DNA from: a virus
Reading direction: 5' to 3' (one strand)
DNA: 64,000 bases
IMG/VR virus record: IMGVR_UViG_3300022745_000018
Coordinates: 32,001 to 96,000 of that record
This document shows positions 1-64,000 of this stretch, in pieces. The position numbers were made by a program, and so were the translations under genes. How positions within the stretch are numbered: the stretch's first letter is position 1; each line of letters starts with the position of its first letter. The notes beneath the pieces were generated by a model. The model ran no database searches and was not told the DNA's origin. It saw only the letters and a list, made by a program, of their open reading frames with translations.

Positions 1-410
1 TAGAAACCTTCGATAGATTCCAACACGGAATATCTGCGATCCAAATCCTCAGATTCGTTCAGAGCAATGTCCAGACACTTGACAATCTGATGTTTGGAAT
101 ACATATCATCAAACTCATCAAATTGTTCAACGATAGACTCAGCTAACTCAAGATCGAAATGTTTCGTCTCGTAGCCAAATAGCGCAATTTGACCGGATTC
201 GGTGATTGTGAAATCTGGAGCATCCGATTTTGTTTCTGCTTCCTTCACTTCATTCAACCACTTCTTTTCTTGACCATCTTTACCAACGACAGTAACGTAA
301 TTACTACCGCGGTCAATGATCTTCAATTGTTCGCCGGTTTGGACATCCTCTACCACCTCACCAACCTTGAGGATTTCGCCAGCCAAATACCGTTCTCTTA
401 ATGTTGTCAT
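1..410 (-). CDS. Hypothetical phage protein, truncated by window edge
   Basis: Open frame read manually from ATG at 410 (MTTLRERYLAGEILKVGEVVEDVQTGE...) running off base 1; co-oriented with gp16. Confidence 0.55.
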   Translation of the reverse strand, partial: MTTLRERYLAGEILKVGEVVEDVQTGEQLKIIDRGSNYVTVVGKDGQEKKWLNEVKEAETKSDAPDFTITESGQIALFGYETKHFDLELAESIVEQFDEFDDMYSKHQIVKCLDIALNESEDLDRRYSVLESIEGF

Positions 411-445
411 ATCAGCTTTATCTTGCATAAAAGATTCTGTTCAAT

Positions 446-925
446 TTATTTAGGTTCAACATCAATGACGCTGTCTGGGTCATCGGTGGTTGGTAGTGTC
501 TTCAACCAATCACCAAGTTCTTTAGTTGAACCGACAAAGACCGTCGTGTTATTCTGAACCATTTGCGTCGGTGTACCATCTGGTTGTTTCTGTTGGTTTG
601 GTTTATGAGCAACTTCAAGATCCAACAATTGGACATTCGTATCAGCCAATGTTCTAATCAATCCACCAAGAACTTCAAAGTCTCGAGATTTCTCAGTTGC
701 GTTCGCAATTGTCTGAAGATCAGACAAAGCAGTCATACCAACCTCAAGCAGTTTGACGATGTTACCTTTAACATATTCACGTTGAGATTCCAAACTATCG
801 ATTGAATCTGCGATAGCACTGGTGCGGACATCGGCTAACGACCGTTCTTCATCCAAGACAGTAGATGGTTCTGTGCCGAAAATCTCGGACAGTTTGTTAT
901 TCATTTTTGGGGTCATGGTGTCCAA
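446..925 (-). CDS. gp16: Terminase small subunit (T4 gp16-like)
   Basis: C-terminal NNTTVFVGSTKEL motif typical of gp16; directly downstream of gp15. Confidence 0.8.
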   Translation of the reverse strand: MDTMTPKMNNKLSEIFGTEPSTVLDEERSLADVRTSAIADSIDSLESQREYVKGNIVKLLEVGMTALSDLQTIANATEKSRDFEVLGGLIRTLADTNVQLLDLEVAHKPNQQKQPDGTPTQMVQNNTTVFVGSTKELGDWLKTLPTTDDPDSVIDVEPK

Positions 926-1689
926 CTTTCATGAACTGTATGCGGATCATTAGAATCGGCAACAAACGGATCAATCTCAGCAATGAATTGAGAAGTTCCA
1001 TTGACGTCAACGATGACTCGTTTAATGACTCCCTGGACTGGACCTTCGTCGGGGAAATGATTCCCCGTGTCCATAACATCTTCTTCACCAAATAGCGGAC
1101 CGTAAATCAGAGCACGCATAGTGAATGAATATGTAGAAATGATGTATCTACGTTCCTCGTATGATCCATCATATTGATCATCAGAAGTAACTGAATTGAG
1201 GATTAGAGGAATGTCCAAGACCACTTCAGGATCTTTGATCATCTTGATCCGCAAATTCATATCTGGTCCAAAGAACGGAAGAATCTGTTCCATGATCTTG
1301 AGATTATCCTCAAGAGTCTTTGTGTAAGAATACAAATTGAATGTGATATTGTATGGCACCGGAGCAAATGTCTTGATCTGCGTGCCATCTGTTCTGAAAC
1401 AGAGTTTCTTATTCAGTTTATTAAGTTGACGTGAACTGTCATAATCGTAGCTGACGATTTCGTAACTCAATCTGGGTAACGAAATCTCTACGTCTTCTTG
1501 CAGAGAAGGGTCTTGTTGGAGTCTGGTTATGAACTTTTCTTTCTGAGCGAAAGCAATTGGTACTTTGACGATCTTCCTAGTCGCACCAGTGTCATCCTTC
1601 GTTCTAATCATAAGATTGTTGAACAAACCACCGAAAGCAACAATCAGTTTCCTAATTGTGCCATGGTAGAAAGGATTTGTAGTGATCAT
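913..1689 (-). CDS. gp15: Tail terminator / sheath stabiliser (gp15-like)
   Basis: FYHGTIRKLIVAFGGLFN, KVPIAFAQKEKF, LPRLSYEI, PVPYNITFNL, EQILPFF motifs. Confidence 0.9.
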   Translation of the reverse strand: MITTNPFYHGTIRKLIVAFGGLFNNLMIRTKDDTGATRKIVKVPIAFAQKEKFITRLQQDPSLQEDVEISLPRLSYEIVSYDYDSSRQLNKLNKKLCFRTDGTQIKTFAPVPYNITFNLYSYTKTLEDNLKIMEQILPFFGPDMNLRIKMIKDPEVVLDIPLILNSVTSDDQYDGSYEERRYIISTYSFTMRALIYGPLFGEEDVMDTGNHFPDEGPVQGVIKRVIVDVNGTSQFIAEIDPFVADSNDPHTVHESWTP

Positions 1690-1692
1690 CTA

Positions 1693-2427
1693 TTATTTAC
1701 CAGCCAAAGGATTCTTCTTAGAGAAATCCATGATATCCAAGAACTCTTGTTTCAGTTCGTCATCGTCACCAAAACCAAGAACGTCGTCGTATGGGATAGC
1801 AGATGTATATGCTGGATCTGTAACGAATTCTGGTGGAGGAGTACCAACATCAAGCTTGGTATTCAAACGATCCATATTCTTTCCAAACACACTATCCACA
1901 GGAGCATACCCAGTGTTGAACGTTTCGTTGTTCAACTGTGTCAATTCACAACGCAGTTCCCATACATACTTCTTATTTAATTGGTAGAAACTAGGTTCTT
2001 CGTCTTCAACGAATTTGATTTCAAACAGAGATTGCGAATTTGGGATGTAAATAAGATCACCCTCATTTGGTCTCCATTTAACCGTAGCATTCCGTGAAGA
2101 TGGTACGATCGGTACAACGACATCAGTAAATCGTTTGCGAGCGATGATCATCGTACAGGTATCTCGAACTTCAAGACCGAACTTAGCGATCATTTCACCT
2201 TCACCACCATACCCAGTGTAGTCACCAATCCAACATTCAACAATCGCATGAGAATCGAACGATGAAAGATTGTCCTCTCCCAGGACTTGATCTAGTTTAC
2301 CCAGAGTCCTCGGTAAATAGACGCAATCAACACCAGCGATCTGAATTGACTCAATCGCCATCTGTTCTACGATGTTCTGCTCAGACGGTACACCAATCTG
2401 AGCTTGAAAGTACGGGTTTAGTGCCAT
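1693..2427 (-). CDS. gp14: Neck protein (gp14-like)
   Basis: NPYF...EQ...ESIQIAG..YLPR, KFGLEVRD, RPNEGDLIY, LFEIKFVE motifs. Confidence 0.9.
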   Translation of the reverse strand: MALNPYFQAQIGVPSEQNIVEQMAIESIQIAGVDCVYLPRTLGKLDQVLGEDNLSSFDSHAIVECWIGDYTGYGGEGEMIAKFGLEVRDTCTMIIARKRFTDVVVPIVPSSRNATVKWRPNEGDLIYIPNSQSLFEIKFVEDEEPSFYQLNKKYVWELRCELTQLNNETFNTGYAPVDSVFGKNMDRLNTKLDVGTPPPEFVTDPAYTSAIPYDDVLGFGDDDELKQEFLDIMDFSKKNPLAGK

Positions 2428-3023
2428 TATTGCTTCTTAGGAGGGCGTGAACCGAACCACCATGTAGAACATGTAGTGAAGACGTATGTAATGGTACTAA
2501 TGATCTGCAGTTGAATCTGCATTGCTTGATCAGCTGTCATGTAGACACCATACTTTGAACTCAGATCCTTTACCCAAAGGAACATCATTGTAACCAAGAT
2601 GCATAGATAGATCGTCATTCCCGGGCGAAGGATGCCGCGAACAAAATCAACAATACCCATCATTAGAACAACGGCTGCACCAGCGAAACCTGGTCGCTTC
2701 TGCGATTCGGGTGCTAAGTATTTTGCAGTATCATTCTCGAAACTGGCGGAGAACATCTTTGCATCGGCATCTGCTTCAGCCACACCAATCGCTGCATCTT
2801 TATTACTTGACGCGATCGCTTCGTCTGCCTCTGCTCGTCTTTTCGCCGATTCAGATTCGATAGTCGCCAATTGGATGGAATTTGCATGATTCAACTTCAA
2901 TGTTTCGATGTCTTGATTTCGATGCTGATAATCGAAATACCGCTGAATCAACACACCGATCAAGCCAGTGGCTCCACCGGAAAAAATACCACCAACTATA
3001 GTACCAACAATTTCACCAACCAT
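2427..3023 (-). CDS. Putative holin-like 3-TM membrane protein
   Basis: Hydrophobic segments, VRGILRP and terminal WWFGSR motifs; adjacent to endolysin. Confidence 0.6.
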   Translation of the reverse strand: MVGEIVGTIVGGIFSGGATGLIGVLIQRYFDYQHRNQDIETLKLNHANSIQLATIESESAKRRAEADEAIASSNKDAAIGVAEADADAKMFSASFENDTAKYLAPESQKRPGFAGAAVVLMMGIVDFVRGILRPGMTIYLCILVTMMFLWVKDLSSKYGVYMTADQAMQIQLQIISTITYVFTTCSTWWFGSRPPKKQ

Positions 3024-3027
3024 TTTA

Positions 3028-3597
3028 TCACCCCAACAAAATCAATGCTCTAGTGTACAGCGATTGACGATCAGCCAAACCATTGTACCCACCGTTAATT
3101 CTTCTAGTGAGTTCACCGAAGTTATCAATGAACTTATTCAAATTCTTTCTACGCCAATACAAACCAGCAGAGACAGCCGCCCAAAACGGTTTCTCCAGTT
3201 CCTCAGGATGTTCTTCGAAATCAGGAACTTGAACTTTCATTACCTGAACGGCATAAGCACCAAGATCTCTGTAATTGCTTCTACCAGTGATCTGAATGAA
3301 TCCTCTACCATAGTACCGTTTACCATCACCGCTCGTGGTATTACCAAGTCTCTTCGACAAACTCGTCACTGGTTCATATCTGATTTGAGCAGAAGTTGGA
3401 CCCCAAATCTCTTTCATGAAAAGCAATCTACCAGATTCATGACCAATTTGCGCTAGAAAAGCAGCACACTGCTCAACAGTTTCGATCTGCGCAACGGTCA
3501 TTGCAATTCTCAATGGATTGACGAACACAGAACTAACCCTTCGGCCATACAATGACTGAAGGATTTCTGGTGTAATCCGATTGACGATATCTGACAT
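3028..3597 (-). CDS. Endolysin, glycoside hydrolase family 19
   Basis: AAFLAQIGHESG, YYGRGFIQITGRSNY, TRRINGGYNGLADR. Confidence 0.9.
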   Translation of the reverse strand: MSDIVNRITPEILQSLYGRRVSSVFVNPLRIAMTVAQIETVEQCAAFLAQIGHESGRLLFMKEIWGPTSAQIRYEPVTSLSKRLGNTTSGDGKRYYGRGFIQITGRSNYRDLGAYAVQVMKVQVPDFEEHPEELEKPFWAAVSAGLYWRRKNLNKFIDNFGELTRRINGGYNGLADRQSLYTRALILLG

Positions 3598-4046
3598 TAG
3601 TACTTACTTACAGATTCTGAAATTTGTTTCGAGGACGTAAATCCTTTTGTGTACATCTCGGCTGCTTTTTCTAGGAACTTTGCACCAGAGAAACTGGCCA
3701 TGATGACTGTAGCCAATTCCCACCAAACACTGAACTCATTGTGTCTGGAAATAGCAAACATCAGTACACCAGCCAAGAAACTTCCTAGCATATGGCTTGT
3801 CGCAAACAACCCAATTCTACTGATTCCGGTAGCTTTGCGCTTCATTTCTGAATCCAGACGGATAACAAGAGCAGTCGCACCAGATAGAATAGCAACACCG
3901 GCCATCACCAAGACTTGCGTCATGCTGATATTAGCGAAAGGATCTGGTGGAGTAGTCGCTACTGCGGCACTAACGGCCATAGGCCATAGGAAAAACAGTA
4001 AGATTTTAGCAATGGCGATTTTTCTAATGAAGTTGTTCTTCTGCAT
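3597..4046 (-). CDS. Multi-pass membrane protein, putative holin
   Basis: 3-4 hydrophobic helices; immediately upstream of endolysin. Confidence 0.55.
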   Translation of the reverse strand: MQKNNFIRKIAIAKILLFFLWPMAVSAAVATTPPDPFANISMTQVLVMAGVAILSGATALVIRLDSEMKRKATGISRIGLFATSHMLGSFLAGVLMFAISRHNEFSVWWELATVIMASFSGAKFLEKAAEMYTKGFTSSKQISESVSKY

Positions 4047-4485
4047 GTTTGTCTTCAAAGCAATTCGTCATCTTTACAAAGATGTCATACCCAGCAATGA
4101 TGGTGGCAATTACCCCATCGAGAAAATATCGAGCTATTGACAACGAGTTAAGGTCTTTGATCGTCAAAACAATCGCCGAGGTAACCAAACATATGAATAG
4201 CGCTAAAACCATGTAGATGACATGTCTATTATGCGATATGCTATCTACTACATATTTATTTAGAGATCTGAAGTCCGATGTAAGGGTATCGTATAACCCA
4301 ATCGCGATAACGATAAAGAACGATGATAGAATCGTTGTTGTACTAGACGATATCGCCTCATTAAAGAAATGGTGACCAAATGTGCTGTCGTAGAACAAAC
4401 TAACAACGGTAAATAACATGCTCATCAGAAGGTATAATCTGACACATGTGTATGCATGCCAATGATTCTGTTTACCCATATTCAT
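4024..4485 (-). CDS. 4-TM membrane protein of lysis cassette
   Basis: Four hydrophobic segments; start uncertain. Confidence 0.5.
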   Translation of the reverse strand: MNMGKQNHWHAYTCVRLYLLMSMLFTVVSLFYDSTFGHHFFNEAISSSTTTILSSFFIVIAIGLYDTLTSDFRSLNKYVVDSISHNRHVIYMVLALFICLVTSAIVLTIKDLNSLSIARYFLDGVIATIIAGYDIFVKMTNCFEDKHAEEQLH

Positions 4486-4489
4486 TTCA

Positions 4490-5440
4490 TTACCCCAAGA
4501 AGCCGATAGGTGGAAGTTCATAAGTGTCTCTAATTTCATTTTCTGCTGACTGAATCTCAGCCTCCGCTTGTGCCATCAAAGTACTAGCATCAATCGTCAC
4601 TCCACCCAACAACTGAATGTTTTGGTACTTAGATGTATTGGATGCCCATTGTTTCTTTATCACAGCCGTCACTAATTTCTTCAATAGACGGTCATTGTAA
4701 ATCTTCACATATGTATCTGGATCAAGAATGCGATATGTTTCAAACACGATCGTCGTCCCAATCGTGAAACCCGACATATCAGTATCCAAATAGATACGAT
4801 TCATTTTCTGGTTGAAATTGATCTGTGGAAGAGGTCTAATTGTTTTATCGACCAATTCCATGTATTCACGGACTTGTTCATAGTAGATCAACGATGACGA
4901 ACCCAATGTCGATAATTGGCTTGTTAGATTGAACATCGGATCGAACAAGAAGTTCTGTGACGAGTAGTTTGGAGTCCACGGAACTGCTCTAATGACACCA
5001 GTTACTAATGGCGACACCGAAACATACCCGTTTTCCGTATCACCCTGTACTTTCAATAGAAACGTTGTGGTGAATCCTGTCTGATTTGTCAGTGTTTCGT
5101 TAAGAACTAACGATTGACCAGAAGCACCAATTGGAGAAAATACTCCATTGGTAATGGCGATAGTCGGTGTTTTCATGTCATCGACTATGAAGTAATTACC
5201 GTTAGCCGCCGTCACTTTATCACCCTTCTGCAATCCAGAAGTACTCATGGTGATCTCCGTACCAGTGATTACGTGTTTCAACCAAACGCGCTCAGTTGCA
5301 TCGTAATGGAAGTCTTGGAAAAACTGTAGAGCATCATCAACTCTATCTTGAACTTGAGTCATGTCAACTTCAATGTTGATGACTGGTGCACCTAACTTCC
5401 GTAGTGCATATTCAATCAACTTCTGTCGTGTATCAATCAT
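4490..5440 (-). CDS. gp13: Neck protein (gp13-like)
   Basis: YALRKLGAPVINIEV, DDALQFFQDFHYD, KKQWASN..KY..IQLLGGVT, C-terminal PPIGFLG. Confidence 0.92.
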   Translation of the reverse strand: MIDTRQKLIEYALRKLGAPVINIEVDMTQVQDRVDDALQFFQDFHYDATERVWLKHVITGTEITMSTSGLQKGDKVTAANGNYFIVDDMKTPTIAITNGVFSPIGASGQSLVLNETLTNQTGFTTTFLLKVQGDTENGYVSVSPLVTGVIRAVPWTPNYSSQNFLFDPMFNLTSQLSTLGSSSLIYYEQVREYMELVDKTIRPLPQINFNQKMNRIYLDTDMSGFTIGTTIVFETYRILDPDTYVKIYNDRLLKKLVTAVIKKQWASNTSKYQNIQLLGGVTIDASTLMAQAEAEIQSAENEIRDTYELPPIGFLG

Positions 5441-5979
5441 CTATTTACCTGTATGCCTGTCTGTAGAACAAAATACGAATCGACGATATCGGTTAGTGGT
5501 GCCGGGATCTTTTCCAGATCTTGGTGGATGTTGAACCAAGAGAAGATGTCTTCACCAGTTTTTTCAATGAAAGCTTTTGCCATATCACCCTTCTTGGCAT
5601 TACCTTTGCCGGTGGAGGCTTTCTTGATTTCTGTTGGAGCCAACGTGACGATTGGGATATTTAACTCGTAAAGAGACTGTTTCATGACCGAAGTTGCTTC
5701 TGCGATATTGAGCAGCATCCCAGAACCACCAAATGCATATGCTTCAATGTACGCTTTCTCCACGGTACCCAATTTCAGAACGGCATCAAGTAAGGTATTA
5801 CATAGCTTCGAATATCGTTCTTCTGGAGTTTTCCATTCCGGTAATTCCAATAGAGTCACCTTTTTCGACCAACAATCTTGCTTCTTCTTTTGCTTAAATG
5901 CAAAATGTAAAATCTCGTTAACATCCGTTTTCACCGTAATTGCTGGTGAAGAGATGGAATAATCAATACCGATGATCAT
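5437..5979 (-). CDS. RuvC-like Holliday junction resolvase
   Basis: IIGIDYS, IEAYAF, PTEIKK..TGKGNAKK, DIVDS catalytic pattern. Confidence 0.8.
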   Translation of the reverse strand: MIIGIDYSISSPAITVKTDVNEILHFAFKQKKKQDCWSKKVTLLELPEWKTPEERYSKLCNTLLDAVLKLGTVEKAYIEAYAFGGSGMLLNIAEATSVMKQSLYELNIPIVTLAPTEIKKASTGKGNAKKGDMAKAFIEKTGEDIFSWFNIHQDLEKIPAPLTDIVDSYFVLQTGIQVNR

Positions 5980-6185
5980 TTGTATGATATCTCAATGGTA
6001 TGAATCGCGGAAATCGGTGTAGTGAAAGTTAATGTGTTACCAACGAATGTATATGAATTCTTGAATTGGTATACCCCATCAATGAAGACATCGTCCGAAC
6101 CAGTTGCCCTTGAAACTGTCGTGTAAACTGTCCCACCATTTGCAGCGATTCGTTCAGCCGAACTATGATTGCCTAAATATTTCAT
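5976..6185 (-). CDS. Small beta-rich virion-module protein
   Basis: VFIDGVYQ..YT...TLTF pattern also seen in tailspike 40495-43131; ATAAATA-like element upstream. Confidence 0.5.
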   Translation of the reverse strand: MKYLGNHSSAERIAANGGTVYTTVSRATGSDDVFIDGVYQFKNSYTFVGNTLTFTTPISAIHTIEISYK

Positions 6186-6255
6186 GATTTGTTACTAACC
6201 GGTATGTGTTTGCTGTTGTATTTATCATAGAACGGTTTAGTAAGGAGATGCTAAA

Positions 6256-6291
6256 ATGGTCCGGAAGCACGAAAATGCACTTCCAGACCAT
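6256..6291 (-). terminator. Stem-loop, probable terminator
   Basis: ATGGTCCGGAAG...CTTCCAGACCAT inverted repeat downstream of 6318-6707. Confidence 0.45.
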
Positions 6292-6317
6292 CTAGATTAG
6301 AATCTTATATGGTTCTA

Positions 6318-6707
6318 TTAGCTTGCGGTGATAATGACACCATCTCCCTCAGATTCATGGATATCTGCGGCATACATCAACATCCCGCTCAAAATCTCCG
6401 ACAAAGCCAAGTTTGCACTATTGCATAAAGTCGAACCTGGTTGATTTGCTTTGATGATGTCAATGAAGCCGATGCAGTCTAAAAACAAGTCTTTACTGAA
6501 AACCAAATCAAACACAATCACATAATCGCAATCAACATTGGGGTTTTCGATAACGAACTCTCTACCAGCAGCAAGAATTCCCTTCAGAGTCTCTGTTGTT
6601 AGATCATCGCATACTTCTCGGAATGTACCGACTTCGGACAAACCGGCATCAGTTTTCTTAAAGAACGTTCCATTGACATACTGTTGGCCGTTGCTATTCA
6701 AAATCAT
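6318..6707 (-). CDS. Hypothetical protein
   Basis: 129-aa ORF tightly packed behind helicase. Confidence 0.55.
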   Translation of the reverse strand: MILNSNGQQYVNGTFFKKTDAGLSEVGTFREVCDDLTTETLKGILAAGREFVIENPNVDCDYVIVFDLVFSKDLFLDCIGFIDIIKANQPGSTLCNSANLALSEILSGMLMYAADIHESEGDGVIITAS

Positions 6708-6716
6708 ATATCACTT

Positions 6717-8111
6717 TCAATCGTAACTAAAATCGTCAAATGTGGTATTCGATTCAGAGATTTTGGATTTCTCCCAGATCTCATCAGAGAACATTTTTCC
6801 GCTACCTTTTTGTGGTTGAGCCTTCTCCACAGATGGGTTGTCCAAATCATACATCCGCATCTTCGAGTAATCGACACCCATCATGAATTTATTAGGGTCA
6901 TCCAATGATTTGTAGCGATTCTTCAACTGTCTGAACATCAATTGTTTCATTTGCTTCAAATCATCCGTGTTAATGATGGCACAGAACCAGTCAGCGATCA
7001 TCGGTGTACCTAGAGATTCGGATGTAGATGTCATGTCGACATCTGTGTTACCTACACCAGAACGGTTTGTCTGAACCGCAGTAATCACGGCGCAATTTGT
7101 TTCAATCGCCAATGCTCGGAGTTCTTCACCAACTGATTTCTGGATCGTGTATGAGTTTGCACCAGACGAAGGTTTGAATTTCTCTGATGCAACAATGCCC
7201 ATGTAGTCCACAATGATCAAATCGGGGACGAAGTTCTGTTTGGTCTTCAAGTCCTGGAGTAATGATCTGAAATGCCCACAATGAGAAGCACCCGTGGGAA
7301 ATTCCTTGATCTTCAGAACACCTCTGCTTTTCTCGATGACTGATTTGAACTTGTTATTGAAAACTGGTTTCGATAACATCTTGAGTGTTTCTGTGTCCAC
7401 ACCCATCATGTTCAAGTCATGACGTAGACCGATTTCAAACTCAGACATCTCAGCGGAGATGTACAAGACGTTGTAACCAGCCAATAGAGCACCAACACTG
7501 AAGTTAGACATCACAAACGATTTGCCGCCGTGAGGTGGTGCCAACAGAATATTGAGAGTCTTCCTCGGGAATCCACCACCAGTGATTTTGTCAAACATCA
7601 CAGACCCGGTAGGGATCCTAGCTTCAACCGAATGATAGTATTCCCAACGGAGTTCGGCTTCAGTCAAGTAATCGTGGCCTACTTGTGTATCGAAACAAAT
7701 AGATAGAGCTTGTGTGAGGATTGATGGGATAGCATCAGGGGTCATCTTGGACTGACCATCCGCAATCAAAACAGATTCTCTTAGAGCATTGTAGATTGCT
7801 TGATCTTTACAGAATTTCTCCGTAGCATCCATGAGATACTTCAGAGATTCAGTAAACTCCACGGTGGAAGAAATGACGTTCTTCAGTCCAGCATACAGTT
7901 CAGCGGAACCTTTGAGATTCTCAATCTCAACCAACAGTGCTTGTTTTGATGGTAAACCATTGTGCTTGGTGAAATACCGCGAATAGATCTTGAAAAGTGC
8001 TTTATCTTCTTTCTGCTGGAAGTACTCATCACGTAGATGAGGCATCACTCGCCTAGCATATTCCTCATTGGTTATAAGCTGTGAAAAAATTAGATCTTCT
8101 GTACGCATCAA
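6717..8111 (-). CDS. gp41: Replicative DnaB-like helicase (gp41)
   Basis: VGHDY, Walker A APPHGGKS, YISAEMSE, IKEFPT, IIVDYM, EELRALA, QTNR, QLKNRY. Confidence 0.93.
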   Translation of the reverse strand: MMRTEDLIFSQLITNEEYARRVMPHLRDEYFQQKEDKALFKIYSRYFTKHNGLPSKQALLVEIENLKGSAELYAGLKNVISSTVEFTESLKYLMDATEKFCKDQAIYNALRESVLIADGQSKMTPDAIPSILTQALSICFDTQVGHDYLTEAELRWEYYHSVEARIPTGSVMFDKITGGGFPRKTLNILLAPPHGGKSFVMSNFSVGALLAGYNVLYISAEMSEFEIGLRHDLNMMGVDTETLKMLSKPVFNNKFKSVIEKSRGVLKIKEFPTGASHCGHFRSLLQDLKTKQNFVPDLIIVDYMGIVASEKFKPSSGANSYTIQKSVGEELRALAIETNCAVITAVQTNRSGVGNTDVDMTSTSESLGTPMIADWFCAIINTDDLKQMKQLMFRQLKNRYKSLDDPNKFMMGVDYSKMRMYDLDNPSVEKAQPQKGSGKMFSDEIWEKSKISESNTTFDDFSYD

Positions 8112-8132
8112 GCGCCTTCATAACAAAATTAA

Positions 8133-8161
8133 ATTGTAATACCGCCGAGCGGACATGTAAA
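8133..8161 (-). promoter_or_regulatory. Sigma70-type promoter TTTACA-N17-TACAAT, overlapped by GCCGAGCGGA hairpin (8144-8176)
   Basis: Direct match; same AAATTTTACA box recurs 7 times upstream of replication/metabolism genes. Confidence 0.7.
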
Positions 8162-8184
8162 ATAATCCGCTCGGCTTCTACCCA

Positions 8185-9246
8185 TCAATTAGACGACGGG
8201 TCGTCCTCAGCTACAAGAGTACCGTGGCTCAGTTGGAATTGTTTCCGTACCCATTCTTTGAATGACGGATTGGAAACAACTTTACCAAGGAACTCTTCGT
8301 TTGCAGTGTCCTTTTCGCGGACTTTACCACCAATGATTTCACCAGTCTCTTTATCAACGAGTTGATACCAACCGTTAGACGGTTTGATGACATGACCAGA
8401 TTCAATAGCCCATTCGAGGATACCAGAATATCGTTGAATGCCGCCCTCAAATGTAACCACAATCGGAATCACTGACTTCTCTTTAACATATCGTGATTTC
8501 TCAACCTTCAACTTGAAGTTCCAACCAACCAGATCTGTACCATCCTTCTCTTGCGACTTACCAATGAAGAAGACCACATCGGAGGATAGCATTCCGCTCG
8601 TCCCACCTGACATGATGGTTTTAGCGAACATACCCTGTTCTTCATAGACGTGTTGAATCGCTAGCAAAGACAAGTCTTTGATTGTTAAGTGCGGTGTAAC
8701 TAAACGCCACAGAGATTTGATCGACTTGGCTCGTGTACCCATGTCAGTTGCAGCAGATTCTTTTTCGGCATCAGAAGTTTCTTTCGTTGATGCAAGATTG
8801 CCGATACTGTCAACCATGAAGATGACTTTCTCACCGCGTTTGATTGCGTCGGCACCAGTCAATTTCTTCATTAGATCGAACTTCAGTTCTTCAACAGAAG
8901 TGATAGGGATATGCAAAACTCTATCTGGAGAGATGCCAGCAGCGACTAAAGTAGCTTCACTGATACCGAATTCGCAATCATACAAGACAAGAATTGCGTC
9001 TTGATGACGTTTTAGATAAGCAGATGCAAGAACGAGAGCATACGTACTCTTAAAATGTCTAGATGGACCAGCCAAGCTAATTAGACCAGAACGGAATCCA
9101 CCATCAATATCGCCAGACAAAGCAACATTGAGTGCATAGATTGGTGTTGGTGTAGTAGACTTATCCACAAACAACGTAGACTGAGACAAGACCTCCGCCT
9201 CTTTGATGGACGAAGCTTTTTTGAGTTTACTCATTAGAGTTGACAT
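8185..9246 (-). CDS. uvsX: RecA-like recombinase UvsX
   Basis: LNVALSG, AGPSRHFKS, YDCEFG, DSIGNLAS.KE, EKSRYVKEKS. Confidence 0.95.
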   Translation of the reverse strand: MSTLMSKLKKASSIKEAEVLSQSTLFVDKSTTPTPIYALNVALSGDIDGGFRSGLISLAGPSRHFKSTYALVLASAYLKRHQDAILVLYDCEFGISEATLVAAGISPDRVLHIPITSVEELKFDLMKKLTGADAIKRGEKVIFMVDSIGNLASTKETSDAEKESAATDMGTRAKSIKSLWRLVTPHLTIKDLSLLAIQHVYEEQGMFAKTIMSGGTSGMLSSDVVFFIGKSQEKDGTDLVGWNFKLKVEKSRYVKEKSVIPIVVTFEGGIQRYSGILEWAIESGHVIKPSNGWYQLVDKETGEIIGGKVREKDTANEEFLGKVVSNPSFKEWVRKQFQLSHGTLVAEDDPSSN

Positions 9247-9287
9247 ATATGTTTCCTTTTGTGAAAAATTGTAATGTAAATGTTACT

Positions 9288-11843
9288 TTATGCGAAAATG
9301 CTGATATCGTTTTCCTCTTCAACGGACCACTTTACAGCCTCCATGATTTTAGTTAGCGGATCTAGGAATACTTTCCTGAACTGCAGCTTGTAATCCACGT
9401 ATTCGTCCAATTTGAACTCAGGTGGTAACTTGTCCATAAAAGCAATCACATTCTCTCCCATTCTCATCGTGTTTGGGACAGTCAAATAAAGGAATCTGAT
9501 CTTATCACCTTCATTGATTTTCTGATACTTGCTAACCAGTTGAAATTTATCAATCAGATGGTTATGTAATAGGCTTGCTCTAACCGCGATAGGGCATGCA
9601 ACATCTTTCCTGTAGATCGTTGACTTGCTTGAATATTCTCTAAGGTTGTTCGCGGATCTTGGGAATGCAATTTCATGTGGTTCAAGAGCCATGAATGTAA
9701 CTTCATATTTCTGAATCATTTCACGAACATGTTCAACAGGTTTACCGTCAAGAATAGCGACGATGCATTCCATCAACCATCCGCGGACGACGTCTGGTGT
9801 TGAACTGCGATTCGTCTCAATACCAGTGACTTTGTATTCAGGTTCGGCATAACGAACACCTTCATTATCAATCACCTTAAGAGAATACTTCTTCGGAGCC
9901 ATCCAGAAACCAGAACTTGAGATCGCCTCACGTTTGAACTGCAAGTCATTTGAATAGAAACTCAATTGTTTAGAAATCTTATCCGTGGTCTCTTGTAGAA
10001 CAGGATCGAGCTTGATCTTCACATACTTATCAATTGCGTCGGCAATTTTCTGCGGAGAAGATGCTGGTAATTTCTTCACAAGATCGTCAACCAACAAATA
10101 AGTTGAATCTGTATCGGCATAGATAGAATACAACTTGTTCGGATTGAAGTTCTCTTTCATATACTCATCCAAACGGCGGTTCACGCTACGCACAGCGAAT
10201 CGACCAGTCATCGTGATACCTTCAGCGATACGGTTATCAAAGAACATGAAGAACTTATTACCCGCTGCACCGAACAAGCTGTTTAGAGTAACCTTCAGGG
10301 CCAATTGAAGAACCCCTTGGAACGATGCTTCTTTGTCGCATGCATCAATTTCTTTGCGGAGCTGATCCAATGAAAGTGCTGCGTAGTCCTTAGATGGTTC
10401 CGATCCGCTTTGACGTTTCGTCAATTCTTCCTTTAGAACTTCTTTCCTAGTCTTTGCGGAGAGCATCTTCTTCTTGGCCGCTGATCGTTGCTTGAAAGTC
10501 TGATCGGTTAGCTTCGCCATGATGCCGATCTTCTCTTTGGAAAAGATAGCACCGTTAGCAGCCATCGCATACTTTCCATTGGCATACTTTTCTGGAATCC
10601 GCACGCCTTTTAGACAAACTTCGTCATCAATTCCTTCAATGTAATCAATAAGAGTTTCGGGACTCATATTGAGTGAAGTGATGATCTTAGGATATAGGGA
10701 CGTTGCATCAAAAGCAACGCTGTATCCGTAGATGTTTGGTATCGGATCTGCTACATATCCACCGACGATGTTACGGTCAACCTGTGGTTCTTTTGTAATC
10801 GGACAGAAGATATTCTCGTTTAGCAAAGAATGCTTGATGTAATTCTCCCATAACTTAATCGGAGAATAGACGTCATCGTAATTAACCTTGGTCTTATATG
10901 CAAGAGTGATTGCTAAGTAAATCAGACCTAGCTTATCTTCCAATCGTTCAACAAGAACTGCATCATGCTGGTTGTATTCAACAAACGATTCCCAGTCATT
11001 TGTGTAATGCTCTCTGAATGTACCATCGTATTCCTTCTTGGTATCATCAATCTCAACTTGAGCGATGTATCCAAGTTTGTACCTAGGACGATTCATGAAA
11101 CGATACTTCTTATAGAGATCCAGCATATCAAGCTGGATGCGGCCGACGATGTCATACCGTACCTGTTCTCTACCCATCAAGTTGTCTACTTTGCGGTAAA
11201 CACGACCAAACGGGCTCAGTCTTGATAAAGCACTACTGCTTAGAATCTTTTCAATTCTACCAAAGAGATATGCACCGTCGAAGTAAACAGAATTCCATCC
11301 ACTGATGATGTCTACATCGTTATCGATGATATAAGCAATGACCGACTGCAGAAGAGCCGCTTCACTTGCGCAATGAACATAGTTCGGTCGTTTGCTTGGG
11401 TGGATGCCATACGTGACTTTTTCTTTGGTATTGAAATCAATGAATGTCACTAATTGAACGACTTCATTCGGATCCTCAATGTTTGGGAATCCTGATTCCG
11501 TTTCGGTTTCGATATCGATGATGGCGATGCGCAGCTTCGAGATGTCAACCTCGAGCTCTTCAGGGTGCATCCTGTGAATGCAATCATATTCATATGCAGT
11601 ATTGCCATGAATGTTGAATGCTTTACCGTAATCAGAAGCAAAAGTCTTTGCCTCAGTGATTGAATTGAATCTCTTTTCTGCTACGGGATATCCGAACAAC
11701 GAATTTGATTTACCAGAATCGTCTTTGACGTAAAGGTAAGGTTTGTGTTGGATTGTTTGAGTGATGCGACGACCATCTTTATCATAGCCGCGGTATAGAA
11801 CATTGTTACCTGCTCTACTGAAGTAGGTATAGAACATAGACAA
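9288..11843 (-). CDS. gp43: Family B DNA polymerase (gp43)
   Basis: Exo DIET, N..YFD, YNQHD; pol DATSLYP, KVTLNSLFG, YADTDS, KKY. Confidence 0.97.
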   Translation of the reverse strand: MSMFYTYFSRAGNNVLYRGYDKDGRRITQTIQHKPYLYVKDDSGKSNSLFGYPVAEKRFNSITEAKTFASDYGKAFNIHGNTAYEYDCIHRMHPEELEVDISKLRIAIIDIETETESGFPNIEDPNEVVQLVTFIDFNTKEKVTYGIHPSKRPNYVHCASEAALLQSVIAYIIDNDVDIISGWNSVYFDGAYLFGRIEKILSSSALSRLSPFGRVYRKVDNLMGREQVRYDIVGRIQLDMLDLYKKYRFMNRPRYKLGYIAQVEIDDTKKEYDGTFREHYTNDWESFVEYNQHDAVLVERLEDKLGLIYLAITLAYKTKVNYDDVYSPIKLWENYIKHSLLNENIFCPITKEPQVDRNIVGGYVADPIPNIYGYSVAFDATSLYPKIITSLNMSPETLIDYIEGIDDEVCLKGVRIPEKYANGKYAMAANGAIFSKEKIGIMAKLTDQTFKQRSAAKKKMLSAKTRKEVLKEELTKRQSGSEPSKDYAALSLDQLRKEIDACDKEASFQGVLQLALKVTLNSLFGAAGNKFFMFFDNRIAEGITMTGRFAVRSVNRRLDEYMKENFNPNKLYSIYADTDSTYLLVDDLVKKLPASSPQKIADAIDKYVKIKLDPVLQETTDKISKQLSFYSNDLQFKREAISSSGFWMAPKKYSLKVIDNEGVRYAEPEYKVTGIETNRSSTPDVVRGWLMECIVAILDGKPVEHVREMIQKYEVTFMALEPHEIAFPRSANNLREYSSKSTIYRKDVACPIAVRASLLHNHLIDKFQLVSKYQKINEGDKIRFLYLTVPNTMRMGENVIAFMDKLPPEFKLDEYVDYKLQFRKVFLDPLTKIMEAVKWSVEEENDISIFA

Positions 11844-11849
11844 GTCGGT

Positions 11850-11903
11850 CCTTTCATGGGTTTGTCATTAGATAATTCTAACCCATGAAAGGTGAACTGT
11901 AAA
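11850..11903 (-). promoter_or_regulatory. Promoter TTTACA-N17-TAGAAT plus 13-bp hairpin covering the gp43 Shine-Dalgarno
   Basis: -35 at 11898-11903, -10 at 11875-11880; perfect IR 11850-11862 / 11880-11892. Confidence 0.7.
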
Positions 11904-11906
11904 ATT

Positions 11907-12140
11907 TTAGTTCTTCACGAAAACCGGAAATACACCGCAACTCAATGATTCTGTGTACCTGATGCGGCGATCGGACAGAATCTCATCGACATACTCATCA
12001 TCGCCGAAATACAGAACGCTACAGAGCTGGAATGCCTCTACACGATCATCTGCAATTTCGGCCAACATGTAATACAGTCTAGACCGTGGCTTCGTTAGGG
12101 AGGCGATCTGCTTCTGGAACAAATTGACGAATTTAGTCAT
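11907..12140 (-). CDS. Hypothetical protein
   Basis: ORF overlapping dsbA stop; start taken at ATG 12140. Confidence 0.45.
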   Translation of the reverse strand: MTKFVNLFQKQIASLTKPRSRLYYMLAEIADDRVEAFQLCSVLYFGDDEYVDEILSDRRIRYTESLSCGVFPVFVKN

Positions 12141-12438
12141 TGGAATCACCGCGGTTCTGACTCTCTTGGAACAGACGTTCGTAGAGTTCAAACACATTCT
12201 CTTTATCAGCAACTGCTTTTGAGAAATTCTGCTTGTGATAGAACTTCGCGATCTGTGTCAAGTAACCTTTAGGGATCTCAGTGTTCTTTGATAGATCTGA
12301 GAACAATTCCTTTAGGAAATCACGTTCACCTTCAATCCTCGTGTACGAAGCAGACGCTTCACGTAGTGCGTCTTTGATTTTCTTTTGGATTTCTGGAGAA
12401 GAAGGGATGACCACACCAGCTTCTTGATTCTTACTCAT
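12133..12438 (-). CDS. dsbA: dsDNA-binding protein (T4 DsbA-like)
   Basis: EAS..TRIE..., YHKQNF...ELYE.LF pattern resembling T4 DsbA. Confidence 0.7.
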   Translation of the reverse strand: MSKNQEAGVVIPSSPEIQKKIKDALREASASYTRIEGERDFLKELFSDLSKNTEIPKGYLTQIAKFYHKQNFSKAVADKENVFELYERLFQESQNRGDSND

Positions 12439-12458
12439 AATGACCTTTCAAATTGAAG

Positions 12459-12680
12459 TCAAGCCGACTTCAACAAATTGATAAAAGATGCCGCCTTTTC
12501 AGGTTCGACAAAGTACTTCATTCTAAATGCACCCTCAACAACATCTTGCACAGCAACCAGGATTGACGTGTCTTGACCGACTTTGATAGCCGAGCACTTC
12601 ACGAGAAACCTGTTTGCAACAATTTCAGTTGGTCTGGACACAATTTCGTTGGGGTGATTCATGTTTGAATTTATCTTCAC
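12459..12680 (-). CDS. Hypothetical protein
   Basis: 73-aa ORF in operon. Confidence 0.5.
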   Translation of the reverse strand: MKINSNMNHPNEIVSRPTEIVANRFLVKCSAIKVGQDTSILVAVQDVVEGAFRMKYFVEPEKAASFINLLKSA

Positions 12681-12698
12681 GGATCACCCCTTCTATCA

Positions 12699-13094
12699 TC
12701 ACTCGATACTGAATGTCACTGGTTTAGCCGCATCTGGCAAAACACGTGTCATTACAATCTTCAGGATACCGTCTTCAAGAGAGACCTTATCCACAACGAT
12801 ATCATCGTTCAGAAGATACGAAAGAGTGAAGTCGCGACTTGCAAGTCCGCGATGGAAGAACTCGAACGGTTTATCGTCTGTACTCAATTTCTTACCAGAT
12901 ACTTTCAGTTTCCCGTCTTCACGTTTAACTTCAATTTCCGATTTCTTGAAACCCGCAACAGCGATTTCCGCCACATACTTCAAACTCGATTCTCTATACA
13001 GATTGTTGGGAGGGTAAGATACAAATTTCTTGAAATTACCGATCTCATCAAATAGAGAATCGAAGCCGATTAAAGATAGTGCGTTCCTGTTCAT
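12699..13094 (-). CDS. Small heat-shock protein Hsp20 (IbpA-like)
   Basis: IGFDSLF, YPPNN, EIAVAGF, HRGLASRDF, LEDGIL. Confidence 0.92.
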   Translation of the reverse strand: MNRNALSLIGFDSLFDEIGNFKKFVSYPPNNLYRESSLKYVAEIAVAGFKKSEIEVKREDGKLKVSGKKLSTDDKPFEFFHRGLASRDFTLSYLLNDDIVVDKVSLEDGILKIVMTRVLPDAAKPVTFSIE

Positions 13095-13150
13095 TTTAAC
13101 TCCTTATAGCAAGTTGAATTTACATGGAGACCCGAATGGCATCTCCACGA
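13095..13150 (-). promoter_or_regulatory. ROSE-like RNA thermometer in hsp20 leader
   Basis: mRNA AACUUGCU-AUA-AGGAGUU: UUGCU pairs with SD leaving a bulged G; preceded by GGAGA..UCUCC hairpin. Confidence 0.65.
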
Positions 13151-13173
13151 TTTGAGGAACTCCCTCAAATTAC

Positions 13174-13608
13174 TTAAGCCTTGTTCCGTTTACCGATCTG
13201 ATACTTCGGAACAAAAAGCCAATCTCGTTTTTCCTTGAACGGAACAACTTTGATGTCCTGAGCATTGGCAGACATATTGATGTTCTGTCCAACGATCTTA
13301 CATAGTTTCCACTGGTGAAGCAGTTTGACGATGGTATCACGTCTCAAGTAGTCCTCATCAGAAATCGTACTGATCTTCCCGTCCAACATAAACAACTCAA
13401 GAAAATGTACGATTCTGTACGTACCCTTCTTGTGTAGAATGTGGCATGACTGGAATAAAGTGTTCGTCTTCTTGGACTTGATACCAATTCGTGTCAACGT
13501 CTCAACAATAACCAGAAAATCATCTGGTTTCGCCAATTCAATTAACACACCTACATCATCATACTTTTGTTTTTCTAATTCGTCCGTCACGACCGCCTCG
13601 CGATTCAT
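13174..13608 (-). CDS. regA: Translational repressor RegA
   Basis: DDFL.IVETLTRIGI, LFQSCHILHKKG.Y.IVHF.ELF.LDG, PKYQIG. Confidence 0.95.
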   Translation of the reverse strand: MNREAVVTDELEKQKYDDVGVLIELAKPDDFLVIVETLTRIGIKSKKTNTLFQSCHILHKKGTYRIVHFLELFMLDGKISTISDEDYLRRDTIVKLLHQWKLCKIVGQNINMSANAQDIKVVPFKEKRDWLFVPKYQIGKRNKA

Positions 13609-13972
13609 AAAGTTCTTTTACTTTGTCGTGACCAAGAAGATTCATAACAGACATAGCCCTAGACATTGAACAATTCATTTCCGTAGCAACAAATTCAATC
13701 AACTCTTCATCCACATCAGTTTCGGATTTTTTTGTCCACAACTGCTCATATCGGTTGGATTTAGGAATGCCGTATAGATAGAAATCATACTGCAGTTTCT
13801 TATCCAATCCGGGATATTTATTGATCGCTTCTGCGAAGATACAAAAGTTTGCACTATTGGACAACGAACGGTTCACAATGAACGGTACATATTCCTTCTG
13901 AAACATCTCCTCCGTGGAATACAAATTCTCTTTAGTACGAGTGACGGACTTCACATAGTCAAACGGACTCAT
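13559..13972 (-). CDS. gp62: Clamp loader small subunit (gp62)
   Basis: SPFDYV, YVPFIVNRSLS, LQYDFY; between gp44 and regA. Confidence 0.85.
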   Translation of the reverse strand: MSPFDYVKSVTRTKENLYSTEEMFQKEYVPFIVNRSLSNSANFCIFAEAINKYPGLDKKLQYDFYLYGIPKSNRYEQLWTKKSETDVDEELIEFVATEMNCSMSRAMSVMNLLGHDKVKELYESRGGRDGRIRKTKV

Positions 13973-14925
13973 GCATCACCTGCAAATTGGCATGACTTCA
14001 TCACCTCAACAATGAAAGCAACTTGATTGATTTCTTGATCGATGTCCATCGCTGCTCTAAATTGATATTCAGCAATCAACAGAATCAATTGAGGTACATG
14101 TTGGGTCAGCAGTTTCTTAGAAACTTTGTCATAGAACATCCGATAGAAAGCAGACGAATCCATCTGATTGTTAGCCACCCAAGTACGAGCTTTGCTGAAT
14201 TCTTTGTTCTTAATGAAGTCAGACAATTCGTTGATACCACCCTCATCGATTGTAGCAAGGATGCCAGAATCAATCGTGCCTGAGGAAGAGTAGCGTTGGA
14301 GTTCAACGACTGTGCGGCGGAAGTCAGGAAAATTCTTTGCAACAAGACCAGCAACAGCTTTACGGTCATACTTGACATTCTCAGAATCAAGAATGTAGCA
14401 ACAACGAGCCAACATCTGCTTGGCTGCATCTGCAGCCTCAGCTTTAGTGAACTTGAAATTGACTTCCGTCAATCTGGACAAAAGCGGATCAACCAAACGG
14501 TTCTTGTAATTGCAAGTCAGAATGAAGATCGCTGAACCAGAAAATCCATCCAAGAATCCACGCAGAGCAGGTTGAGCCTTATCTGACAAGTAATCACATT
14601 CATCCAATAGAACAACTTTTGGGCTATCGGTCAGACTCGCTGATGTAACGAACTGTGTGATCTTGGTTCGAATCGTGTCAATGTTGCCTTCAAGTGAAGC
14701 ATTGACGAACAAAATGTCAGCATCAAGTTCTTTAGAGATTGCATATGCCAATGTGGTCTTACCGATACCAGCAGTACCAGAAAATAGCATAGGCTGAATG
14801 TCGCCCGCAGCGACGATCTCTTTGATCATCTTCTTTGTTTCTGGTGGCAAAATTGTATCATCAATTTTTCTCGGACGATACTTATGTTCCCAGACAGCAC
14901 TATCAAATACACTACTCATCATCAA
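13969..14925 (-). CDS. gp44: Clamp loader large subunit (gp44)
   Basis: WEHKYRP, GTAGIGKTT, LDECD, QPALRG, LSRL, FPDFRR. Confidence 0.95.
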   Translation of the reverse strand: MMMSSVFDSAVWEHKYRPRKIDDTILPPETKKMIKEIVAAGDIQPMLFSGTAGIGKTTLAYAISKELDADILFVNASLEGNIDTIRTKITQFVTSASLTDSPKVVLLDECDYLSDKAQPALRGFLDGFSGSAIFILTCNYKNRLVDPLLSRLTEVNFKFTKAEAADAAKQMLARCCYILDSENVKYDRKAVAGLVAKNFPDFRRTVVELQRYSSSGTIDSGILATIDEGGINELSDFIKNKEFSKARTWVANNQMDSSAFYRMFYDKVSKKLLTQHVPQLILLIAEYQFRAAMDIDQEINQVAFIVEVMKSCQFAGDA

Positions 14926-14937
14926 TCCTCATAATCA

Positions 14938-14966
14938 AAAAGAAAGGTGGAGCATTTGCTCCACCT
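14938..14966 (-). terminator. Intrinsic terminator after gp45
   Basis: AGGTGGAGC-N4-GCTCCACCT followed by TTCTTTT on minus strand. Confidence 0.7.
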
Positions 14967-14972
14967 GCATCA

Positions 14973-15644
14973 TCATTCTTCCCAGACAGTTGGCTTCTTC
15001 TCGCAACCAATGTAGATATCATAATCTACGGTCTTTGATTTGAAGTGTGCCAATTTGCGCTCAGACAGAGACACGTCGTAGATACCAGCTGGCATTTTCA
15101 AGTTTTCGAGTTTGATGTAAACAGCGAACTTGCGTGGAGACGAACCGACCTCAACGGAATACGTATTGCTTGAAGGATTCTGAGGATCAACGACAGAAGC
15201 GGTGATTGTATTACCATCAGAAGAAAGCAGCAGATCGGTGGATCCCAGAACTGCACCAGCCTTCAGGAGAGCTTTAAGAACCTCTTCAGACAATTCAAAC
15301 GAAGCATCTTTTGAAGGCATCTTGACATTCGATTCGGGATAGTCCAGAATCTCTTTATTTGCACAGACATAACGCAGGACATTCTTACCTTCACTGATAG
15401 TGATCACGTTGTGCGAGATGGAGATATCTGGGTCAGTGAATAGGGACACCACACCCAAGAATTCTGACAGATTGTAGATACCAAATTCAGTATCAAATTC
15501 GTCAGAAGAAGGTACCTCAGCGGTCGCGAAAATATTTTTTGCGACCGTGCGAGTACTCAATTTCGTACCAGGTTGAATCAGAATGTTTTGGTTGATGGTG
15601 GCAAAGTTGCGTAACACATCGAGAGTTTGTTTAGACAGTTTCAT
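14973..15644 (-). CDS. gp45: Sliding clamp (gp45)
   Basis: MKLSKQTLDVLRNFATINQNI, FGIYNLSEFL, ENLKM. Confidence 0.95.
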   Translation of the reverse strand: MKLSKQTLDVLRNFATINQNILIQPGTKLSTRTVAKNIFATAEVPSSDEFDTEFGIYNLSEFLGVVSLFTDPDISISHNVITISEGKNVLRYVCANKEILDYPESNVKMPSKDASFELSEEVLKALLKAGAVLGSTDLLLSSDGNTITASVVDPQNPSSNTYSVEVGSSPRKFAVYIKLENLKMPAGIYDVSLSERKLAHFKSKTVDYDIYIGCEKKPTVWEE

Positions 15645-15681
15645 TACGAAGTTTCCTTTCAATTTAGCTAAACCAATTTAG

Positions 15682-15709
15682 ATTGTAAACGGTTTAACCG
15701 GAATGTAAA
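15682..15709 (-). promoter_or_regulatory. Promoter TTTACA-N16-TACAAT
   Basis: Direct match upstream of gp45. Confidence 0.6.
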
Positions 15710-15710
15710 A

Positions 15711-16121
15711 TTATTTTAGCTTAGCGAACAAGCCGATGTTATCTGCATGCGATGGAGCAGTCCATCCTTCTGGTTTGATCATATCAGGTAGACCCAAAGG
15801 ATTTGGCCTCGATGGTTTGATGCCAGGTTCTTTCTGCATGTTAGCAGTATGCACACGATCCCAAGCCAAATTAGGATTGACGTCAAATGCATTCATCGTA
15901 CCCAGAGACACCACATTGAGATCGGTTAGACCATCAACAACGCCATCAAAGTCACCCTCATTCCATGCATCCTCAATTTCTTGCATTTCTTCCTTCAGGA
16001 ATTTGAGACGAAATTCGAAGAATGTTCGTAGGGTTTCTTTATCGAAATCTTTGACTCGTTTGTTCACACCAAATTTGGTATGAAGATTCTCGATGTCATT
16101 GACCATATCACTATTACTCAT
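15711..16121 (-). CDS. All-alpha NTP pyrophosphohydrolase (MazG/PRA-PH-like; candidate dCTPase)
   Basis: EE..E, DGLTD, VH.ANM.K, KPEGW motifs. Confidence 0.75.
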   Translation of the reverse strand: MSNSDMVNDIENLHTKFGVNKRVKDFDKETLRTFFEFRLKFLKEEMQEIEDAWNEGDFDGVVDGLTDLNVVSLGTMNAFDVNPNLAWDRVHTANMQKEPGIKPSRPNPLGLPDMIKPEGWTAPSHADNIGLFAKLK

Positions 16122-16307
16122 TCACTTTCCTTCTTTAAAATAATCACTCATCAACTCAAACACATCACCAAACCTACAATCAAAACAACGCTGTGGTTTT
16201 GATTGTTCGGTCCATGATTTGTATAACCAAGCCGGGACATCAATGGTGACCGAATAGACACTACCATCATCGTTGGCCCTAACATTCTTTACACCAATGC
16301 CATTCAT
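16122..16307 (-). CDS. Hypothetical protein
   Basis: 61-aa ORF with AGGA SD, downstream of promoter. Confidence 0.45.
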   Translation of the reverse strand: MNGIGVKNVRANDDGSVYSVTIDVPAWLYKSWTEQSKPQRCFDCRFGDVFELMSDYFKEGK

Positions 16308-16330
16308 AACAATTCCTTCACTTATAGTAA

Positions 16331-16359
16331 ATCATATCATCACGGAGGAGATATGTAAA
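16331..16359 (-). promoter_or_regulatory. Promoter TTTACA-N17-TATGAT
   Basis: Direct match. Confidence 0.65.
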
Positions 16360-16363
16360 ATTT

Positions 16364-17608
16364 TCAAGCGATCTCGAAAATGTCATGTGCTTCGATTTTA
16401 GGCGAAGCTTTAACGAACTTCTGCGATTCGTTGTTCTGCCAGAAATCGCCGTGGCTAGAATCAACTAATTCACCATCAATGAACTTGATTGCTGCGTCGA
16501 TCATGTCTGCTGCGGTACAAACAGGTACGTTCTGACAGATCATATTGAAGTTCTTTACACCACCCAAGAGTTCGAAGTTCTTGGGCATAGCCATGATGTG
16601 CATAGCTTCTCGGATAGATAGACCGCGATCTTCGAATGGGTGAATTGTATCGCAGACATTTCTACCGACGAGAGCATTCATATGACCATCGAAAACGTGA
16701 ATGCTACCGTCCCAGATTCCTTTGTTCATGCCAAATTTCTTGATAGCGTGTGTCATGAATTTGACACCTTTCTCGTCGCTAACTTCTTCAAACCACTTTA
16801 GTGCAGTTGGCATCAATTCATGCATATGAATGTATTGAAATGCAGTACGCACATTTGCCTCAATGATCGCTTGGCGCCAGTCTGCAATACCCAAAGATTC
16901 GTTAATGAATCTTTTGCATGGTTCATTGATGATTGTTTGATTAACAATCAGATCCTGTTGAAGATCTGTAGGGGAGATCTCTTTCAAGTAATCTGTGAAA
17001 TGTAAATGGTCACGATTGTACCAAGGCAAGATTGGTGCGGTCGGATTCTTCCATGCAAAATAGAATGTACGATGCCGTGCCTGTGGGACACCATGATGAT
17101 TTGTTGATGTCTTGTAGAACGAAGAAGAGTACCCATACTCTTTAGCCGCTGCAATCAATCTAGCAGCGACACCTGCGCCTTTGTTCGTTGCAAGAGCTGG
17201 GGCATTCTCCATGATGAACACTTGACATTTGATTTTACCCAGGGCCTCTCTCAATGAATAGTCCATCCATCTAGTAGATGCAGCCATGGCACCGACAGAA
17301 GCAGATTCTTTCCCAGCTGTATTCAAACCACACAGCGCCGAACATGGCGGTGTTGCTACAACAATATCGGCATATTCGATTGGAGGACCTGAAACGACTT
17401 CACCAGATTCGTCCAGTTTCGTGTACTCAATACCATATGAATTTGTTACATTGGCCCAATTGAGATACTGTTCGTCATTCTTAAAACCATAACCAATGAT
17501 CTGCTTCGGAGGAGTCCCAATTCTACGCTCCGCACCCAAAGGGAATCCGCCGATCAAAGGGATAAGGGCCGTCCATGTTTTTGTTTTACTCATCATTAAC
17601 CTATTCAA
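16364..17608 (-). CDS. C5-cytosine methyltransferase-fold protein with atypical motif I
   Basis: PPC (IV), ENAP (VI), PQARHR (VIII), R.LSIREA (IX), QNVP (X); motif I reads IPLIGGF rather than FxGxG. Confidence 0.8.
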   Translation of the reverse strand: MNRLMMSKTKTWTALIPLIGGFPLGAERRIGTPPKQIIGYGFKNDEQYLNWANVTNSYGIEYTKLDESGEVVSGPPIEYADIVVATPPCSALCGLNTAGKESASVGAMAASTRWMDYSLREALGKIKCQVFIMENAPALATNKGAGVAARLIAAAKEYGYSSSFYKTSTNHHGVPQARHRTFYFAWKNPTAPILPWYNRDHLHFTDYLKEISPTDLQQDLIVNQTIINEPCKRFINESLGIADWRQAIIEANVRTAFQYIHMHELMPTALKWFEEVSDEKGVKFMTHAIKKFGMNKGIWDGSIHVFDGHMNALVGRNVCDTIHPFEDRGLSIREAMHIMAMPKNFELLGGVKNFNMICQNVPVCTAADMIDAAIKFIDGELVDSSHGDFWQNNESQKFVKASPKIEAHDIFEIA

Positions 17609-17627
17609 AGGAATTATTTATGGGCTA

Positions 17628-18869
17628 TTACTGAAAGAATTCGTCAATGGAATTAGACGATTCCTCGATAGAGTATTCTGATAGATCCGGTCTGATGTAA
17701 TTTTCGTCAAGAGCCTTCATGACAGTGTCATTGAGCGTTTCACCGGAATAGTCAGACGGTTTGCAGAAGATTTTCTGTAGGTGATCAATCATCCTAGAAT
17801 ATGAACCAGTTTCTTCAAGTTTTGTGATACCCTTGAAAAGATCTTCAGGCGTCTTTGGTAACAGGATGTCTGGGACAAGAGATCTGATCTCAGGGATATT
17901 TGTTGCATAGTTGGGATGGAAGAATGGAACAACACCTGCATGTATCATCTCAATGTACTTTGATGTAGCCCAGCCATTTGCGATTGAGATAATGAACGTG
18001 TACTTTACATTCAGCATCTTCTTCTGCACTTGTTCTAACTTCAATGCACCTTTGAATCTGGTATCAGCTTCGGCTTTAGGATGTTCCCATCTGCCATAGA
18101 TTTCAACATCATCGACCTTCTTCAGAATCCAATCATTCAGCATATCATATCTGCTAGGATCGCCTTCATTTAGAACGATAGCCATTTGCACACTTCTATC
18201 ACGAGATTTCTCTGGACCACCGCGACCATACAGGAAAACACGTTCAACACCAGAATAGGTCATGTTGATAGTATGACTATCACGAGTCTGATCTTCGTAT
18301 GATCGGATTGTCCGCTTCACATATGATCCATTGAACTGAGAGAGTGAACGAATTGGGTTAGGGATGATATCTCTTGACTGAGCCAATGTATAGCGAGGGT
18401 CATTGATGATTTCAATCGCTGGACATTTACTGTCGTTCCACCATTCAGAAATTGGTGTAGTATAACCCAATGTCATATCGATGATAGTCGTCATCTGACT
18501 CGGATCTTTGATCTGTTGGATTCTGTTGGGGATAGAGACGTTACCGACTTGGCCAACCATCCAGACACAATGGTCAATCTCTACGCTCAATTCAACCAAA
18601 CGATTCTTCACATAGTCGCGTTCAGATTTGATCTTTGACTTGGAATGGAGGTCAATGACATTATTGTAGGGAAATCTTGATAGACGTTCGTGTTCCGTCA
18701 TTTTGGAGAAATCAGAACGGCCAATCAGATAGAACTTCTTATCTGGGTTATGATTCGCCAAAAGTTGAATCATCGCTGGCCCTTCATTGTCACCACCGAT
18801 CGGACTGAACGGCGTAACAAACTTCAATGACTTACCAATCTTAGCAAAACCAATGTGCTTCATTATCAA
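17628..18869 (-). CDS. Putative GT-B DNA glycosyltransferase
   Basis: NDPR, IYGRW, TSKY.E.I.AG..PF pattern like phage beta-glucosyltransferases; in modification cluster. Confidence 0.6.
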   Translation of the reverse strand: MIMKHIGFAKIGKSLKFVTPFSPIGGDNEGPAMIQLLANHNPDKKFYLIGRSDFSKMTEHERLSRFPYNNVIDLHSKSKIKSERDYVKNRLVELSVEIDHCVWMVGQVGNVSIPNRIQQIKDPSQMTTIIDMTLGYTTPISEWWNDSKCPAIEIINDPRYTLAQSRDIIPNPIRSLSQFNGSYVKRTIRSYEDQTRDSHTINMTYSGVERVFLYGRGGPEKSRDRSVQMAIVLNEGDPSRYDMLNDWILKKVDDVEIYGRWEHPKAEADTRFKGALKLEQVQKKMLNVKYTFIISIANGWATSKYIEMIHAGVVPFFHPNYATNIPEIRSLVPDILLPKTPEDLFKGITKLEETGSYSRMIDHLQKIFCKPSDYSGETLNDTVMKALDENYIRPDLSEYSIEESSNSIDEFFQ

Positions 18870-19936
18870 AAACCTTTTCTATATTCACAAACCTTGGACC
18901 TTAGATCATCAACGATTTCCAATCGTCTTGATTCTGTCGTACCAAAGTCAAAATTCTTCAGATACAGTGAAGAAAGATTTATCCCGAAAGATTTCTCTAC
19001 ATTTTCGCAGATCACATCGTCATGCAATAGAGGCAAACAACCCGCATGGAGTGATTCGATTAGCCGGTAAATAGAGAATTGTGTTGCATCGTACGCTGGC
19101 ACAACCAGGGTGTATCTAGACCTCCCTATTAACTGTAGATACTGTTCTCTACCAATGAATGACGACGGTTCATCTGAAAACTTATCATGGAGAAACAGTT
19201 TCGCGTTCTTGAAATGTCTGGCGGCCTCTTTAGCCTTCTCAATCTGTTTAGAACGGACTTGAGTCAGAGCAGTCATCCCGAATGTAAAGTCAATGTCTTT
19301 CTTTGGAGCACCGAAGATGTTCTGATCTTGATACATCTCCAAGAAGTATTGCATCGAATCTAAACGCTCAAATGATCTACTCTCATCCGTATAACCATGA
19401 AACAGTTTGTAGTTGTCAATTGGGCGGTACTTCAGATTGATAGCGTTCAACGAAACTTCCTGAGGGTCGTAGATGACTTCGTACAATGGAATACCAAGTT
19501 CACGATTGGCTTTCAACATCGCTAAGACATGAAATATCGTGGAACCAACACTCAAGAAATTGATTTGGCCACGATCTTCAGGAAATTTCATTAGCCTCTT
19601 TGAACCATACTGCAAATATGATTTCTCGGATAGAATGCCACCGAAGATCACCAGTTTCTTGTATTTAGCCAATGGAGTCAAGTCAATTGAATTATATGCC
19701 TCAACCCAATCAGACATCTTGAACACTTTTGTGTGATAGAACTCATGATAGGGCATCACTACTTCATTGATCTGCAAACCAGAAACATCCATGATGTACT
19801 TTGAAACCTTTGTGGTTTTCTGATTAAGCATGATATCGCAAACGCCCAGTGTCTCTGACACCAAGAACTGCTGGATCAGACTCGTGACGAACTTACTAGT
19901 CAAGCCACGAGTTGAATACAAAAGGACATTACCCAT
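18866..19936 (-). CDS. Second putative GT-B glycosyltransferase
   Basis: YDPQE, K.IDFTFG, SRYTLVVPAYD..FSIYR..ESL..GC.PL. Confidence 0.55.
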   Translation of the reverse strand: MGNVLLYSTRGLTSKFVTSLIQQFLVSETLGVCDIMLNQKTTKVSKYIMDVSGLQINEVVMPYHEFYHTKVFKMSDWVEAYNSIDLTPLAKYKKLVIFGGILSEKSYLQYGSKRLMKFPEDRGQINFLSVGSTIFHVLAMLKANRELGIPLYEVIYDPQEVSLNAINLKYRPIDNYKLFHGYTDESRSFERLDSMQYFLEMYQDQNIFGAPKKDIDFTFGMTALTQVRSKQIEKAKEAARHFKNAKLFLHDKFSDEPSSFIGREQYLQLIGRSRYTLVVPAYDATQFSIYRLIESLHAGCLPLLHDDVICENVEKSFGINLSSLYLKNFDFGTTESRRLEIVDDLRSKVCEYRKGF

Positions 19937-20017
19937 TGTATGAGTAACCTCTCATGTAGCGATGATATTCGCCGCCATAGACTACTGAATTGAATTCAAT
20001 GCTGAATGTATAAGAGA

Positions 20018-20500
20018 TCATGCTGTACCTTTCGTTTGTACTCGATTTGATTCTGCTGCGGCGACTCGTGATCTCAAATCTGTTGTTGAGAATGAGTGTC
20101 GCCGTTTATTGTAATGGATAGGGCATAGACCAATTCCTGTATGATCTGTGCCTTTGTATTCTTCACCAACGATTCTGATATCGGGTTGGAGTGTCAGAAT
20201 GATATCAACGATTTCTTGTTCCGTGGTGAATGGGATGACTTCGTCGACATACTTACAAGCGGCAATTTGAACATATCGTTCAAACGCAGACTGCACTGGT
20301 CTGTTCTTTGTCTCTTGTCTATCCAATGTGGGATCTATCAGAAGACCGACTACCAAGTAATCGCACAGCGTCTTTGCTTCTTGTAACATCACGACATGAC
20401 CTGCGTGAAACAGATCAAAGGTCGAGCATGTAAAACCTACACGAATGTCGTTGATATCTTTCCCAAGTTTCTTCGCTAGTTCAACCTTGTTGAAAAACAT
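20018..20500 (-). CDS. TagD-like cytidylyltransferase
   Basis: TFDLFHAGH (HxGH), CDYLVVGL, YVDEVIP, FSTTDLR. Confidence 0.88.
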   Translation of the reverse strand: MFFNKVELAKKLGKDINDIRVGFTCSTFDLFHAGHVVMLQEAKTLCDYLVVGLLIDPTLDRQETKNRPVQSAFERYVQIAACKYVDEVIPFTTEQEIVDIILTLQPDIRIVGEEYKGTDHTGIGLCPIHYNKRRHSFSTTDLRSRVAAAESNRVQTKGTA

Positions 20501-21512
20501 TCTCAATGCACTTTCTAATATGTTCTTTATTTGGGTGATATTTGTAGACACGAGTGATCTCGGCACAAACCAAAACTATCATCGTTGAATGATATAGGTT
20601 ATTGAATGCAACCAATGACCGAAGAGATGTATCTATCATTTTCTGTGGGTATTCATTGATGTACAGAGAAGCAATGAACTTCGCTATATCCAATTCAGTG
20701 GAACCATAGACACTAGTGATAGGATCAATGAGATGCAGCTTCCCATCACCGAACAGCATATTAGTGATACCGAAATCACCATGAGCAAATGTTCTGACTG
20801 GTGGCTTGATCAATTCAAGCTTACTTGCATTATCAATTGCCGCTTGAACACCAGAATTCTTAGCATGGTCTTTGATTCTATCGATGTACGATGAGAAGGT
20901 CAGTCCACCGTCCATGAATGGAATCGCGGACATCTTTGCTAAAGCATCCTGAATCAACCCAAGAGCAATGAATGTATTGTTTCTGAAGAAGTCCACATCA
21001 TGATCAATGTATCTCATTGTGATTGTATCACCAACGATTCTATCTACACAAGGCACATTGAGCGAATAGCAGGCAGTCTTATACCATTCCTTGGTTTGAT
21101 GTGCATTCTTGTCTTGCTTATGGACCATAGCACCATCGGTATAGATATCCGAGCCAGATAGACCACCATGCAACTGACGAATGTCTTGCATAATGAATTC
21201 TTCTGGACTCATTCCTTTATCATCGATGTAGTATGCCGCTAAAGGTTTCTCGAATGAGATTGAATGATACTTGACACCGTGCTTCTCAAGCCAAGTCTTC
21301 ATGCCGCGTTCATACTTCAATCGAGCCTGAGCACGAGTCTGGCATGAAATCGAACCTCTAGCAGTAAAAATGTCGATTTGCCAACCATTATCAAACAGCC
21401 CATTTGTTTTCGTGATCAGTGATCTGTTTGGTACAGCATCATCCCAATTTCTACCTTCAGCGAACGCTAAGGTATCATCAAAGTCTAAAATGATTCGTTT
21501 GTGATAGTTCAT
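20481..21512 (-). CDS. HAD phosphatase / APH-choline-kinase-like fusion
   Basis: N-term DFDDT, FTARG, KP, YIDDK; C-term HGDF..TN, LIDP, DIAK. Confidence 0.8.
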   Translation of the reverse strand: MNYHKRIILDFDDTLAFAEGRNWDDAVPNRSLITKTNGLFDNGWQIDIFTARGSISCQTRAQARLKYERGMKTWLEKHGVKYHSISFEKPLAAYYIDDKGMSPEEFIMQDIRQLHGGLSGSDIYTDGAMVHKQDKNAHQTKEWYKTACYSLNVPCVDRIVGDTITMRYIDHDVDFFRNNTFIALGLIQDALAKMSAIPFMDGGLTFSSYIDRIKDHAKNSGVQAAIDNASKLELIKPPVRTFAHGDFGITNMLFGDGKLHLIDPITSVYGSTELDIAKFIASLYINEYPQKMIDTSLRSLVAFNNLYHSTMIVLVCAEITRVYKYHPNKEHIRKCIENVFQQG

Positions 21513-22193
21513 TTACTTCGCCAAGTTAAAGTCACAGACTAAACCAAAATGACGCTCATATACATGTAAGCTCGCTGCATTCCAGATGATCTCACCGGGT
21601 TCGATACTCAAACTTTCGGCTAGCATCCTATGAATTTTGTTTTGCCATGCAAAATCACCTTTGTATCCGAAGACGGCGTCGTTCGATCGCATGTAGACCA
21701 AACTAACCAATTTCCCATCACGAATCATGTGTTGTGTTGAATACGTACACATGAAATCTGACATACCATCTTTGTCGAAGTCGAATTGCATCGACGGGCG
21801 ATTGTAAATCATACAAGCACGGCGAGAAGTCGGATCTCTCCGAAGAGTTTCTAAGCAACTCAAATACTGAAAACTGTTCTGGGCTGACCAAATACACCAC
21901 CCATAGTTTGAATTGATTCCACCATCCTCGGATGCAACCGATTTCCAGATCTGGGGAATGGGTGGTGGGATGTCATTAACATTTAGAGATAGAGATTTGT
22001 ACCATTCAAACTCACGACGGTTCCAATCCTCGTTCACTGCACCGAAAATAGTTGGCTCGTCTGCAACAAACGAAGCGCCAACAATCTCAATCGTTTTGAC
22101 ACCAGTCTTGTCTTCAACGAATTCCTTTTTCTCTAAGAGTTCGATTAACTGATTCCTGATTTCGAATGTGTGAGGTAAAGTTTTACTGATCAT
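21513..22193 (-). CDS. gp42: dCMP hydroxymethylase/hydroxylase (thymidylate-synthase fold, gp42-like)
   Basis: DKTGVKTIE, NSNYGW, DFMCT, MRSNDAVFGYKGD (Asp at the dCMP-specificity position), SLHVYERHF. Confidence 0.88.
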   Translation of the reverse strand: MISKTLPHTFEIRNQLIELLEKKEFVEDKTGVKTIEIVGASFVADEPTIFGAVNEDWNRREFEWYKSLSLNVNDIPPPIPQIWKSVASEDGGINSNYGWCIWSAQNSFQYLSCLETLRRDPTSRRACMIYNRPSMQFDFDKDGMSDFMCTYSTQHMIRDGKLVSLVYMRSNDAVFGYKGDFAWQNKIHRMLAESLSIEPGEIIWNAASLHVYERHFGLVCDFNLAK

Positions 22194-22756
22194 AGTCCAA
22201 TGAATCCTTTGACTTGTGGTAGCAGATTCGCGAAACCAATCTGCGATACATTGTATTTAGCCTTTTTCTCAATTGTACTGAGATCGAACTGCTTTGTAAA
22301 ATTTTCAAGAGTCTCTGTCATCTGCTTCGGATCTGTTTCCAAACTCATACCATCATCACGAGCCATGATTGACTCAACCGAATCTGTTACGAGAATTAGA
22401 TAGACATCAGCGAGTCTGAAAATGTCTTTGTTGTAACCGCTGAAGATCTTTTCTTCAATCGAGGCTGATGTAACCGTGTTCGAATAGTTTCTATATCGCT
22501 GACCGTAAACAGGAACACCGATGTGGAATCTATCTGAAATGAAATTGAATGCAGCATCTTCATGAGCTAACGTTGTGTACGCGGTCACGATCGCTCCATA
22601 ATGGGAAATCTCCCATGCTAACGGATCATCGCATTTGGGTGGAGAACTGGAATGATTACAGAAAACATATGGCCCCAACTCATGGGCTAGATTTGCCGTC
22701 AGTGTGGATTTACCGCAGCGGTCTGGGCCCTCGATGATAACAAACTTCGGTTTCAT
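22190..22756 (-). CDS. dNMP (thymidylate-type) kinase
   Basis: IIEGPDRCGKST P-loop, DRFH..VYG..YR. Confidence 0.82.
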   Translation of the reverse strand: MKPKFVIIEGPDRCGKSTLTANLAHELGPYVFCNHSSSPPKCDDPLAWEISHYGAIVTAYTTLAHEDAAFNFISDRFHIGVPVYGQRYRNYSNTVTSASIEEKIFSGYNKDIFRLADVYLILVTDSVESIMARDDGMSLETDPKQMTETLENFTKQFDLSTIEKKAKYNVSQIGFANLLPQVKGFIGL

Positions 22757-23337
22757 TTTTTAAGTACTTTCTGCATATACTGTGCTTGGTAAATTGCATC
22801 GTCTAAAGCATTGTGATGGACGCCATCACGAGGATGTTCAATCTTAAACAATTCCTTGAATGTCCTAAAGCAGCGGGAATGACTCCATTTCCATGGAGGG
22901 GAGTTTCCTTCAACGGCATCAAAAACATTCTCCAAGATCACGGTATCAGAATGACTACGCTTTGTTGAAGTAGAGTTTCCTTCAACAGTATCGAAAACGT
23001 TCTCTAGGATCACGATGTCGAAATCAACACCGCATGACCATGTTGGATATGATTTAGGGCCGTACCATTCTCTGAATTTAGTCAAGCCATCTTCGATCTG
23101 AACTCTATTGTTCTTGGTGGCCTCCCAAGCAGCTTGCTTCTGTTCTTTCCACCAATCAACCGTAGACTTTGAAATGTGGAGGCCATATTCCGTCGACTGT
23201 GAACGATAATCCAAATTGATGTAGAACTTATCTACAATCTCTGTATCGTTGAACTTGACGGCCCCAATCGAAATGATGGCTGCGGTCTTTTTGGAAGACA
23301 GTGTCTCCAAGTCAATCATTACATTTACATCACTCAC
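22753..23337 (-). CDS. DEDDh 3'-5' exonuclease (DexA-like) with internal 24-aa duplication
   Basis: MIDLET, FD..IL, HNALDDA. Confidence 0.85.
   Translation of the reverse strand: MSDVNVMIDLETLSSKKTAAIISIGAVKFNDTEIVDKFYINLDYRSQSTEYGLHISKSTVDWWKEQKQAAWEATKNNRVQIEDGLTKFREWYGPKSYPTWSCGVDFDIVILENVFDTVEGNSTSTKRSHSDTVILENVFDAVEGNSPPWKWSHSRCFRTFKELFKIEHPRDGVHHNALDDAIYQAQYMQKVLKK
22877..23020. repeat. Diverged 72-bp tandem duplication inside exonuclease gene
   Basis: 22877-22948 vs 22949-23020; DIVILENVFDTVEGNSTSTKRSHS / DTVILENVFDAVEGNSPPWKWSHS. Confidence 0.9.
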
Positions 23338-23618
23338 GATTCATCCCTTGATTGTTCGCTACGAAGCGCACCGCGTTTTGCAGTGTGATTTTTACGGTCC
23401 TCTTTTACCATCTCTAAATACCGCAAGCAAGAATCTGCCGCTTCTTTAACATCTTTTTCTGTATCTTTTGCTCCACGGCCGCCAGCAACAAGCAATTTCT
23501 TAATTGCGTGAGCGATGCATGGATCTGTCACGTCATATAAACGTAAGATCCTATAGATATCCACATGGTCATAATGAGTGACATCCTTGAAATAATGACT
23601 ATGTTGTTTCTCAGTCAT
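23334..23618 (-). CDS. Small phage protein, DUF3310-like
   Basis: HSHY...VDIY...HAIKKLL.AG.RG.KD...D..EA. Confidence 0.6.
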   Translation of the reverse strand: MTEKQHSHYFKDVTHYDHVDIYRILRLYDVTDPCIAHAIKKLLVAGGRGAKDTEKDVKEAADSCLRYLEMVKEDRKNHTAKRGALRSEQSRDES

Positions 23619-23641
23619 ACTAATCCTTTCACAATCAGATT

Positions 23642-23670
23642 ATCATATCAAACACCATCACTGATGTAAA
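23642..23670 (-). promoter_or_regulatory. Promoter TTTACA-N17-TATGAT driving the modification operon
   Basis: Direct match. Confidence 0.7.
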
Positions 23671-23785
23671 ATTTTCTTGATTATCCTCAGTTTTGATATG
23701 TAAAGTTTTGTAAACACTGTGTGCAAAACTCACAAAGCAAATCTGGATATGGCATCCAGAGAGATTTTTCGCTCGCTAAAAAAAT

Positions 23786-23814
23786 TTTACATTTCCTGAA
23801 GCACTCGTTATAAT
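23786..23814 (+). promoter_or_regulatory. Promoter TTTACA-N17-TATAAT facing a non-coding region
   Basis: Near-consensus sigma70 match; about 400 bp without a long ORF follows. Confidence 0.7.
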
Positions 23815-24179
23815 ATTCATATAGAAGCCCTAAAAGTGATCTACTTTTTCGCTGCGCTCAAAGAGATCGTGTTCTAAATCTATGAGACTTGAATGATATC
23901 TAGAACTGTATAGATGAAATATTGCATGTGTAACATGCCGGTGGCTAGCCACCGTCTCATCCATTACGATAATCTGGATCTGTAATAGAGAATTCTACTA
24001 GATATCTCTAGATCGGAGAATCCAGAACGTAAGTTCAAGAATCCTCAATGAACCGCTTCGCGGTGCAGTGTTTAAACACTGCACTCTTCATTTCTATCTG
24101 TCGATTAGGAATCTATCGTTCCATCTATACAGACATCAATCCAGGGCTTTAGATGCATCCTGGACAATCTTTAGAAAAT

Positions 24180-24208
24180 TTTACAGAAACATATAGTCAG
24201 ATTACTAT
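24180..24208 (+). promoter_or_regulatory. Promoter TTTACA-N17-TACTAT, probably leaderless for helicase
   Basis: -10 ends 6 nt before ATG 24215; no SD. Confidence 0.55.
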
Positions 24209-24214
24209 AACTGA

Positions 24215-25879
24215 ATGAACAGAACTAACCAAATCAACGAAGCCTTCAAGAAACTTCGTTTCGAACCAAGAAACAACCAAGTCGATATCGTCAACAGAAT
24301 CATCCATGAATTTGTAGATCAGAATAAACGAAACGTGATTCTATGTGCAGATACTGGAATCGGTAAGTCAATTATTGCAGCAGTTACTGCAGAAGTTCTA
24401 TCAACAGAGATTCCTTCTGATGCCAAGAAGGGTATTTATGTCAGTTCGACGAACTCGTTGGTTGATCAGTATGCGAATACGTTCAAGGATGAGCCGATAA
24501 GTGATTGGCATCGTATCAAAGGTGCTTCCAATTATCCATGTGTCTACTTCAGAGAAAAAGGAAATCTGCAGTCAACTGGTGAAGACTGCGTCATTAAAGA
24601 CATTACAGAACAAGAACGTCAGAAGTTCTGCAGTAACTGTACTTATAAGTCAGCGAAAGCAGCGATCTATACGACACAGAACCTCATCACCAATTATTCA
24701 TACTTCATGGTGGGAAACGTCACAACGCATCATTTGCGCAACACAGCTCGTAGATTACACGTCTTCGACGAAGCTCATTTGCTAAACGATCAGTTCTGCG
24801 AACAGTTCTCCATTCACATTTCAGTCGAAACTCTGAACCGTTACATCGCCGAACTGAAAAATCAGAACGGTAAAATGAATTCTTATGCAGATACTCTAAC
24901 AGAAATGAGAGATCGTATTGCTGCGAAGCAGATCAAAGAAACTAACTATGTGAAGTTTATTTCGGAACTTCGAGATCAGTTCATCGGAATACATTCGAAA
25001 ATGATGTGGTTATCTTCCATGATTCCGGATTTGATGGTACGAAAGAAGATGCAGAAAGCAGCATCCAAGTACGATAAGATGGGGTGTAGGATGAAAGCGT
25101 TCTTCAATCCAGGATATGAACATGTGTTTGAAGATAAGAATCCTAACGAAATCACCATCAAACCAATCTTCGTATCTGATTCCATCTCAGATCTTTTGGG
25201 AGAAAAGAATCTCTTCATGACCGCGACGATGTCGATGGCCTATGCCAAGGATACGATGTCTCTACCAGCGAAGGACACGGCTTACATCGATGCAGGTACT
25301 GTATTTTCTCCACAGAATAGACCATTGTTCTTTTTGGGTAAGCGGAATCTGAATTACACGACGATGCAGAATGAAGATACTTTCACGCGATTGAGCGAAC
25401 TGACGAATGCGATCATCTCTCATCATAAAAATGAGAAAGGCATCATGCTGACTCCGTCGTTCTCAGCGACCGAGAAGCTGTGTAGGAATCTGAAAGGGAC
25501 GAAGGTGTTCGAACACAAGTCAGGCACGAAAGTATCCGAGATCATTGATCAGTTCAAATCATATAAGGGTTCAGCGATTCTCATTAGCCCTAGCATCTTT
25601 GAAGGCCTTGATTTCAAAGATGACCATTCGAGGTATCAGATTATCATGAAGACGCCATACCCAAGTCTTGGTGATAAACGGATGAAATACATCTGTGATG
25701 TCTACGGTCATGTCTATAGAGAAATCGGTTTGTATAAGATCATCCAAGGTGTAGGAAGATCAATTCGTTCAGAAACAGACACAGCAACTACATACTTTTT
25801 AGACAAATCGTCCCAGACACTGTTCGAATCAGATCAGAATCTGTGGGCCGATAGATTCGATGTCAAGGTGACCGCATGA
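24215..25879 (+). CDS. DinG/XPD-family SF2 helicase
   Basis: Q motif, ADTGIGKS, Cys cluster, DEAH, TAT, EGLDFKDD, QGVGRSIR. Confidence 0.9.
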   Translation: MNRTNQINEAFKKLRFEPRNNQVDIVNRIIHEFVDQNKRNVILCADTGIGKSIIAAVTAEVLSTEIPSDAKKGIYVSSTNSLVDQYANTFKDEPISDWHRIKGASNYPCVYFREKGNLQSTGEDCVIKDITEQERQKFCSNCTYKSAKAAIYTTQNLITNYSYFMVGNVTTHHLRNTARRLHVFDEAHLLNDQFCEQFSIHISVETLNRYIAELKNQNGKMNSYADTLTEMRDRIAAKQIKETNYVKFISELRDQFIGIHSKMMWLSSMIPDLMVRKKMQKAASKYDKMGCRMKAFFNPGYEHVFEDKNPNEITIKPIFVSDSISDLLGEKNLFMTATMSMAYAKDTMSLPAKDTAYIDAGTVFSPQNRPLFFLGKRNLNYTTMQNEDTFTRLSELTNAIISHHKNEKGIMLTPSFSATEKLCRNLKGTKVFEHKSGTKVSEIIDQFKSYKGSAILISPSIFEGLDFKDDHSRYQIIMKTPYPSLGDKRMKYICDVYGHVYREIGLYKIIQGVGRSIRSETDTATTYFLDKSSQTLFESDQNLWADRFDVKVTA

Positions 25880-26562
25880 ACTTTCTAGATGGGCCATTCA
25901 CTAAAGGTGATGTAGAGATTCAAGAAGTGAATCTTGATAGGGATGATTCTGGTCCCTATCGCATTTACATTGACGAAGAAGGAAACAAATATGAGTCAGT
26001 GACATCGTTCATTGGTCGCTCAGATCCTTCTAAAGAAGCCAGTCTCCAAGCTTGGAAGAATGCAGTTGGGTTGGAAGAGGCTAATGCGATATCAGAAGCA
26101 GCAGCAACAAAGGGTACTGCAGTCCACCTTGCATGCGAACAGTACATCGCTGGGTTGCGATGGCAGGACATCTCGATGTTCTGCAAAGCAGACTTTCTAT
26201 CAATCAAGAAACTCTTGGATGCAAAACTGTCTAAAGTAATTGGATCTGAGTTGCGGATGTACTCGAAACGTCTTAAGCTGGCTGGTACGACGGACTTGCT
26301 GGCTTCCTGGGACAATGAGATCTCAATCATTGACTTCAAAACATCTGGTAGAATCAAGTACAAAGATGAGATTGATGGGTACTTTCTTCAGATGGCTGCG
26401 TATGCTGCAATGGCATACGAGATGTATGGGATTCGAGTCAAGCATTTAGTCGTTATCATGGCGGTAGATGGTGACCCCAATGCATATGAATACGCCGAGA
26501 CAGTCGGTTATTGGCTGAACAAATTGATAGAGCTTAGAAGGACATATCCAGCTCTCCAGTAA
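25876..26562 (+). CDS. PD-(D/E)xK exonuclease
   Basis: YESVT, GTAVH, E, AGTTD, IDFKTS, LQMAAYA. Confidence 0.85.
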   Translation: MNFLDGPFTKGDVEIQEVNLDRDDSGPYRIYIDEEGNKYESVTSFIGRSDPSKEASLQAWKNAVGLEEANAISEAAATKGTAVHLACEQYIAGLRWQDISMFCKADFLSIKKLLDAKLSKVIGSELRMYSKRLKLAGTTDLLASWDNEISIIDFKTSGRIKYKDEIDGYFLQMAAYAAMAYEMYGIRVKHLVVIMAVDGDPNAYEYAETVGYWLNKLIELRRTYPALQ

Positions 26563-26592
26563 CTATCGCGATGCTGTCGGTTAAATATATGC

Positions 26593-26865
26593 ATGACAGC
26601 AGTAACAAGATTGGGTGATTTATGCTCTGGTCACGGAGTTTGTTCACCTAGACCATCAACGTCTGGTTCTCCAGACGTCTTTGCGAATTCAAAACCAGTA
26701 CACAGACAACATGATCTGTGGGGACAGCACTGTCTACATACATCTGAACTTTCTGGTGGTTCGTCTACTGTTTTCGTTAATAGCCGTCCACTTGGACGTG
26801 TGGGTGATACTATAGCATGCGGGTCAACCGTCGCGAACGGTTCGCCAAATGTGTTCTCAGGGTAG
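26593..26865 (+). CDS. PAAR spike-tip protein (gp5.4-like)
   Basis: AVTRLGDLCSGH, GSPDVF, H, GRVGD.IACGS, GSPNVF. Confidence 0.92.
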   Translation: MTAVTRLGDLCSGHGVCSPRPSTSGSPDVFANSKPVHRQHDLWGQHCLHTSELSGGSSTVFVNSRPLGRVGDTIACGSTVANGSPNVFSG

Positions 26866-26868
26866 TAG

Positions 26869-27543
26869 ATGAAAAGAAACGAACTGGCTGAAGGTATCCA
26901 ACATTACCTAGGCAATCCTTTATTAAAAGCCGCTAGACAGCCGCTCCAATTTACCATGGAGCAAGCTAAGGAATATGCTAAGTGCGCCCGTGATCCGGTC
27001 TACTTCATTGAGAACTATGTAAGGATCGTTTCGCTGGACGAAGGTCTTGTTCTATTCAAGATGTATCCGTATCAGAAACGAATGATTCGTGCGATGCACC
27101 ATGGTCGAAAGGTCGTGGGTAAGATCTTTAGACAGGCTGGTAAATCCGCGATCTGCGCTGCATACATTTCTTGGTATATCACGTTCAATGGACACAAGAC
27201 AGCGGCCATCTTAGCAAACAAAGCATCGATTGCTAGGGAGATCTTCAGTAGGATTCAAGTCATTCTCGAGAACCTTCCTTTTTGGTTGCAGCAAGGTGTC
27301 TTGGAATGGAACAAGACATCGTTGGAATTAGAGAACGGTTCCAAGTGCTTTTGTGCAGCAAGTTCGCCTTCTTCTGTTAGGGGTAAGTCGATCAATCTAC
27401 TTTTTTGCGTCGCTGGTGAGACAAAAGTTCATCTTCGAAATAAACTAACTGGCGAAATTGTTGAAGTACCTATATCTGACTTGAAGGGTTTGCTTAGAAG
27501 AGAGGAGGAAGATGATGAAGGATTTTCAATTTCCCTCAATTAA
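26869..27543 (+). CDS. gp17: Large terminase fragment 1 (ATPase N-part, 179 aa) fused to short N-intein 1
   Basis: YLGNPLLK, RQAGKS Walker A, EWNK, ELENGS, RGKSINLLF then CVAGETKV...TGEI (intein block A). Confidence 0.93.
   Translation: MKRNELAEGIQHYLGNPLLKAARQPLQFTMEQAKEYAKCARDPVYFIENYVRIVSLDEGLVLFKMYPYQKRMIRAMHHGRKVVGKIFRQAGKSAICAAYISWYITFNGHKTAAILANKASIAREIFSRIQVILENLPFWLQQGVLEWNKTSLELENGSKCFCAASSPSSVRGKSINLLFCVAGETKVHLRNKLTGEIVEVPISDLKGLLRREEEDDEGFSISLN
27406..27540 (+). other. Split intein 1, N-fragment (45 aa incl. acidic tail)
   Basis: Starts with Cys1 (CVAGET) immediately before the Walker B DE. Confidence 0.88.
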
Positions 27544-28735
27544 AGAAACTGACGATTATCTAAGATTCATAGAAGAATGTATAGAACCAAACGAACATTG
27601 TGAAAAACATCACATATATCCAAAATCGATATTTGGTGACAATTCCTTCATAAAGAAGCTGTCATATAAAGATCACTTCTTTGCTCATTATTTGTTGGTT
27701 AAGCTATATGAAGCCGCTGGGATGAAATCTGAATACTTGAAGATGTCAAAAGCATTCTTTTCTTTCATTCGCTGCAATGAATATCGGTTATCTGAAATAT
27801 CATCGTATTCGGATGATGACATCACTGTGTTAGGGTGTCTATTTGAGGAAGCGAAAATTGAAAACTCTAAATCTTCAAACGGCGAAAACAATCCTTTTTA
27901 TGGTAAATCCCATTCGCCGGAAACTATTGAGAAAATACTGAATACAAAGAAGACACGTAATTCAATGAAATTTTGGACAAATGAGAAGAAAAAACGTCTA
28001 AGCGAAGTCCTCAAATCTCTACAAAATAAAAAGGTCATTTGGGTCACGAATGTTGAGACTAGAGAGAATCGTAGAGTATCTGAAAACGATCTTAACAACA
28101 TTTCAGATGAATGGGTTCTTGGTAGATATACATCAGATGAAGAGCGTCTGCACAGATCATACTCAGCCAAGGAATCCTCACATAATCTAACTTACGAATG
28201 GGTTCGCCGTGGAGATGAGCATGAATGGAGTGGCACCAAACACATAAAGTCGCTAGAGACTGGTGAAAATAGACGTCTAAAGATCAGTGATGAAATACCC
28301 AGTGGGTTTGTGTTAGGGCTCAATTTTTCGCAGTCTCATTTGGATAATCTTAGAATGGCGGCAAGTAAACGTAGAGGTAGACCACAACCTCACGTAATTG
28401 AGATCAATAAAAATCCATCCAAGATAAAGAAGACAGCTGATAAAAATCGCGGCACTACTCGCACAGAAAGTCAGAAATTAAAAATGAGTCTTGGGAGAAG
28501 AAAGTTTATCGCGAACGGGGGCAAAGCTTCGACTGCTGGTACGAAAAGATTGTTCAACAAATTATCTAAGAAGTTCGTATATGTACCTGCGAATGAAGTC
28601 TCCAATTCAATGAAAGAGAATTTGAATCTAACTGATGAAGCAGTAAGATTGGCGACGAACATGAATGGTGATAGATTGTATGTCTGTCAAACGGAAACAT
28701 TACCCAATGGATTTGAATATGTTCTTAGAAAATAA
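27512..28735 (+). mobile_element. Free-standing HNH homing endonuclease with NUMOD3-type repeats
   Basis: EKHHIYPKS...DHFFAHYLL; NPFYGKSHSPETIEKI; lies between IntN1 and IntC1, overlapping both. Confidence 0.85.
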
Positions 28736-29039
28736 TGAATGGGAAGTTTTGACGGATGAAGGGTGGTCCGATTTTTCGGCTCTGAAGATAGGTCGGGGTG
28801 CATTCGTATCAATATCTTTCTCCAATCAAGAAAGCATAAGAGTCACCGCCGATCATTTGTTGATGACGGCTGATGGGTGGGTTGCTGCAAAAAACATCAA
28901 TGTTGGTGATAATGTAAAGTCCATAGATGGCTTCATCGATGTCATTTCAATAAATGATGGTGGCGAAGGTGAGACTTTCGATTTAGTCGGTGTAAAGAAG
29001 AATTCTAGGTATTTTACGAATGATGTTCTGTCACATAAT
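28719..29039 (+). other. Split intein 1, C-fragment
   Basis: VLTDEGWSDF, TADH, TFDL, ends SHN before Cys+1 at 29040. Confidence 0.9.
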
Positions 29040-29411
29040 TGCGACGAATTTGCCCACTTGGCTCCAAAATTAGCAGAAGAGTTTATTGCATCGGTTTTCC
29101 CGACGATCTCGTCGTCAATGGAATCGAAGCTGATTATCGTATCCACGCCAAAGGGTATGAATCAGTTTTACAAACTGTGGGTAGATGCTGAGAATGGGAA
29201 GAATGGCTTCATAACGGTTGAGGGTAAGTGGAGAGAACATCCCAAGAGAAACCAGAAATGGGCGGATGAGCAATTAGCAATTCTCGGGCCCGTCAAGTAC
29301 AAGCAAGAAGTGGAATGTCTTTGGGGAAAATCCAAAATAACATTAAGAGATGTTGTGACAGGGGAAATCTTGAATGTGTCTTTAGAAGAAGCATATGATC
29401 TAATTTGTTAA
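28719..29411 (+). CDS. gp17: Large terminase fragment 2: C-intein 1 (107 aa) + 92-aa middle extein + N-intein 2 (31 aa)
   Basis: TADH (block B), VLSHN|CDEFAH, VSTPKG.N.FY, QEVE|CLWGKS..TGEI. Confidence 0.92.
   Translation: MFLENNEWEVLTDEGWSDFSALKIGRGAFVSISFSNQESIRVTADHLLMTADGWVAAKNINVGDNVKSIDGFIDVISINDGGEGETFDLVGVKKNSRYFTNDVLSHNCDEFAHLAPKLAEEFIASVFPTISSSMESKLIIVSTPKGMNQFYKLWVDAENGKNGFITVEGKWREHPKRNQKWADEQLAILGPVKYKQEVECLWGKSKITLRDVVTGEILNVSLEEAYDLIC
29316..29408 (+). other. Split intein 2, N-fragment (31 aa)
   Basis: CLWGKSKITLRDVVTGEILNVSLEEAYDLIC. Confidence 0.88.
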
Positions 29412-29430
29412 ATACAAACAAAAAGATCAT

Positions 29431-30448
29431 ATGAGAGAACATACTTACATTGGAAATTTGCTTCGTAGTAGATATATTATAGTCGATGAATCGTATCTAA
29501 ATGAATATGTTGATTTGTGTTTATCAAAGGCTCTACCAACAAAGATTAGATTTGAAACGGAATGCCACCACATTCTACCTAAATGCAATAGGGCATTTCC
29601 TGAATTTAGAAAAGCAAAGTGGAATTTAGTTCACTTACGATTCGCTGATCACGTTCACGCTCACTATTTGTTGTATAAAGCAACACGTGCTGCAGAATTT
29701 GCCGCGGCGATGGTGTTTACTCTTGGCAATAGTTGCGCGTTTCCAAGAACTGATGCTGAATTGCTGGATATATTACCGATCATTGAGAAAATATGAATAC
29801 TCGCTATTCATGAATAGCGAGAGAAACCCTAACATTGGCTCAAAACGTTCGCTAGAGACCAAATTGAAAATGTCCATTGCACAAAAGGGTGTCAAGAGAG
29901 AATATGTAAAACGTATTTGGGTTCATAACTACATCGAAGATAAGATGGTGCAGGATGTTGAATTAAACGATTACATAAATGCTGGTTGGCAATTTGGCCG
30001 CACCGAAGCAACAAGAATGAAACTAGCAGACAGTAAATTAGGGACAAAGGACTCGGATGAGACTAGAATTAGAAAAAGTTTGGCGCAAAGCAAATATGCA
30101 AATTCCAGCGGTTCACACTTAAAGACATCTGAGTTTAGAGAATACCGCCGTAACATGTTCATTAAAAATAACCCATCATCATCTATGGAGGCGAGAGATA
30201 AAATTTCTGCTCGGATGAGAAAGCGCTGGGGTAATGATGATTATAGATCAAAAATGAGTGAAATGTTCTCTAACATAAACACGGGAAGTAAATTTTTCTA
30301 TAACATAGAAACAAAGGAATTTCGTAGATTTAAGCTAACAGACGAAATTCCACCAGGATTTCAAGATGCAACAGGTAAAACGCATTGGGTTAAAGATCAA
30401 AACGGAAAACGATTGAAAGTCATCGATGAAACGAAATTCACGGTTTGA
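29431..30448 (+). mobile_element. Second HNH/NUMOD3 homing endonuclease, in two frames (+1 shift near 29790)
   Basis: 29431-29796 has ECHHILPK...NLV.L..DH..AHYLL; 29687-30448 has SLETKLKMS / ETRIRKS repeats. Confidence 0.75.
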
Positions 30449-30737
30449 AATTCATGGCCCGCGTGGTTGGTGCAAGTTCGATGGGATTCGAAGAAAGAAG
30501 TCTTCGTCTTTATTAAAAATAGTTTTTGAAGATGGGGCACCATTAGTGTGCACTCGTGATCACCGATTCTTTATTGATGGCAAATTCATACAAGCCGCTA
30601 AAGTGCAAACCGGTAAGGAGATGAACGGGCGTGTTGTTCATGAAGTCGTGCCCATTGATGAATCGATGAGCGTCTACGACCCGGTTAACGTCGCTGATGG
30701 CAATGCGTATATTGCGGATTGTGTTGTTAACCACAAT
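30426..30737 (+). other. Split intein 2, C-fragment
   Basis: Ends HN before Cys+1 at 30738. Confidence 0.9.
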
Positions 30738-31562
30738 TGCAGTTTCGTCGGTTCGTCGAAGACACTGATTGATGGTGACAAGATTGCTCAGATCCCATTC
30801 ATTGAACCTTTACATGAAACGACCGACAACTTGAAGATGTATGAGGCGTCAATCCAAGGTCATTCGTATGTCTGTGCGGTTGACGTCTCTAGAGGTCAAC
30901 ACTTAGATAGTTCAGCGTTCATTATCTATGATGTGACGGTGATGCCATATAAGATCGTTGCTACGTTCAAGAATAATACGATATCCACACTGACTTACCC
31001 GTTCATGATCATCAATACATGTAAAGCATACAACGATGCCTACTGTCTGGTTGAGATCAATGATGCTGGTGGTGAAGTCGCCAATTCCATCTTCTACGAT
31101 AGTGAATATGCCAATGTCTATTGGACTCATAAGGACGACTTGGTAGAAGGTCTTGGATACCCTGGAGTTCGTTCCACGAAACGTGTAAAGGGCGTCGGTT
31201 GTTCAGTCTTGAAAGAATTGGTGGAACAGAACCAATTGATCGTGAATTCATATGACATCATCAATGAAATGAACAACTTCATTGCCAAGGGTGCATCGTA
31301 TGCAGCCGACGATACTCAGATCAATGATGACTTGATGACGTGTCTTTGGTTATTTGCGTGGCTGACAAAGCAACCGATGTTTGCTGACATCACCAATACG
31401 AACATCAGAGCAGTTCTGAATAGAAAGTATGAGGATTCTATTCTGGAAAGTCTGATTCCGTTTGGATACATTACTGATGGGACGGAAGAAAGTGCAGATC
31501 CAGTGACACACTTGGATCAGATGCGAACACCTGACCCAATGAAAGATTGGTTGTTAGGGTAA
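30426..31562 (+). CDS. gp17: Large terminase fragment 3: C-intein 2 (104 aa) + nuclease domain (274 aa)
   Basis: TRDH, VYDPVNV, VNHN|CSFVGSSKTLI, VDVSRG..DSS, VEIND.G, NDDLM. Confidence 0.93.
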   Translation: MKRNSRFEIHGPRGWCKFDGIRRKKSSSLLKIVFEDGAPLVCTRDHRFFIDGKFIQAAKVQTGKEMNGRVVHEVVPIDESMSVYDPVNVADGNAYIADCVVNHNCSFVGSSKTLIDGDKIAQIPFIEPLHETTDNLKMYEASIQGHSYVCAVDVSRGQHLDSSAFIIYDVTVMPYKIVATFKNNTISTLTYPFMIINTCKAYNDAYCLVEINDAGGEVANSIFYDSEYANVYWTHKDDLVEGLGYPGVRSTKRVKGVGCSVLKELVEQNQLIVNSYDIINEMNNFIAKGASYAADDTQINDDLMTCLWLFAWLTKQPMFADITNTNIRAVLNRKYEDSILESLIPFGYITDGTEESADPVTHLDQMRTPDPMKDWLLG

Positions 31563-31575
31563 CGAGTACCCTAAC
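31553..31575. terminator. Hairpin between convergent genes
   Basis: GTTAGGGTA-N5-TACCCTAAC. Confidence 0.55.
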
Positions 31576-31580
31576 TTGGT

Positions 31581-32000
31581 TTAGGCTGTAGTTTCTTCAG
31601 CCATCAATGCAGCCAGTTCGGCCTGCAACTCATCGATGGTTTTGGTACCCAGCGATTCATTGCGTTTGGTTTCGATCAATTCCATGATCTTCTGTGCAGA
31701 AGCATTGCGATGGGCACGACGTTCAGCAGTGACTTTCTCGGCTTTCTTGATCTCGATGATCTCTTTCAAGACATCAAGAGCGATAGCCGATTCACGGTCA
31801 ACTTTCGTCGGTTCACCAGTGACGAACGAAGGAACCTCAGCGTCTTTGCGCTTCTTGAAGATTTCCATTGCAATGGAATCCAAACTGACACGACCACCTG
31901 AAGCAGTCAACGGCAGATCAAACAGATCTTCAACGGTCAAGATGCCTTTGGTTGTCGCAAAGCGAAGTTTCAAACGGGCTGCTTGCAAAAATACATTCAT
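31581..32000 (-). CDS. Hypothetical phage protein
   Basis: AARLKLRF.T.KG.LTVEDLFDLPL; AGGAG SD; coupled to upstream large gene. Confidence 0.7.
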   Translation of the reverse strand: MNVFLQAARLKLRFATTKGILTVEDLFDLPLTASGGRVSLDSIAMEIFKKRKDAEVPSFVTGEPTKVDRESAIALDVLKEIIEIKKAEKVTAERRAHRNASAQKIMELIETKRNESLGTKTIDELQAELAALMAEETTA

Positions 32001-32010
32001 GATAAACTCC

Positions 32011-34055
32011 TTAGAAAGTTACATTAAGTTCACGTGTGATGGTTCCATTGACCCGGACCCGAAGGGTATTGCGTTGTGTAGACGAGAAGCCTACACCAGA
32101 TAATTGATCACCCTCTGGGTTGATCTTGTTATTAGCGCCAAGTAATTCGAATACTCGGCGGTGCTGATTCAAATCCTCTCGGACGTACTCGTTATAGAAT
32201 CCACGGACAGGTTCATCTGTCTTGCATCCATCAAGAATGTGTGTTTATTACCGATCCCACCGCCATCTTTCCAATGGTTAGGCGAATTCAGAACAAATTT
32301 CACAGGAACGAACTGATTTGTGTTGATTCCCCAGACCGTCTTGACTGAAGATGAACTCTTCAAGACTGGTTTTACCGTCAAGTTTCCAGATTGATCTTTG
32401 ATGATATTGGCGACATGGATATCACCATGTACACGTTGGTCATGGGTAAACGTTGTCACTTGGCCGCCAATTTCAATTTCAACGACGAAACCAATGTCTT
32501 GGTTGCTGCGGCGGTGGTACTGATTGACGACCAACTTATATTCACCTGGGCGCATTCTTGAACTGTTTTTGTAGACGATATTTTCGCATGGATCTTTTCT
32601 GATACCATCGATGCCATTCGCATCTACATCAAGCATGCCGCCATTCGCAGATAGTGCACGGCGATTACCGAAATAGACGTGACCGTAGTCGTAATTGCGT
32701 TTCGCATTTCCATTGACTTCTTCATACATGTGGAAGTCCAAGTCGTCTTCATTGAACCATGCAAGGCGACACATCAGATCTCCTTCAACTGCACCACCAG
32801 CGGCTTTGACACGTTCTTTGATCGAGTCCGTGACATCGCCTTTGTATGCCCAGCTGAATTTATTGTCCCACTTGAAGATATTCCCAGCGGTTGGATCGGA
32901 TGGTGCAACCAATGTCATCAGATTGGCCGCTTGTTTGTTCTCGATAAGAACTTCCAAGGATTTCGTTCCGGGTAGGACATTCTCAATGAATTTCTCAATC
33001 GAGATGGTTTCGATACCAGACACGGTTGCCTTTGCCTTGACTGCTTTGGTTGGAGCCAAGTCATCGAAAGCATTCTGAGAGATCTTCTTCGCGGCCCGTG
33101 ATGCACGCCAAATAACGTCATTGACAGACAAGTCACTCTCAATAGCGAGACGGCGATCAAAAGCAGTTGCGATTCCGAGATCGTTCACGACTTTCTTTGC
33201 AGCATCAATCTGCTTTTTGGTCACGATGGCGACTGGTCGTTTGTAGTTCGCAGGAGCCATTACTGCTTCGTATTTTCGCACAGCGACTTCCAAATCGACG
33301 TCGTTAGAAACGTCAATCAGGAATGTACCAACTGCAGTGTTACGAAGACGTGTAACTGCGGGAATTAGTTTCCCGACTTTCATCCATGCAAAGATCTTCA
33401 GATCTTCGGATTTGTTCGCTGCTTTCTGCAGATCGCGGAATGCTTTGACCGCACCAAGATATTCATCACCGCGGTACAGAGAACCTTGATTGGTCAATTC
33501 AATGAATGTATCCAGTGAGTCTGGTGTAAGTTCTGTCAGACCACGATAGAATACATCGAAGGTAGATTTGAATTCACCAGACAATGTACCGATGCTGCTA
33601 GATGGTGCAACCATGAAAGGTGGCAGATTCAGATGAAAGTGGTCCCAACGTTTAGGTTCACCAGAAACAGTTGCTTCAAATGATTTGTCGGTACCAACAG
33701 TCTTCTCGAAATGGAGAAACTTACCAACGATCGTGCCAGAACGGACAAGATCCGCCATTGCTTGTGCGACTTCTTTGTAGAACCCAATGTCGGATTCCGC
33801 TGCACCATCCCAAATCGTCTGAATTTTTCCATTGACGATAGAAACCATGCCACCGATCGTGCGAATAAAATGCTTGCAGCAAGAACAATCGTGCTGAGTG
33901 CGTTCACGATAGATTGGATTTGAACCTTCAGGGAATGACTTCAGATATGTGTTCCAAAGATCATCTCCACTAATGCTAGTTTCAAAAGCATTCTCGCTCT
34001 TGATCATTTCTGCAAATTGCTTAGCAACTGCATTTTTCAAATTCACAAAATTCAT
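32011..34055 (-). pseudogene. Large phage protein with frameshift near 32235
   Basis: 628-aa ORF (HDCSCC, W...DDLDFH, LDVDAN) continues in another frame DGCKTDEPVRGFYNEY...LSGVGFSST to TAA at 32011. Confidence 0.7.
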
Positions 34056-34070
34056 AATGAAAATTCCTTT

Positions 34071-34298
34071 TTAGGAGTTATTGGTTTTTCGACGGAAGCT
34101 GACGAAAGAATTGGAACCCAACACAATTTCCATCTCTGTGTTGTAGTACTGAATCACAACATTCACTTTACCGTATTGTGTAGTGATGCTCTTGATTTTG
34201 TAGAAGACTGTTTCTGGGAATGTATCTGCCGTAGTGATCGCGAGGAAGTCGCGAGGTTTCAAGTCGATAGCATCACCATTCATTACTTCGTAAGACAT
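34071..34298 (-). CDS. Hypothetical protein
   Basis: ORF with AAGGA SD. Confidence 0.55.
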   Translation of the reverse strand: MSYEVMNGDAIDLKPRDFLAITTADTFPETVFYKIKSITTQYGKVNVVIQYYNTEMEIVLGSNSFVSFRRKTNNS

Positions 34299-34397
34299 GA
34301 TTTCCTTTCAGCGATCAGATATCCGATAGCAAGCAGAGAAATGAAAATTACTGCACAATCAATGTAATCCATGATAGTTTCCTTTGTCGATGGATGA

Positions 34398-34424
34398 ATT
34401 GTATTCGCGGTACCTTTATGTGGT
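34398..34424 (-). promoter_or_regulatory. Class-2 promoter ACCACA-N15-TACAAT
   Basis: One of 10 copies of AC(C/T)ACA-N15-TAnAAT. Confidence 0.65.
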
Positions 34425-34670
34425 TGTTTGCAGTACTTGACAGAATGCAACAACATTTTCCCATTGGATTGAATCCGCTTGACTTGCTGAATAGACCGTC
34501 ATGTGTTCAACTGGGTAACGATGTTTTCGCTGCCATGCATGGAGAATACAAAACTTGCTACCTAAGTAGATAGAGTGCGGTTGTTTTCCATGTGTTTCAA
34601 TCCAGAGTGGGCTTGAGTCTGGGTACCAAATATTTGTGTTCATATTAACGAATGTCCGGATCTGTTTCAA
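34416..34670 (-). CDS. Hypothetical protein
   Basis: Co-oriented small ORF; start uncertain. Confidence 0.4.
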   Translation of the reverse strand: MKQIRTFVNMNTNIWYPDSSPLWIETHGKQPHSIYLGSKFCILHAWQRKHRYPVEHMTVYSASQADSIQWENVVAFCQVLQTTT

Positions 34671-34926
34671 ATTTGGGTTTGTTGATCATGTCCTTCGTGA
34701 TCGCGACGATCGCCAGCCAATTAACCGACACACCAATCACAATCAGATACAAAATCGATAGAGATTTGAAAAGTTCATGTAACGCTTCATCACCAACAAA
34801 GAAAGTGATGAGGAACCAGATGAATGAAACCGAAGATAGTCCAATCGAAACGGCAATCAAGATGATCAGAAATCCAGCGAAAGTCGTTAGACAGTCATTG
34901 ATCGAATCCAATGAGATGTACTTCAT
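34645..34926 (-). CDS. 2-TM membrane protein
   Basis: Two hydrophobic helices; ends INKPKFE. Confidence 0.55.
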   Translation of the reverse strand: MKYISLDSINDCLTTFAGFLIILIAVSIGLSSVSFIWFLITFFVGDEALHELFKSLSILYLIVIGVSVNWLAIVAITKDMINKPKFETDPDIR

Positions 34927-35210
34927 GATTGAATGTTCCTGGTTATTTCAAGTTTTGGTTTGTTGATTGCAGATTTCACGATCCAAATGAACCCAATCCC
35001 ACACAATGTGGAGAAATTCAACAGTATGTAAGACACTAACAAAGACGCGAAGAATTTATATTCAGCTTCGTTGCTAGGTTGTAGAAACTGCAATAAGGAT
35101 CCCGCCGAGAAAACTAACGTAAGTAAGCTTGCGCCGACACTCAATAGAAATAATGTCATCTCAGTACGATCCAAGATCACGTTAAGCTTGCAATGAGTAT
35201 CGTGCTTCAT
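34923..35210 (-). CDS. 2-TM membrane protein (paralog-like of previous)
   Basis: Two hydrophobic helices; INKPKLE; ATGA overlap. Confidence 0.55.
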   Translation of the reverse strand: MKHDTHCKLNVILDRTEMTLFLLSVGASLLTLVFSAGSLLQFLQPSNEAEYKFFASLLVSYILLNFSTLCGIGFIWIVKSAINKPKLEITRNIQS

Positions 35211-35419
35211 AGAATCCTCGTTACGGTTAGTGGGTTAGATACTTTAGGCAAATTCGCAGATTCGCCTATCCGCAGTTTTGATGCAGATTCGCGATCGTTC
35301 TGAGAGAATCCGAGTAGATCGGACATCCAAGACAGATCATGAATCTGGTCGTTCGTATTGATGTAACCTTCCTTCCAAGTAAACTTGAAAAGTTTGGTTG
35401 CGAATTGAGCAGTATTCAT
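35207..35419 (-). CDS. Hypothetical protein
   Basis: Overlapping start/stop coupling. Confidence 0.5.
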   Translation of the reverse strand: MNTAQFATKLFKFTWKEGYINTNDQIHDLSWMSDLLGFSQNDRESASKLRIGESANLPKVSNPLTVTRIL

Positions 35420-35820
35420 TATGCACCGAAGCTGTAATTTGTGACTTTTTCTTTACCGATTTCTTTTGCAAAGAAGTCCAAGTCACATTTGAATTTCTGA
35501 TCGCCAAGTTTGTAGACGGCTTTTGTACTGGAAGTCATGCCACAGAAGATCACTTTCTTTCCTCTGTAGATGAATTCTTTTCCGCAATCTGCTTGGGTGA
35601 GACCGTAGACCCAGCCATAACGATTGGTTTTCAATGCATGTTCTGGGTTAACGTCGTTTCCGTAGACTTCAGCTTCACCCATCGTGCAGGTGAATTTGAA
35701 TTGTGTTTCGGAGTACGTAACATTGAATGGCGAAACTTTCAAATCGTTTTCTTTTGCGAAATTGGCCAGAACGATTTTCAGTTCGTTGCGCAATTTTTCA
35801 ATACGGTTCTTGTCAATCAT
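35419..35820 (-). CDS. Hypothetical protein
   Basis: GGAG SD, downstream of class-2 promoter. Confidence 0.6.
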   Translation of the reverse strand: MIDKNRIEKLRNELKIVLANFAKENDLKVSPFNVTYSETQFKFTCTMGEAEVYGNDVNPEHALKTNRYGWVYGLTQADCGKEFIYRGKKVIFCGMTSSTKAVYKLGDQKFKCDLDFFAKEIGKEKVTNYSFGA

Positions 35821-35852
35821 TTGAATTCTCCGGTTTGTTTGTCGATGGTTGA

Positions 35853-35879
35853 ATTTTATAACACCATCAATCATGTAGT
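35853..35879 (-). promoter_or_regulatory. Class-2 promoter ACTACA-N15-TAAAAT
   Basis: Repeat motif followed by shared leader TCAACCATCGACAAA. Confidence 0.65.
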
Positions 35880-35962
35880 CATTTTAGATTCTTGACTGTT
35901 TTGTTTCCAGGATTTCTGTCCATTAAATTGACAATAACAAATGACTCTTGTGTAGGAACTAC

Positions 35963-38416
35963 ATGTCAAAGATTAACGTAAACACAATTTCTTCGCTAGA
36001 CGATAGCTCATCCGTCACCGTTGGCGATATTGCGAAGAAATCCTATCTAACTTCAATTTCAGTTGCCGCTTCTGATTTCAGTAAGACCGGTGGTAATACA
36101 GTTCAGAATCTATCTGGGATGACACCAACCATTGATGGAACGATCTATCATTGCGTTTCATGGTACAACGGCTTCGCATCTACGACAAGAGGACCGTGCG
36201 GTGGTGGTACGTTTGTTTGGAATGCTACATTGGCGAAAAGCAAACATAATGGTGGAACAATCATCAGCCCAACAGTCCCAGCATACAATGGTACATCTCA
36301 AACTCTTGCTGGTTTCTTAAATGGGACTGGAGAAACTGCAACCGGAACAAATGGTTGTTGGGTCCGGGTGATGCCAACTGAAGAGATTTGGGTAGAGTGG
36401 TTCGGTGCAGATCCAACCGGATCTATCATCTCCACGGTAGCGATCCAAGGTGCAATTGATTATGCAATCTACAATAAGAATAATAGCGGTTCACAAGGTC
36501 GTCATGCTTCGGTTAGACTTGGGGGTGGTATTTTTACAATCGATGATGTCGTCCACCTAGGTTATGGTGTCGGTGGTTTTACTTCGGTTAGTTTGATTGG
36601 TTCTGGGTATGCATATCGCGGTTCGACTGCATTCAACGGGACATCTATCGTAACAACTAGAAAAGATCGCCCAGCGTTTAACTTTCAAGGTGGTCGCGGA
36701 AGTAGACTGAAAGCGATGTCTATCATCGGTCTTAACACGACTCAAATTCAGAGTAACAATATGGGTGTCTATGGCGGTGCTCTGAATGATGATACGGTAG
36801 CATCCAATTGGGTAGATCCAACAATCACAACTTCAAGATATGCACCATATGCCGCAGTGACAGTTGATGCATATTCTGGCACGAGACCGGGTACATCATA
36901 TCCTGATGTATCGTATCCATCATTCTTTGGCGCGGTTTCTCAGTATGGCAAATCGTTCTCTAGCGATTGCCGTCTTGAAGATGTCCAGATATCTGGTTGG
37001 GTGGTCGGTTTGGCCAACCAACCGTCGAACGCTGATGGTAATGGAGATTACACGAAGTTGATTGGTTGCCAGATAGAGATGGTGCAGTATGGTGTATCGA
37101 TCGGCAATTCACAATCCAGAAACGTATCAGTTGATAACTTGGTGGCAGGACAATATTACTGCTTATTCACCAATCGTCAACATGGTAAACAGATTGGTGA
37201 ATTTGGTGGTGATATCAAGAATGTGTCGTGTGGCGCTGGTATCAAAATCTTCGATGTGGCGACTGCATATGGAGGATCACTAACGGTTACGAACCTATAT
37301 TGCGAATCTCAGTATAGTCTTGGTACAATCTCAGCGACGTCGTCAAATGACCAGTCAGTTCACTTCGTCAATTGCTTGATGTCATACACTGGTCAAGACG
37401 CGACTCGCGGTGTTCCTGCGTATATTTTAGATGGTGGTGGTTCTCTTTGCGACATCAAATTTACCGGCGGAGCGCAAGGCGATTACATCTCAGTCTGGAC
37501 AACAAACCACCAAGCATGTACATTTGATGGTACGATGATGAAGCCGTTAACCAGAGATGTGTCGATCTTGGCAGAATATTATGGTGTTGCTCATAACGCG
37601 ACTTGCGGTGGGGTTGTGATTGACCAGCTCGGGTATGGTGTTGGTTTCCATGTACCGAGAAATCAGAAGATTAAGTTCAAGCGATATAATCTCGACACAC
37701 TAGCACAAGGTGGTACTACTTTTGCTCAAGATGGGTACAAATTTTCCGATAGGACAACCTGCATACCAATCTATGTAGCATTCGCTCAAGCAAAATCTGA
37801 ATCGTACGGGGACAATGTAAAAACACCAAGAGCGGTTTGGGCTGTGGCTAAAACTTCATTGGCTTCAGTGACATTGACTAATAAGACGCTGACGTTCACT
37901 TACACAGGCCAGCCAGATTGGGCATTCAATACTCGTGGTTTTGATGTCGGTGATGTGATCTATGACGATCAATCCGGAAGCGTCTTCTTCGTTCAATCTC
38001 GTACAGGAACTGCTGTCACCGCCATCCTGCAGAACAATTACAAATCGAACGGTGCGGGTGGTTTCAACCAAGTCACTGCATTCTCAACAACGTCTGGTAA
38101 TCTATGGTCGGCAAACTGTAGAATCTATACACCACAATACTATCTACGCGGCGACACCACTTCTGGTTCTGGTTCGATTACGAACTGTGCCCGTGATGAT
38201 GGATATGCTGCTTGGTACAATGGTGATATCGCCGTCAATGATCATATGGTTGTGATGGATACTATGGATCGGATCACTGGACCGAATACGGCACAGATCA
38301 CTGCTAGAGATCATACAGCAGGAACTATCACGATCTCAGGAACTGCTGCAAGATCAGAAACTCGTCGTCGATTGGCACTCTTCGTTCGTCAACCACCAGC
38401 TAACTCAGTACTGTAA
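35963..38416 (+). CDS. Tailspike / receptor-binding protein 1
   Basis: GGGTFVW..HNGGTIISPT..GCWVR head module, WFGADPTG..STVAIQ.AID, beta-helix-like body. Confidence 0.85.
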   Translation: MSKINVNTISSLDDSSSVTVGDIAKKSYLTSISVAASDFSKTGGNTVQNLSGMTPTIDGTIYHCVSWYNGFASTTRGPCGGGTFVWNATLAKSKHNGGTIISPTVPAYNGTSQTLAGFLNGTGETATGTNGCWVRVMPTEEIWVEWFGADPTGSIISTVAIQGAIDYAIYNKNNSGSQGRHASVRLGGGIFTIDDVVHLGYGVGGFTSVSLIGSGYAYRGSTAFNGTSIVTTRKDRPAFNFQGGRGSRLKAMSIIGLNTTQIQSNNMGVYGGALNDDTVASNWVDPTITTSRYAPYAAVTVDAYSGTRPGTSYPDVSYPSFFGAVSQYGKSFSSDCRLEDVQISGWVVGLANQPSNADGNGDYTKLIGCQIEMVQYGVSIGNSQSRNVSVDNLVAGQYYCLFTNRQHGKQIGEFGGDIKNVSCGAGIKIFDVATAYGGSLTVTNLYCESQYSLGTISATSSNDQSVHFVNCLMSYTGQDATRGVPAYILDGGGSLCDIKFTGGAQGDYISVWTTNHQACTFDGTMMKPLTRDVSILAEYYGVAHNATCGGVVIDQLGYGVGFHVPRNQKIKFKRYNLDTLAQGGTTFAQDGYKFSDRTTCIPIYVAFAQAKSESYGDNVKTPRAVWAVAKTSLASVTLTNKTLTFTYTGQPDWAFNTRGFDVGDVIYDDQSGSVFFVQSRTGTAVTAILQNNYKSNGAGGFNQVTAFSTTSGNLWSANCRIYTPQYYLRGDTTSGSGSITNCARDDGYAAWYNGDIAVNDHMVVMDTMDRITGPNTAQITARDHTAGTITISGTAARSETRRRLALFVRQPPANSVL

Positions 38417-38433
38417 ACATTAAAGGACAATAG

Positions 38434-40440
38434 ATGTCAAAATCACTAATAACAAAAAAGAAACTTGATAGTATCGTCTCAGTGAAGACGTTCGGTGTCG
38501 TGGGTGATGGCGTAGCGGACGATACCGCTGGGTGGTTAGCTTGGATTGATTATTGTGCAACCAATAAATTAGGTTTCATTTGTAACGAAACCATCAACTC
38601 TAAAATTTCAAGTAAATTGACATTCCCAAGAGTCACAGTCACGTACAATGGTGCACCAAAATGTCTGCCAATAGATTTAAGAAATGTGGATTTTTCATAC
38701 ACGGGCAGTCGAACAGATATCGTGATTGATATCGGAGAAGCACCTGGTGCTTCTGGATATTTTACAGAAACTGACATTTTCTTACCTAGGCTGAGTGCAT
38801 ATGGGACTGTCCAATGGCCAGGATCGTTGGCTACATCAGACATCGGTGTTAGAATTAGACAAGCAATCAGATGTCGAATTCATGAAAATTTTATATATGG
38901 GTTCACCAACGGAATTGTATATAGTGGCTGTGCATACAATACCATGAATGGTAAACACATTAGCGATTCTAAATTCGGTTTAGTCTATACAACAGAAGGA
39001 TCTACCGCCGATTATAGTTTCGCTAATGAAAACACTAGAATCGGCGGTAAAATAGGTGGATCGTCTTCTTCATCCGGTCTCGGTAATGCATACATGATCG
39101 TATTCACTTGGGATAAGATCTCTAGTTATAGAGGGCACAATGCTAATCGGTTTATAGCTCCATGCCTCGAAAGCAATGGTGCTGGGACATACCAAATGCC
39201 GATTTGGTTTGATGGTGTTGGTGGCATCAATTCTTTTGATCATGTGCGAGTAGAGGGATGTAAGGGGCCAGTCGGTCTTTTCGATGGTGGTGGTGGATCT
39301 AGGGCATACGGAACAACAATTAACCTCGATTACATTTCCTATACAGGTCAAGAAATTTCTGTTAGACAGGTCAATGGGGCCGCCGGTAATGTCATAACTG
39401 GTGCTGGTAGCGTTTCGGATTATTGGAACAGTGGAGACCTTCAAAAGCTAATCACATCTGGTGGTGCTGCTGGAGTATCTTATCTACGAGGAAAGGAATT
39501 GTTTTTCCTCAATAACGGAACACCCACGCTAGCTGATGTTAGGAGATTGGAATCTGTATTTGCGAATGCAATCAAGATGAATAGGAACGGAATCCAATTG
39601 GATTCCGGTGGATATGTTAGATTATGTGTTGCTATAGATAGCAGCAATATCAAAGATTTCGAGTGTTCGTATAATAGCTTAGATGGGTTTGTTGGTAGAC
39701 CAACATTCATTGCTCTTGATTCGCAAGGTCAAATACTTTCTGGTAGTGCTACAGAGACATTTGCGAATCCGGTCTCTGGTACCATGTACTCAAATGAACA
39801 ATATGTAAAGGCGGTTTCTTATATAGGAGACGCGGGGCAGATGTTGACCATAGGTACCCCAATGTATTCACCGTCTGCAGACTCTAGTGTCAATAAGACA
39901 GTACGTGTTACTGTACGACCAGAAGTGAAGACTTTGATTTTTGGTGTTGTTGGTGCGTCAACTCAAGCCTTAGTGAAAAGCATTTCTGTTAGAAGTTTTT
40001 CTTCACCTAATTTGGTTGGTGAAGCTAGACCACTTTCTTCTGGGCGTGGGTCTCTACGAGTATTTTCTCTTTCTGATGAAGATGGTCTAGAAAGAATGGC
40101 GACGGCTAAACCAGATACAGCTGGTACTTTTGGGTATTATCAACGCGGTTCTATTGTGTATAACCGTAGTGCTGCATCGGGGCAACCGGCTGGTTGGCAG
40201 TGTAGTAGTTCTGGATATTTAGCACCTACATGGGTATTATCAACAAATTACCAAGTCCCCGGGATGCTCGTAACTAACGACACTGGTAAGATTTACGAAC
40301 TGACTACACCCGGTACTTCATCTAGTTCAGGCGGTCCTACCGGAACTACATCGAGTTGGGACGGGATATCTGATGGGACTGCTAAGTGGAGATATGTAGG
40401 TGCACTCGTAACATTCGTCAGTTTGCCTAATAATCCATGA
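38434..40440 (+). CDS. Tailspike / receptor-binding protein 2
   Basis: VSVKTFGVVGDGVADDT; C-terminal RGSIVYN..GWQC, DGTAKWRY. Confidence 0.85.
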   Translation: MSKSLITKKKLDSIVSVKTFGVVGDGVADDTAGWLAWIDYCATNKLGFICNETINSKISSKLTFPRVTVTYNGAPKCLPIDLRNVDFSYTGSRTDIVIDIGEAPGASGYFTETDIFLPRLSAYGTVQWPGSLATSDIGVRIRQAIRCRIHENFIYGFTNGIVYSGCAYNTMNGKHISDSKFGLVYTTEGSTADYSFANENTRIGGKIGGSSSSSGLGNAYMIVFTWDKISSYRGHNANRFIAPCLESNGAGTYQMPIWFDGVGGINSFDHVRVEGCKGPVGLFDGGGGSRAYGTTINLDYISYTGQEISVRQVNGAAGNVITGAGSVSDYWNSGDLQKLITSGGAAGVSYLRGKELFFLNNGTPTLADVRRLESVFANAIKMNRNGIQLDSGGYVRLCVAIDSSNIKDFECSYNSLDGFVGRPTFIALDSQGQILSGSATETFANPVSGTMYSNEQYVKAVSYIGDAGQMLTIGTPMYSPSADSSVNKTVRVTVRPEVKTLIFGVVGASTQALVKSISVRSFSSPNLVGEARPLSSGRGSLRVFSLSDEDGLERMATAKPDTAGTFGYYQRGSIVYNRSAASGQPAGWQCSSSGYLAPTWVLSTNYQVPGMLVTNDTGKIYELTTPGTSSSSGGPTGTTSSWDGISDGTAKWRYVGALVTFVSLPNNP

Positions 40441-40456
40441 TTGAGCATTTAAGAGA

Positions 40457-40475
40457 GTCATTAAATCCATCAATA
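40457..40475 (+). repeat. 19-bp direct repeat GTCATTAAATCCATCAATA (second copy 43137-43155); candidate late promoter
   Basis: Identical upstream of tailspikes 3 and 4; partial copy at 35921-35936. Confidence 0.7.
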
Positions 40476-40494
40476 ATCTCAACGAAGAAGAACT

Positions 40495-43131
40495 ATGTCA
40501 TCCAGGATAAAAGCAGATATCATCTCAACGGTCGGTGGTCCAGACATCCAAGTCAATCAATTGGCCAAGATCTCCGACATTCACGATATCGTGACGTCAT
40601 CAACAGAATCAGTGACTGTGGTTGAAGGTCAGACGGCAATCACTTTCCAAACTTTAAGGTATACACCTAATTCTGGAAACTTGCATGTTTATGTGAATGG
40701 TCTACGCGAAACTCAATTCGTTGAGCCGTCTACATCATCTATTGTCATGCTAAATTCTTTGGCGGCTGGTGACATCGTTACCGCAACCGCCAGTTTAGTC
40801 AGAGAACTAACGCCAGGTGTTGCAAGTGGGATCGTTGGTTTGGCAAAAGAAACACAAACTGCATCCCCCGGGCAAACGCAATTTGACTTAGCAACAATCA
40901 CTTATACACCAGGTGCGAAGAATCTATCGGTTTTCGTCAACGGTGTCTATAAATCTCCAGCGCTTTACACTGAGAACAATTCTACGCGAATCACATTCAG
41001 TTCTGGGATGACTGGTGGAGAAGTCGTTGACTTCTCGGTCGTTCAGCTATCTGTTGTAAATGGTACATCCAGACGCTTTAGATACGTCGCCACAGCAGGA
41101 CAAACTTCTTTCAGTGGATCTGATTATAACGGAAAGACGATGTCATACGACGTCGGTTTCGTTGATGTTTATCTGAATGGTATTCGTTTAGACCAAACTG
41201 ACTTTACTGCTAGCACAGGTACTTCGATTGTCTTAGCGGTTAGCGCAAGCACCAGTGACGAAATCAATGTCGTTGCTTATGGTAATTTCCAATTATCTAA
41301 CATCAATAGCCAAGACGTCAAGTTTACCCAAACTGGCACAGGAGCTGTTGAACGTGACGTACGAGCCAAATTAAAAGATACTGTCTCAGTACTAGACTTT
41401 GGTGCAGATCCAACTGGTGTATCTGATTCCACAGCTGCATTCAATTTAGCGGTTTCTAATTGTCAAATCAGTGGCAAATCTTTAACGATCCCGTCAGGGA
41501 CATATAACTATACCGGTAATTTATATTCGCTGCCGATTACTATGATAGGTGTAGATCGGCCAAAGATCATCCTAACTGGCCGTTTTCAATTTCAGACCGA
41601 CAACAACATCTTAGGAAATTCTACACTCTCCGCTGGCTCTAGTGTTGGGACACAATCTGTCACAGTTTCTTCTGCTACCAATTTCGCTGCTGGGCAACTA
41701 CTCGTTGTGTACGACCCAACGGTCATGGATTCGGCTTACAATAGAGGTAGTTACACTACGGCTTTAATAACTTCAGTGGTCGGCACGACCATCAATTTAA
41801 AAGATCCGTTAGTGTATCCTCTTTTCTCTGGTGCAACAGTGACGTCTCGAGCGGCCGCAAGCGCGAACGTTAGCGGCATTGATTTCTATATGCCCAATGT
41901 ACCTGGGTCCAATCTGTATTGTTTAGTCTATTCTGGGTTGGTAAATCCAACGATCTCTGATTGTAGATTCTTCGAGACCAGTGCTCAGAAAGTTACACTC
42001 AACAATGCGGTATATGTTCAGCAATGTTACGGACTGGAAGTCAACAAATTTTACTCCAATGGCCCGCTTTACGGGATAAGCATAATCGGTGGCCGTCAAT
42101 TCAATATTCGCGGTGCTACGATGTACAATGGGCGTCATCCAGTCGTTCCGTCTTTTGGTGCAAGTAATATAGAAGTGGACGGTGTCACGACTCATAATTG
42201 CGCATGTGCACTGGATGGTCACGTTGCGTTTAACATTTCATATAGAAATGTGAGAGAGTATAATTCTTCTGAGTGGTTTGCATTAAGAGCACTTGGTGTA
42301 ACCATCCAGAACATGCAATCAGAACACATAGTGGCCCTGTCCGGTTCACCGCAATTACATGATAATTTCTTGACGCCATCGTATTCAAGTCTGAATCAAT
42401 CATTTGATTTAGAAATAGACGATTTTAGGATACAGGGTCCTAGCACAGCCAATTTGGACATTGTCGCTGGTAAAAACATCAGACTCCAGAATTGTTATTG
42501 GCCCGGCATTACATTATCTGTTAGCGGTGGCACTGCTCTTAATGCATCATCTGCGAAAATTGATAGCAATTGTGTGTTCGCGGCTCAAGGTAATACCAGA
42601 ATTTATGTATCCAGCGTGAATGGGAATCAGCAGAAATTGGATGCCGTTTTAAATTCAAGCGTTTACGAAATTCAGACACCTAAATCGTTCATAGATACTG
42701 TTGGTTATTCCGCGAAGTGCCGGGGCTTACTATATCCCAGTGCGTCAACAACAAACGGATCTATCATCAGTTGTAAAATTTATGATGACTTTGGGTATGG
42801 CCCTGCTGGGTATCTGAGATACGTAAGCGGTTCATTAGTGATCATCGTGAAAGACATTACAGGTTCACGTAGACTTAAATATGGATTCGCTCACACCATC
42901 GTTAGTACTAGTGCTATTGCGTTCGATGTTACACCAATAACAAATGAAGCATTCCCGGCTTCAGCCAATCCATCCACCGTCACTATTTCAAACATATCAC
43001 ATGCAGGTGTGACACAGGTTGGTGCTAGCAGATTTGGACATTTTGTAGGTTTTGATGTGACGTTCTCTTTACCAAGTACACCTAGGACCATTGAATTGCA
43101 GTACGAACTTGAACTTAATGCAATGACTTGA
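40495..43131 (+). CDS. Tailspike 3 with three N-terminal repeated beta modules
   Basis: 3x (GQT.F...Y..G...V(Y/F)(V/L)NG), then VSVLDFGADPTGVSDSTAAF and beta-helix. Confidence 0.87.
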   Translation: MSSRIKADIISTVGGPDIQVNQLAKISDIHDIVTSSTESVTVVEGQTAITFQTLRYTPNSGNLHVYVNGLRETQFVEPSTSSIVMLNSLAAGDIVTATASLVRELTPGVASGIVGLAKETQTASPGQTQFDLATITYTPGAKNLSVFVNGVYKSPALYTENNSTRITFSSGMTGGEVVDFSVVQLSVVNGTSRRFRYVATAGQTSFSGSDYNGKTMSYDVGFVDVYLNGIRLDQTDFTASTGTSIVLAVSASTSDEINVVAYGNFQLSNINSQDVKFTQTGTGAVERDVRAKLKDTVSVLDFGADPTGVSDSTAAFNLAVSNCQISGKSLTIPSGTYNYTGNLYSLPITMIGVDRPKIILTGRFQFQTDNNILGNSTLSAGSSVGTQSVTVSSATNFAAGQLLVVYDPTVMDSAYNRGSYTTALITSVVGTTINLKDPLVYPLFSGATVTSRAAASANVSGIDFYMPNVPGSNLYCLVYSGLVNPTISDCRFFETSAQKVTLNNAVYVQQCYGLEVNKFYSNGPLYGISIIGGRQFNIRGATMYNGRHPVVPSFGASNIEVDGVTTHNCACALDGHVAFNISYRNVREYNSSEWFALRALGVTIQNMQSEHIVALSGSPQLHDNFLTPSYSSLNQSFDLEIDDFRIQGPSTANLDIVAGKNIRLQNCYWPGITLSVSGGTALNASSAKIDSNCVFAAQGNTRIYVSSVNGNQQKLDAVLNSSVYEIQTPKSFIDTVGYSAKCRGLLYPSASTTNGSIISCKIYDDFGYGPAGYLRYVSGSLVIIVKDITGSRRLKYGFAHTIVSTSAIAFDVTPITNEAFPASANPSTVTISNISHAGVTQVGASRFGHFVGFDVTFSLPSTPRTIELQYELELNAMT

Positions 43132-43173
43132 TGAGCGTCATTAAATCCATCAATAGAATTCTAAAGAAATACA

Positions 43174-44868
43174 ATGTCATCAGAACTAGTCCTACGAACA
43201 CTGACGCCAATTGATGGCGGTTCATCAGTCCCCGTTTTAGATATCCAATCAAAGTCTGCTCTAAAGGCAATCACTGTCTCGGCTTCTGACTTCGGGAAAT
43301 CTAGTGGTAACACAATTCAGAACCTCTATGGGTCGGTCCCAACAACAGATGGAGTGCAATATAACTGCGTTTCATTCTACAACGGATTTGCAGCAACAAC
43401 GCGTGGCGCTCAGGGCGGTGGCTTGTTTGTTTGGAATGCGAACAAGCCGAAGTCCAGCCACAACGGCATCACAGTAATAAGCCCGACCGTTCCAGCCGTT
43501 GACAGTGGCGGACAGACACTTTCGGGCTTTCTCATTGGAACAGGTGAAACAGCCTCCGGCACGAATGGTGTTTGGGTTCGCGTTGATTCGTCAAATCTTG
43601 ACACCACAATGGGCGGGGCAAAGATAGACGGAATCACTGATGATTACGCAGCAATTGCTGCATGTTTGACTGCAATATCTACAAATGGCGGTGTTGTAAC
43701 ATCATTGGCGGGAACTTCTTTAAGTTCTGCTGCAATTACTATTCCAGATAACTGCACATTAAAAGGGCAAGGCAGAGAAGCAAGCATCATTCAGTTCACA
43801 TGTGCTACAGATGGAGTTGTTATTTCAGCTAACTATGCTCAGTATCGCTTGATGGACATTCAGTTACAGACCACAAACGCATCAGCGGGCAAGGCTATTA
43901 ACGTTAGTAATAAAACTCTGGGAGCTAGCAATGACGAAATTGAGAGCGTCAACATTACTGCGACTGGCTCGGGGCGTTGGGCATATGGACTTTGGGGCAC
44001 AAACTTTCAGACATCACGTGTTGAGAGTCTGAGAATCTATCAGTCAGCAACGGTCGGTATCCATATAGAGTATGGGTGCAATGCCGTCAATTGGCGAAAT
44101 GTCGAAGTCGTTGGGTCATCTGGTACAGGGACAATTCAACGGGCGCTTGAGATTGACACTACATCCAGTACGGGTGGCACGCAGTCATTCGAAGCCAACT
44201 TCTATGGAGTCACCTTCCAAGGGTATTTCACGAAGTCTCTTGTGTATTCTACTGGGTGTAATCCAAAGTTCTTCGGCGCTCACTTTGAGAACACCAACGT
44301 GGCACCTACGGATGGTGCCGATTTCGTCTTGAATGGAACATCAGTCAACTGCTCCCTGAATGGCATCCAGGGTGGTTCGATTCTGACATCAGGTACGGTA
44401 CGGAACTTCAGCATCGCTCAAAGTGAAGTGAATGCGATCACGATAGGCGCTAGTACTGTAGCAAATCTCTTCTGTGTAAGGTATTCCGCTCTCACACAGA
44501 ATGCTGGGTGTATTGTTAACTTAATTGGTGGTGATATTTCTGGTACATATCAGAAAAACTTTCTACAGAACACGCTACTTTACTATACAGCATTCCCGAC
44601 GATGATTAGCGACAACAGCGCATCACCAACGCTTCCCGGTCTTCAAGATTTGGTGTTGTTCAACAATTCATCGGCAACCAATGTCACCAGCATCGCTGGT
44701 GGGAAAACTGGTCAACGCTTGACGGTAATGTTCGGCAATGCAAACACGACCTTAGTTGATGGTACAAACCTTCGTATGGCTGGTAATCTGACTGGTGCGA
44801 TTAACACGACAATCAGTTTTATCCACGATGGCACAAATTGGTTTGAGACGTGCCGATCAGTTAATTGA
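43174..44868 (+). CDS. Tailspike 4
   Basis: N-terminal ~135 aa clearly homologous to tailspike 1; GAKIDGITDDYAAI; C-terminal DGTNWFE. Confidence 0.85.
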   Translation: MSSELVLRTLTPIDGGSSVPVLDIQSKSALKAITVSASDFGKSSGNTIQNLYGSVPTTDGVQYNCVSFYNGFAATTRGAQGGGLFVWNANKPKSSHNGITVISPTVPAVDSGGQTLSGFLIGTGETASGTNGVWVRVDSSNLDTTMGGAKIDGITDDYAAIAACLTAISTNGGVVTSLAGTSLSSAAITIPDNCTLKGQGREASIIQFTCATDGVVISANYAQYRLMDIQLQTTNASAGKAINVSNKTLGASNDEIESVNITATGSGRWAYGLWGTNFQTSRVESLRIYQSATVGIHIEYGCNAVNWRNVEVVGSSGTGTIQRALEIDTTSSTGGTQSFEANFYGVTFQGYFTKSLVYSTGCNPKFFGAHFENTNVAPTDGADFVLNGTSVNCSLNGIQGGSILTSGTVRNFSIAQSEVNAITIGASTVANLFCVRYSALTQNAGCIVNLIGGDISGTYQKNFLQNTLLYYTAFPTMISDNSASPTLPGLQDLVLFNNSSATNVTSIAGGKTGQRLTVMFGNANTTLVDGTNLRMAGNLTGAINTTISFIHDGTNWFETCRSVN

Positions 44869-44930
44869 TGTGGTTGGTGTATCAATGTCCGTCGAGATCT
44901 CGACGATTATAGACATAAAGGAATTCTAAA

Positions 44931-45185
44931 ATGGCTACAAATTTGTTTAGCGATCAGGTACAGAACATTTCGAATGTTCCTGGTTCAACGGTAACCGATG
45001 CTCTTAATACGATTAGAGAAAGTTCAGCCACAGGCGGCGGCACTGAGAGAGTGATGTTCATCAACGAGAAGACGATCAATACAAACTTCACAGTGCCCGC
45101 TGGATTCAATGCTCTATCAGCAGGCCCTATGACTATCAATGCTACCGTGACGGTAGCAGATGGTTCCACTTATGTGGTGATCTGA
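44931..45185 (+). CDS. Small tail-fibre-associated protein
   Basis: TINTNFTVPAGFNALSAGPMTI..VTV..GS motif; AAGGA SD. Confidence 0.6.
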   Translation: MATNLFSDQVQNISNVPGSTVTDALNTIRESSATGGGTERVMFINEKTINTNFTVPAGFNALSAGPMTINATVTVADGSTYVVI

Positions 45186-45847
45186 TCGACGATCTGCTTT
45201 TTATAGATCGCTTTCTTCATTAGAACTTTGGCTGCATAACCACCTGCACCACCAAGACTGCCATTGTACCGCAATAGTGCTTCGGCTTCAGTGCTACTGA
45301 TTTTCTTGTACTCTGATAAGATCTGGGCCCCAACGTCGATATTCACTTGAGGGTCTAACAGTTGGCCCTTCTCGGCCTTCTCTTTGTGCCAAGTGTGGAT
45401 GATCTGCATCAAACCAACTGCATTGCCGCTACTGACGACCGTATAGTCAAACTTTGATTCAACGGCCATCACAGCAAGAATCGTCATTGGGTCGATAGAC
45501 CACTTCGTTGCCGAATCCATGATCCATTTGGCATAGGTATTCGCCAATTTCATATCGATTCCGCCGTCACGATGGATGATAGATGCAATCGCGTTTGATA
45601 GAGCACTTCCAGTGACGCTAGAACGAATATCATTGGACAGATAGGAGATTCTACGGTAAGTTTCTCCGACGATGACTGAAGTGTATTTGAATGCTCCAAT
45701 TGCAATGATTGCAGCCATCACTGCGGCGCAAACCTTCAACCACCCAAACCGGTTGACTACTTTGTAGGTACCGTCTTTTGAGAACTTCAGTTTCACTTGT
45801 GGCATTTTACTAAATGCACGAGTTATACCAATCAAAGTCTTCTTCAT
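45170..45847 (-). CDS. Lytic transglycosylase (SLT) with N-terminal TM anchor
   Basis: AVMAVESKF, AVGLMQI, NIDVGA, YNG. Confidence 0.88.
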   Translation of the reverse strand: MKKTLIGITRAFSKMPQVKLKFSKDGTYKVVNRFGWLKVCAAVMAAIIAIGAFKYTSVIVGETYRRISYLSNDIRSSVTGSALSNAIASIIHRDGGIDMKLANTYAKWIMDSATKWSIDPMTILAVMAVESKFDYTVVSSGNAVGLMQIIHTWHKEKAEKGQLLDPQVNIDVGAQILSEYKKISSTEAEALLRYNGSLGGAGGYAAKVLMKKAIYKKQIVDQITT

Positions 45848-45868
45848 ATCAAATACTCCATTCTGGTG

Positions 45869-46975
45869 TTACAGAAAATCTTTAGCAAAGGTTTCCCACG
45901 AACTTAGAGTCCGAGATGCTGTAAAGATTCGTTTCTTGATTGTGGATTCCAACTTACCGTCCAATGCAGCGAAGATTTCCGCACGGAACTTATCGTCCAC
46001 AATCTTCAGCGCAATTGATTTCCGATCGCCATTCGTTTCGGCAATCAGGTTTGGTAGAGATGAACTGATGTCGTGTTTCGTGGTCGTCATGAAATGGACG
46101 ATCTTATCACGAAGGTCAGATACTTCCTCTTTCCGTGGTGACGGCAGCAATGCGATAGCATCGTCAATTGTACCGGAAAGAACCATCTCTGCGATGTCTT
46201 TGTCAAACTGACATTTTGAGACGGCTTTATGTAGTTGACAATATTCGTCAGTTTTCAATTTAACCCAGCCGCTGTTGGAACGAATGACGAATCCTTCGAT
46301 GCCCTTCAGTTGGTGATAAGAACTGATAATTGATTTGATATCCGCCGTGTAGGAATTCGCTATGTCGATGTAGCCGAACGAATCCGCGATGTGCTTCATG
46401 TCCTTATACGACAGATAATCACCGAGACGATTCCGCATCGCGATCAAATGGAGAAACGGTTCAGCGTAACGAATGACTACTGAATTCAATGGAGACCAGT
46501 ATTCAAAGATCGGATGAATACCACCAGCGATGCATGCGTCAATGAAAGCAACATACTTTGGTTTGTCGGCAATGAAATCCTCAGCATACTGCGAATGAGT
46601 CGTTTCTCCAGCACGAGTACCGAGAACCCAACCACGTGGATTTGTATTGGTCCGAATGACGCGGATCATTGAACCGTCAATTTTCTCCAATGCTTCTGCT
46701 TCACTTGAAAGAACGAGTTTCTGATCTGGTTTTTCGCCAAGATTGAAGAACTTGTGTAGACCAAGACCGACGAGTTCTCCGGTTTCTGCATTGAAAGCAA
46801 TTCCACGCATTTCCAATGAAGACGGAAAATCAAAGGTATGACTATCGTTGATCGCATAATCAAAGACGATATAGTCAGACTTCGCGATTTCAATGAATTC
46901 CGGTTTGGCTGCCGCGATTGCTCGACATTCAGCCAAAGTTGGTATTTTGTGATTGACCTTAATGAACATGTTCAC
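45869..46975 (-). CDS. rnlA: RNA ligase 1 (T4 RnlA-like)
   Basis: EMRGIAF, HKFFN.GE, EKIDGS, FEY..P.N..V, EGFVI, KLK...Y. Confidence 0.88.
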   Translation of the reverse strand: MNMFIKVNHKIPTLAECRAIAAAKPEFIEIAKSDYIVFDYAINDSHTFDFPSSLEMRGIAFNAETGELVGLGLHKFFNLGEKPDQKLVLSSEAEALEKIDGSMIRVIRTNTNPRGWVLGTRAGETTHSQYAEDFIADKPKYVAFIDACIAGGIHPIFEYWSPLNSVVIRYAEPFLHLIAMRNRLGDYLSYKDMKHIADSFGYIDIANSYTADIKSIISSYHQLKGIEGFVIRSNSGWVKLKTDEYCQLHKAVSKCQFDKDIAEMVLSGTIDDAIALLPSPRKEEVSDLRDKIVHFMTTTKHDISSSLPNLIAETNGDRKSIALKIVDDKFRAEIFAALDGKLESTIKKRIFTASRTLSSWETFAKDFL

Positions 46976-47481
46976 ATTCCTGAGTTCAACGAATCGATGA
47001 TGGCATTCTCAGCAACAGTCAGCTGCAAGAACGTGCGATTGTATTTTTCCATACGAGCAATGTCCTTTTCACGGACACCCTTCAGACGTGTGATATCTGA
47101 ATTATGTTCAATGTCGCACTTCTTTACACGGATAACATCGATGCCACCAGAGATCACTTGCTTCACGTATTCTTCATGAGTTTGACCAGGCATCTTCGTC
47201 AGCTTGAAGATACCTTGAATGACGGCTTCCGAAACACCAGCGCTACGAAGATCATGAGCAGTGACTGAAGTATCTTCAAAGAGATCGTGACCGATGCACA
47301 TGCAGAGTGCTTCTACACTGGCATTGGTGATTCCGTAGTTCGTGCGGTAAATGTTCATGACCGTCATTGGATGGAGGATGTATGGGTATCCACCTTTATC
47401 AAATTGACCATTGTGAGCATTGGTTGCAATCACGATCATCGTATTGAGCATTTCGCCATTCTGTTTCATTGTGTTTTCCAT
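46972..47481 (-). CDS. HD-domain hydrolase (SpoT/Mesh1-like)
   Basis: AH.GQ.DKGG.PYILHP, HDLFEDT, LTK, VK..D..HN. Confidence 0.85.
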   Translation of the reverse strand: MENTMKQNGEMLNTMIVIATNAHNGQFDKGGYPYILHPMTVMNIYRTNYGITNASVEALCMCIGHDLFEDTSVTAHDLRSAGVSEAVIQGIFKLTKMPGQTHEEYVKQVISGGIDVIRVKKCDIEHNSDITRLKGVREKDIARMEKYNRTFLQLTVAENAIIDSLNSGM

Positions 47482-47482
47482 T

Positions 47483-47707
47483 TCAAAGTCCTTCGTCAAA
47501 AGCCGCGTGAATCAAACACATTTCAGTGACGAGATCGTCTACTTCTGCGGTTGTCAACAAATCAGCGGAAGACAACTTCGATACCGCGGTTGTATCGATA
47601 GCAGTGATGCCATGTTTTTCACGAAGAATATAAGCTGCTTGTTTGACTGCAAAACTAACAGGGTGTTTCTTTTCTGTCAGTTCTCTAACTGTGTAATACA
47701 TTTTCAT
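47483..47707 (-). CDS. Hypothetical protein
   Basis: GAGG SD, downstream of class-2 promoter. Confidence 0.5.
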   Translation of the reverse strand: MKMYYTVRELTEKKHPVSFAVKQAAYILREKHGITAIDTTAVSKLSSADLLTTAEVDDLVTEMCLIHAAFDEGL

Positions 47708-47739
47708 GCCGTACCTCAATTTGTTTTGTCGATGGATGA

Positions 47740-47766
47740 ATTTTATACAAGACTGCTTTATGTAGT
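47740..47766 (-). promoter_or_regulatory. Class-2 promoter ACTACA-N15-TAAAAT
   Basis: Repeat motif plus shared leader TCATCCATCGACAAA. Confidence 0.65.
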
Positions 47767-47776
47767 AGAAACAACC

Positions 47777-47799
47777 GAAGGACTGCATTGCAGTCCTTC
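47777..47799 (-). terminator. Terminator hairpin
   Basis: GAAGGACTGC-N3-GCAGTCCTTC after TAXI gene. Confidence 0.6.
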
Positions 47800-47819
47800 A
47801 TCTTTAGTTCAAAGTCAGA

Positions 47820-48752
47820 TTACTTTGATTTGAATGGAGTGATCTCAGATACTTGAGAATTGGGATTCGCTTCGTTCCAACCAGGTTCATATCGACCTTG
47901 TTTCAGTTCGTCCATGTTTGCAGTGATACATTGACGGAATGCAGCGACTGTTGCTTGACGAGCTCCAGTGAATTGACGAGTCACGATCATGTTCTGAACA
48001 CCCAATGAATTCATGTTGTAGACAGCAATGTTTTTGTAGTTCAGAGCTTTAACACGATAGGGGTCGGAAGCAGGAGCATCAAACGGAACCAATGTCAACC
48101 CAGAAGATTGAGACAGTGCACTGACTGTACCTGAAGGCCAACCAGAGACAGTGAATGCCGCGGCGACTTTGCCGTTCTTGACGAGAGCGAATGCTTCATT
48201 GTCAGACTTCACATCGACGAATTGGATTCCGTAACCATACTGCTTATCCAATTGGCGACCAAGGATCTGCGCAGTACCAACAACAGCGACAGTCTGTCCG
48301 CGGAGTTGCGAGAATGATTGGATCACTACTGTTTTCTGATCACCCTTCATGAATCCCAGTTTCTTTGGACCTTCAACATTGAAACCACCAGCAGCGACCA
48401 CGATGTGCAAGTAATTGCTGTTCACCGCCATCAAGTTTTGGAGAGCAGCGATGGTGTCGTCACCATTCTTCATCACTTTCCACGTATCCACTTGAACGAA
48501 GCCAACATCTGCTTTCTTGGTGGACAGAGCATTCAGATTGTCAAGACCGCCGCCCGTGGTTAGTTCACAGAGATTGACCTTTCGACCACAGACCTTCTTC
48601 ACATCAGCGAAGAGGTTCGAATACCCTTTGCCGGCAGGACCCGTTGCGACGGTCAGACCTTCACATTCTGCTGCAGGGGCATCGTCTACCTTTGCAGCAA
48701 TCGCGGAGAGTGCCACGCTGGCGCTCAACAGCATCATAATAACTTTTTTCAT
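47820..48752 (-). CDS. TAXI-type periplasmic solute-binding protein
   Basis: Signal peptide; VATGPAGKGYS, TGGGLDNL.AL...ADVGFVQ.D, LHIVV. Confidence 0.75.
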   Translation of the reverse strand: MKKVIMMLLSASVALSAIAAKVDDAPAAECEGLTVATGPAGKGYSNLFADVKKVCGRKVNLCELTTGGGLDNLNALSTKKADVGFVQVDTWKVMKNGDDTIAALQNLMAVNSNYLHIVVAAGGFNVEGPKKLGFMKGDQKTVVIQSFSQLRGQTVAVVGTAQILGRQLDKQYGYGIQFVDVKSDNEAFALVKNGKVAAAFTVSGWPSGTVSALSQSSGLTLVPFDAPASDPYRVKALNYKNIAVYNMNSLGVQNMIVTRQFTGARQATVAAFRQCITANMDELKQGRYEPGWNEANPNSQVSEITPFKSK

Positions 48753-48764
48753 TTCAGTTGTTCC

Positions 48765-48905
48765 TTAAAAATTGAACTTGGATTGAGATTGAGGTTGTTG
48801 GATTGTGTTAGTTGGTTGATTTGCATCAGGTGCCGAGAGGTACCCGATGACGATGATGGCAACCAACACGACCATCAGCGTATATTTAAGAATCTTGTAG
48901 AACAT
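48765..48905 (-). CDS. 46-aa single-TM peptide
   Basis: Manually read MFYKILKYTLMVVLVAIIVIGYLSAPD...; AGGAG SD. Confidence 0.55.
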   Translation of the reverse strand: MFYKILKYTLMVVLVAIIVIGYLSAPDANQPTNTIQQPQSQSKFNF

Positions 48906-48917
48906 CAGTCGTACTCC

Positions 48918-49646
48918 TTAGACTTTTGCTGTAAGGTTGATTGCGGACACATCAATCGTCATGCCTGCATCAAACTTGAGTTGTTTGGCATCCGTCAGTT
49001 TCACGGATTCCATTTCAAGTTCAGCGAACACTCGATTGAAGTTGTCTGCTACGGAAGTAAATGCTTCATCGGCAAGCAGCGTATCCATGATCTGTTTACC
49101 AGATGCGGAATTCAAACTATTGAGAGCGGCATCGCCAGCAGTTTTGAACTTCCATTGGAATTCGCGATCCTCCACAGCCAAACGAAGTTCGTCCAATGCA
49201 GTTAGTGCTGCTTGATACTTCCCAACCAGATTCTGATGTGCATCCGTCATTGCGATGATAGCACGTTCTTGTGCAGATGCATCGTAATCTTTTCGTTCTC
49301 GTTTTCGCTGAGCGACCATGTCTTTCAGAGAAGTAATCTGTGCACCAATTGCAGCGACTGCTTGTTTGAATTCATTCACTTGCCGAGTCTTCTGCATCAG
49401 ATAGTTCTGTAATTGTTCGATTGGATTGTTTCGCGCTTCTGCTTTTCGCAACGAAAGAACCCAGTTTTCCATCTTCTGACCTAGGAACGGAATCAATTGA
49501 ATGACGCCCATTCCAACCAAACCGATTACACCCAAAGCAAGAAGGCCAACTCCTGCACTAACAGCAGCCCAGATGACTGGTGCAATAACCGCTAGCAGAA
49601 GAACTGCCCCAGCCGCAAATAGACCACGAAACACTTTTTGATTCAT
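48918..49646 (-). CDS. Membrane-anchored coiled-coil protein (PspA/IM30-like)
   Basis: Two N-terminal TM helices, NPIEQL then long coiled coil. Confidence 0.55.
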   Translation of the reverse strand: MNQKVFRGLFAAGAVLLLAVIAPVIWAAVSAGVGLLALGVIGLVGMGVIQLIPFLGQKMENWVLSLRKAEARNNPIEQLQNYLMQKTRQVNEFKQAVAAIGAQITSLKDMVAQRKRERKDYDASAQERAIIAMTDAHQNLVGKYQAALTALDELRLAVEDREFQWKFKTAGDAALNSLNSASGKQIMDTLLADEAFTSVADNFNRVFAELEMESVKLTDAKQLKFDAGMTIDVSAINLTAKV

Positions 49647-49658
49647 AATGATTTTCCT

Positions 49659-50216
49659 TTAGATTGAAACGCAATTCTTGAATGTATTAGCGAACTCTTG
49701 AATTCGCTCTGGTGTGCTCTCAATAGCAAGACGATTGCGCATTCGATCAACCACTTCGTTCGGAACTCCGTGGACATTCCCGTAATCGGAATTCAGTTGA
49801 ATGAAGGCGACATCTGCTTTACCGCGATCGTTGATGATTGCTTCAATGTACCGAGCCATGTGAAGCAATTCAATGTTGGTGTTACAGAGAATGACACGAC
49901 GACCGATAGCGATATGATGAACGAATGTCTCGAAACACCAATCATGAGCTCGCCCAAGATGTTTTGCTTGGAAATCATAGAAACCATCTGGACGAATCCA
50001 ATAATCATCAGTTTCTAAAACCACCGCATAATCATCGATAGATAGACCTTCACGATCGCCGAACTCATCGGAAATTTCCTTGGCCATCGTTGACTTACCA
50101 GATCCCGGTGCACCACGCATGAAGATCGCATCGAGATCTAATAGATCATCAATCTTAGGAAGACTGTTGAAAGTTGTGATTCTGACATTCACGTCATTTG
50201 TGTAAATCGTAGGCAT
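49659..50216 (-). CDS. P-loop kinase (AAA_33 / polynucleotide-kinase-like)
   Basis: MRGAPGSGKST, ETDDY, AH.WC, NTN, NVHGVP...RM. Confidence 0.8.
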   Translation of the reverse strand: MPTIYTNDVNVRITTFNSLPKIDDLLDLDAIFMRGAPGSGKSTMAKEISDEFGDREGLSIDDYAVVLETDDYWIRPDGFYDFQAKHLGRAHDWCFETFVHHIAIGRRVILCNTNIELLHMARYIEAIINDRGKADVAFIQLNSDYGNVHGVPNEVVDRMRNRLAIESTPERIQEFANTFKNCVSI

Positions 50217-50217
50217 G

Positions 50218-50403
50218 TTAGTTTCCGAAGTAGATCGCAATACTCGCCACCGTGAAAACAATCGCAGTTTTGAATGGTGTCGCGGAATATGTACAGAACA
50301 CATTACCACGTTTGATCTCGGCAGTATACCCAGTGTATTCCAATGCGAACCAAATCCACGAAAGGACGGACATGATGACGAAGAAGATCAAAAAGGTTTT
50401 CAT
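50218..50403 (-). CDS. Small 2-TM protein
   Basis: Hydrophobic ORF in operon. Confidence 0.45.
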   Translation of the reverse strand: MKTFLIFFVIMSVLSWIWFALEYTGYTAEIKRGNVFCTYSATPFKTAIVFTVASIAIYFGN

Positions 50404-50405
50404 GA

Positions 50406-50633
50406 TTAGAATTTCCACCGATAGATCGTCCCATATGAAAACGACGGAACTTCTCCACCTCCGTCACCCCAAATTTCACCGTCGTAAGACCATTCCCAAT
50501 CATCGTGAGGATCGCCGGAAAGGTCAACACCTTCTGCTTGAGCTTTGGCGTAGACATACATCGCATGATAAAACGCAACTTTGAATTCCGTTGCATTGTA
50601 CCGAAAATGTTTGATTTGAGGGTCGGACATCAT
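50406..50633 (-). CDS. Hypothetical protein
   Basis: Downstream of class-2 promoter. Confidence 0.5.
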   Translation of the reverse strand: MMSDPQIKHFRYNATEFKVAFYHAMYVYAKAQAEGVDLSGDPHDDWEWSYDGEIWGDGGGEVPSFSYGTIYRWKF

Positions 50634-50661
50634 AAACCTTAATTTCTTTGTCGTTGGATGA

Positions 50662-50688
50662 ATTTTATACAACCATCAATCATGTAGT
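50662..50688 (-). promoter_or_regulatory. Class-2 promoter ACTACA-N15-TAAAAT
   Basis: Repeat motif. Confidence 0.65.
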
Positions 50689-51552
50689 CGTTTTGTTCTC
50701 AAAATCCAAAAACAAGAACTCATTGAATCCTGTATTCTGTTGAGATAAACCACCATACCCTCTTGGGTTGCAGATAATATTTGTGTTATTGATTTCGTAA
50801 TCCATCGCATCATGCATATGTCCGTGGATCCAGTAATCAGCCGCAAAATCTGGATCGTACATCATATCAGATAGTTCGGTGTAATATCCGAAATTCAAGT
50901 CCGTGTATTGAAAATTTCGATACTTGGAGTGTACGGATCTATATGATGGGGCATGGTGTGTCACCACGACGACGGATTGCTCTGGATAATCACGTTTAGC
51001 GTTAGCCTCAATACAAGCCAATGTTTTCTTGTGCTCATTGAAAAAGTCCATTGCTTGAACTTTACGAGAATTGCCATCAGTACGCATATACCGACTGTCA
51101 TTCATACCATTCATGACACCATAAACGACTAGAGGGTTCATGTTGTTGAAACTGGTCCAAAGAGTACCGCCGACAAACTTGATGTCGTCAATCGTGATCG
51201 TGGAGTTGTGCAGAATCTGAACATTAGTGACTTCTTGCTCAACCAAATGTGCTCTACATTTCTCAACGATCGTGTCTATCGAAGCATCCCAATAGTCATG
51301 GTTACCCAGAACGATCACAACAGCATGGAACGTCTTAGCGACATTCTTAATCCAAGAATCTTGATCATGTCGCCGTTTGAATGCTTCATCCGCGACCCAA
51401 ATGTCGCCAGCGATCACCAAAATTGATTCTGCATCATCTTTGTGTGGTGTTGGCGACCAGATGATGTCAAACTCTCGCATCCCGTGTTTGAATTTTGCCG
51501 TGAATGACATATCCAAATGGATGTCAGAGATGACTCTGAGTTTTCTTTTCAT
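50680..51552 (-). CDS. Calcineurin-like metallophosphoesterase
   Basis: SDIH, AGD, GNHD, THHAP, HGHMH, NPRGY. Confidence 0.92.
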   Translation of the reverse strand: MKRKLRVISDIHLDMSFTAKFKHGMREFDIIWSPTPHKDDAESILVIAGDIWVADEAFKRRHDQDSWIKNVAKTFHAVVIVLGNHDYWDASIDTIVEKCRAHLVEQEVTNVQILHNSTITIDDIKFVGGTLWTSFNNMNPLVVYGVMNGMNDSRYMRTDGNSRKVQAMDFFNEHKKTLACIEANAKRDYPEQSVVVVTHHAPSYRSVHSKYRNFQYTDLNFGYYTELSDMMYDPDFAADYWIHGHMHDAMDYEINNTNIICNPRGYGGLSQQNTGFNEFLFLDFENKTTT

Positions 51553-51556
51553 AGGA

Positions 51557-51931
51557 TTAGAACTTGATGTAGATGGTCCACGAGCAATCAGTTACACCCT
51601 CAGCATCATATCCGAAGCCGTTGAGGATGAAGAGGATTGTTGGCAAGACGTCAGTTTCCCATTCATGGAGATCTTTAATTCTCTCAAAGATGACTTTGTT
51701 GTCATCCGAAACATCTGCAAGCATATCCCTTATATCGTTGAAATGATGCTTCACGTAGAAACCGTATGTACGTGGTTCTGACTTTCTTAGCAAAACCACC
51801 ATCTCTTCCATTCCCTTGATGATGATCTCAACGACACCAGTACAGACTGCATGAAGAGCGGCAGTATTCTCAGTAACAGCACGCTCTTTGATAGCCCGCA
51901 ATTCTGTAGCGTGTTTTATCTTAAGTTCCAT
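51557..51931 (-). CDS. Hypothetical protein
   Basis: ORF downstream of class-2 promoter 51965-51991. Confidence 0.55.
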   Translation of the reverse strand: MELKIKHATELRAIKERAVTENTAALHAVCTGVVEIIIKGMEEMVVLLRKSEPRTYGFYVKHHFNDIRDMLADVSDDNKVIFERIKDLHEWETDVLPTILFILNGFGYDAEGVTDCSWTIYIKF

Positions 51932-51979
51932 AACAATTTCACCTTTTCAGTTGACGATGGTGTTATTGTAATGCAATGC

Positions 51980-52171
51980 TTATTTTGTGGTTGAATCACA
52001 AGTAACGATCCACAGTGGATTGGTGGCAGGATAGCTTGGATACATCGGTGCTTGATAAGGTGGCACATATTCTGGACCACGATCGAGAAGCAGCGCCAAC
52101 TCCAAAACAATTTCTTCCAGCTTCTTCACTCTGTCTTGGAGATCATGAATCTGTTCTTCAGGCGTTTTCAT
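51980..52171 (-). CDS. Hypothetical protein
   Basis: ATGA-coupled small ORF. Confidence 0.5.
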   Translation of the reverse strand: MKTPEEQIHDLQDRVKKLEEIVLELALLLDRGPEYVPPYQAPMYPSYPATNPLWIVTCDSTTK

Positions 52172-52377
52172 TCAAACCCATCCTGTGCAGCTCCACTAAT
52201 TTTTCTGATGACACTTGGAGCACCTGCATCATCAAAACCACCGAAGATAGCGATTGTAATCAATACGATGAAAATCACTACAACGAAAACGGCCGAGAGT
52301 ACTGCTTGGAGCAAAAGATCCAAAATTGCAGCCAATCTTCTAATTGCTGTCCAAAAGAAACGTTTGATCAAGTCCAT
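52168..52377 (-). CDS. Small membrane protein
   Basis: Long hydrophobic stretch. Confidence 0.5.
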   Translation of the reverse strand: MDLIKRFFWTAIRRLAAILDLLLQAVLSAVFVVVIFIVLITIAIFGGFDDAGAPSVIRKISGAAQDGFE

Positions 52378-53075
52378 AGATACTTTCTGAGTTCAATGAT
52401 TTCTTTCAAGAAATGCGTCATCTTCTCGTCGTACTCTTTTTCAAGACGAGTAATTTCTTGATAGTCTTTGTAATCATATGCGCTATCCCAGAAAGGTTTC
52501 GTTTCTTTCGCGAACTTGTAGACTCCAATGATCCGTTCGTGAGCGGTTCTACCCTCTTCGTCTCTAATATCGGAAGTAGCTTGGAACGACAACCAATCAA
52601 TACCCAGCTTGGCTCTAACAGAAGGATCTGCTTTGATCATTGCTTTGTACTCTTTGCGAAGGCTTTCATTGGCACACCACACCGTCATGTGGCTGCATTC
52701 AACTTCAACGAAGTCAACAACAGCAGTCAATAGTGCATCCGGAATGCGTTCACATAGGTCGTACCATTCACCCGGTCTACCTTCTCTAGTTCTAAGGACA
52801 TGCGTCTTGTTTCGACGGCAACGGATATTAGCAGATAGACCACGATAAGTCTTTTCTGGGAATCGGATAACATCCCAGAATGCTGTATTGACTTTCAGTA
52901 GAGCATACCCTACCTTAGAAGATTCCTTTAGAATCCTGTCGCGTTCACCGAATTCAAATAAGGCAACTCGTGGAGTCACCATCTTGAATGTCTTGATGAT
53001 TAGATCATCAATGTAAAATTCAACAGATGATAAGCGATCACTAAACATTTCATTCAACTTTCGGTTTGCCAGCAA
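52368..53075 (-). CDS. Hypothetical protein
   Basis: 235-aa ORF ending LRKYLWT; start uncertain. Confidence 0.6.
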   Translation of the reverse strand: MLANRKLNEMFSDRLSSVEFYIDDLIIKTFKMVTPRVALFEFGERDRILKESSKVGYALLKVNTAFWDVIRFPEKTYRGLSANIRCRRNKTHVLRTREGRPGEWYDLCERIPDALLTAVVDFVEVECSHMTVWCANESLRKEYKAMIKADPSVRAKLGIDWLSFQATSDIRDEEGRTAHERIIGVYKFAKETKPFWDSAYDYKDYQEITRLEKEYDEKMTHFLKEIIELRKYLWT

Positions 53076-53141
53076 GCAGACTATTGACCATCATTTGGTA
53101 CACAGCAACGACAATTTTTTCTTTTTTGGACATACGATACC

Positions 53142-53348
53142 TTAGATGTTTGTTTCAATGACTTCGCGGAGACGCTTTGGAAACTTTGGAAACTTCTCAC
53201 TGACGAATACTTTCTTAGTGTAATCGAAACCACGAACCATCATCATATCAGTGAACTCTTTATGCAATTCACGTTTGGCTGCATACGAATTCGTCAGTTC
53301 CTCAACGAATTCACTTTGATACTTTGATTCAATTTGTTTCATTTTCAT
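53142..53348 (-). CDS. Hypothetical protein
   Basis: ATGA overlap with ligase stop. Confidence 0.5.
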   Translation of the reverse strand: MKMKQIESKYQSEFVEELTNSYAAKRELHKEFTDMMMVRGFDYTKKVFVSEKFPKFPKRLREVIETNI

Positions 53349-54679
53349 TCTCCAGAAATTGTGCGGAAATCTTCAGCGGCGGTCGTGGTGTTCTTGTCAT
53401 CCCGCCACTTATTGAATCGAGGAAGAAACAGACTTGCTGTTGCGGAATTTCTAGCACGAATCAGTTCGTTGTATTGAATCTCTGCGATTCGCCCAACGAA
53501 CTCACCGGGATCTTCATTGCGCATCTTGTCTGTCATACCGGAACAATTGACTCGAACTTTACCATCGTCAGTCTCAAAAACCAGAGAACCGATCATTCCT
53601 TCGTATTTACCATTTCCTGGATTGAAGCCAACACAGCGCATATCCGCTGGATCTTCGTCACCTTCCTTCAGCTTCAGAATTTTGGTGCTCCGGATATCGG
53701 CCCAAGGTTCATCCTGCTCTTTCAACATAGATCCCTCCTGCCCAAGATCTCGAAGTTCTTGGAAGTGCTTCTGAGCATCCTCGATGCTATAAACAAGCTT
53801 TCCAGGAATGTGCGACAATGAATATGGAGAAACTGCTGTAGCGAGTTTCACAAACTCTGATGTTTTCTGACGACGAGCGGTATAAGGCGAAGCATATCCG
53901 CGTTTCCAGAAATCATCAATTGGAATGACGTCCCAAGCAACAAGGTGGAGTCGTGCAGCCTCTTCTTCGGAGATAGTACCTTTCACTGCTTTGTTAGCAA
54001 TACCATTGGCGGTTTTGCGATCGAGGAATTTACCCTTTGCATCAACCGACAGAAGTTCTCCATCAATTACATGACCGCGAAGTTCTGGGATTGAACCGAG
54101 GAAATCGAATTTTCCATGGACGGTCATATCATTGAAACCGCGAGTGTACAGTTCCACTTCACCGGTTTTCTTAATTGCAATGTGGGTGCGGCATCCATCA
54201 GATTTCAGTTCAGACCAGACACCTTTCTGCCAATTGAATTGCTCAGCCAATTTGGATGAGAATGGTTTAGCAAGCATGCAAGGTAAAGATGGCACCAAAC
54301 CTGGCCAAACTTTATCCACAGAAGAATCTACACCGCAATCTGGTTTTTTCTGCAAGATTGCGTGAACGAGTTTCTGAGTTTCTACGTCCAACATAGACAG
54401 AATCTGCGTGATTCGTTCGCGAGCGGCATTCCCTGTGTATTTACGGGATGCGATATCTGCAACCAAGCAATCCATCGCCCATTGCAATGCACCATCACCA
54501 CTCTCGGCACCTGTTGGTGCATCAATCCGTTTCTTCTGATAGAAGTTGATACGTGGATTCAGACACAATTCAAACCAACGTTTAAGAACGAGATTTGAGG
54601 AATTTTCTTCAAGCAACTGCACTTTGACTTTCTTGGAACCAACAGCTGCGATGGCACTAACAACGTCTTTGACTTGCAT
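53345..54679 (-). CDS. gp30: ATP-dependent DNA ligase (gp30-like)
   Basis: MLA, KSDG.R, IDGEL, WD, EGSMLK, R...KLK, LFLPRF..R.DK. Confidence 0.93.
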   Translation of the reverse strand: MQVKDVVSAIAAVGSKKVKVQLLEENSSNLVLKRWFELCLNPRINFYQKKRIDAPTGAESGDGALQWAMDCLVADIASRKYTGNAARERITQILSMLDVETQKLVHAILQKKPDCGVDSSVDKVWPGLVPSLPCMLAKPFSSKLAEQFNWQKGVWSELKSDGCRTHIAIKKTGEVELYTRGFNDMTVHGKFDFLGSIPELRGHVIDGELLSVDAKGKFLDRKTANGIANKAVKGTISEEEAARLHLVAWDVIPIDDFWKRGYASPYTARRQKTSEFVKLATAVSPYSLSHIPGKLVYSIEDAQKHFQELRDLGQEGSMLKEQDEPWADIRSTKILKLKEGDEDPADMRCVGFNPGNGKYEGMIGSLVFETDDGKVRVNCSGMTDKMRNEDPGEFVGRIAEIQYNELIRARNSATASLFLPRFNKWRDDKNTTTAAEDFRTISGE

Positions 54680-54712
54680 ATTTCACTTTGAATGATTAAG
54701 TATGATGAAACT

Positions 54713-54739
54713 ATTGTAACAAACCAACGATCATGTGGT
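54713..54739 (-). promoter_or_regulatory. Class-2 promoter ACCACA-N15-TACAAT upstream of ligase
   Basis: Repeat motif. Confidence 0.6.
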
Positions 54740-54951
54740 TAATCACCATAGTCTTTGAAGTTACCCAGATGTTCATTGAAGTTGTAACCAGCATGATACG
54801 CAGCATGCTCTTCTGGTGTACTTGCAGCAACACGTTTGAAGTCCGGAGCAGTCATTTTATGTGGATTCGGGCGGCGGCGATAGTAACTATCTGCTTTACC
54901 ACGATCGTAGAATGAGCCGCGCGATTTGTCGTATTTTGTGGTTTCGTCCAT
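54739..54951 (-). CDS. Small phage protein
   Basis: GS.YDRG.ADSYY.R..NPH...Y.AGY...KDYG. Confidence 0.65.
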   Translation of the reverse strand: MDETTKYDKSRGSFYDRGKADSYYRRRPNPHKMTAPDFKRVAASTPEEHAAYHAGYNFNEHLGNFKDYGD

Positions 54952-54961
54952 ATATCATCCT

Positions 54962-55195
54962 TTACTTGTGATATTTATAGACTCTACCCAAAACCAATGT
55001 CGCTAAGGTCTCTGTGGTACGACCGAGGTAATTGACGCTCTTCACGCGAGCTTGTGGATAACCACTAGGCGACATCCCAATGTATGTACCAGATTTGACT
55101 TTGGTACTTCTATAACCCCGACAGATACAAAGCACAGATTCACCAGGTTCGATCTCTTGACCAAGATGATTCACAAATTTTGTTGCTACCGTCAT
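54962..55195 (-). CDS. Hypothetical protein
   Basis: Co-oriented small ORF. Confidence 0.5.
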   Translation of the reverse strand: MTVATKFVNHLGQEIEPGESVLCICRGYRSTKVKSGTYIGMSPSGYPQARVKSVNYLGRTTETLATLVLGRVYKYHK

Positions 55196-55396
55196 TTAGA
55201 CGCTTTCCTTTTCAAGTTGTTGATAGATCCACTCATCTGGATCACCCGTGCGAGCTTTCGCGGTACCGTAAGGCATTTCTCCAGTAGAGAGATAGTGCTC
55301 AAACAGTCGACCCATACACCCTTCACTCAATTCACTGATCTCTCCAGTACGGAGCTTAGCGATTTCTTCATGATCTTCCGGTGTAATGTATTTCAT
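55196..55396 (-). CDS. Small phage protein
   Basis: GEMPYGTAKARTGDPDEWI. Confidence 0.6.
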   Translation of the reverse strand: MKYITPEDHEEIAKLRTGEISELSEGCMGRLFEHYLSTGEMPYGTAKARTGDPDEWIYQQLEKESV

Positions 55397-55428
55397 GGTG
55401 TTTCCTTAAATGCGATGATGAAATTGTA

Positions 55429-55683
55429 TCACCGCAGTTCTAATGTAGCATTTTTCATTAGACGCTTCTTGTATCGCTCCAATTTCTCAGCCACGATGGT
55501 ACGAGTTGATCTGAATTCAATTTCTATGATTACGCCAATTGTTGTGTAGCGTACATCAATGGATTCAACGAATGGCGAATTCTTCCTACTCTGGAGCTTC
55601 TTCACGATCGTCATTGCTTTTCTCCAGTAATTTGGACCATCATCAACTTCATTGACATGTCGTGTCACCGTGAACTTTGTCAT
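55429..55683 (-). CDS. Hypothetical protein
   Basis: ATGA-coupled ORF. Confidence 0.5.
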   Translation of the reverse strand: MTKFTVTRHVNEVDDGPNYWRKAMTIVKKLQSRKNSPFVESIDVRYTTIGVIIEIEFRSTRTIVAEKLERYKKRLMKNATLELR

Positions 55684-56015
55684 TTCCCAGACTCCAATCT
55701 TTTCACTATAGAATCGATGATTGGATTCTGTGGAGCGGAAAAAGCATCAATGCCGCGTTCCTTAACTAGTTGGCCGCATAAAGCATATGCCCAAGTCAAA
55801 CGTTCATACAGTTCATCCTCAATCTGAAGATGTTCCTTGATGACTGTTTTGTACTCTCTAGTCCGTTCCCATGGAATGAAAAACCACTTAAACCAGAACG
55901 ATGCTGCGTGTTTCGACCTTAGTGAGTTTCTGACGTCTTCATGGTTCTTACAGACATCTCTGTAATGCTCTTCCCAATCATCAATTTCTCTAAACAGATT
56001 TTCGATCATTGACAT
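55680..56015 (-). CDS. Hypothetical protein
   Basis: Coupled ORF. Confidence 0.5.
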   Translation of the reverse strand: MSMIENLFREIDDWEEHYRDVCKNHEDVRNSLRSKHAASFWFKWFFIPWERTREYKTVIKEHLQIEDELYERLTWAYALCGQLVKERGIDAFSAPQNPIIDSIVKRLESGK

Positions 56016-56482
56016 CAGATACTCCAGACAGTGACATCACGATCACTCAGTCTTGTTTCAACAATGGACGAAATGATTCTCCAATCACCTCCACCCAAAC
56101 CTGCACCAATCTTTGGCATATGAATTTGCTGCTTCGTTGCTCGTACAAATTTTCCCACTACATCCAATGCAGCATCGACTGCATCATACGACACATATTT
56201 CCGCCCATCGTTGCCATAGTACTTTTGAGTAATCGCGTTCGCGATCATTAGCGTCGGAGCCACTTCAACAAGAACGACTTGACCTAGAAGATCGTCGGTC
56301 TCAACTAAACAGTATGCATCGTTGTATGCTTTGCACTTATCACTGTATGGTGTAAAGATCTCTGGGTGCATATTTCGTAGTGCTTTCGCTACACCAGAAC
56401 CCATGACGCCTTGACAATTACATCCATGAACGATCACACCAGATTTCACTTGGGTGATATCACCTTGACGATAAGTAATCAT
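56015..56482 (-). CDS. Macrodomain protein (ADP-ribose processing, T4 Tk.4-like)
   Basis: GDI, HGCNCQGVMGSGVA, NAITQ, PKIGAGLGGGDW. Confidence 0.9.
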   Translation of the reverse strand: MITYRQGDITQVKSGVIVHGCNCQGVMGSGVAKALRNMHPEIFTPYSDKCKAYNDAYCLVETDDLLGQVVLVEVAPTLMIANAITQKYYGNDGRKYVSYDAVDAALDVVGKFVRATKQQIHMPKIGAGLGGGDWRIISSIVETRLSDRDVTVWSI

Positions 56483-56675
56483 TCGTGTTCCTTGTTGAAT
56501 TGGTTTACGTCAGAATCAGAATACACATCTGTCTTGATTTTAGACCATTGAATTGGTTTGAATTTCTGGCATGCATCAGCCGAATCACCAGTGTTTACGG
56601 GAATGTCGTAGAACTCGCACACATGTTTGCCAGTGTACTTATTGTTGGACAACCATTCACACCCACCACAACTTC

Positions 56676-57329
56676 TCATTTTTCGCCTTTCGATGTTGGA
56701 CGAACCCACCAAGGTACCAGACTTGCCCGTGGTGCTGCCAGGAATTGTTGGATTTTCTCTTGTGTTTCTGTCAAAGCAGTCTTGATGGCCGAATCGCACA
56801 CCAGAATGCCGTTGATTACATAATTGCCCATTGCATAATATGGATCTACCGTACCAGGGAACTCAATGAATCCAGAGCGTTCTGAATAGTCTACAATATT
56901 AACTCTATCACAATATTTTCGAGCAAGCTTGTTCATCCAAACATTAGAAGACAGACAATTGATCTGCAACTTCTCTACACCAGTTGATTGTGCCCAGAGG
57001 ATGAGGTTGTTAAACAATGCAGAACCTACACCAGAATGACGACGATCGCTAGAAACCGAAACACCAATCTCATAGACACCATGAGATACTTTGGCTGCGT
57101 GAAGGAACCCAATCACATTCGTACCATCTTCGATGTAGCAGACATGATCGTTATGGATGTTGATCCTATCGATGTAATCCGACAGAGCTTCGTCTTTCAG
57201 ATTGGCGAAGAACCGCATGCGTCGATCATCTTCCGACAGTGCAACCAGATGTTCGAGGAATTTCTTTTTGAGGATTGGCCAATAGACAAAATTTGAATTG
57301 TCTATCGTCTTGACTACATGAAGCATCAT
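56676..57329 (-). CDS. GNAT acetyltransferase
   Basis: LS.DDRRMRFF, EIGVSV...R..GVGS.L, N..M..LARK. Confidence 0.85.
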   Translation of the reverse strand: MMLHVVKTIDNSNFVYWPILKKKFLEHLVALSEDDRRMRFFANLKDEALSDYIDRINIHNDHVCYIEDGTNVIGFLHAAKVSHGVYEIGVSVSSDRRHSGVGSALFNNLILWAQSTGVEKLQINCLSSNVWMNKLARKYCDRVNIVDYSERSGFIEFPGTVDPYYAMGNYVINGILVCDSAIKTALTETQEKIQQFLAAPRASLVPWWVRPTSKGEK

Positions 57330-57332
57330 GAA

Positions 57333-57578
57333 TCAGTATCCGATCCAAGACGAGACGGCCTTACCGATAAGAACCGCGAATAGACCAGACATGACCAATT
57401 GCAATCTGACGATCCACTTCTTGTTCTTACGATAGAACGACTTTGAATGAAGGGCCGCGTCAATTAGAAGAAAGATGCCGATCCAAAGAATGACGATAAG
57501 GATTGCCGGGAGAATGTAAGGGGATTCCCAGAATGCTTGTTCCAATGGGTTGCGATAGACGATGATAGATTGAGACAT
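57333..57578 (-). CDS. Small 2-TM protein
   Basis: IIVYRNPLEQAFWES then hydrophobic helices; GGAG SD. Confidence 0.6.
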   Translation of the reverse strand: MSQSIIVYRNPLEQAFWESPYILPAILIVILWIGIFLLIDAALHSKSFYRKNKKWIVRLQLVMSGLFAVLIGKAVSSWIGY

Positions 57579-57604
57579 AGATCACTCCAAAATAATGAAC
57601 GAAA

Positions 57605-57691
57605 TGGAGCGGGTGACAGGATTCGAACCTGCGTAAACTATTCGCCGCTTGCTTGGAAGGCAAGTGCTCTGACCAACTGAGCTACACCCGC
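57605..57691 (-). tRNA. tRNA-Gly(TCC) with 15-nt variable region
   Basis: Cloverleaf folded manually; CCA encoded. Confidence 0.85.
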
Positions 57692-57747
57692 ATGATTTTA
57701 AATAACTTCAAGATCAATTTTATTTCAAATTCGATCATGTAGTTGAT

Positions 57748-57839
57748 TGGTGGAGACGGTGAGATTTGAACTCACGGACCTATTTCTAAGCCGACGATTT
57801 TCAAGATCGTTGCAATCAGCCGGACTCTGCCACGTCTCC
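57748..57839 (-). tRNA. tRNA-Ser(TGA)
   Basis: Cloverleaf, long variable arm, CCA. Confidence 0.9.
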
Positions 57840-57861
57840 GATAATTAAGTTGATTCCAAAC

Positions 57862-57938
<77 letters not shown>

Positions 57939-57959
57939 TCAAAACCTACAATTCAACGG

Positions 57960-58032
57960 TTCCATCTGTTGGATTCGAACCAACGACCTCCCGCTTACAA
58001 GGCGGATACTCTTCCAGCTGAGTTAAGATGGA
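57960..58032 (-). tRNA. tRNA-Thr(TGT)
   Basis: Cloverleaf; ends ACCG (CCA not fully encoded). Confidence 0.88.
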
Positions 58033-58034
58033 TC

Positions 58035-58123
58035 TGGTGCGAAAAGAGAGACTCGAACTCTCACGGTATTTAACTCCCGCCAGAACCTAAATCTGGTGCG
58101 TCTACCAATTTCGCCATTCTCGC
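58035..58123 (-). tRNA. tRNA-Leu(TAG)
   Basis: Cloverleaf, long variable arm, CCA. Confidence 0.9.
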
Positions 58124-58135
58124 ACTGTTTATCAT

Positions 58136-58504
58136 TTATTCACAATTTGTGGTGCCTCGAGCTGGATTCGAACCAGCGACCTTCACCTTATCAAGATGAT
58201 ACTCTACCAACTGAGTTACCGAAGCATGTTCTCTTATGTACTGAGTGATCTTGTACGAATTTGCTACGGTATTGGAAAGATTCTCTTGCAGCAAACTCAG
58301 TACATCGTCCGGATAAGTCTTGAGCCAATGAACGGAGCCATACCATTCCAAACCAAATAACCGAACGAAAAACTTCTTTTTGTATTCAGCTTCAGCTGCT
58401 TCACGACGCTGAAAGAACAATCGATGCAAAGTTTCTGCTTCTGCACGAAGTCGAGCATCTTCTTCCAGCAATTCACCAAGACTTGCAATTTCTTTCTCAT
58501 TCAT
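58136..58504 (-). CDS. Hypothetical protein whose 3' end reads through tRNA-Ile
   Basis: AGGA SD, downstream of class-2 promoter 58607-58632. Confidence 0.5.
   Translation of the reverse strand: MNEKEIASLGELLEEDARLRAEAETLHRLFFQRREAAEAEYKKKFFVRLFGLEWYGSVHWLKTYPDDVLSLLQENLSNTVANSYKITQYIREHASVTQLVEYHLDKVKVAGSNPARGTTNCE
58150..58225 (-). tRNA. tRNA-Ile(GAT)
   Basis: Cloverleaf, CCA. Confidence 0.9.
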
Positions 58505-58637
58505 TTCTCAGAATCCTTAAACTCAAGACCAACTGTGTGAACGACTTCTTCTATCCATTGATCACGAGTTCCATTGTATTTCATGATATCCTCATTGTTG
58601 AATGCAATTATATCATACGCTCAACATGTGGTTGTTT

Positions 58638-58731
58638 TGGTGGCGAAAGTGGGATTCGAACCCACGGGGCGTCTATTCAACACCCGACGGCTTAGCAAGC
58701 CGCTGATTTAAACCAGCTCATCCATCTCGCC
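58638..58731 (-). tRNA. tRNA-Ser(GCT)
   Basis: Cloverleaf, long variable arm, CCA. Confidence 0.9.
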
Positions 58732-58736
58732 GATGT

Positions 58737-58812
58737 TGGACGCGGAAGAGGGACTTGAACCCTCGACACATGACGTATGAAGCCACTGCTCTACCAACTG
58801 AGCTATTCCGCG
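58737..58812 (-). tRNA. tRNA-Met(CAT), probably elongator
   Basis: Cloverleaf, CCA. Confidence 0.82.
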
Positions 58813-58813
58813 G

Positions 58814-58886
58814 CAAATCTGGTAGGATTCGAACCTACGACCTTCGGTTTTGGAGACCGACGCTCTGCCAATTGAGCTACAGACTT
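58814..58886 (-). tRNA. tRNA-Trp(CCA)
   Basis: Cloverleaf; abuts tRNA-Met, terminal CCA not fully encoded. Confidence 0.88.
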
Positions 58887-59367
58887 ATGTTGTTTTATTC
58901 TTGGGAACGAACGTTTCGTCCAACGGTTTCCAAGTAATCGTTGTGAAATTCAGATCGAAATCTGGAATCGGTAACTCAGACGGTTCAATCACGTCTTTGA
59001 TGTTGTAGGCAACAGTCATATGACACTTATATGAAGGATACGTGCTCGTTGCGCCGTTATTCAATAGTACCCTATTCAATGCAGCGGCATAACGACTATC
59101 TATCCTCAGAACGAGACATTTACCTTCCGTCTTTGTCGGAAAGACTTCCCATTCAACTGGAGTTCCCGTGCATGAATTTGGTGTTGCTAAAGTAAACGGT
59201 TTCTTGATCGGTATATCGTCGATAGGTGTCTGCGAATAGATCACTGTGACGTGATACGTATCCGGGTCCAATCGTTCAGATAGACCAAACTTTTCAACGA
59301 AAGCGTCCAACTTATCCTTAGATTCCTCATCAGGATTTAGACAAACAAAAACTCCATCCAAACTCAT
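58885..59367 (-). CDS. acb1: 2H phosphoesterase, anti-CBASS Acb1 / T4 57B-like
   Basis: HVTVIYS and HMTVAY (two HxT motifs); located in tRNA cluster as in T4. Confidence 0.8.
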   Translation of the reverse strand: MSLDGVFVCLNPDEESKDKLDAFVEKFGLSERLDPDTYHVTVIYSQTPIDDIPIKKPFTLATPNSCTGTPVEWEVFPTKTEGKCLVLRIDSRYAAALNRVLLNNGATSTYPSYKCHMTVAYNIKDVIEPSELPIPDFDLNFTTITWKPLDETFVPKNKTT

Positions 59368-59380
59368 GCGATTCTCCAAA

Positions 59381-59530
59381 TCACCAATGTCTGATAACAC
59401 CAGCGATGATAAAAATGTTAGTAATCACCGCGCTCAAGACCAAAATTGATCTAATGATTGCGACTCTATCGGCTTCATTGTTAGATGAACCAGATTTTTC
59501 TCCAAGAGCCTTTGCCCAAATTCTCCACAT
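59381..59530 (-). CDS. 49-aa membrane peptide
   Basis: Manually read MWRIWAKALGEKSGSSNNEADRVAIIR...IIAGVIRHW. Confidence 0.65.
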   Translation of the reverse strand: MWRIWAKALGEKSGSSNNEADRVAIIRSILVLSAVITNIFIIAGVIRHW

Positions 59531-59548
59531 CACAAACCCTTCATTTCA

Positions 59549-59625
59549 TGGAACGCCGAGAGAGATTTGAACTCTCGAAAAATGGATTTGCAATCCATCG
59601 CATTAGACCACTCTGCCATCGGCGC
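59549..59625 (-). tRNA. tRNA-Cys(GCA)
   Basis: Cloverleaf, U73, CCA. Confidence 0.9.
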
Positions 59626-59627
59626 AC

Positions 59628-59701
59628 TGGGGTGTAGTCGGGAATCGAACCCTGGCCAATTGGGTCACAACCAATTATTCTACCACTAAACTAACTACAC
59701 C
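59628..59701 (-). tRNA. tRNA-His(GTG)
   Basis: Cloverleaf, G-1:C73, CCA. Confidence 0.88.
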
Positions 59702-59708
59702 ATAAACA

Positions 59709-59785
59709 TGGCGGCTCGTATGGGACTCGAACCCATGACCTCCACCGTGACAGGGTGGCGCTCTAACCAACTGAGCTAACGAACC
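59709..59785 (-). tRNA. tRNA-Asp(GTC)
   Basis: Cloverleaf, CCA. Confidence 0.92.
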
Positions 59786-59865
59786 ATTGAAGATTGCATA
59801 TACAATCCTCAGGAAATCCGACTGCAGAATTTATATAGACGCGCTGCAGCCTCCGCGCCATTGTC

Positions 59866-59940
59866 TGGCAGAGGAGGTAGGAATCGAACCTACGAATGTC
59901 GGGATCAAAACCCGATGCCTTACCATTTGGCTACTCCCCA
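59866..59940 (-). tRNA. tRNA-Gln(TTG)
   Basis: Cloverleaf, CCA. Confidence 0.9.
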
Positions 59941-59947
59941 ACAAAAT

Positions 59948-60022
59948 TGGTACGACGTGCATGATTTGAACATGCGACCGACGGATTATGAGTCCGCTGC
60001 TCTACCGCTGAGCTAACATCGT
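59948..60022 (-). tRNA. tRNA with CAT anticodon, probably Ile2 (lysidine)
   Basis: Cloverleaf, ACTCATAAT anticodon arm like ileX, A73. Confidence 0.8.
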
Positions 60023-60024
60023 AT

Positions 60025-60116
60025 TGGCTCCACTCCGAGGATTCGAACCTCGCTCCTACTTAATTCAGAACCTCCGGTTAACAGCCGGGTGCCTTCGCCT
60101 AGCCAGCACGAGTGGA
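60025..60116 (-). tRNA. tRNA-Asn(GTT) with long variable arm
   Basis: Acceptor TCCACTC/GAGTGGA, G73, CCA; ~20-nt variable arm. Confidence 0.75.
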
Positions 60117-60239
60117 ATATTCAAATCTTTTTAGATTTACTCTCTATCAAAACAGCATTTCCATGATGGAGGAACACAGATTTCCACTTTTCAACCAATT
60201 GCTCTACTGTTTTCATAAACGAGATCGTCCTATCAAATG

Positions 60240-60332
60240 TGGTGGGTGTGGTTGGAGTTGAACCAACAATGTTTACCACGAGGGGACGGGTTTACAGCCC
60301 GCCGATGCACACACCATAGCATCAACACACCC
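60240..60332 (-). tRNA. tRNA-Tyr(GTA)
   Basis: Cloverleaf with 5-bp D stem, CCA. Confidence 0.82.
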
Positions 60333-60338
60333 AATGAA

Positions 60339-60548
60339 CTTTATACACCTGACGACTCATTCGTCACGCCAGTTTTATTCGTGACCATTTTACCGATACG
60401 ATGAAGCAGCTGCTCGGATTGTGGTACGTAGAATTTAGTTGATAGCGGAGTTTACTAGTTTAGCCTCATTCGCAGAGATTCACTCGTTCGCACGGGTTTC
60501 GAAGCCGCACTTTCTCAACATCTACAACAAATCACCAGGTGTATAAAG
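60339..60548 (-). ncRNA. Unknown structured RNA closed by 13-bp stem
   Basis: Perfect IR 60339-60351 / 60536-60548, no ORF. Confidence 0.55.
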
Positions 60549-60559
60549 ACCGACATGCG

Positions 60560-60647
60560 GTACCATTGTTGAAACATGCTATGGGACCACGCTATAGGGG
60601 CATCGGTCATCCTCCCCAAGCTAATTAACATGTTTCAACAATGGTAC
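60560..60647 (-). ncRNA. Unknown RNA closed by 19-bp stem
   Basis: Perfect IR 60560-60578 / 60629-60647. Confidence 0.5.
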
Positions 60648-60718
60648 TCAGTACGGGATTCGAACCCGTGTTACCGCCGTGAAAGGGCGGTGTCCTAGGC
60701 CAGCTAGACGAACTGAGC
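60642..60718 (-). tRNA. tRNA-Glu(TTC)
   Basis: Cloverleaf, CCA. Confidence 0.92.
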
Positions 60719-60725
60719 ATTGAAT

Positions 60726-60801
60726 TGGTCTCGGATGGAGGATTTGCACCCCCGGCCTCATGGTCCCAAACCATGCGCTCTACTCACTGAGCTAATCCGA
60801 G
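60726..60801 (-). tRNA. tRNA-Pro(TGG)
   Basis: Cloverleaf, CCA; T-loop TGCAAAT. Confidence 0.85.
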
Positions 60802-60859
60802 AAACATTTCGTTTGATGACTATTTATCAGTCTCTCGATTGATCTTTGGTGAAAAATCA

Positions 60860-60988
60860 ATTTTAACAGATGATGCTCTGACCTCTGGAGTCTTTTTCAC
60901 CGCGCTGGTTAGGCTGCTTCATACCGAGACTCGGGTACCAGCCAAGTTTATCGGTCTGCTATCAGTGATGAACATCATCTATTAAAAT
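60860..60988 (-). ncRNA. Unknown RNA closed by 16-bp stem
   Basis: IR 60860-60875 / 60973-60988; the single difference is a G-U pair on the minus strand. Confidence 0.55.
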
Positions 60989-61097
60989 CACTTCAATGGG
61001 TACGACTTGATACGTACTTGAGAAGATCACAAGTACGTCTCGAACCGTATCGCAACTCACCTACTGCATGTCCTATCCATGCCGCCACTGAAATGAT
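60987..61097 (-). ncRNA. Unknown RNA closed by 13-bp stem
   Basis: AUCAUUUCAGUGG / CCAUUGAAGUGAU, two G-U pairs on the minus strand. Confidence 0.5.
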
Positions 61098-61110
61098 ATT
61101 CTATATCTCA

Positions 61111-61302
61111 ACTTCAGTGTTTCGATGCATGCTAAGATCGGCTTTCCAAGACGTTACTGATTGTAGCTGACGGGAGCGACCCGATTGCTGTGGCGTTTCA
61201 CCACCAATCTTTCCTACAAAACACGAAGTATTCGTGTGAGTGAAAGAAGCAAAACTGCCCTATCCGATGACTGCTTTTGTCCATGCATCGAAACACTGAA
61301 GT
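61111..61302 (-). ncRNA. Unknown structured RNA closed by 21-bp stem
   Basis: Perfect IR 61111-61131 / 61282-61302; internal hairpins incl. GUGGUGAAACGCCAC. Confidence 0.6.
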
Positions 61303-61306
61303 CGAA

Positions 61307-61625
61307 ATATTCCATTGATAGTAGTTGCCACTGTAATTTCCGGCATTCACCATCACAACCACAAACTAATCTGCATTGCTACTCGTAAACTTGCAAATTA
61401 AGTATTGCCGTTCCATCTTTTGCATCGTTTAGTTCGCGTCTGTGATGCGTATCAGCCTACGCATTTACTATCAATTCTGCCTACCAGTCACTCTGGTGCT
61501 CCGCGTTGCTGGTAACGAACCAAGGCAGAATTGATAGCAGTGGGGTTCCACTACCCACACTCGAGTTTGATTACTGCGGTTCACTCCGCATATGGACTTA
61601 GAGATCTTGACTATCAATAACATTC
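61307..61625 (-). ncRNA. Unknown ~315-nt structured RNA region
   Basis: Repeated ATTGATAG/CTATCAAT arms; 15-bp IR CTATCAATTCTGCCT/AGGCAGAATTGATAG; UGCGUA-GGCUGA-UACGCA hairpin. Confidence 0.45.
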
Positions 61626-61753
61626 ATGGAGTGGCTGGAGGGATTCGAACCCACGACTCGCCCATGTTAGGAAATGTACATCTCATTAACATGTCGGCTG
61701 TGCATTATTCAGCTCATAACTCTACCAACTGAGTTACAGCCACTCCATGAATG
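61621..61753 (-). ncRNA. tRNA-like RNA with anticodon arm replaced by two hairpins
   Basis: Acceptor, D and T arms intact; 17-bp extended closing stem. Confidence 0.7.
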
Positions 61754-61759
61754 CTTTGT

Positions 61760-61790
61760 TGGTGCGCCTGGAGAGATTCGAACTCCATAA
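61760..61790 (-). pseudogene. Orphan tRNA 3' fragment (T-arm, acceptor strand, CCA)
   Basis: GGAGTTCGAATCTCTCCAGGCGCACCA with no 5' half. Confidence 0.65.
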
Positions 61791-61822
61791 ATATCATCAA
61801 ACTTTATTACACCACTGTTGTC

Positions 61823-62605
61823 ATGTCATACCAAAGATTGAAGTCATCCTGTTTGTCATGTAAAAGACTGATTTCTGCTAATTTATTAACCACACATGTG
61901 TCTAGCAAATCGTGTCAAACATACAAACAACCAAATATCATAAACGGACATTGTAGATTTTGCAATTTGCGCATGGCAGAAATAGAAAACAAAGAACGTG
62001 GAAATCACGTAAAATGGTGCAAAGAAAACCCAGAACGCGGCTTCATGAATGGTTCAAGACAAGCCATCTGCAATCAAATGAACACACCCGCTGCTAGATC
62101 AAAAGCAGTTCTTGGTATAAAAGCAGCCCACGCTAGTGGGCGATACGATGCATCCAATATCAGAAAGAAGAACAAACCCAGACATTCACACTCAATAGAA
62201 ACTAAAGCAAAATTATCAAAGATTGCTAGAGAATCGAAACACAGAAGAATTTGCAAAAGAACACACCAGTTCGTTGATAAAAGAGGGCGTGTTTATAAAT
62301 TCGATTCTTCATGGGAAGATGCACTAGCAACACGATTAGATGAACTAGATATCGAATGGACAAGACCGCATGAACCGATACCATATATCCTGAATGGTAA
62401 ACAACACCACTATTTCCCAGACTTCTTTTTACCAGATTACGATGTTTATCTAGACCCGAAAAACAGTTTCGTCATGAAACAACAATTGGAAAAGATAACG
62501 ATCATTTCCAATTCTGTGAAATTGATATGCATTACGTCTTTGAACGAATGTAAAAGTTTTTCAGTAGATTATATGAGCGCCAGACTGGACTCGAACCAGC
62601 ATTGA
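61823..62605 (+). mobile_element. Putative free-standing homing endonuclease (PD-(D/E)xK type, Zn-finger + NUMOD3-like)
   Basis: CxxC motifs, HSIETKAKLS, DSSWE, YFPDFFLPDYDVYLDPK; antisense to tRNA cluster. Confidence 0.75.
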
Positions 62606-62659
62606 TTCCATTACACTGCTACGCTTTAGAAGAGCGTTGTGATACTGGCGCTCATATAA
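62569..62659 (-). ncRNA. D-armless tRNA-Arg(TCT)-like RNA
   Basis: Acceptor GCGCCAG/CTGGCGC, 7-nt linker instead of D arm, ACGCT-CTTCTAA-AGCGT, long variable region, T arm; 15-bp closing stem. Confidence 0.7.
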
Positions 62660-62663
62660 CCCA

Positions 62664-62767
62664 CAATTCAAAAGAACAATAACGTCTCTTCAATGCATCA
62701 GGCACATCAAAGCCATGTTGGTGGCGGCAACATCTTGGAAAAGAGTCCGCATCGTTCTTTTGAATTG
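62664..62767 (-). ncRNA. Unknown RNA closed by 14-bp stem
   Basis: Perfect IR 62664-62677 / 62754-62767. Confidence 0.5.
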
Positions 62768-62868
62768 GCTCTATTTCTAGAGCCAAAGGAATCAACTTAA
62801 TTTTTAATGAACATTACATACAGCGGTAACCGCCATTTGTTTTCGACTGTTTGTTTGTCGATGGATGA

Positions 62869-62895
62869 ATTTTATACAAGACTCATTCATGTGGT
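62869..62895 (-). promoter_or_regulatory. Class-2 promoter ACCACA-N15-TAAAAT heading the tRNA/ncRNA array
   Basis: Repeat motif plus shared leader TCATCCATCGACAAA. Confidence 0.7.
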
Positions 62896-63192
62896 TGTTT
62901 TCATTTGCCTGCATTCTCTCATTGCCCATTCAATGGTTGAATCAACTTGAGAAATCAGTTCGGTGAATAACGGGCCACCTTCTTCTAATGCCACCTTATT
63001 GCTATCTACATGATAGTAAATGCACAAGAACCCAAATTTCGATTTGATCTGTGTGAACTTGACTGCATCCTCTCCAATCAACCACCAGATTTTTTCCATA
63101 GCATCACCGATCGTTTTATCCCATTCCGAGCAGACTGCAACATCACATCCAGTTGCGATCACCTTCAGAACTCTGGGATCTCGATCAGCCAT
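62887..63192 (-). CDS. Hypothetical protein
   Basis: W..., QIKSKFG.L.IY motif common in small phage proteins. Confidence 0.6.
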   Translation of the reverse strand: MADRDPRVLKVIATGCDVAVCSEWDKTIGDAMEKIWWLIGEDAVKFTQIKSKFGFLCIYYHVDSNKVALEEGGPLFTELISQVDSTIEWAMRECRQMKTTT

Positions 63193-63373
63193 TCAACTGT
63201 TCTTGAGTCTGATAGCGTTTTGCATCTTCAGGAGTCTTGATCTCGAAAAGACCATCTGCGCCTTCGGATACATGTGCATCAGGATTCTTGCGGAAGATCG
63301 CATCGTAATTTGTTGCGAACGTACTGTAATCAGTAGGTCTCTGTTTAGAACCCTTACCTGCTTCATGAGCCAT
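63185..63373 (-). CDS. Small phage protein
   Basis: GKGSKQRPTD...NYDAIF. Confidence 0.6.
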   Translation of the reverse strand: MAHEAGKGSKQRPTDYSTFATNYDAIFRKNPDAHVSEGADGLFEIKTPEDAKRYQTQEQLNG

Positions 63374-63376
63374 GAT

Positions 63377-64000
63377 TCACCTCACTCTAAACTTAATGTC
63401 ATTTGGATATTCACCACCCTTTGAATTTCGGATCTCTATTCGATAATCCTTAATGGGTGATGAGCAATTTATCGTTAACTGTTTGGATGTTTCTGATGGA
63501 TAAACTATCCGTTCGACTTCCACATCAGCCAATGTCTTCAATTTATTGTCGTCTATGAAGAAAGTTTCCCAACCGTCTTTGCGATCTCTTGCATAATAGT
63601 AATTGCAACCCCAAGCTCGGCGCATGATGTCTGTCGTTTCGTATTTGTTGTGACCGGTGGCTGGGATTTTCTGTCTATCCAGTATTATCCCATTCCTGGT
63701 ATCGAACGACTCTTGGAGTGTATTCAAGTTAACACCAAAGGATTGCAGAAACTTTGCACCAAACGAATGCTGGTCTAAGGTAGTACCATCAAATAACGAC
63801 TTCGCCCCGCTATATGACGAAAACGTATCGCCGTGTGCCGACTTCAATGAGATGTAATGTTTCTCACCAGTTTTCGTTGTCACGACGGCATCACCAACTA
63901 CAGACCCAAGATGTTCAATTGGTACATCAGATTTTCTAGTGGAACCTTTACGTTCAGATACATTAGCGATGTTTTGCTTATCCGGTAACCCTAAGTCAAC
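63377..64000 (-). CDS. Hypothetical protein, 5'-truncated by window edge
   Basis: Frame stays open to base 64000; GD....YISLK may be a nuclease-like motif. Confidence 0.55.
   Translation of the reverse strand, partial: VDLGLPDKQNIANVSERKGSTRKSDVPIEHLGSVVGDAVVTTKTGEKHYISLKSAHGDTFSSYSGAKSLFDGTTLDQHSFGAKFLQSFGVNLNTLQESFDTRNGIILDRQKIPATGHNKYETTDIMRRAWGCNYYYARDRKDGWETFFIDDNKLKTLADVEVERIVYPSETSKQLTINCSSPIKDYRIEIRNSKGGEYPNDIKFRVR

Follow-up and report, generated by a model that had tools for sequence, protein, structure and literature searches.

Which modified cytosine does a gene cluster of this kind build, and where does its sugar come from? The window analysed here is a 64,000-nucleotide stretch of viral DNA (positions 32,001 to 96,000 of IMG/VR record IMGVR_UViG_3300022745_000018). 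It carries nine co-oriented, abutting genes on the minus strand (15711-22756), each of which overlaps the next by 4 nt or lies no more than 81 nt from it. The cluster adjoins gp45, gp44, gp62 and regA, the replication module of an uncultured T4-like phage, and shares the genomic neighbourhood of the T4 glucosyl-hmC system; genes 42 and beta-gt lie in this part of the T4 map. A first-pass annotation had read the locus as a gp42-based cytosine hypermodification cluster, and this reading holds, with every enzyme it named found where it was placed and with E-values and Z-scores far beyond chance. Taken as a whole, the cluster probably encodes a complete pathway for DNA containing glycosylated 5-hydroxymethylcytosine (5hmC), with a sugar donor made by the phage, along the steps proposed below.

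The nature of the base can be read from the gp42 homologue (21513..22193), which matches 1b49 at 4.2e-79 and PF00303 at 3e-18. The protein retains the catalytic cysteine (in the motif DFMCT) and, as had been claimed, an aspartate at the dCMP-specificity site (KGD), which aligns to Asp179 of the T4 enzyme. At the position equivalent to Asp169 of E. coli ThyA it has aspartate, as do all of the related gp42 homologues recovered (41/41, all thus of the hydroxymethylase type), and not the asparagine that is found there in 5hoC synthases (PMC13326640). Because of these three residues the base is predicted to be 5hmC rather than 5hoC, and the assignment of the protein as a true dCMP hydroxymethylase is, at the level of sequence, strongly supported. 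The first-pass annotation had offered '5hmC/5hC'; the residue at the ThyA-169 position disfavours 5hC (5hoC), and only the 5hmC half of that claim stands.

This enzyme would convert dCMP to 5hm-dCMP before replication, and a P-loop thymidylate-kinase-like protein (22190..22756; phrog_761 at 2.3e-14, TIGR00041 at 5.8e-6, P-loop GPDRCGKST), whose gene overlaps that of gp42 by 4 nt, would phosphorylate the product for incorporation. The same kind of kinase stands beside the thymidylate synthase (TS) homologue in RB69 and DLP3 (PMC13326640 Table 1). At the other end of the cluster, a MazG/PRA-PH NTP pyrophosphohydrolase (15711..16121; PF01503 at 7.5e-9, phrog_671 at 1.4e-23) may deplete dCTP in the manner of T4 gp56, to which BLAST finds no link; its specificity for dCTP is putative. 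MazG homologues lie alongside gp42 in 22 of 80 related IMG/VR loci and also in the non-T4 phage L090, and on modified-cytosine contigs PRA-PH ranks high among the domains that occur together with TS homologues of dCMP type (10.1101/2024.12.05.627091). A 61-amino-acid ORF (16122..16307) between MazG and the methyltransferase-like gene has no Pfam match and no homologue among the related loci, and is at most a candidate member of the pathway.

The first-pass annotation was also correct in assigning donor activation to enzymes encoded by the phage itself. One is a fusion (20481..21512) of a HAD phosphatase domain (residues 1-115) with an APH-type kinase domain (residues ~120-343). The former contains a DFDDT motif and matches TIGR01689 (1.5e-10), the capsule biosynthesis protein 9iqw (2e-8) and 1xpj (1.7e-8), the last being the top match reported for the AfhF-type phosphatases of RB69 and DLP3 (PMC13326640). 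The latter has the motif HGDFGITN...IDP, matches PF01636 and PF02958 at about 8e-4 and shows a weak match to methylthioribose kinase. The fusion would thus combine a sugar anomeric kinase with a sugar-bisphosphate phosphatase. The other is a PF01467 nucleotidyltransferase (20018..20566; 2.5e-15), which probably starts at the ATG at 20500 rather than the GTG at 20566, carries HxGH and RxxxxSTT motifs and is 73-79% identical across 50 related loci. Its best NCBIfam match is the RfaE adenylyltransferase domain (TIGR02199, rfaE domain II, 6.7e-22), its best PDB match is ethanolamine-phosphate cytidylyltransferase (3elb, 3e-22) and it also matches 1coz (3.8e-14); the nucleotide used by this putative sugar-1-phosphate nucleotidyltransferase may be CTP or ATP.

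Catalytic motifs are intact in all three donor activities, which fit a route from sugar-phosphate through sugar-1,n-bisphosphate and sugar-1-phosphate to NDP-sugar, the logic that also underlies the ADP-heptose and AfhE/AfhF pathways. A sugar phosphate from the host would be phosphorylated at its anomeric hydroxyl by the kinase domain and would lose its distal phosphate to the HAD domain of the same protein, after which the PF01467 enzyme would make the NDP-sugar. No SIS-type isomerase, including arabinose-5-phosphate isomerase, was found in the phage genome, and the pathway should therefore depend on a host sugar phosphate.

Transfer of the sugar falls to two proteins, P3 (17628..18869) and P4 (18866..19936), neither of which matches any Pfam family above cut-off by sequence. 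Their AlphaFold models (pLDDT 87 and 90, respectively) both have the GT-B fold, as the first-pass annotation expected, with T4 beta-glucosyltransferase (BGT) as the top structural match. The P3 model aligns to BGT with Z 23.4 and an rmsd of 3.3 over 309 residues, four Z units above the next family, and the P4 model with Z 16.1 and an rmsd of 4.9 over 285 residues (Foldseek 7.6e-7). The two are distantly related to each other (hhalign 74%, E 2.9e-5). P3 belongs to a family of 592 representative clusters and its homologues always lie next to donor-activation genes, while P4 is rare (12 homologue clusters), with a homologue adjoining a gene of the T4 alpha-glucosyltransferase family in the loci L006 and L007. 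P3, the core transferase of the module, would transfer the sugar onto the hydroxymethyl group in DNA after replication, and P4 would add a second unit or else serve a second subset of sites. Since there are two DNA-glycosyltransferase-like GT-B proteins, it is plausible that each hmC receives two units, or two kinds of unit; the earlier suggestion of two added units is retained to this extent. The transferases are BGT-like and of Leloir type.

This combination of enzymes had been called unfamiliar, which it is not. In the subclass III gene cluster 'contig 53' (Pyle, Lund, O'Toole, Saleh; bioRxiv 10.1101/2023.12.21.572611), the HAD/APH protein, a cytidylyltransferase-like enzyme and a BGT-like GT-B protein (429 aa) are all required for the formation of 5-heptosyl-mC and di-heptosyl-mC in E. 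coli. In both clusters the bifunctional HAD-like/APH-like enzyme and the cytidylyltransferase-like one are accompanied by a GT-B DNA glycosyltransferase of ~410-430 aa resembling T4 BGT and BshA, and the labels used by those authors, TIGR01689 and TIGR02199, are the families matched here, a likeness of architecture, family matches and length only. The 5hmC of contig 53, however, is made post-replicatively at GpC sites by a C5-methyltransferase and a TET-like dioxygenase, whereas gp42 would make it before replication in the present phage, so that the effect should extend to all cytosines. A second GT-B protein, MazG and kinase genes are further additions in the window. Because the same trio placed heptose and di-heptose on 5hmC, an NDP-sugar, probably of heptose, is likelier than a CDP-polyol, and activated heptose is the most likely donor, with a pentose as the main alternative. 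The bacterial ADP-heptose pathway (HldE kinase, GmhB HAD phosphatase, HldE/HldC adenylyltransferase) has the same three-step chemistry, the same phosphatase superfamily and the same nucleotidyltransferase family. It differs in that its kinase has the pfkB and not the APH fold and its acceptor is not DNA; GmhA isomerase is absent from the phage, and all scores here lie below the equivalog cut-offs.

In the T4 system (gp56 dCTPase, gp42, gp1, alpha- and beta-glucosyltransferase), likewise, the nucleotide pool is manipulated first and DNA is glycosylated after replication, the transferases of the two systems share the BGT fold, and the gp42 homologues are close (4e-79). T4 has no donor pathway, taking UDP-glucose from the host, and no C5-methylase-like gene; P3 and P4 lack sequence matches to the BGT and AGT Pfam families, and the pyrophosphohydrolase and kinase of the window are not of the gp56 and gp1 types (BLAST, PHROG). 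The arabinosyl-5-hydroxycytosine pathway of RB69, DLP3 and HY126 (AfhE/AfhF; PMC13326640) also runs from anomeric kinase through HAD phosphatase and nucleotidyltransferase to GT-B transferases acting on DNA; it shares with the window the 1xpj match and the thymidylate-kinase-like protein beside the TS homologue, and its domain layout recurs in relatives of the window (L004, L040 and XG4, the last being the cultured Pseudoalteromonas phage vB_Psh_XG4). Here, however, the product expected of the TS homologue, given its aspartate at the ThyA-169 position, is 5hmC and not 5hoC. The phage also has a PF01467 nucleotidyltransferase where that pathway has PF00483, joins its kinase to the phosphatase instead of the nucleotidyltransferase and lacks arabinose-5-phosphate isomerase, and its transferases lie closer to BGT than to the HY126 glycosyltransferase (Z 23.4 versus 17.2).

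How firmly does this evidence point to heptose? The same pathway might instead use an activated pentose, arabinose or ribose, to give pentosyl-5hmC, a base unconfirmed in any phage to date since the 'arabinosyl-hmC' of RB69-type phages was revised to arabinosyl-5hoC. The donor could be a pentose because the window's P3 groups, on long branches that call for caution, with P4-bearing relatives of AfhE/AfhF-like donor layout; indeed, the closest P3/P4 relatives (L004, L008, XG4) have this layout, the HAD domain resembles AfhF-type arabinose-1,5-bisphosphate phosphatases (1xpj, 9iqw) and the kinase is weakly like methylthioribose kinase. Nevertheless, heptose was the product shown for exactly this arrangement of domains (HAD::APH plus PF01467), a heptose-1-phosphate adenylyltransferase domain is the family that the nucleotidyltransferase matches best and the isomerase that would supply arabinose-5-phosphate is missing from the genome, such that a pentose is possible but on balance rather unlikely.

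It is very unlikely that the donor is a CDP-alcohol or CDP-polyol (of the glycerol, ribitol, choline or ethanolamine type) from which the GT-B-like proteins, as phosphotransferases, attach a phospho-alcohol to 5hmC. TagF-type enzymes too have a GT-B-like fold, choline and ethanolamine kinases belong to the APH-fold kinases and the nucleotidyltransferase matches ethanolamine-phosphate (3elb, 3e-22) and glycerol-3-phosphate (1coz, 3.8e-14) cytidylyltransferases. A Kennedy-type route, though, has no place for the fused HAD phosphatase, which the original scheme of a kinase and then a cytidylyltransferase yielding a CDP-polyol had overlooked; P3 and P4 resemble Leloir DNA glucosyltransferases and GT4 enzymes, not TagF or LicD; and the heptose adduct formed by the published trio is neutral rather than a phosphodiester (bioRxiv 10.1101/2023.12.21.572611). 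Hardly credible is an action of the sugar genes on virion proteins or a host surface polymer, with only their location linking them to nucleotide genes. GT-B enzymes and NDP-heptose pathways do serve mostly cell-surface glycans, but both transferases best match a DNA glucosyltransferase, P3 well above cell-wall enzymes; within the replication module, the genes have gp42 on one side and a DNA methylase-like gene on the other; and the association with dCMP hydroxymethylase persists in unrelated phage backbones.

The distribution of the module was followed in 80 IMG/VR loci with a P3 homologue. On at least 80 metagenomic contigs of T4-like type it accompanies gp42, and the same kinase fusion and nucleotidyltransferase are present in 50 of the 80 loci. 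Other lineages have a stand-alone HAD protein and an NTP_transferase::APH fusion (the AfhF/AfhE layout) beside the same glycosyltransferase, and the module thus has two interchangeable donor-building layouts, whose kinase domains have the catalytic loop alone in common (E 0.003). Further TS-homologue clusters with a P3 homologue come from L090, a non-T4 phage, and L089, an Enterococcus siphovirus. New here are the gp42 association in at least 80 contigs, the two donor layouts, the linkage of P3 to a methyltransferase-like gene and the PLIGG motif of the latter.

While most parts of the cluster are already matched by recently described systems, this companion of P3 is unexplained. The C5-methyltransferase-fold gene (16364..17608, likely start 17593), correctly recognised at first pass, matches PF00145 at 9e-17 and is placed by the ESM Atlas among viral C5-methylase clusters. 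The family retains its catalytic motifs, with PPC, ENAP, QxRxR, RxLTIRE and QNVPV invariant, but its motif I reads PLIGG throughout instead of FxGxG, a departure that runs counter to a methylase role. Phage C5-methyltransferase/5mYOX (TET) clusters likewise have a C5-methyltransferase-fold gene adjoining DNA glycosyltransferases (PMC8256090). In contrast to those clusters, a TET-like gene was not found here and gp42 would be the source of 5hmC, and the gene therefore has no evident precursor-making role. Most economically, the protein would methylate unreplaced cytosines in a SAM-dependent manner, leaving a C5 substituent on every cytosine, although this is the weakest step of the pathway. Were replacement of C by hmC complete, a C5-methyltransferase would be left without substrate.

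An unlikely alternative, under which the final base would be unlike a simple O-glycoside, is that the protein is no plain m5C methylase and either, through its chemistry of a Cys at C6, exchanges or removes the C5 substituent of (glycosyl-)5hmC in DNA or acts as a base-flipping partner of P3. In vitro, C5-methyltransferases lacking SAM can place hydroxymethyl groups at C5 or take them off, and can attach thiols to 5hmC, and a methylase has no obvious substrate in a genome whose C5 is already substituted. The gene adjoins P3 in each of the 80 close loci and again in four distant ones (L090, L091, L093, L094) of different order and backbone, at 28-30% identity, and motif I is altered family-wide (in what we take to be the alignment with M.HhaI, Phe18 to Ile and Gly20 to Leu) while PC, ENA and QxRxR stay invariant. 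Against this, residues expected to hold SAM are kept (Asn-Asp, invariant, where M.HhaI has Asn39-Glu40, and the QNVPV of motif X), and the heptose trio needs no partner methylase beyond the one making 5mC (bioRxiv 10.1101/2023.12.21.572611). Moreover, the two proteins can occur apart: the clade is present without any glycosyltransferase in cyanophage S-TIM5, and in Enterococcus phages the cluster in which a P3 relative works lacks the methyltransferase-like gene.

Nine minus-strand ORFs, running from 22756 down to 15711 with 4-nt overlaps or gaps of at most 81 nt, make up the cytosine-modification cluster of a phage whose parent IMG/VR record measures 171.9 kb and is judged to be 99% complete; the window covers its positions 32001-96000. 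The cluster is flanked by an Rv2179c-like exonuclease gene (22753-23337) on one side and by the T4 replication genes gp45, gp44, gp62 and regA on the other, and in the T4 map genes 42 and beta-gt occupy the same neighbourhood. At the DNA level, a search of cultured phages for near-identical sequence found similarity to T4-like coliphages in only a 196-bp stretch of gp42 (~76%). The cluster and its genes are as the first-pass annotation had described them, and the outline of its interpretation, in which the phage makes its own donor and may add two units to a C5-substituted cytosine, also holds; the choice of base, the type of donor and the supposed unfamiliarity of the enzyme combination all need correcting.

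The base is indicated by the gp42-type protein (226 aa; 21513-22193, minus strand), which matches 1b49 at 4.2e-79 over residues 10-219 and PF00303 at 3.3e-18, and whose DFMCT (catalytic Cys) and KGD motifs align with DFMCT and RND of T4. Both the catalytic Cys and an Asp at the pyrimidine-specificity site (T4 Asp179, E. coli ThyA Asn177) are found in this protein and in 41 relatives. Both 5hmC and 5hC had initially been considered as the modified base. In phage thymidylate-synthase homologs that make 5-hydroxy-dCMP, the residue corresponding to Asp169 of E. coli ThyA is Asn (PMC13326640, 2026). The residue there is Asp (RSND) in the window protein, as it is in T4, and in all 41 homologs from related loci. 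Since it is Asp and not Asn, the precursor should be 5hmC rather than 5hoC, and the same rule argues against a 5-hydroxy-dCMP synthase of the RB69 gp48/DLP3 gp80 type. The 188-aa P-loop neighbour of gp42 is thymidylate-kinase-like and takes exactly the place of a comparable 'nucleotide kinase' in RB69 and DLP3. No match to Tet_JBP was found in the 171.9-kb genome, which has gp42 instead, a weak negative because the control genomes were equally silent. Homologs of the 136-aa MazG/PRA-PH protein adjoin gp42 in 22 of 80 related IMG/VR loci and in one non-T4 phage, and PRA-PH is among the domains most often co-localised with dCMP-type thymidylate synthase homologs in modified-cytosine contigs (10.1101/2024.12.05.627091). 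We infer that this protein is a dCTPase; BLAST returned no matches between it and T4 gp56, the matches being to Pelagibacter, Rhizobium and Agrobacterium phage proteins instead.

Three activities for building a donor are encoded next. The 343-aa fusion protein (20481-21512) has the features of an AfhF-type HAD phosphatase in its N-terminal part, namely a DFDDT motif and matches to 1xpj (1.7e-8), 9iqw (2e-8) and TIGR01689 (1.5e-10), followed by an APH-fold kinase that carries HGDFGITN...IDP and weakly resembles methylthioribose kinase. The latter enzyme phosphorylates an anomeric hydroxyl. The phosphatases RB69 gp51 and DLP3 gp81 are likewise reported to match 1xpj (PMC13326640). The gene that follows encodes a nucleotidyltransferase of the PF01467 family in which HxGH and RxxxxSTT are both present. 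In NCBIfam it is matched best by the RfaE heptose-1-phosphate adenylyltransferase domain (6.7e-22, below the equivalog cut-off) and in the PDB by cytidylyltransferases for ethanolamine-phosphate and glycerol-3-phosphate, so that the sequence does not discriminate between nucleotides. Its longest ORF shares 86 nt (20481-20566) with the end of the kinase gene, and a 144-aa homolog in the IMG/VR locus L027 suggests that the start is more probably the ATG at 20500, giving a 20-nt overlap.

Acting together, the kinase, phosphatase and nucleotidyltransferase would convert a sugar-phosphate to a sugar-1,n-bisphosphate, then to a sugar-1-phosphate and finally to an NDP-sugar. The bacterial ADP-heptose pathway follows the same kinase/phosphatase/nucleotidyltransferase route. 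As related in PMC13326640, the phage AfhE/AfhF pathway to UDP-arabinose also reaches its NDP-sugar through a bisphosphate. Thus, although the phage does have activation enzymes of its own, as first proposed, the CDP-polyol suggested at that stage gives way to a more probable NDP-sugar formed via a bisphosphate intermediate. The TagD likeness of the nucleotidyltransferase (1coz, 3.8e-14; TIGR01518, 2.7e-14) lies far under the equivalog cut-off and is weaker than that to rfaE domain II, and TagF entries are absent from the 50 best structural matches of either glycosyltransferase model, a listing that does not by itself speak against such an enzyme. The host must supply the starting sugar phosphate, since a search whose control was positive in all 14 genomes detected no SIS domain, and hence no SIS-type isomerase, in this genome. 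We tentatively favour a heptose as the donor sugar. A pentose is the somewhat less likely alternative. Where the AfhE/AfhF pathway has a PF00483::kinase fusion and an arabinose-5-phosphate isomerase, the window has PF01467 and HAD::APH proteins. In L027 (IMG/VR 3300010316_000024) a 316-aa ORF (8602-9552), for which Pfam and NCBIfam gave no match, separates the HAD::APH gene from that of the nucleotidyltransferase. Judged by gene spacing, an intervening ORF of this kind is found in several main-clade loci (e.g., L027, L029 and L050) and is absent from the window; it may encode a further sugar-tailoring enzyme.

The sugar of this donor would be transferred by the two proteins encoded at 17628-18869 (P3) and 18866-19936 (P4). 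Neither has a family match by sequence, Pfam PF09198 included, and phmmer searches of the PDB were empty. Models built on alignments of metagenomic homologs reached pLDDT values of 87 and 90, respectively, with a pTM of 0.88 each, and structure searches with them bear out the initial suggestion of two GT-B-like proteins, the best solved match to each predicted fold being T4 DNA beta-glucosyltransferase (BGT, family GT63). For P3 this match (Z 23.4, rmsd 3.3 Å over 309 residues) stands some four Z units ahead of GT4 enzymes and T4 alpha-glucosyltransferase, and for P4 (Z 16.1, rmsd 4.9 Å over 285 residues) about two Z units ahead of the rest. Between the two proteins, the C-terminal halves show a distant relationship (hhalign 74%, E 2.9e-5). 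No T4-type AGT or BGT genes were found elsewhere in the genome, in searches where the AGT control gave hits in 3 genomes, all under the family cut-off, and the BGT control gave none.

P4 is rare, with just 12 homolog clusters. In another 171-kb T4-like phage (L006/L007, 10001-11973; JGI 3300050211 and 3300051216) a P4 homolog of 43% identity is immediately followed by a gene of the T4 alpha-glucosyltransferase family (PF20691). This adjacency fits a second transferase that works alongside a first, and suggests a two-transferase system of different make-up. The natural base of the window phage may be a di-glycosylated 5hmC, carrying a phage-made heptose and a second unit added by P4.

The combination of donor enzymes and transferase had at first been regarded as unfamiliar, a view that is overturned by a published, experimentally tested precedent. 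Pyle and co-workers rebuilt phage clusters in a 5hmC-producing E. coli. In one of these, contig 53, a bifunctional HAD-like/APH-like enzyme is encoded together with a cytidylyltransferase and a GT-B DNA glycosyltransferase of T4-BGT-like architecture, and all three are required to produce 5-heptosyl-mC (449 amu) and a di-heptosyl form (641 amu) (bioRxiv 10.1101/2023.12.21.572611). The window likewise has a HAD/APH enzyme, a cytidylyltransferase-like enzyme and a BGT-like GT-B protein side by side. TIGR01689 and TIGR02199, with which the authors label such genes, are also matched by the window proteins, a likeness of architecture and family matches. The 429-aa GT53 finds its closest PDB counterparts in BshA and T4 BGT (bioRxiv 10.1101/2023.12.21.572611), and P3 has a comparable pattern of matches. 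The two systems differ in the source of 5hmC, which is a C5-methyltransferase with a TET-like dioxygenase in contig 53 and gp42 in the window. In the authors' database mining, GT-B proteins accompany thymidylate-synthase homologs in ~28% of cases as against ~10% for dioxygenases (bioRxiv 10.1101/2023.12.21.572611).

A search with a P3 profile recovered 592 representative clusters (50% identity), for 213 of which the score is below 1e-30, and relatives of P3 occur in at least 154 IMG/VR stretches. The best 80 of these 154 loci were surveyed by local tblastn. The HAD::APH fusion (~50% identity) and the nucleotidyltransferase (73-79% identity) are present in 50 of the 80, and a gp42 homolog is present wherever the locus extends far enough. 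P4 is restricted in this survey to the window, the loci L004/L005, L008 and L011, and the cultured Pseudoalteromonas phage vB_Psh_XG4, the one cultured phage with the module; a literature search found no publications on it. A second donor layout, corresponding to the AfhF/AfhE arrangement, consists of a stand-alone HAD protein (110-131 aa) and an NTP_transferase::APH fusion (500-560 aa), and is found in L004, L040, XG4, L094 and Enterococcus phage Planchet, with a PF00483::APH fusion in L004, L040 and XG4. The kinase domains of the two layouts have only the catalytic loop in common. In a quick maximum-likelihood tree of P3, in which long branches call for caution, 30 main loci with the donor layout of the window form one clade, whereas the window's own P3 clusters with those of the P4-bearing loci L004 and L008 (SH-aLRT 98), the former having the other donor layout and the latter lacking a PF01467 gene. 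Set against its donor layout, this placement suggests a mosaic cluster, in which one donor module is combined with a different transferase module.

Two relatives with the AfhE/AfhF layout deserve mention in their own right. In L040 (IMG/VR 3300042868_003731) gp42 is followed at 6708-7534 by a dCMP deaminase and a short UDG-superfamily protein, a pair that trails gp42 in relatives with this layout; neither gene lies inside the window's cluster. Planchet (L089 2266-8794; OX422066), a siphovirus of a Gram-positive host, has an array comprising a nucleotide kinase, a thymidylate synthase/hydroxymethylase with Asp at the specificity site, a dUTPase, a HAD protein, an NTP_transferase::kinase annotated as 'glycosyltransferase', a P3-like glycosyltransferase and a further glycosyltransferase, which together resemble a so far uncharacterised system for making glycosyl-hmC in cultured phages.

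Directly downstream of P3, in all 80 surveyed loci, lies a gene for a C5-methyltransferase-like protein (16364-17608 in the window), which belongs to the C5-MTase superfamily on the basis of a PF00145 match (9e-17) and of viral C5-methylase clusters in the ESM Atlas. The same adjacency recurs in distant relatives, where P3 is just 26-36% and the methyltransferase-like protein just 28-30% identical: L091 has the order HAD, P3, methyltransferase-like; L093 has P3 and then the methyltransferase-like gene; L094 has the reverse order of methyltransferase-like, P3, HAD and NTP_transferase; and L090 encodes MazG, a hydroxymethylase-type gp42 (48% identical), a dCMP deaminase, a 121-aa protein that matches no family, P3 and the methyltransferase-like protein, in that order. 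With its primase-polymerase and family-B polymerase, L090 is not T4-like. The pairing is thus not merely inherited synteny. A P3 relative without the gene occurs in Enterococcus phages.

The window protein retains motifs IV (PPC), VI (ENAP), VIII (QARHR), IX (RGLSIREA) and X (QNVPV), and across 30-54 family members PPC, ENAP, QxRxR, RxLTIRE and QNVPV are invariant or nearly so, as is an Asn-Asp pair corresponding to M.HhaI Asn39-Glu40. In motif I, a part of the SAM pocket, the window protein has PLIGG, and the family as a whole, cyanophage S-TIM5 and L090 included, has (I/V)PL(I/V)GG, always in place of FxGxG. In our reading, the gene accompanies genomes in which cytosine is already substituted at C5 at the nucleotide level. 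There, the protein probably methylates cytosines that slipped through. It is rather improbable that, instead of being such a backstop, it acts on 5hmC or glycosyl-5hmC in DNA, either as a repurposed covalent catalyst or as an obligatory partner in base flipping; were this the case, the virions of a large group of aquatic phages would carry a cytosine derivative so far undescribed. A predicted complex of the methyltransferase-like protein with P3 scored 0.00, a value that counts neither for nor against binding. In S-TIM5 (L088 3757-4593 and 6977-8194; JQ245707) a PLIGG-type family member with 31% identity and no glycosyltransferase nearby lies 2.4 kb from a gene annotated 'ThyA', whose product has Asp at the E. 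coli ThyA Asn177 position (VPLDMF) and so may act on dCMP.

New here are a version of the pathway that is linked to gp42, together with how abundant it is, the existence of two donor layouts that can replace each other, the additional transferase P4 and the very tightly linked methyltransferase-like partner of P3; the identity of the sugar and the role of that partner are what we infer. Glycosylated cytosines protect phages against restriction enzymes, CRISPR nucleases and other DNA-targeting defences, and no analysis of a natural virion carrying this base is known to us. A methyltransferase-like gene welded to a DNA glycosyltransferase where C5 is already substituted would mean either a fail-safe for complete modification or chemistry not seen before in the C5-MTase fold. 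So short a pathway lends itself to reconstitution, which makes the base directly determinable, and such transferases and their donor enzymes could provide tools for labelling 5hmC.

A scan for promoters and terminators gave counts not above those of shuffled sequences. One promoter-like site that merits attention, TTTACA-17-TATGAT (23670-23642, minus strand), lies upstream of the block, within a strand-switch gap (23619-24214) that also has a divergent promoter-like site on the plus strand (23786-23814) and several hairpins. Within the adjoining Rv2179c-like exonuclease gene, 72 nt (24 aa) are duplicated in tandem and in frame at 22877-23020, with the repeated segment VILENVFD.VEGNS, the two copies being 75% identical to each other.

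Follow-up and report, generated by a model that had tools for sequence, protein, structure and literature searches.

The gene for the large terminase (TerL) of an uncultured freshwater T4-like phage was found to be broken at two points and to lie in three ORFs on one strand. The three pieces are very probably rejoined by trans-splicing through two atypically split class 1 inteins, as judged from motifs, homology, and recurrence in relatives. The phage is known only from metagenomes and has a genome of ~172 kb. The window analyzed comprised 64,000 nucleotides (positions 32,001 to 96,000 of IMG/VR record IMGVR_UViG_3300022745_000018), in which the locus occupies positions 26869 to 31562 (Table 1).

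The sequence of the region from 26000 to 32500 was reproduced with 0 differences in an independently assembled Logan contig, and identical short contigs from 2 further samples covered the HEG1/IntC1, IntC1/extein 2, extein 2/IntN2, and HEG2/IntC2 boundaries. An assembly artefact was ruled out by these matches, and the locus sequence is identical in 3 samples from 3 studies. The record has a CheckV completeness of 99% and contains only one TerL-like locus with inteins; two whole-genome searches of it gave no second TerL. Megablast gave no match for the locus among 50,697 phage records, which indicates that no near relative has been deposited.

Table 1 Features of the three-piece TerL locus (positions in the window)
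Feature	Position	Strand	Length	Description
ORF A	26869-27543	+	224 aa	Extein 1 (179 aa) and IntN1 (45 aa); stop codon at 27541
Extein 1	26869-27405	+	179 aa	N-terminal ATPase part with Walker A; ends within Walker B
IntN1	27406-27543	+	45 aa + stop	Block A only; Cys1
HEG1	27512-28735	+	407 aa	HNH/NUMOD3; other frame than its neighbors
ORF B	First ATG 28665; ATG 28719	+	248 aa (from 28665); 230 aa (from 28719)	From 28719: IntC1 (107 aa), extein 2 (92 aa), IntN2 (31 aa); stop codon at 29409
IntC1	28719-29039	+	107 aa	Blocks B (TADH), F, and G; His-Asn end
Extein 2	29040-29315	+	92 aa	Cys+1, then Asp-Glu of Walker B; holds C-motif
IntN2	29316-29411	+	31 aa + stop	Cys1
HEG2a	29431-29796	+	121 aa	HNH catalytic-domain ORF
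Palindrome	29800-29821			Perfect 9-bp stem just after the HEG2a stop; ATG 29810 in the loop
HEG2b	29810-30448	+		NUMOD3-type DNA-binding part, next frame
ORF C	30426-31562	+		IntC2 (104 aa) and extein 3 (274 aa)
IntC2	30426-30737	+	104 aa	Blocks B (TRDH), F, and G; His-Asn end
Extein 3	30738-31562	+	274 aa + stop	Cys+1 first; end of ATPase domain and RNaseH-like nuclease domain

Extein parts of TerL and their predicted joined product

Comparison with Pfam placed extein 1 at positions 6 to 101 and extein 2 at positions 102 to 203 of the Terminase_6N profile, which runs on unbroken at 101/102 from ORF A to ORF B, and extein 3 matched Terminase_6C (E=2.6e-9). In matches to T4 gp17 (chain 3ezk_A), extein 1 corresponds to residues 86 to 252 (E=4.5e-36), extein 2 to residues 261 to 320, and extein 3 to residues 355 to 564; extein 3 also matched the RB49 nuclease domain (3c6a; E=3.3e-33). 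All extein parts are open and show 51 to 66% identity to TerL of the cultured cyanophage BUCT-ZZ01, which is free of inteins (66% for extein 1 and 64% for extein 2).

Joining the exteins in silico gave a protein of 545 aa and 61.7 kDa, with complete ATPase (Walker A, Walker B, and C-motif) and nuclease domains (Terminase_6N and Terminase_6C). Its alignment with BUCT-ZZ01 TerL (521 aa, 58% identity) runs through both junctions with no gap, and BUCT-ZZ01 TerL itself has Cys at the two +1 positions. The continuous Pfam profile, the consecutive gp17 segments, and the gap-free alignment indicate that the three-ORF TerL is not due to chance. All positions agreed with the three ORFs, piece lengths, and coordinates given in the initial annotation. 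Its proposal of a 545-aa gp17-like product is supported by the recomputed size and by the matches to gp17 structures, and that of a restored Walker B junction by the alignment to the intact protein. The public gene call P0001 begins at 28719, the start used in that annotation for the 107-aa IntC1; further in-frame ATGs for IntC1 are located at 28665, 28680, and 28707.

Intein motifs, pairing, and recurrence

Both inteins have the full set of class 1 residues (Cys1, T-x-x-H, His-Asn, and Cys+1). As previously annotated, each IntN begins with Cys (codons TGC at 27406 and TGT at 29316), and each IntC carries the TxDH motif and ends in His-Asn, followed by Cys+1 (TGC at 29040 for intein 1 and TGC at 30738 for intein 2). 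Both are split after block A, with a short IntN and an IntC of more than 100 aa on separate ORFs, as is characteristic of atypically split inteins. IntC2 matched CatC of Cat-TerL (6dsl_B) over its whole length (E=1.9e-9). The best match of IntC1 among solved inteins was VidaL (6vgv_A; E=6.3e-5), an intein with the same split topology (PDB 6VGV/6VGW) and low sequence similarity. Because IntC1 matched CatC (chain 6dsl_B) only at E=0.0076, intein 1 appears to be a more distant relative of the AceL/GOS/Cat-TerL type than intein 2. The host gene of VidaL is not known to be TerL.

A contiguous counterpart of intein 1 was found in two relatives (L004 and L005), which carry a 135-aa cis mini-intein at site 1. 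IntC1 is 44% identical to the L004 intein, and the first 27 aa of IntN1 are 52% identical to its N part; the acidic tail of IntN1 overlaps the start of HEG1. IntN2 could be aligned with its counterparts at the ends of 27 further middle fragments. Intact catalytic residues, homologous characterized inteins, and the contiguous counterpart support the original assignment of two atypically split inteins in TerL.

For intein 1, a model of the IntN1/IntC1 complex reached an ipSAE of 0.69, compared to 0.21 for the best control; 58 of 80 solved complexes attained the 0.69 mark, as did 2 of 110 mismatched pairs. The model runs had at least 91% of contacts in common, the partner pLDDT was 68, and Cys1 is predicted to lie next to both block B and the C-terminal junction. 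Since similar complexes have already been solved, the passing score may reflect likeness to them.

The two intein pairs share only 24% identity and lie 92 residues apart in TerL. Cross-reaction between them, leading to loss of extein 2 or cyclization of the middle extein, is conceivable because the IntN1 and IntN2 cores are identical at 11 of 30 positions and related TerL IntN fragments are reported as interchangeable in a review (PMC11766414). Charge complementarity was rejected as the basis of pairing specificity: the charges of the IntC2 N terminus (+7) and IntN2 (-2) fit it, whereas both halves of intein 1 are acidic (IntN1, -4; IntC1, -9), and the pattern over 28 middle fragments is weak.

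Middle fragments with the order IntC-extein-IntN were detected in at least 27 other diverged lineages. They are the yield of the search for TerL genes with both sites occupied that the initial annotation suggested; the double-split layout is no rarity of this phage but is common in metagenomes. Complete three-piece loci were present on other contigs, including a T4-like contig of 65.5 kb. The 28 middle fragments (30 to 54% identical) all have the +1 Cys (28/28); their terminal residue is Asn in 25 and Gln in 3, and residue 1 of IntN2 is Cys in 27 and Ser in 1. Block B contains His in 26 of 27 and Thr/Ser in 27 of 27. Among relatives, the two sites show every combination of empty, cis, and split states. 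P0053 carries a cis intein at each of them, and L063 has a Cat-like intein at site 2. In L093 the intein halves form separate, overlapping ORFs with zero spacer, and in L084 the separate halves have only an ~170-nt HEG remnant between them. In the cultured Serratia phage 92A1, the TerL fragments are labeled "hypothetical protein."

Endonuclease genes, proposed mechanism, and rival explanations

Each gap between intein halves contains a free-standing HNH/NUMOD3 homing-endonuclease gene, a feature absent from the text of the initial annotation. HEG1 matched NUMOD3 (E=3.8e-8), HNH_4 weakly, and phrog_655 "homing endonuclease" (E=7.8e-16). It has a strong Shine-Dalgarno sequence, GAGGAGGA, directly upstream and overlaps both neighboring ORFs in different frames. 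HEG2a matched phrog_12434 "HNH endonuclease" (E=1.4e-17) and annotated homing endonucleases of T4-like phages, and it shares an N-terminal motif with HEG1. HEG2b matched NUMOD3 weakly and shares a C-terminal motif with HEG1 (E=2e-6); a tblastn search against phages gave no match for it. The HEG2b frame is open from 29630, with GTG 29687 as the first common start and an ATG at 29810, and an independent sample has the identical sequence where HEG2a and HEG2b overlap. HEG2 would be either one gene that has been broken or a gene of two parts; with HEG2 in two ORFs, one or more of the elements may be in decay.

Both IntC-bearing ORFs begin inside the 3' ends of endonuclease ORFs (the IntC2 start lies 20 nt upstream of the HEG2b stop) and have weak ribosome-binding sites, which makes translational coupling to the endonuclease ORFs plausible. 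A scan of the locus for sigma-70 promoters and terminators gave nothing above the shuffled expectation, and no copy of the T4 late-promoter motif TATAAATA occurs there.

In the proposed mechanism, the TerL gene would have been invaded twice, at site 1 inside Walker B and at site 2 near the ATPase/nuclease boundary. The class 1 mini-intein at each site would in turn be interrupted, past its first ~30 to 45 residues, by a free-standing gene for an HNH/NUMOD3 homing endonuclease; homing by these enzymes is presumably how the elements spread. Three polypeptides of 25.4, 25.8, and 42.5 kDa would be produced. IntN1 would dock on IntC1 and IntN2 on IntC2, giving two complete HINT folds, and two trans-splicing reactions would proceed through a Cys1 thioester, trans-thioesterification to Cys+1, and Asn cyclization. 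The outcome would be a single 545-aa, 61.7-kDa TerL and four released intein fragments. We infer the binding, the chemistry, and the absence of cross-reaction between the pairs. It is rather unlikely that the three-piece TerL is in addition a stable selected architecture and not a transient parasitic state, with inteins co-evolved to be orthogonal within one polypeptide and with terminase assembly, and thereby the onset of packaging, gated by endonuclease translation. Orthogonality is suggested here by the IntC-cargo-IntN geometry of the middle fragment, which is otherwise used for cyclization, and gating by the starts of both IntC-bearing ORFs inside endonuclease ORFs. Such gating, if true, would hinder loss of the selfish genes.

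Trans-splicing was weighed against other ways in which the locus could be read. Non-covalent assembly of the three fragments, in which the intein halves would serve as docking domains only and no peptide bonds would form, is very unlikely. Both inteins retain all nucleophiles and assisting residues, and so do the 28 lineages with 30 to 54% identity. Moreover, site 1 cuts Walker B, so that retained intein domains of ~150 aa would occupy the ATPase active site, and TerL pentamers are argued to be unable to form with the intein present (Kelley et al. 2016, PMC5050341). Nevertheless, some phage enzymes are known to work in fragments that are never spliced (Aeh1 NrdA, from an intein-less fractured gene, and phage 25 gp43, both cited in Dassa et al. 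2009, PMC2677866; see also PMC3045599), and the IntN1/IntC1 model speaks for docking only and not for chemistry.

Even less probable is a terminase gene that no longer functions and is decaying in a phage genome that is itself defective or a dead end. The metagenomic origin of the genome, the two ORFs of HEG2, and the weak start signals of the IntC ORFs would fit such decay, but the three extein parts are all open and resemble the TerL of a cultured phage, two whole-genome searches of the 99%-complete record found no second TerL, the sequence is identical in three samples of three studies, and the same architecture with conserved catalytic residues recurs in many diverged lineages. The least probable explanation is that the endonuclease inserts are lost from the RNA or skipped by the ribosome (through an intron, bypassing, or frameshifting), after which the inteins, now contiguous, would splice in cis. 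An Rfam scan of 26000 to 32500 revealed no intron match down to E=1 (the sole match was a PyrG leader at a chance-level E=0.69), although self-splicing introns beside HEGs are known in phage terL genes, e.g., in ICP1. HEG1, with its own strong Shine-Dalgarno sequence and overlaps in other frames, also argues against this reading, and the overlapping halves in L093 and the short remnant in L084 leave no space for an intron.

Comparison with known systems and meaning

Dassa et al. (2009, PMC2677866) described "fractured genes," in which a phage enzyme gene is interrupted by a split intein with a free-standing endonuclease gene between the halves; one of their 27 loci was a freshwater-lake gp17-like terminase with an unusual split and a 122-aa C part that carries all motifs but N1. 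The TerL locus likewise has split-intein halves flanking a free-standing endonuclease gene on the same strand in a conserved enzyme gene. Those loci each have one break and two parts, whereas TerL has two breaks and three parts, a difference that is no cause to doubt the mechanism. Their endonucleases are GIY-YIG or Vsr-like, in contrast to HNH/NUMOD3 here, which Dassa et al. predicted could fracture genes too. The fractured-gene layout, including one atypically split terminase, has been known since 2009, and two such splits in one gene are new with respect to the literature searched.

PMC11766414 describes AceL-TerL, GOS-TerL, and the consensus Cat-TerL as class 1 inteins of TerL with an IntN of 25 to 37 aa, an IntC of 104 to 115 aa, and Cys+1, in agreement with the earlier statement that short-N/long-C split inteins are known singly from phage TerL (AceL-TerL and GOS-TerL). 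The present inteins share the host gene, the short IntN, and the long IntC, and IntC2 aligns end to end with CatC (PDB 6DSL). However, those inteins were characterized as single pairs out of context, while here two pairs occur in one protein and splicing is predicted. Mycobacteriophage TerL inteins (Kelley et al. 2016, PMC5050341) are likewise inserted in the ATPase domain at functional motifs, including the Walker B site TerL1-e. Their splicing was demonstrated and argued to be necessary before pentamer assembly. They splice in cis, mostly with nested endonucleases, whereas the inteins here are split, with free-standing endonuclease genes; the text of that paper describes no phage with two inteins or with a split intein.

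In the literature searched, three-fragment ligation is presented as a target for engineering, for which orthogonal intein pairs are required. One such ligation, with two orthogonal split inteins, was engineered by Beyer et al. (2019, bioRxiv 10.1101/546465). As in TerL, an IntC-cargo-IntN middle piece is joined to two flanks, which requires pairs without cross-reaction; their system is man-made, and their text regards orthogonal pairs as a matter of engineering, whereas the TerL arrangement is natural and recurrent. A search of mainly open-access literature for natural genes that carry two split inteins gave only engineered systems or single-split cases. No paper on a double-split TerL was found in it, consistent with the initial view that this arrangement was undescribed.

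TerL is a standard phage marker, and fragments listed as "hypothetical protein" affect annotation, phylogeny, and completeness estimates. If the joined product forms, the TerL loci would be a source of intein pairs naturally selected to work side by side, with IntN pieces (31 to 45 aa) short enough for synthesis. The empty, cis, split with endonuclease, and split without endonuclease states at two fixed sites provide closely spaced stages of the intein/endonuclease life cycle that Dassa et al. put forward. Formation of the product would mean that a natural essential viral enzyme arises from three polypeptides through two protein trans-splicing reactions.

Organization of the three-piece terminase locus

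Analysis of the region encoding the large terminase (TerL) revealed six ORFs, each abutting or overlapping the next. TerL itself is distributed over ORF A (extein 1 and the N-intein IntN1), ORF B (the C-intein IntC1, extein 2 and IntN2) and ORF C (IntC2 and extein 3), and endonuclease ORFs (HEG1, HEG2a and HEG2b) lie in the gaps at the two insertion sites, site 1 and site 2. The initial annotation had described a TerL in three pieces with two atypically split inteins, and this observation was confirmed; reading of the sequence located the Cys1 codons at the start of both N-inteins and the Cys+1 codons directly after the terminal His-Asn of both C-inteins, where it had placed them. The start chosen for ORF B, which gives an IntC1 of 107 aa, is also that of the public gene call (P0001) and agrees with the N termini of homologous fragments in the alignment. 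The gene order around TerL differs from the usual T4 order, and no small terminase gene adjoins TerL in the two flanks listed.

Features of the three-piece TerL locus and its flanks
Feature	Position	Strand	Description
Upstream flank	24215-26865		DEAD_2/Helicase_C_2 helicase, PD-(D/E)XK nuclease, 90-aa PAAR protein
TerL locus	26869-31562	+	six ORFs
ORF A		+	first of six; 224 aa
Cys1 codon, IntN1	27406		TGC
HEG1		+	after ORF A; 407-aa endonuclease gene
Earlier in-frame ATG, ORF B	28665		
ORF B	from ATG 28719	+	230 aa
Cys+1 codon after IntC1	29040		TGC
Cys1 codon, IntN2	29316		TGT
HEG2	29431-30448		spread over two frames
HEG2a	stop at 29796	+	after ORF B; endonuclease ORF, 121 aa; catalytic domain
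Palindrome	29800-29821		perfect; 9-bp stem
HEG2b	first common start GTG 29687; ATG at 29810	+	after HEG2a; endonuclease ORF, 253 aa; NUMOD-like part
Cys+1 codon after IntC2	30738		TGC
ORF C		+	last of six; 378 aa
Downstream flank	31581-34055	opposite	139-aa and 628-aa ORFs; no Pfam match

The source record, from a freshwater metagenome, is a virus contig of 171,909 bp (CheckV completeness, 99%). A Logan contig from the probable source run showed 0 differences over the whole region. Identical short contigs in two runs of other studies spanned the HEG1/IntC1, IntC1/extein 2, extein 2/IntN2 and HEG2/IntC2 boundaries, as well as the overlap of HEG2a with HEG2b.

Reconstructed terminase and the two split inteins

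Joining of the exteins in silico yielded a protein of 545 aa and 61.7 kDa, the length and mass that had been claimed. This product aligned with the uninterrupted TerL of Synechococcus phage BUCT-ZZ01 with 58% identity over 521 aa, gap-free at both junctions, and both +1 Cys are native residues in that TerL. Positions 6 to 101 of the Pfam Terminase_6N profile were matched in ORF A and positions 102 to 203 in ORF B, Terminase_6C was matched in ORF C, and exteins 1, 2, and 3 consecutively matched segments 86 to 252, 261 to 320, and 355 to 564 of T4 gp17 (3EZK_A). Mapping on gp17 placed site 1 about one residue before the Asp of Walker B and site 2 at about residue 353/354, close to the ATPase/nuclease boundary.

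Both N pieces contain block A alone, and both C pieces contain T-x-x-H and the terminal His-Asn. IntC2 aligned end to end with CatC (6DSL_B), the consensus atypically split TerL intein (E = 1.9e-9); for IntC1 the better match was VidaL (6VGV; E = 6.3e-5), another atypically split intein, and the match to CatC was weak. A metagenomic relative (L004/L005) carries a contiguous 135-aa mini-intein exactly at site 1, sharing 52% identity with IntN1 over its first 27 residues and 44% with IntC1, which indicates that IntN1 and IntC1 are halves of one domain. The predicted complex of IntN1 and IntC1 passed its controls (ipSAE of 0.69 versus 0.21 for the best control); 58 of the 80 solved complexes attained this ipSAE mark, as did 2 of the 110 mismatched pairs. 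The runs agreed in at least 91% of contacts, with a partner pLDDT of 68, and the modeled Cys1 lies next to block B and the C-terminal junction. Since similar complexes have been solved, this pass may reflect likeness rather than the pair's own binding. Rejoining of the three-piece TerL by two split inteins, as initially proposed, is thus supported by sequence, homology and the model, the splicing chemistry itself being predicted.

Mispairing within the IntC-cargo-IntN geometry of ORF B would cyclize or delete extein 2, and related TerL IntN pieces are swappable in vitro (review PMC11766414); the model therefore requires orthogonality of the two pairs. The two inteins share only 24% identity, with 11 of 30 residues in common between the IntN1 and IntN2 cores. 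Net charges do not explain the orthogonality required of the two pairs.

Endonuclease genes in the gaps

HEG1 was identified as an HNH/NUMOD3 homing endonuclease (NUMOD3, E = 3.8e-8; phrog_655, E = 7.8e-16), and its strong Shine-Dalgarno sequence lies within the IntN1 tail. HEG2 is a distant member of the HEG1 family. Its two-frame form is not a read error, because the identical sequence occurs in an independent sample. The palindrome follows the HEG2a stop and holds the HEG2b ATG in its loop; this arrangement could reflect gene decay, a nuclease made in two parts or a hairpin that controls translation. The IntC1 and IntC2 ORFs each start within the end of the endonuclease ORF before them, 14 to 20 nt ahead of its stop, and neither has a clear ribosome-binding site; translational coupling of the IntC ORFs to these endonuclease ORFs is plausible. 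No intron family matched at the locus.

Occurrence in other phages and relation to known systems

TerL with both sites occupied was sought among relatives and was found, both as middle fragments (IntC-extein-IntN, like ORF B) and as other three-piece loci. A word-indexed search and an exhaustive HMMER search provided 197 proteins, which were sorted by extein anchors; this set is enriched for middle-fragment relatives, so that the counts are not frequencies.

Arrangement of inteins in TerL proteins sorted by extein anchors
Arrangement	Proteins
Middle fragment, IntC at start and IntN at end, 188-268 aa	27
Split at site 1 only	35
Split at site 2 only	21
Cis at site 1, split at site 2	21
Split at site 1, cis at site 2	12
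Cis at site 1 only	24
Cis at site 2 only	8
Cis at both sites	5

Catalytic residues were almost invariant among 28 aligned middle fragments. The same alignment revealed three neighboring insertion points around Walker B at site 1, with the +1 Cys three residues ahead of Asp-Glu, immediately ahead of it or apparently past it, which argues for several independent invasions. In the P0103 lineage the first residue of IntN2 is Ser instead of Cys, as reported for GOS-TerL. An 842-aa metagenomic TerL (P0053) carries contiguous inteins at both sites and, at its N terminus, a third IntC-like domain before extein 1 residue ~97, just past the P-loop, which implies that a third site can be split and that terminases in four pieces exist. 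At L063:6068-6471, an intein close to the Cat/AceL-type consensus at site 2 runs in a single frame from its N part into its C part where the split usually lies, but changes frame further in.

Whole three-piece loci were found on other contigs, e.g., one T4-like contig of 65.5 kb that also encodes neck, sheath, tube and portal proteins, and the gap endonuclease differs by lineage (HNH, GIY-YIG or HNH_3). In one such locus (L084:5667-5936), the IntN2-IntC2 gap is a spacer of only ~170 nt with a short NUMOD-like ORF remnant (~60 codons), which looks like a decayed endonuclease gene. At L093:2043-3834, there is a 20-nt overlap of the middle and C fragments, and no endonuclease gene intervenes; the endonuclease of this split intein was either lost or never present. 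In two of these three-piece loci, the N fragment is a single long ORF, of 680 aa at L093:1-2043, where the contig end truncates it, and of 962 aa at L094:2113-5001, and in both an in-frame GIY-YIG endonuclease domain follows the N part of the terminase; a LAGLIDADG domain lies further upstream in the L093 region.

About 70 of 80 fetched IMG/VR relatives were uninterrupted. Cultured phages have single-split TerL, at site 2 in Serratia phage 92A1 and probably in Yersinia phage MHG19, and at site 1 in Campylobacter Fletchervirus phages. In 92A1 (OR088902, Straboviridae; 3224-6186), a GIY-YIG gene occupies the gap, and both the endonuclease and the TerL C fragment bear the annotation hypothetical protein; a comparable two-piece match in MHG19 covered two terminase CDSs and one hypothetical protein. 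In Campylobacter phage vB_CjeM_Los1 (KX879627; 4004-5332), an IntC at the Walker B site opens the annotated "DNA packaging protein". Because the upstream gene codes for a neck protein, the genome must carry the N-terminal terminase fragment in another place.

Each single element of the locus belongs to a known kind. Dassa et al. 2009 (PMC2677866) defined fractured genes, and their set includes one freshwater-lake gp17 terminase with exactly the same atypical split. Trans-splicing was subsequently demonstrated for AceL-TerL, GOS-TerL and Cat-TerL (reviewed in PMC11766414), and cis TerL inteins cluster at ATPase motifs, Walker B included (Kelley et al. 2016, PMC5050341). The double split had been claimed to be undescribed for TerL, and provisionally this holds: the literature searched, largely open-access papers, contained no natural gene broken twice by split inteins. 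Three-fragment ligation appeared there only as an engineering aim requiring orthogonal pairs (Beyer et al. 2019, bioRxiv 10.1101/546465), whereas the present case is a natural gene. The three-piece split-intein TerL is widespread in uncultured T4-like phages and is relevant to specialists in inteins and phage packaging.

Follow-up and report, generated by a model that had tools for sequence, protein, structure and literature searches.

Here we describe a gene for a T4 gp17-type large terminase (TerL) that is very probably fractured twice, by two split mini-inteins, so that its three pieces would be joined by two trans-splicing reactions. The gene lies in a 64,000-nucleotide stretch of viral DNA, hereafter the window, taken from a 171,909-bp virus record that is rated 99% complete. 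Six plus-strand ORFs lie between 26869 and 31562 (Table 1), and three of them encode terminase pieces, the product of the middle ORF being the middle piece. A genome-wide search returned a single TerL and two inteins, with no more of either. Since there is no other terminase in this nearly complete genome, the two trans-splicing steps are most likely obligatory, and the split gene is most likely the working terminase of the phage. We infer splicing itself, and the dominance of cognate pairing, from the sequence.

Table 1 ORFs, exteins, intein halves and endonuclease genes of the terminase cluster (window positions).
Feature	Positions	Strand	Description
ORF A	26869-27543	+	N-extein, then in-frame Cys-initiated 45-aa IntN1
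TerL N-extein	26869-27405	+	179 aa; Walker A (QAGKS); ends ...SINLLF; Pfam Terminase_6N
IntN1	27406-27543	+	Cys1, core of about 30 aa (CVAGETKVHLRNKLTGEIVEVPISDLKGLL), 15-aa acidic tail, stop; IntN HMM E=8.5e-8
HEG1	27512-28735	+	Free-standing HNH + NUMOD3, 407 aa, overlapping ORFs on both sides; Pfam NUMOD3 3.8e-8, HNH_4; PHROG 655 7.8e-16
Middle ORF	28719-29411	+	IntC1, then 92-aa TerL extein, then IntN2, then stop
IntC1	28719-29039	+	107 aa; block B TADH, block F Asp, C-terminus ...VLSHN
Middle extein	29040-29315	+	92 aa, CDEFAH...KYKQEVE; Cys+1, Walker B D-E, STP coupling motif, remaining ATPase domain
IntN2	29316-29411	+	31 aa + stop; CLWGKSKITLRDVVTGEILNVSLEEAYDLIC (CLWGKSK...DLIC)
HEG2a	29431-29796	+	HNH nuclease part only, 121 aa; PHROG 12434 1.4e-17, profile positions 5-87 of 292 only
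HEG2b	29810-30448	+	NUMOD3 DNA-binding part, +1 frame, 212 aa from ATG 29810; overlaps IntC2 start; Pfam NUMOD3
ORF E	30426-31562	+	IntC2, then TerL C-extein
IntC2	30426-30737	+	104 aa; block B TRDH, YDP, C-terminus ...VVNHN
TerL C-extein	30738-31562	+	274 aa + stop; CSFVGSS..., RNase H-like nuclease domain; Pfam Terminase_6C 2.6e-9

The terminase pieces and their inteins

An earlier, sequence-only reading of the window had placed the C-terminal half of one intein and the N-terminal half of another at opposite ends of the middle polypeptide. This is borne out by the translation, Pfam and PDB matches, and the AF2 fold, and the ORF boundaries and extein length given there are correct on translation. 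Other in-frame starts lie at 28707 and 28665. The match of the IntC1-extein-IntN2 product to intein and terminase families is far beyond chance. It matches Pfam Intein_splicing (E=6e-7), the PDB sequences of VidaL (6vgv, 8.5e-5) and CatC (6dsl_B, 2e-4) in IntC1, and T4 gp17 (8e-8), while the IntN HMM detects IntN2 at E=8.9e-14. An AF2 model of IntC1, built on 24 natural homologues, has a pLDDT above 90 and superposes on VidaL at 1.6 Å and on CatC with a TM of 0.75. Foldseek pairs the model with VidaL, gp41-1, DnaB inteins, and CatC at a probability of 1.00, so IntC1 is predicted to adopt the HINT fold. Across the 24 natural middle fragments, C108 is invariant and H46, D88, and N107 nearly so, and Cys1 of IntN2 (position 200 of alignment A1) is Cys in at least 90% of the 24 homologues.

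The three exteins are colinear with uninterrupted TerLs. The N-extein aligns to T4 gp17 residues 86-252 (E=4.5e-36), the middle extein to about 254-353, and the C-extein to 355-564, and in the intein-less homologues L008-L019 the middle extein is joined directly to both of its neighbors. Intein 1 is inserted between the equivalents of gp17 Y253 and I254, within the Walker B strand and one residue ahead of D255-E256. Intein 2 falls between the equivalents of residues 353 and 354, where the ATPase domain ends.

Judged by their residue set, both inteins belong to class 1, with every splicing residue intact: Cys1 in IntN1 (CVAGET) and IntN2 (CLWGKS); TADH, FDL, and SHN/C in IntC1; and TRDH, YDP, and NHN/C in IntC2. 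IntC2 matches CatC (PDB 6dsl_B) at E=6e-11 and the IntC HMM at 3e-24. Homology (to CatC for both IntC1 and IntC2, and to VidaL for IntC1) and size (an IntN no longer than about 40 aa and an IntC of at least about 100 aa, encoded by different ORFs) place both inteins in the atypically split terminase family that includes AceL-TerL, GOS-TerL, Cat, and VidaL. The N-inteins of about 30 aa in the sequence-only reading hold for both cores. IntN1 is 45 aa as encoded, of which only about 30 are intein core; its 15-aa acidic tail is the Shine-Dalgarno sequence (GAGGAGGA) and ATG of HEG1 read in another frame. The contiguous homologue L003 runs straight into its IntC part at the point where the IntN1 core ends.

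In the assembly that we propose, a single TerL gene would have been fractured twice by two distantly related class 1 mini-inteins, each cut by a free-standing HNH/NUMOD3 gene in the loop after its first 30 or so residues. The ORFs, five or six in number, are tightly packed and overlap in part; they would probably be co-transcribed and would yield three terminase products: the N-extein with IntN1, the middle extein between IntC1 and IntN2, and IntC2 with the C-extein. IntN1 would dock on IntC1 and IntN2 on IntC2, and the two trans-splicing reactions, in either order, would produce a 545-aa TerL with Cys at both junctions. Partner discrimination would come mainly from long divergence (23% IntC identity and opposite net charge) rather than from selection specific to this lineage.

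It is very improbable that the pieces instead assemble non-covalently without splicing, or that the gene is a decaying pseudogene. A fragmented phage ribonucleotide reductase is reported to assemble via interaction domains (PMC3045599), and the division of HEG2 itself into two ORFs could be taken as a sign of decay. Against both possibilities, Cys1, TxxH, the block F Asp, HN, and Cys+1 are intact in both inteins, the terminase ORFs, all three of them open, are colinear with their homologues, and intein 1, if unspliced, would interrupt the Walker B strand. Nor is there an alternative TerL in the 99%-complete genome, and on that ground we rejected the reading of the gene as a pseudogene along with that of a second terminase elsewhere.

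Endonuclease genes and the origin of the splits

Each break in the TerL gene contains an HNH/NUMOD3 homing-endonuclease gene. Both HEG1 and HEG2 are free-standing and lie between the halves of an intein on the same strand, as in fractured genes. The HNH motif of HEG2a matches that of HEG1, and HEG2b is 52% identical to the C-terminal part of HEG1 over 27 aa. HEG2 (29431-30448) is interrupted at the linker between its domains, leaving one ORF for HNH and another for NUMOD3, and a perfect 22-bp palindrome at 29800-29821 spans the ATG of HEG2b. The break and the palindrome could reflect a decaying gene, a two-subunit enzyme, or a hairpin for translational control.

A terminator-like hairpin follows the last ORF at 31553-31575, and no convincing terminator was found inside the 26869-31562 cluster. 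Together with the overlapping ORFs and the overlap of the IntN1 tail with the start of HEG1, this suggests that the cluster is transcribed together as one transcript with coupled translation. Scans with the T4 late-promoter consensus and for sigma-70 promoters returned nothing above chance. Directly upstream of the terminase (25876-26865) are genes for a PD-(D/E)XK-type exonuclease (PHROG 298) and for a PAAR-motif protein of 90 aa (PHROG 281), and a small-terminase gene was not seen at its usual position.

In relatives, each site can be occupied alone. Site 1 carries a contiguous mini-intein in L003, L134, and L135. It is split in L133, where a full-length orthologue of HEG1 (43% identity) occupies the same intein break, and in L136 and L006, where the inserted genes are of the GIY-YIG type. 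Site 2 is split in L005, L094, L002, L001, L152, and L088, and in the cultured phages Vibrio phage VP-1, Aeromonas phage PX29 (annotated 17A/17B), Serratia 92A1, and Yersinia MHG19. L132 (1957-4416) shows the window's layout in unsplit form: one 820-aa ORF, for a terminase that shares 59% identity with the middle piece of the window, carries contiguous mini-inteins at exactly these two sites.

Two metagenomic terminase alleles, L136 and L003, capture as a before-and-after pair how an intein goes from contiguous to split. Their DNA is 96.6% identical, and L136 (738-1759, against 941-946 in L003) contains a 1,022-bp GIY-YIG-type endonuclease cassette inserted exactly at the homologous split loop. 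The insertion falls after the first 31 or so residues of the site-1 mini-intein, which is contiguous in L003 and split in L136; it gives the IntN a stop five codons on, while the IntC retains an ATG start.

The nearest relative of IntC1 is 49% identical to it and that of IntC2 43%, whereas the two share only 22.9% identity with each other. Since each intein is closer to inteins of other phages, and each site is found occupied alone, IntC1 and IntC2 look like two independent acquisitions rather than a co-evolved pair. In the IntC tree the site labels cluster (27 changes, compared with 79 in shuffles), with the sites not monophyletic and support low. For phage biology, the locus shows the extent to which homing endonucleases can break up an essential gene while the phage survives.

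Distribution and relation to known systems

The IntC-extein-IntN layout recurs in uncultured phages and is not unique to this genome. When 1.84 billion cluster representatives were searched exhaustively with HMMER, 2,696 matched, and 35 of the best 150 have an IntC at the start and an IntN at the end; as matches were ordered by their resemblance to the query, this is a count rather than a frequency. About two dozen of the 35 have the simple IntC-extein-IntN form of 220-270 aa. No second complete doubly split locus was found among approximately 200 TerL loci from IMG/VR and JGI metagenomes. In GenBank phages, tblastn returned only singly split or contiguous terminases (PX29 17A/17B, VP-1, Serratia 92A1, Yersinia MHG19, and Campylobacter phages). 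The two GenBank phage records with 98% coverage are both single splits.

Inteins of the atypically split family are found at no fewer than four places in TerL: at Walker A, at several positions shortly before Walker B, just after its D-E, and at the end of the ATPase domain. Some proteins of a group comprising P0100, P0093, P0167, and P0125 have two family inteins flanking the Walker B Asp-Glu; mini-exteins of 4-8 residues (CLDE, CNMVYIDE) lie between the end of one IntC and the start of the next IntN, and some members have three intein C-parts. P0042, P0044, P0061, P0080, P0139, and others carry an in-frame insertion between the IntN and IntC parts of the Walker B-site intein. In P0042, the IntN and IntC starts are 263 aa apart, compared with 24-71 aa in contiguous mini-inteins, and the insertion is at the same loop where the window's inteins are split. 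In L052 and L209, IntN and IntC matches upstream of Walker B are on separate ORFs. The L052 junctions (QGK/C and HHN/T) place its intein at the Walker A site, so split members of the family occur at three sites in terminases.

Fractured genes with atypically split terminase inteins were already known, and the window adds a variant in which a natural gene is split twice. The known examples (the GOS 'Terminase' locus of Dassa et al. 2009, PMC2677866; AceL-TerL; GOS-TerL; Cat, 6DSL; VidaL, 6VGV) have, like the window's inteins, a short IntN of approximately 25-37 aa and a long IntC of approximately 104-122 aa, and share with them Cys1/Cys+1 class 1 chemistry, a TerL host, and similarity of sequence and fold. 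The published cases that we consulted describe one split intein per gene (PMC2677866 for GOS), whereas the window has two in one gene and one protein that bears halves of two different inteins. The fractured genes of Dassa et al. 2009 (PMC2677866) resemble the window in combining a phage enzyme gene, a split intein, and a free-standing endonuclease gene between the halves on one strand. However, the window gene is fractured twice, its endonucleases are HNH/NUMOD3 rather than GIY-YIG or Vsr-like, and its ORFs overlap where theirs are separated by spacers of 27-51 bases.

The window's inteins lie at ATPase motifs, in keeping with the known TerL intein hot spots (Kelley et al. 2016, PMC5050341), which comprise the P-loop, Walker B, and the ATPase-domain end; in multi-intein terminases such as L132 the inteins are contiguous, whereas here both are split by endonuclease genes. 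An engineered parallel also exists: in tandem trans-splicing and three-segment ligation (Humberg et al. 2025, PMC12707363), three polypeptides are joined through a middle piece of the form IntC(A)-cargo-IntN(B). The window differs from such systems in being natural and in having two inteins of the same family with short N fragments, and orthogonality has been demonstrated in the engineered systems, whereas we infer it in the window. Our literature search, which reached a minority of subscription papers, found no published account of a naturally twice-split gene.

Partner choice between the two inteins

The sequence-only reading held that IntN2 reacting with IntC1 would cyclise the 92-aa extein and that IntN1 reacting with IntC2 would delete Walker B. 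The geometry of both reactions is correct, and the second would also remove the STP coupling motif alongside the Walker B D-E. The comparison with SICLOPPS made there is apt in one respect, as the order IntC-extein-IntN on one chain is shared. However, in SICLOPPS both halves come from one intein, whereas here they come from two (the IntCs are 22.9% identical) and their cognate partners are on other ORFs.

The similarity pattern described for IntN1 and IntN2 is also accurate, with C1, G4, T/S6, K7, L10, R11, T15-G16-E17-I18, and V21 in common, but it does not set the two apart. Their identity (10 of the first 28 residues, 35.7%) lies at the 62nd and 85th percentiles of cross-site comparisons, at or above background. 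The same pattern emerges as the consensus when 137 distinct IntN sequences at three terminase insertion sites are compared, the consensus being essentially identical at all three, and the pattern therefore indicates no special relationship between IntN1 and IntN2. Because the IntNs are generic for the family, their sequences do not reveal how cognate partners are told apart. According to a review, the IntN fragments of the close homologues GOS-TerL and AceL-TerL are interchangeable (PMC11766414), and in a 24 x 24 orthogonality screen cross-talk was mostly among atypical-site split inteins with one short fragment (PMC7090010). Orthogonality of the window's inteins is thus not a trivial question. 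Given that the enzyme is essential, we nevertheless consider it rather probable that the two inteins are functionally orthogonal.

At 22.9% identity, IntC1 and IntC2 are the lowest of 16 within-genome pairs of Walker B-site and ATPase-end-site inteins, of which this is the one from a doubly split genome; the remaining 15, with identities of 26% to 36%, each include a contiguous intein. Between genomes, the median IntC identity is 29.5% and the 5th percentile 21.7%, which puts the window pair near the 8th percentile. The low within-genome identity is suggestive but comes from a single doubly split genome. The net charge of IntC1 is -9 and that of IntC2 +3 (-4 and +7 over the first 30 aa), while the IntN1 core is neutral (0) and IntN2 has -2. 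Among 52 contiguous members of the family, the charge of the IntN and that of the IntC N-terminal region are weakly anticorrelated (Spearman rho -0.35, p=0.012, uncorrected for relatedness), which we treat only as a lead. On this reading, charge would disfavor the cyclising pair IntN2/IntC1 and not the exon-skipping pair IntN1/IntC2. AF2 models IntN2 as a hairpin plus helix with a pLDDT of 77-90 beside the non-cognate IntC1, compared with 64-79 in a control lacking IntC, a small difference and one of pLDDT only.

A leaky pair, in which some IntN2-IntC1 cyclisation or IntN1-IntC2 'exon skipping' is tolerated or kinetically minor, is conceivable but doubtful. The interchangeable IntNs of GOS-TerL and AceL-TerL, the cross-talk among short-fragment inteins in the screen cited above, and the IntN consensus common to all sites are in its favor, and IntN1, with its neutral core and acidic tail, is not charge-incompatible with the basic N-terminal region of IntC2. 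Conversely, the IntCs are only 23% identical, IntN2 and IntC1 are like-charged, and major losses are unlikely in an essential, single-copy terminase whose layout is common and conserved.

The sequence-only reading attributed orthogonality to selection, and we think it unlikely that selection in this lineage (character displacement) made the two inteins mutually orthogonal. Mispairing would yield dead products, namely a cyclic 92-aa extein and a Walker B-less TerL able to poison the pentameric motor, and both the low IntC identity and the opposite charges of the IntC halves count in favor of selection. Yet the IntC comparison derives from a single doubly split genome, and IntN1 and IntN2 are no less alike than background. 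A proxy avoidance test asked whether resident IntN2s are less like their IntN1 than are the IntN2s of other phages. It used the 24 natural middle fragments, with the absent IntN1 represented by the three nearest inteins with known partners, and gave a mean rank of 0.54 (p=0.5), no signal at low power, the power being limited by the modest degree to which IntN similarity follows that of IntC (42% identity, compared with 33% for random pairs). Independent acquisition already explains the divergence. The two are distant members of one family with closer relatives elsewhere, at sites that are also occupied singly, so any orthogonality is more simply a by-product of old divergence; passive divergence of independently acquired inteins fits the data better than selected orthogonality.

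Orthogonal split-intein pairs for three-segment ligation are still sought by protein engineers (PMC12707363, 2025), and short N-inteins are prized for being accessible to synthesis. A phage that joins three pieces of an essential enzyme with two same-family, short-IntN inteins would represent a natural solution to three-segment ligation, and public data hold at least two dozen comparable middle fragments, which form a comparative set on partner choice. Tentatively, doubly split terminases may be natural tandem trans-splicing systems in which same-family inteins with short IntNs discriminate through a few specificity residues or charge patterns. If so, the window pair, with a strongly acidic IntC1 and a basic IntC2 N-terminal region, would supply ready orthogonal N-intein tags of about 30 aa, together with natural data from which the code of partner recognition could be learned. 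In a weaker variant of this idea, a leaky mispairing product, either the cyclic 92-mer or the Walker B-less TerL, may have a regulatory role.

Follow-up and report, generated by a model that had tools for sequence, protein, structure and literature searches.

Small structured RNAs bracketed by long terminal helices in the tRNA operon of a T4-like freshwater phage

In the leader–trailer stalks of bacterial rRNA operons and at the RNase III sites of phage T7 early RNA, a flanking helix of about two turns brackets a functional RNA within a polycistronic transcript. Within phage tRNA clusters, phage T4 encodes two stable RNAs, rnaC and rnaD (species 1 and species 2 RNAs), back to back after tRNA-Arg, together with a homing endonuclease gene (PMC3014915, PMC2330249), and GOLLD and ROOL are structured RNAs that occur within phage tRNA islands or adjacent to them, in some cases with a tRNA embedded in the RNA (PMC12286853). 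The locus analyzed here belongs to a T4-like freshwater phage with a genome of 171.9 kb, where it forms the promoter-proximal part of the tRNA operon; it lies in a 64,000-nt window (positions 32,001 to 96,000 of IMG/VR record IMGVR_UViG_3300022745_000018), to which all coordinates refer. Within 2.4 kb of this operon, the minus (tRNA) strand encodes about nine non-coding RNA units, structured and different from one another, with lengths of 88–319 nt (Table 1); each is closed by a helix of 13–29 bp that is formed by its own 5′ and 3′ flanks. The units resemble T4 rnaC and rnaD in being small, non-coding, and arranged back to back on the tRNA strand of a tRNA cluster, beside tRNA-Arg(UCU); the cluster likewise contains a homing endonuclease gene (a candidate one in the present phage), and Acb1 (gp57B) is close by (PMC3014915; PMC2330249). 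In addition, rnaC and unit H both retain a T arm. However, the blastn similarity between the T4 RNAs and the units is limited to the T loop and falls short of homology, T4 has two such RNAs as compared with about nine in the present phage, and the predicted folds of rnaC and rnaD, unlike those of the units, are not closed by long leader–trailer helices. In comparison with the rRNA stalks and the T7 sites, the helices of the array are predicted to bracket many small, mutually unrelated RNAs, and to do so in a tRNA operon.

Table 1. Positions of the RNA units and neighboring features in the window
Feature	Position	Strand	Description
Promoter motif heading the array	62869–62896	minus	Phage motif: AACCACATGA, 10 nt, TATAAAAT, then conserved leader TCATCCATCGACAAACAAAC
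Unit J	62664–62767	minus	104-nt RNA; 17-bp closing helix (27 nt with mismatches); z, −4.9
Unit I	62564–62664 (core, 62576–62651)	minus	Rearranged tRNA-Arg(UCU); 20-bp helix
Endonuclease-like ORF	61973–62605	plus	210 aa; splits the array; 3′ end overlaps unit I
Orphan tRNA 3′ fragment	61760–61786	minus	T arm, 3′ acceptor strand, and CCA; read directly from the sequence
Unit H	61621–61753 (core, 61627–61743)	minus	Anticodon-less tRNA-like RNA; 17–19-bp helix
Unit G	61307–61625	minus	319-nt multi-branched region; modest closing stem; z, −4.9
Unit F	61103–61310	minus	208-nt RNA; 29-bp helix (27 Watson–Crick and 2 G-U pairs); z, −7.8
Unit E	60987–61097	minus	111-nt three-way-junction RNA; 13-bp helix (2 G-U pairs); z, −4.1
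Unit D	60860–60988	minus	129-nt RNA; 19-bp helix (2 G-U pairs); z, −4.9
Ordinary tRNAs among the units	60240–60801	minus	Tyr, Glu, and Pro; range also contains units B and C
tRNA-Pro	60726–60801	minus	Ordinary tRNA
tRNA-Glu	60642–60718	minus	Ordinary tRNA; coordinates also from the Rfam scan
Unit C	60560–60647	minus	88-nt hairpin, nearly all paired; 22 bp; z, −7.2
Unit B	60339–60548	minus	210-nt RNA; 23-bp helix (13 Watson–Crick pairs, then pairs including 5 G-U)
tRNA-Tyr	60240–60332	minus	Ordinary tRNA

The cluster contains 18 ordinary tRNAs, which are on the same strand as the units and interleaved with them; the Tyr, Glu, and Pro tRNAs among the units have an encoded CCA, and a leader–trailer helix is absent from all 18. 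Neighboring units are separated by gaps of 0–12 nt, packed like the genes of a tRNA cluster, and the single-stranded linker between them is almost nil. An earlier note on this DNA had described an array of stem-capped modules, and all eight of its strong inverted repeats were recovered in place, whereas the interval is not free of ORFs or back to back throughout: three tRNAs, a plus-strand ORF of 210 aa, and a tRNA 3′ fragment are also present. Of the two weaker modules that it had added, the one at 60141–60224 (minus strand) was rejected, since only four terminal pairs are formed, the folding z-score is −1.3, and 25 of 200 shuffled sequences fold as well; we treat this segment as the spacer that separates tRNA-Asn from tRNA-Tyr. 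The other, unit G, has a modest closing stem, and alternatives to its pairing exist. The short ORFs inside the units showed no significant PHROG match (best E-value, 0.058). A tmRNA-like tag template was also considered and rejected, as the one peptide ending in ...YEAA, inside unit D, is at chance level and ARAGORN and Rfam found no tmRNA.

The motif heading the array is one of ~17 genome copies of a conserved ~50-nt motif, which share a single orientation apart from one weak match; the other copies are followed downstream by a Shine–Dalgarno site and then ATG. The promoter proposed earlier at 62869–62895 is a real phage motif, even though the site fell below a generic sigma-70 consensus scan; the generic sigma-70 and terminator scans gave results at shuffle level. 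The ORF that splits the array was matched to PHROG endonuclease/resolvase families (E-values, 2e-12 to 4e-9) and shares 73% DNA identity with an Aeromonas phage gene. Its match to Pfam Phage_endo_I, weak and under the cut-off, makes it a candidate PD-(D/E)XK nuclease, and it is likewise a candidate homing endonuclease. Two terminator-like sites are located on the minus strand in the antisense of this ORF, and units H to D may therefore need a start of their own. The orphan tRNA 3′ fragment, which adjoins the ORF and lies 6 nt upstream of unit H, resembles the corresponding part of that unit.

The bracket helices are real and far beyond chance. Exact inverted repeats of at least 13 bp (spacer, 30–400 nt) number 10 in the whole genome, with 1.0 per genome expected from shuffles, and seven of the 10 fall within 60339–62767, as do all five of the genome's exact repeats of at least 15 bp. 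When G-U pairs were counted, the 5.6-kb tRNA region contained 10 helices of at least 12 bp versus 1.2 in shuffles; nine of these are units or an alternative pairing around unit H, and one is inside the Acb1 ORF. In eight tRNA islands from other phages (76 kb), such helices were found at shuffle level only, and the bracket helices look specific to the present phage. The closing stems contain 18 wobble positions, all of which are G-U pairs on the minus strand and none on the plus strand, together with three further mismatches; the strand bias first noticed in two stems is thus extended to 18:0. Consistent with the RNA-level structure proposed for the tRNA strand, all nine units fold more stably as the minus strand than as the plus strand, by 2.8–11.5 kcal/mol; the folding z-scores of the eight units from C to J lie between −4.1 and −7.8. 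Because of the 18:0 asymmetry, we conclude that the stems have been selected in the tRNA-strand transcript.

G-T wobbles are also tolerated in single-stranded DNA hairpins, so that the asymmetry alone is not strict proof of RNA. Together with the endonuclease gene and the tRNA fragment, which show DNA turnover at the locus, this tolerance would fit repeats that act in DNA, as miniature transposable elements, recombination or cruciform sites, single-stranded DNA hairpins, or decayed tRNA genes. Such an origin is nevertheless highly improbable. No repeat pair is found a second time in the genome, so that these are not families of transposable elements, and the units are not members of the miniature inverted-repeat class; the 18:0 asymmetry excludes double-stranded DNA palindromes; the favored strand is the tRNA-encoding one; and helices of 17–29 bp are not a product of decay. 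The unit interiors, as the earlier note had claimed, are unrelated to one another and do not recur in the genome.

Unit B has a real stem, as proposed, although its overall z-score is weak (−2.2). The 5′ arm of unit C starts inside the 3′ end of tRNA-Glu (GU-A-CCA). The 13-bp helix of unit E is short for an RNase III substrate. Unit G contains a perfect inner hairpin of 15 bp (61468–61537). When the 999-nt block of units D to H was folded together (z, −12.8), the stems that close D, E, F, and H persisted, and the closing pairing of unit G was altered. It is conceivable that the units are structured spacers with a local role, which by folding on themselves avoid interference with the pre-tRNAs and give cleavage sites, the pieces being discarded without further function. 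The interleaving of ordinary tRNAs with the units, the position of hairpin C, which abuts and partly includes the tRNA-Glu 3′ end, and the lack of conservation of any unit besides H and I in the collections searched are in accord with this explanation. We consider it unlikely, however, in view of the ~2 kb of elaborate multi-branched interiors, far beyond the needs of a spacer, the 15 tRNAs at 57605–60116, which are mostly short-spaced without such structures, and the conservation of H and I as RNAs in their own right.

The same block, of ~900 nt from D to H, might instead be a single giant ornate RNA of the GOLLD/ROOL kind, made of self-closed domains with an embedded tRNA-like element. Its domains are without linkers, its joint fold is stable, and an outer pairing between 60813–60830 and 61785–61800 is possible; moreover, the tRNA island of a relative (G002) contains a true GOLLD (RF02032) with an embedded tRNA (L034:9888–10356), which served as a positive control at 173.5 bits (threshold, 150 bits), and both GOLLD and ROOL occur near phage tRNA islands (PMC12286853). 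In the present phage, by contrast, GOLLD gave no match at E-values up to 10 in either the whole genome or the region, nor did ROOL or another Rfam family account for the block at that level. The predicted fold has no inter-domain helices except the outer pairing, which is weak and AT-rich, the same brackets surround B, C, I, and J elsewhere in the operon, and the region is made up of independent small self-closed units; a giant RNA is therefore quite improbable.

Among the units, which the earlier note had left without a family, H and I proved to be recognizable. In the Rfam scan that it had called for, unit H (40.4 bits) and unit I (36.4 bits) exceeded the gathering score of the tRNA family RF00005 (29 bits), whereas units B, C, D, E, F, G, and J gave no RF00005 match even at E-values up to 10. 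Like ordinary tRNAs, H and I keep the acceptor and T arms; unlike them, they are locked in long helices here. The acceptor, D, and T arms of unit H are normal. Where a tRNA has an anticodon arm with a 5-bp stem and a 7-nt loop, unit H has a stem of 4–5 bp that carries a conserved loop of 9 nt (AAUAAUGCA), followed in the description of the arm by a variable hairpin. Its CCA is encoded and buried in the 17-bp leader–trailer helix. ARAGORN called unit H only via a forced intron, and both its "tRNA-Val with intron" for this unit and its "tRNA-Thr with intron" across units J and I were rejected as forced fits. An alignment (A1) of unit H with L117, L116 (identical copy, L092), and L120 showed 97% of cells paired and compensatory changes in 12 of 28 pairs. 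A search of 100 of 112 loci with model R1 yielded no further true members, the matches at or below 56 bits being ordinary or insert-bearing tRNAs. In other phages the H-like RNA has no consistent protein neighbor. Unit H also resembles the Y RNA YrlA (RF02553) in combining a long stem from both ends with a tRNA-like module, but YrlA scored only 16.7–23.5 bits in the region (threshold, 69), on tRNA parts only, and the module order differs.

In unit I, the acceptor stem is lengthened to 20 bp by leader–trailer pairing, and CCA is not encoded. The anticodon arm, with a 5-bp stem and the loop CUUCUAA, is enclosed by a 3-bp helix in which CAC/GUG covaries with CGG/CCG and CAU/AUG. One D-stem strand and a D-loop-like GG motif are placed after the anticodon arm, and no D arm separates the acceptor stem from the anticodon arm, as one does in unit H. 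In the alignment of its five-member family (A2), 100% of cells are paired and 11 of 20 pairs are compensatory. The homologs of H and I in other phages are without the long end-to-end helix. Thus, H and I are conserved phage RNAs to which the bracket helices have been added specifically in the present phage and, as the homologs mature elsewhere without brackets, these are not needed for the H and I RNAs as such.

In marked contrast to H and I, which covary with their homologs, units B–G and J had no homolog in any collection searched, and their interiors are accordingly without covariation support; these seven belong to no known family, unit J, for example, having no Rfam match. Searches of 50,697 phage records with megablast and blastn returned only tRNA and endonuclease-gene matches, and when the units were compared one by one by blastn with the tRNA islands of G001, G002, and L037–L041, only the tRNA-like parts were matched. 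Using the proteins of the locus as queries, tblastn with the upstream protein gave nothing, an IMG/VR locus search with the upstream 168-aa protein gave only 44–52% relatives with tRNAs absent nearby, the Acb1-like protein and the ligase, used in the same kind of search, gave no relatives, and the 101-aa upstream protein found only itself in a collection of 5.8 billion proteins. The best identity in a metagenome-contig scan was 55%, and a second DNA sequencing run contained identical low-depth fragments only, thus providing no variants.

The earlier note had suggested that the RNAs act as decoys or antitoxin mimics. In such a role, they would be decoys for tRNA-targeting or RNA-sensing defenses, or mimics of antitoxins, which is compatible with release by processing. 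Only the setting hints at this: the Acb1 anti-CBASS gene is located within this tRNA cluster, and such clusters in phages are known counter-defense loci (PMC13096335). Unit H, moreover, retains the tRNA elbow and acceptor without an anticodon. Nevertheless, no antitoxin RNA or other family was matched in Rfam, the tandem direct repeats typical of ToxI-like type III antitoxin RNAs are absent from the units, no Ro60/TROVE domain that might serve as a partner protein was found in the phage genome, and the H homologs sit among replication and methylase genes, not defense-related ones. We therefore regard an anti-defense role as improbable.

For the array as a whole, we put at about an even chance the reading that these are co-transcribed stable RNAs bracketed by helices for RNase III-type processing or for stabilization. 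With lengths of 13–29 bp and wobbles on the transcript strand, the helices agree with leader–trailer processing stalks of about one to three turns, and release by an RNase III-type double-strand cut is plausible by analogy; co-transcription, RNase III cleavage, and stability of the units are what we infer from the arrangement. In this scheme, the operon would be transcribed from the motif at 62869–62896, and the part beyond the inserted endonuclease gene would be reached by read-through or from a second start. As there is almost no single-stranded linker between the units, the bracket helices may provide the entry sites for a double-strand-specific host nuclease of the RNase III type, as in the rRNA leader–trailer stalks; no RNase III gene is encoded in the phage genome searched. 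The leftover helix stub might then protect each released RNA against exonucleases, and the tRNA-like ends of H and I would subsequently be exposed by trimming and RNase P. A bolder and improbable extension is that this lineage turned unrelated small RNAs, including the two conserved tRNA-derived ones that are unbracketed elsewhere, into cassettes excised by a nuclease at clamp helices, and that the stem-capped products, of at least seven undescribed classes, are stable effectors of infection, such as decoys or sponges for tRNA-directed or RNA-sensing host defenses.

Phage tRNA clusters are increasingly seen as counter-defense loci, and their companion RNAs (rnaC, rnaD, GOLLD, and ROOL) have no known function. 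The present locus is an unusually clean case: its 2.4 kb contain about nine distinct structured RNAs, each delimited by a helix whose G-U pattern reflects selection on the transcript, and for two conserved RNAs of tRNA origin the bracket is a gain of the present lineage alone. Since the unit boundaries are exact, each RNA is directly clonable and testable. If the brackets are processing stalks, a tRNA operon would here be diced in a second way that does not depend on RNase P, and the arrangement would be a natural design for freeing arbitrary small RNAs from one transcript.

The source record, a 171.9-kb IMG/VR virus assembled from a freshwater metagenome and 99% complete, is assigned to a distant T4-like phage because it encodes a DNA polymerase of T4 gp43 type, with 43% identity to a Synechococcus phage counterpart. 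Its minus strand carries 18 ordinary tRNA genes (window 57605–60801), and an array of structured RNA units (B–J) forms the upstream, promoter-proximal end of this cluster. The eight strong inverted repeats that the earlier note had taken to cap RNA modules are all present exactly where it had placed them. A whole-genome scan for exact inverted repeats with spacers of 30–400 nt gave 24 of at least 11 bp and 10 of at least 13 bp (1.0 in shuffled genomes); window 60339–62767 holds seven of these 10, and all five of at least 15 bp. When G-U pairs are allowed, helices of at least 12 bp number ten in the 5.6-kb tRNA region versus 1.2 in shuffles; nine of them belong to the units or to an alternative pairing around H, and the tenth lies inside the Acb1 ORF. 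Folding z-scores of units C–J range from −4.1 to −7.8, and a joint fold of 999 nt (z, −12.8) retains the stems that close D, E, F, and H. The 23-bp stem of unit B is real, yet the unit's overall z-score is weak (−2.2), and a further unit claimed at 60141–60224 did not hold up (z, −1.3; four terminal pairs only). The closing pairing of G differs once a longer transcript is folded; within this unit (61314–61618), ATTGATAG and CTATCAAT alternate in four copies, permitting nested or tandem pairings. An AT-rich 14-bp pairing with one bulge (60813–60830 with 61785–61800), which appears in the 999-nt fold, could enclose the D–H block and may be due to chance. An arm of F (61108–61127) matches 19 of 20 bases at 2891–2910, inside a minus-strand gene (E, 0.008), which could reflect a base-pairing target or chance.

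Features of the array, its surroundings, and homologues of units H and I (L-numbers, IMG/VR stretches; other coordinates, window)
Feature	Coordinates	Strand	Location	Basis
Unit B	60339–60548	minus		
Unit C	60560–60647	minus		
Unit D	60860–60988	minus		
Unit E	60987–61097	minus		
Unit F	61103–61310	minus		
Unit G	61307–61625	minus		
Unit H	61621–61753	minus		
Unit I	62564–62664	minus		
Unit J	62664–62767	minus		
tRNA-Tyr, tRNA-Glu, tRNA-Pro			within array interval	tRNA gene search
Orphan tRNA 3' fragment	61760–61786		beside endonuclease-like ORF	
Endonuclease-like ORF, 210 aa	61973–62605	plus	between H and I	phage endonuclease/resolvase families, E 2e-12
Acb1 anti-CBASS phosphodiesterase homologue	58885–59400	minus	between tRNA genes	Pfam PF23474, E 7e-20
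Unit H homologue	L117:5020–5133			
Unit H homologue	L116:819–933			
Unit H homologue	L092:1066–1180			
Unit H homologue	L120:3078–3174			
Unit I homologue	L037:6414–6488			
Unit I homologue	L039:512–586			
Unit I homologue	L040:8491–8565			
Unit I homologue	L041:384–459			

The array is not the uninterrupted, ORF-free series first described, being broken by three tRNAs, the endonuclease-like ORF, and the tRNA 3' fragment. The ORF matches Pfam Phage_endo_I weakly, and short ORFs within the units gave no significant match against PHROG (best E, 0.058). Two minus-strand terminator-like sites lie antisense within the endonuclease ORF, and units H to D may be reached by read-through. The T4 tRNA cluster likewise harbors an endonuclease gene, that of the homing enzyme SegB, whose target is the T-loop region of tRNA genes (PMC2330249). 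The family of the Acb1 homologue is labelled 'RNA ligase' in PHROGs and equals T4 gp57B; its gene is inside the cluster here, and near the tRNA region in T4.

Each closing stem was walked inward from its ends, with identical treatment of both strands. Non-Watson–Crick positions number 21: 18 form G-U pairs when read on the minus strand, no position does so on the plus strand, and three are other mismatches. The minus-strand-only G-U differences noticed earlier thus hold across the closing stems; strand-blind drift would produce an 18:0 split about four times in a million. In each of the nine units, folding the minus strand also yields a structure more stable by 2.8–11.5 kcal/mol than that of the plus strand. 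Because both biases favour the tRNA strand, double-stranded DNA palindromes and transposable-element ends are excluded, and nothing favours reading the inverted repeats as hairpins in single-stranded DNA. Every repeat pair is single-copy in the genome, and the interiors of the units bear no relation to one another.

The promoter proposed to head the array falls below the threshold of a generic sigma-70 scan (9 of 12) and belongs instead to a conserved phage motif. The region 62850–62900 resembles about 16 other genome sites (e.g., 47720, 50643, and 58625), one copy (~58600) lying inside the tRNA cluster; aligned minus-strand copies share AAC-n-ACATGA, 10 nt, TATAAAAT, and then TCATCCATCGACAAACAAA, over ~50 nt. 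Except for one weak match, the motif runs in a single direction, ahead of minus-strand genes. Since the other copies are followed by a Shine–Dalgarno site and ATG, 62850–62900 is predicted to be a phage promoter followed by a conserved leader, here opening into unit J rather than a gene.

Two units, H and I, matched the Rfam tRNA model and proved to have homologues with compensatory changes. The core of H (61627–61743, minus; 40.4 bits) has normal acceptor, D, and T arms, with the anticodon arm replaced by a 4–5 bp stem, a conserved 9-nt loop (A, A/U, Y, A, A, Y, G, C, A), and then a variable hairpin. In the alignment with its four homologues (L092 being identical to L116), 97% is paired and 12 of 28 pairs are compensatory. 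On the homologue-bearing stretches ARAGORN found no tRNA, the RNA being solitary and away from tRNA clusters; the two neighbourhoods examined (L117 and L120) carry replication and methylase genes. Among the loci collected in the search for H relatives, insert-bearing tRNA-like matches of 100–125 nt were numerous, and a phage tRNA at L039:1897–2044 (minus, 50.8 bits) has a 78-nt insertion in its anticodon loop, too short for a group I intron.

The core of I (62576–62651, minus; 36.4 bits; anticodon loop CUUCUAA) is missed by ARAGORN. Scanning by pattern recovered homologues on IMG/VR stretches that derive from five phage contigs (one of 405 kb), two with identical sequence; in an alignment of five sequences, pairing reaches 100%, and 11 of the 20 pairs show compensatory changes. 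In this family the anticodon arm is enclosed by a 3-bp helix (CAC/GUG, CGG/CCG, or CAU/AUG), and the D-loop-like UAAUGGAA, containing GG, comes after this D-type helix and the anticodon arm. These two features rule out a D-armless tRNA, and unit I is therefore a rearranged tRNA-Arg(UCU). A phage island also carrying the rearranged tRNA-Arg contains a tmRNA (L037:2950–3286, 117 bits).

The other seven units (B, C, D, E, F, G, and J), whose families the earlier note did not recognise, matched nothing in Rfam at E up to 10, and the proposed homologue collection yielded none for them among the phage records, IMG/VR loci, metagenome contigs, and other phage tRNA islands searched. The Rfam scan gave no tmRNA and no Y RNA above noise, the genome lacks a TROVE gene, the units lack tandem repeats, and a covariance model did not find GOLLD here. 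The tRNA island of a distant relative (G002) contains a GOLLD RNA in which a tRNA is embedded (L034:9888–10356, 173.5 bits). That the seven units are RNA rests on the strand-specific wobble pattern, folding statistics, and context.

Leader–trailer pairing occurs in none of the H and I homologues, nor in this phage's own 18 ordinary tRNAs, and in a set of eight tRNA islands from other phages (76 kb in total, including two distant relatives with 28 and 32 Rfam-model tRNA matches) long closing helices are at shuffle level only. In this phage the acceptor stems of H and I are prolonged to 17–20 bp, burying the CCA of H. The long end-to-end helix thus appears to be a lineage addition to non-standard RNAs, not needed by those RNAs elsewhere. 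In G002, a 133-nt non-tRNA stretch between tRNAs (L035:12591–12723), closed by an 8-bp inverted repeat (TTGATGCG...CGCATCAA) and carrying a T-arm-like GGTGGTTCGAATCCGCC, may be another tRNA-derived module.

Neighbouring units abut or overlap, by 5 nt at H/G, 4 at G/F, 2 at E/D, and 1 at J/I. Hairpin C begins within the 3' end of tRNA-Glu, and between units there is hardly any single-stranded linker at which an RNase E-type enzyme could cut. Flanking sequences that pair into a helix of about two turns around an RNA are the classic RNase III substrate, as in rRNA operons. With linkers almost absent and flank helices of this kind, double-strand-specific release is favoured: a host nuclease would cut the bracket helices, and the leftover stub would then shield each released RNA. 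No RNase III gene was found in the phage genome. The sole hint at a role for the released RNAs is the anti-CBASS gene inside the cluster.

Small or large structured non-tRNA RNAs in phage tRNA clusters are already known. GOLLD and ROOL are large structured RNAs hosted by phage tRNA islands (PMC12286853). The nearest known case to the units is the T4 pair rnaC and rnaD, small RNAs without a known role that are encoded directly next to each other, following tRNA-Arg, in the tRNA cluster (PMC3014915), although these have no sequence in common with the units and their predicted folds are without long closing helices. What is new here is that many unrelated units, conserved tRNA-derived ones included, are systematically bracketed, a trait specific to this lineage.
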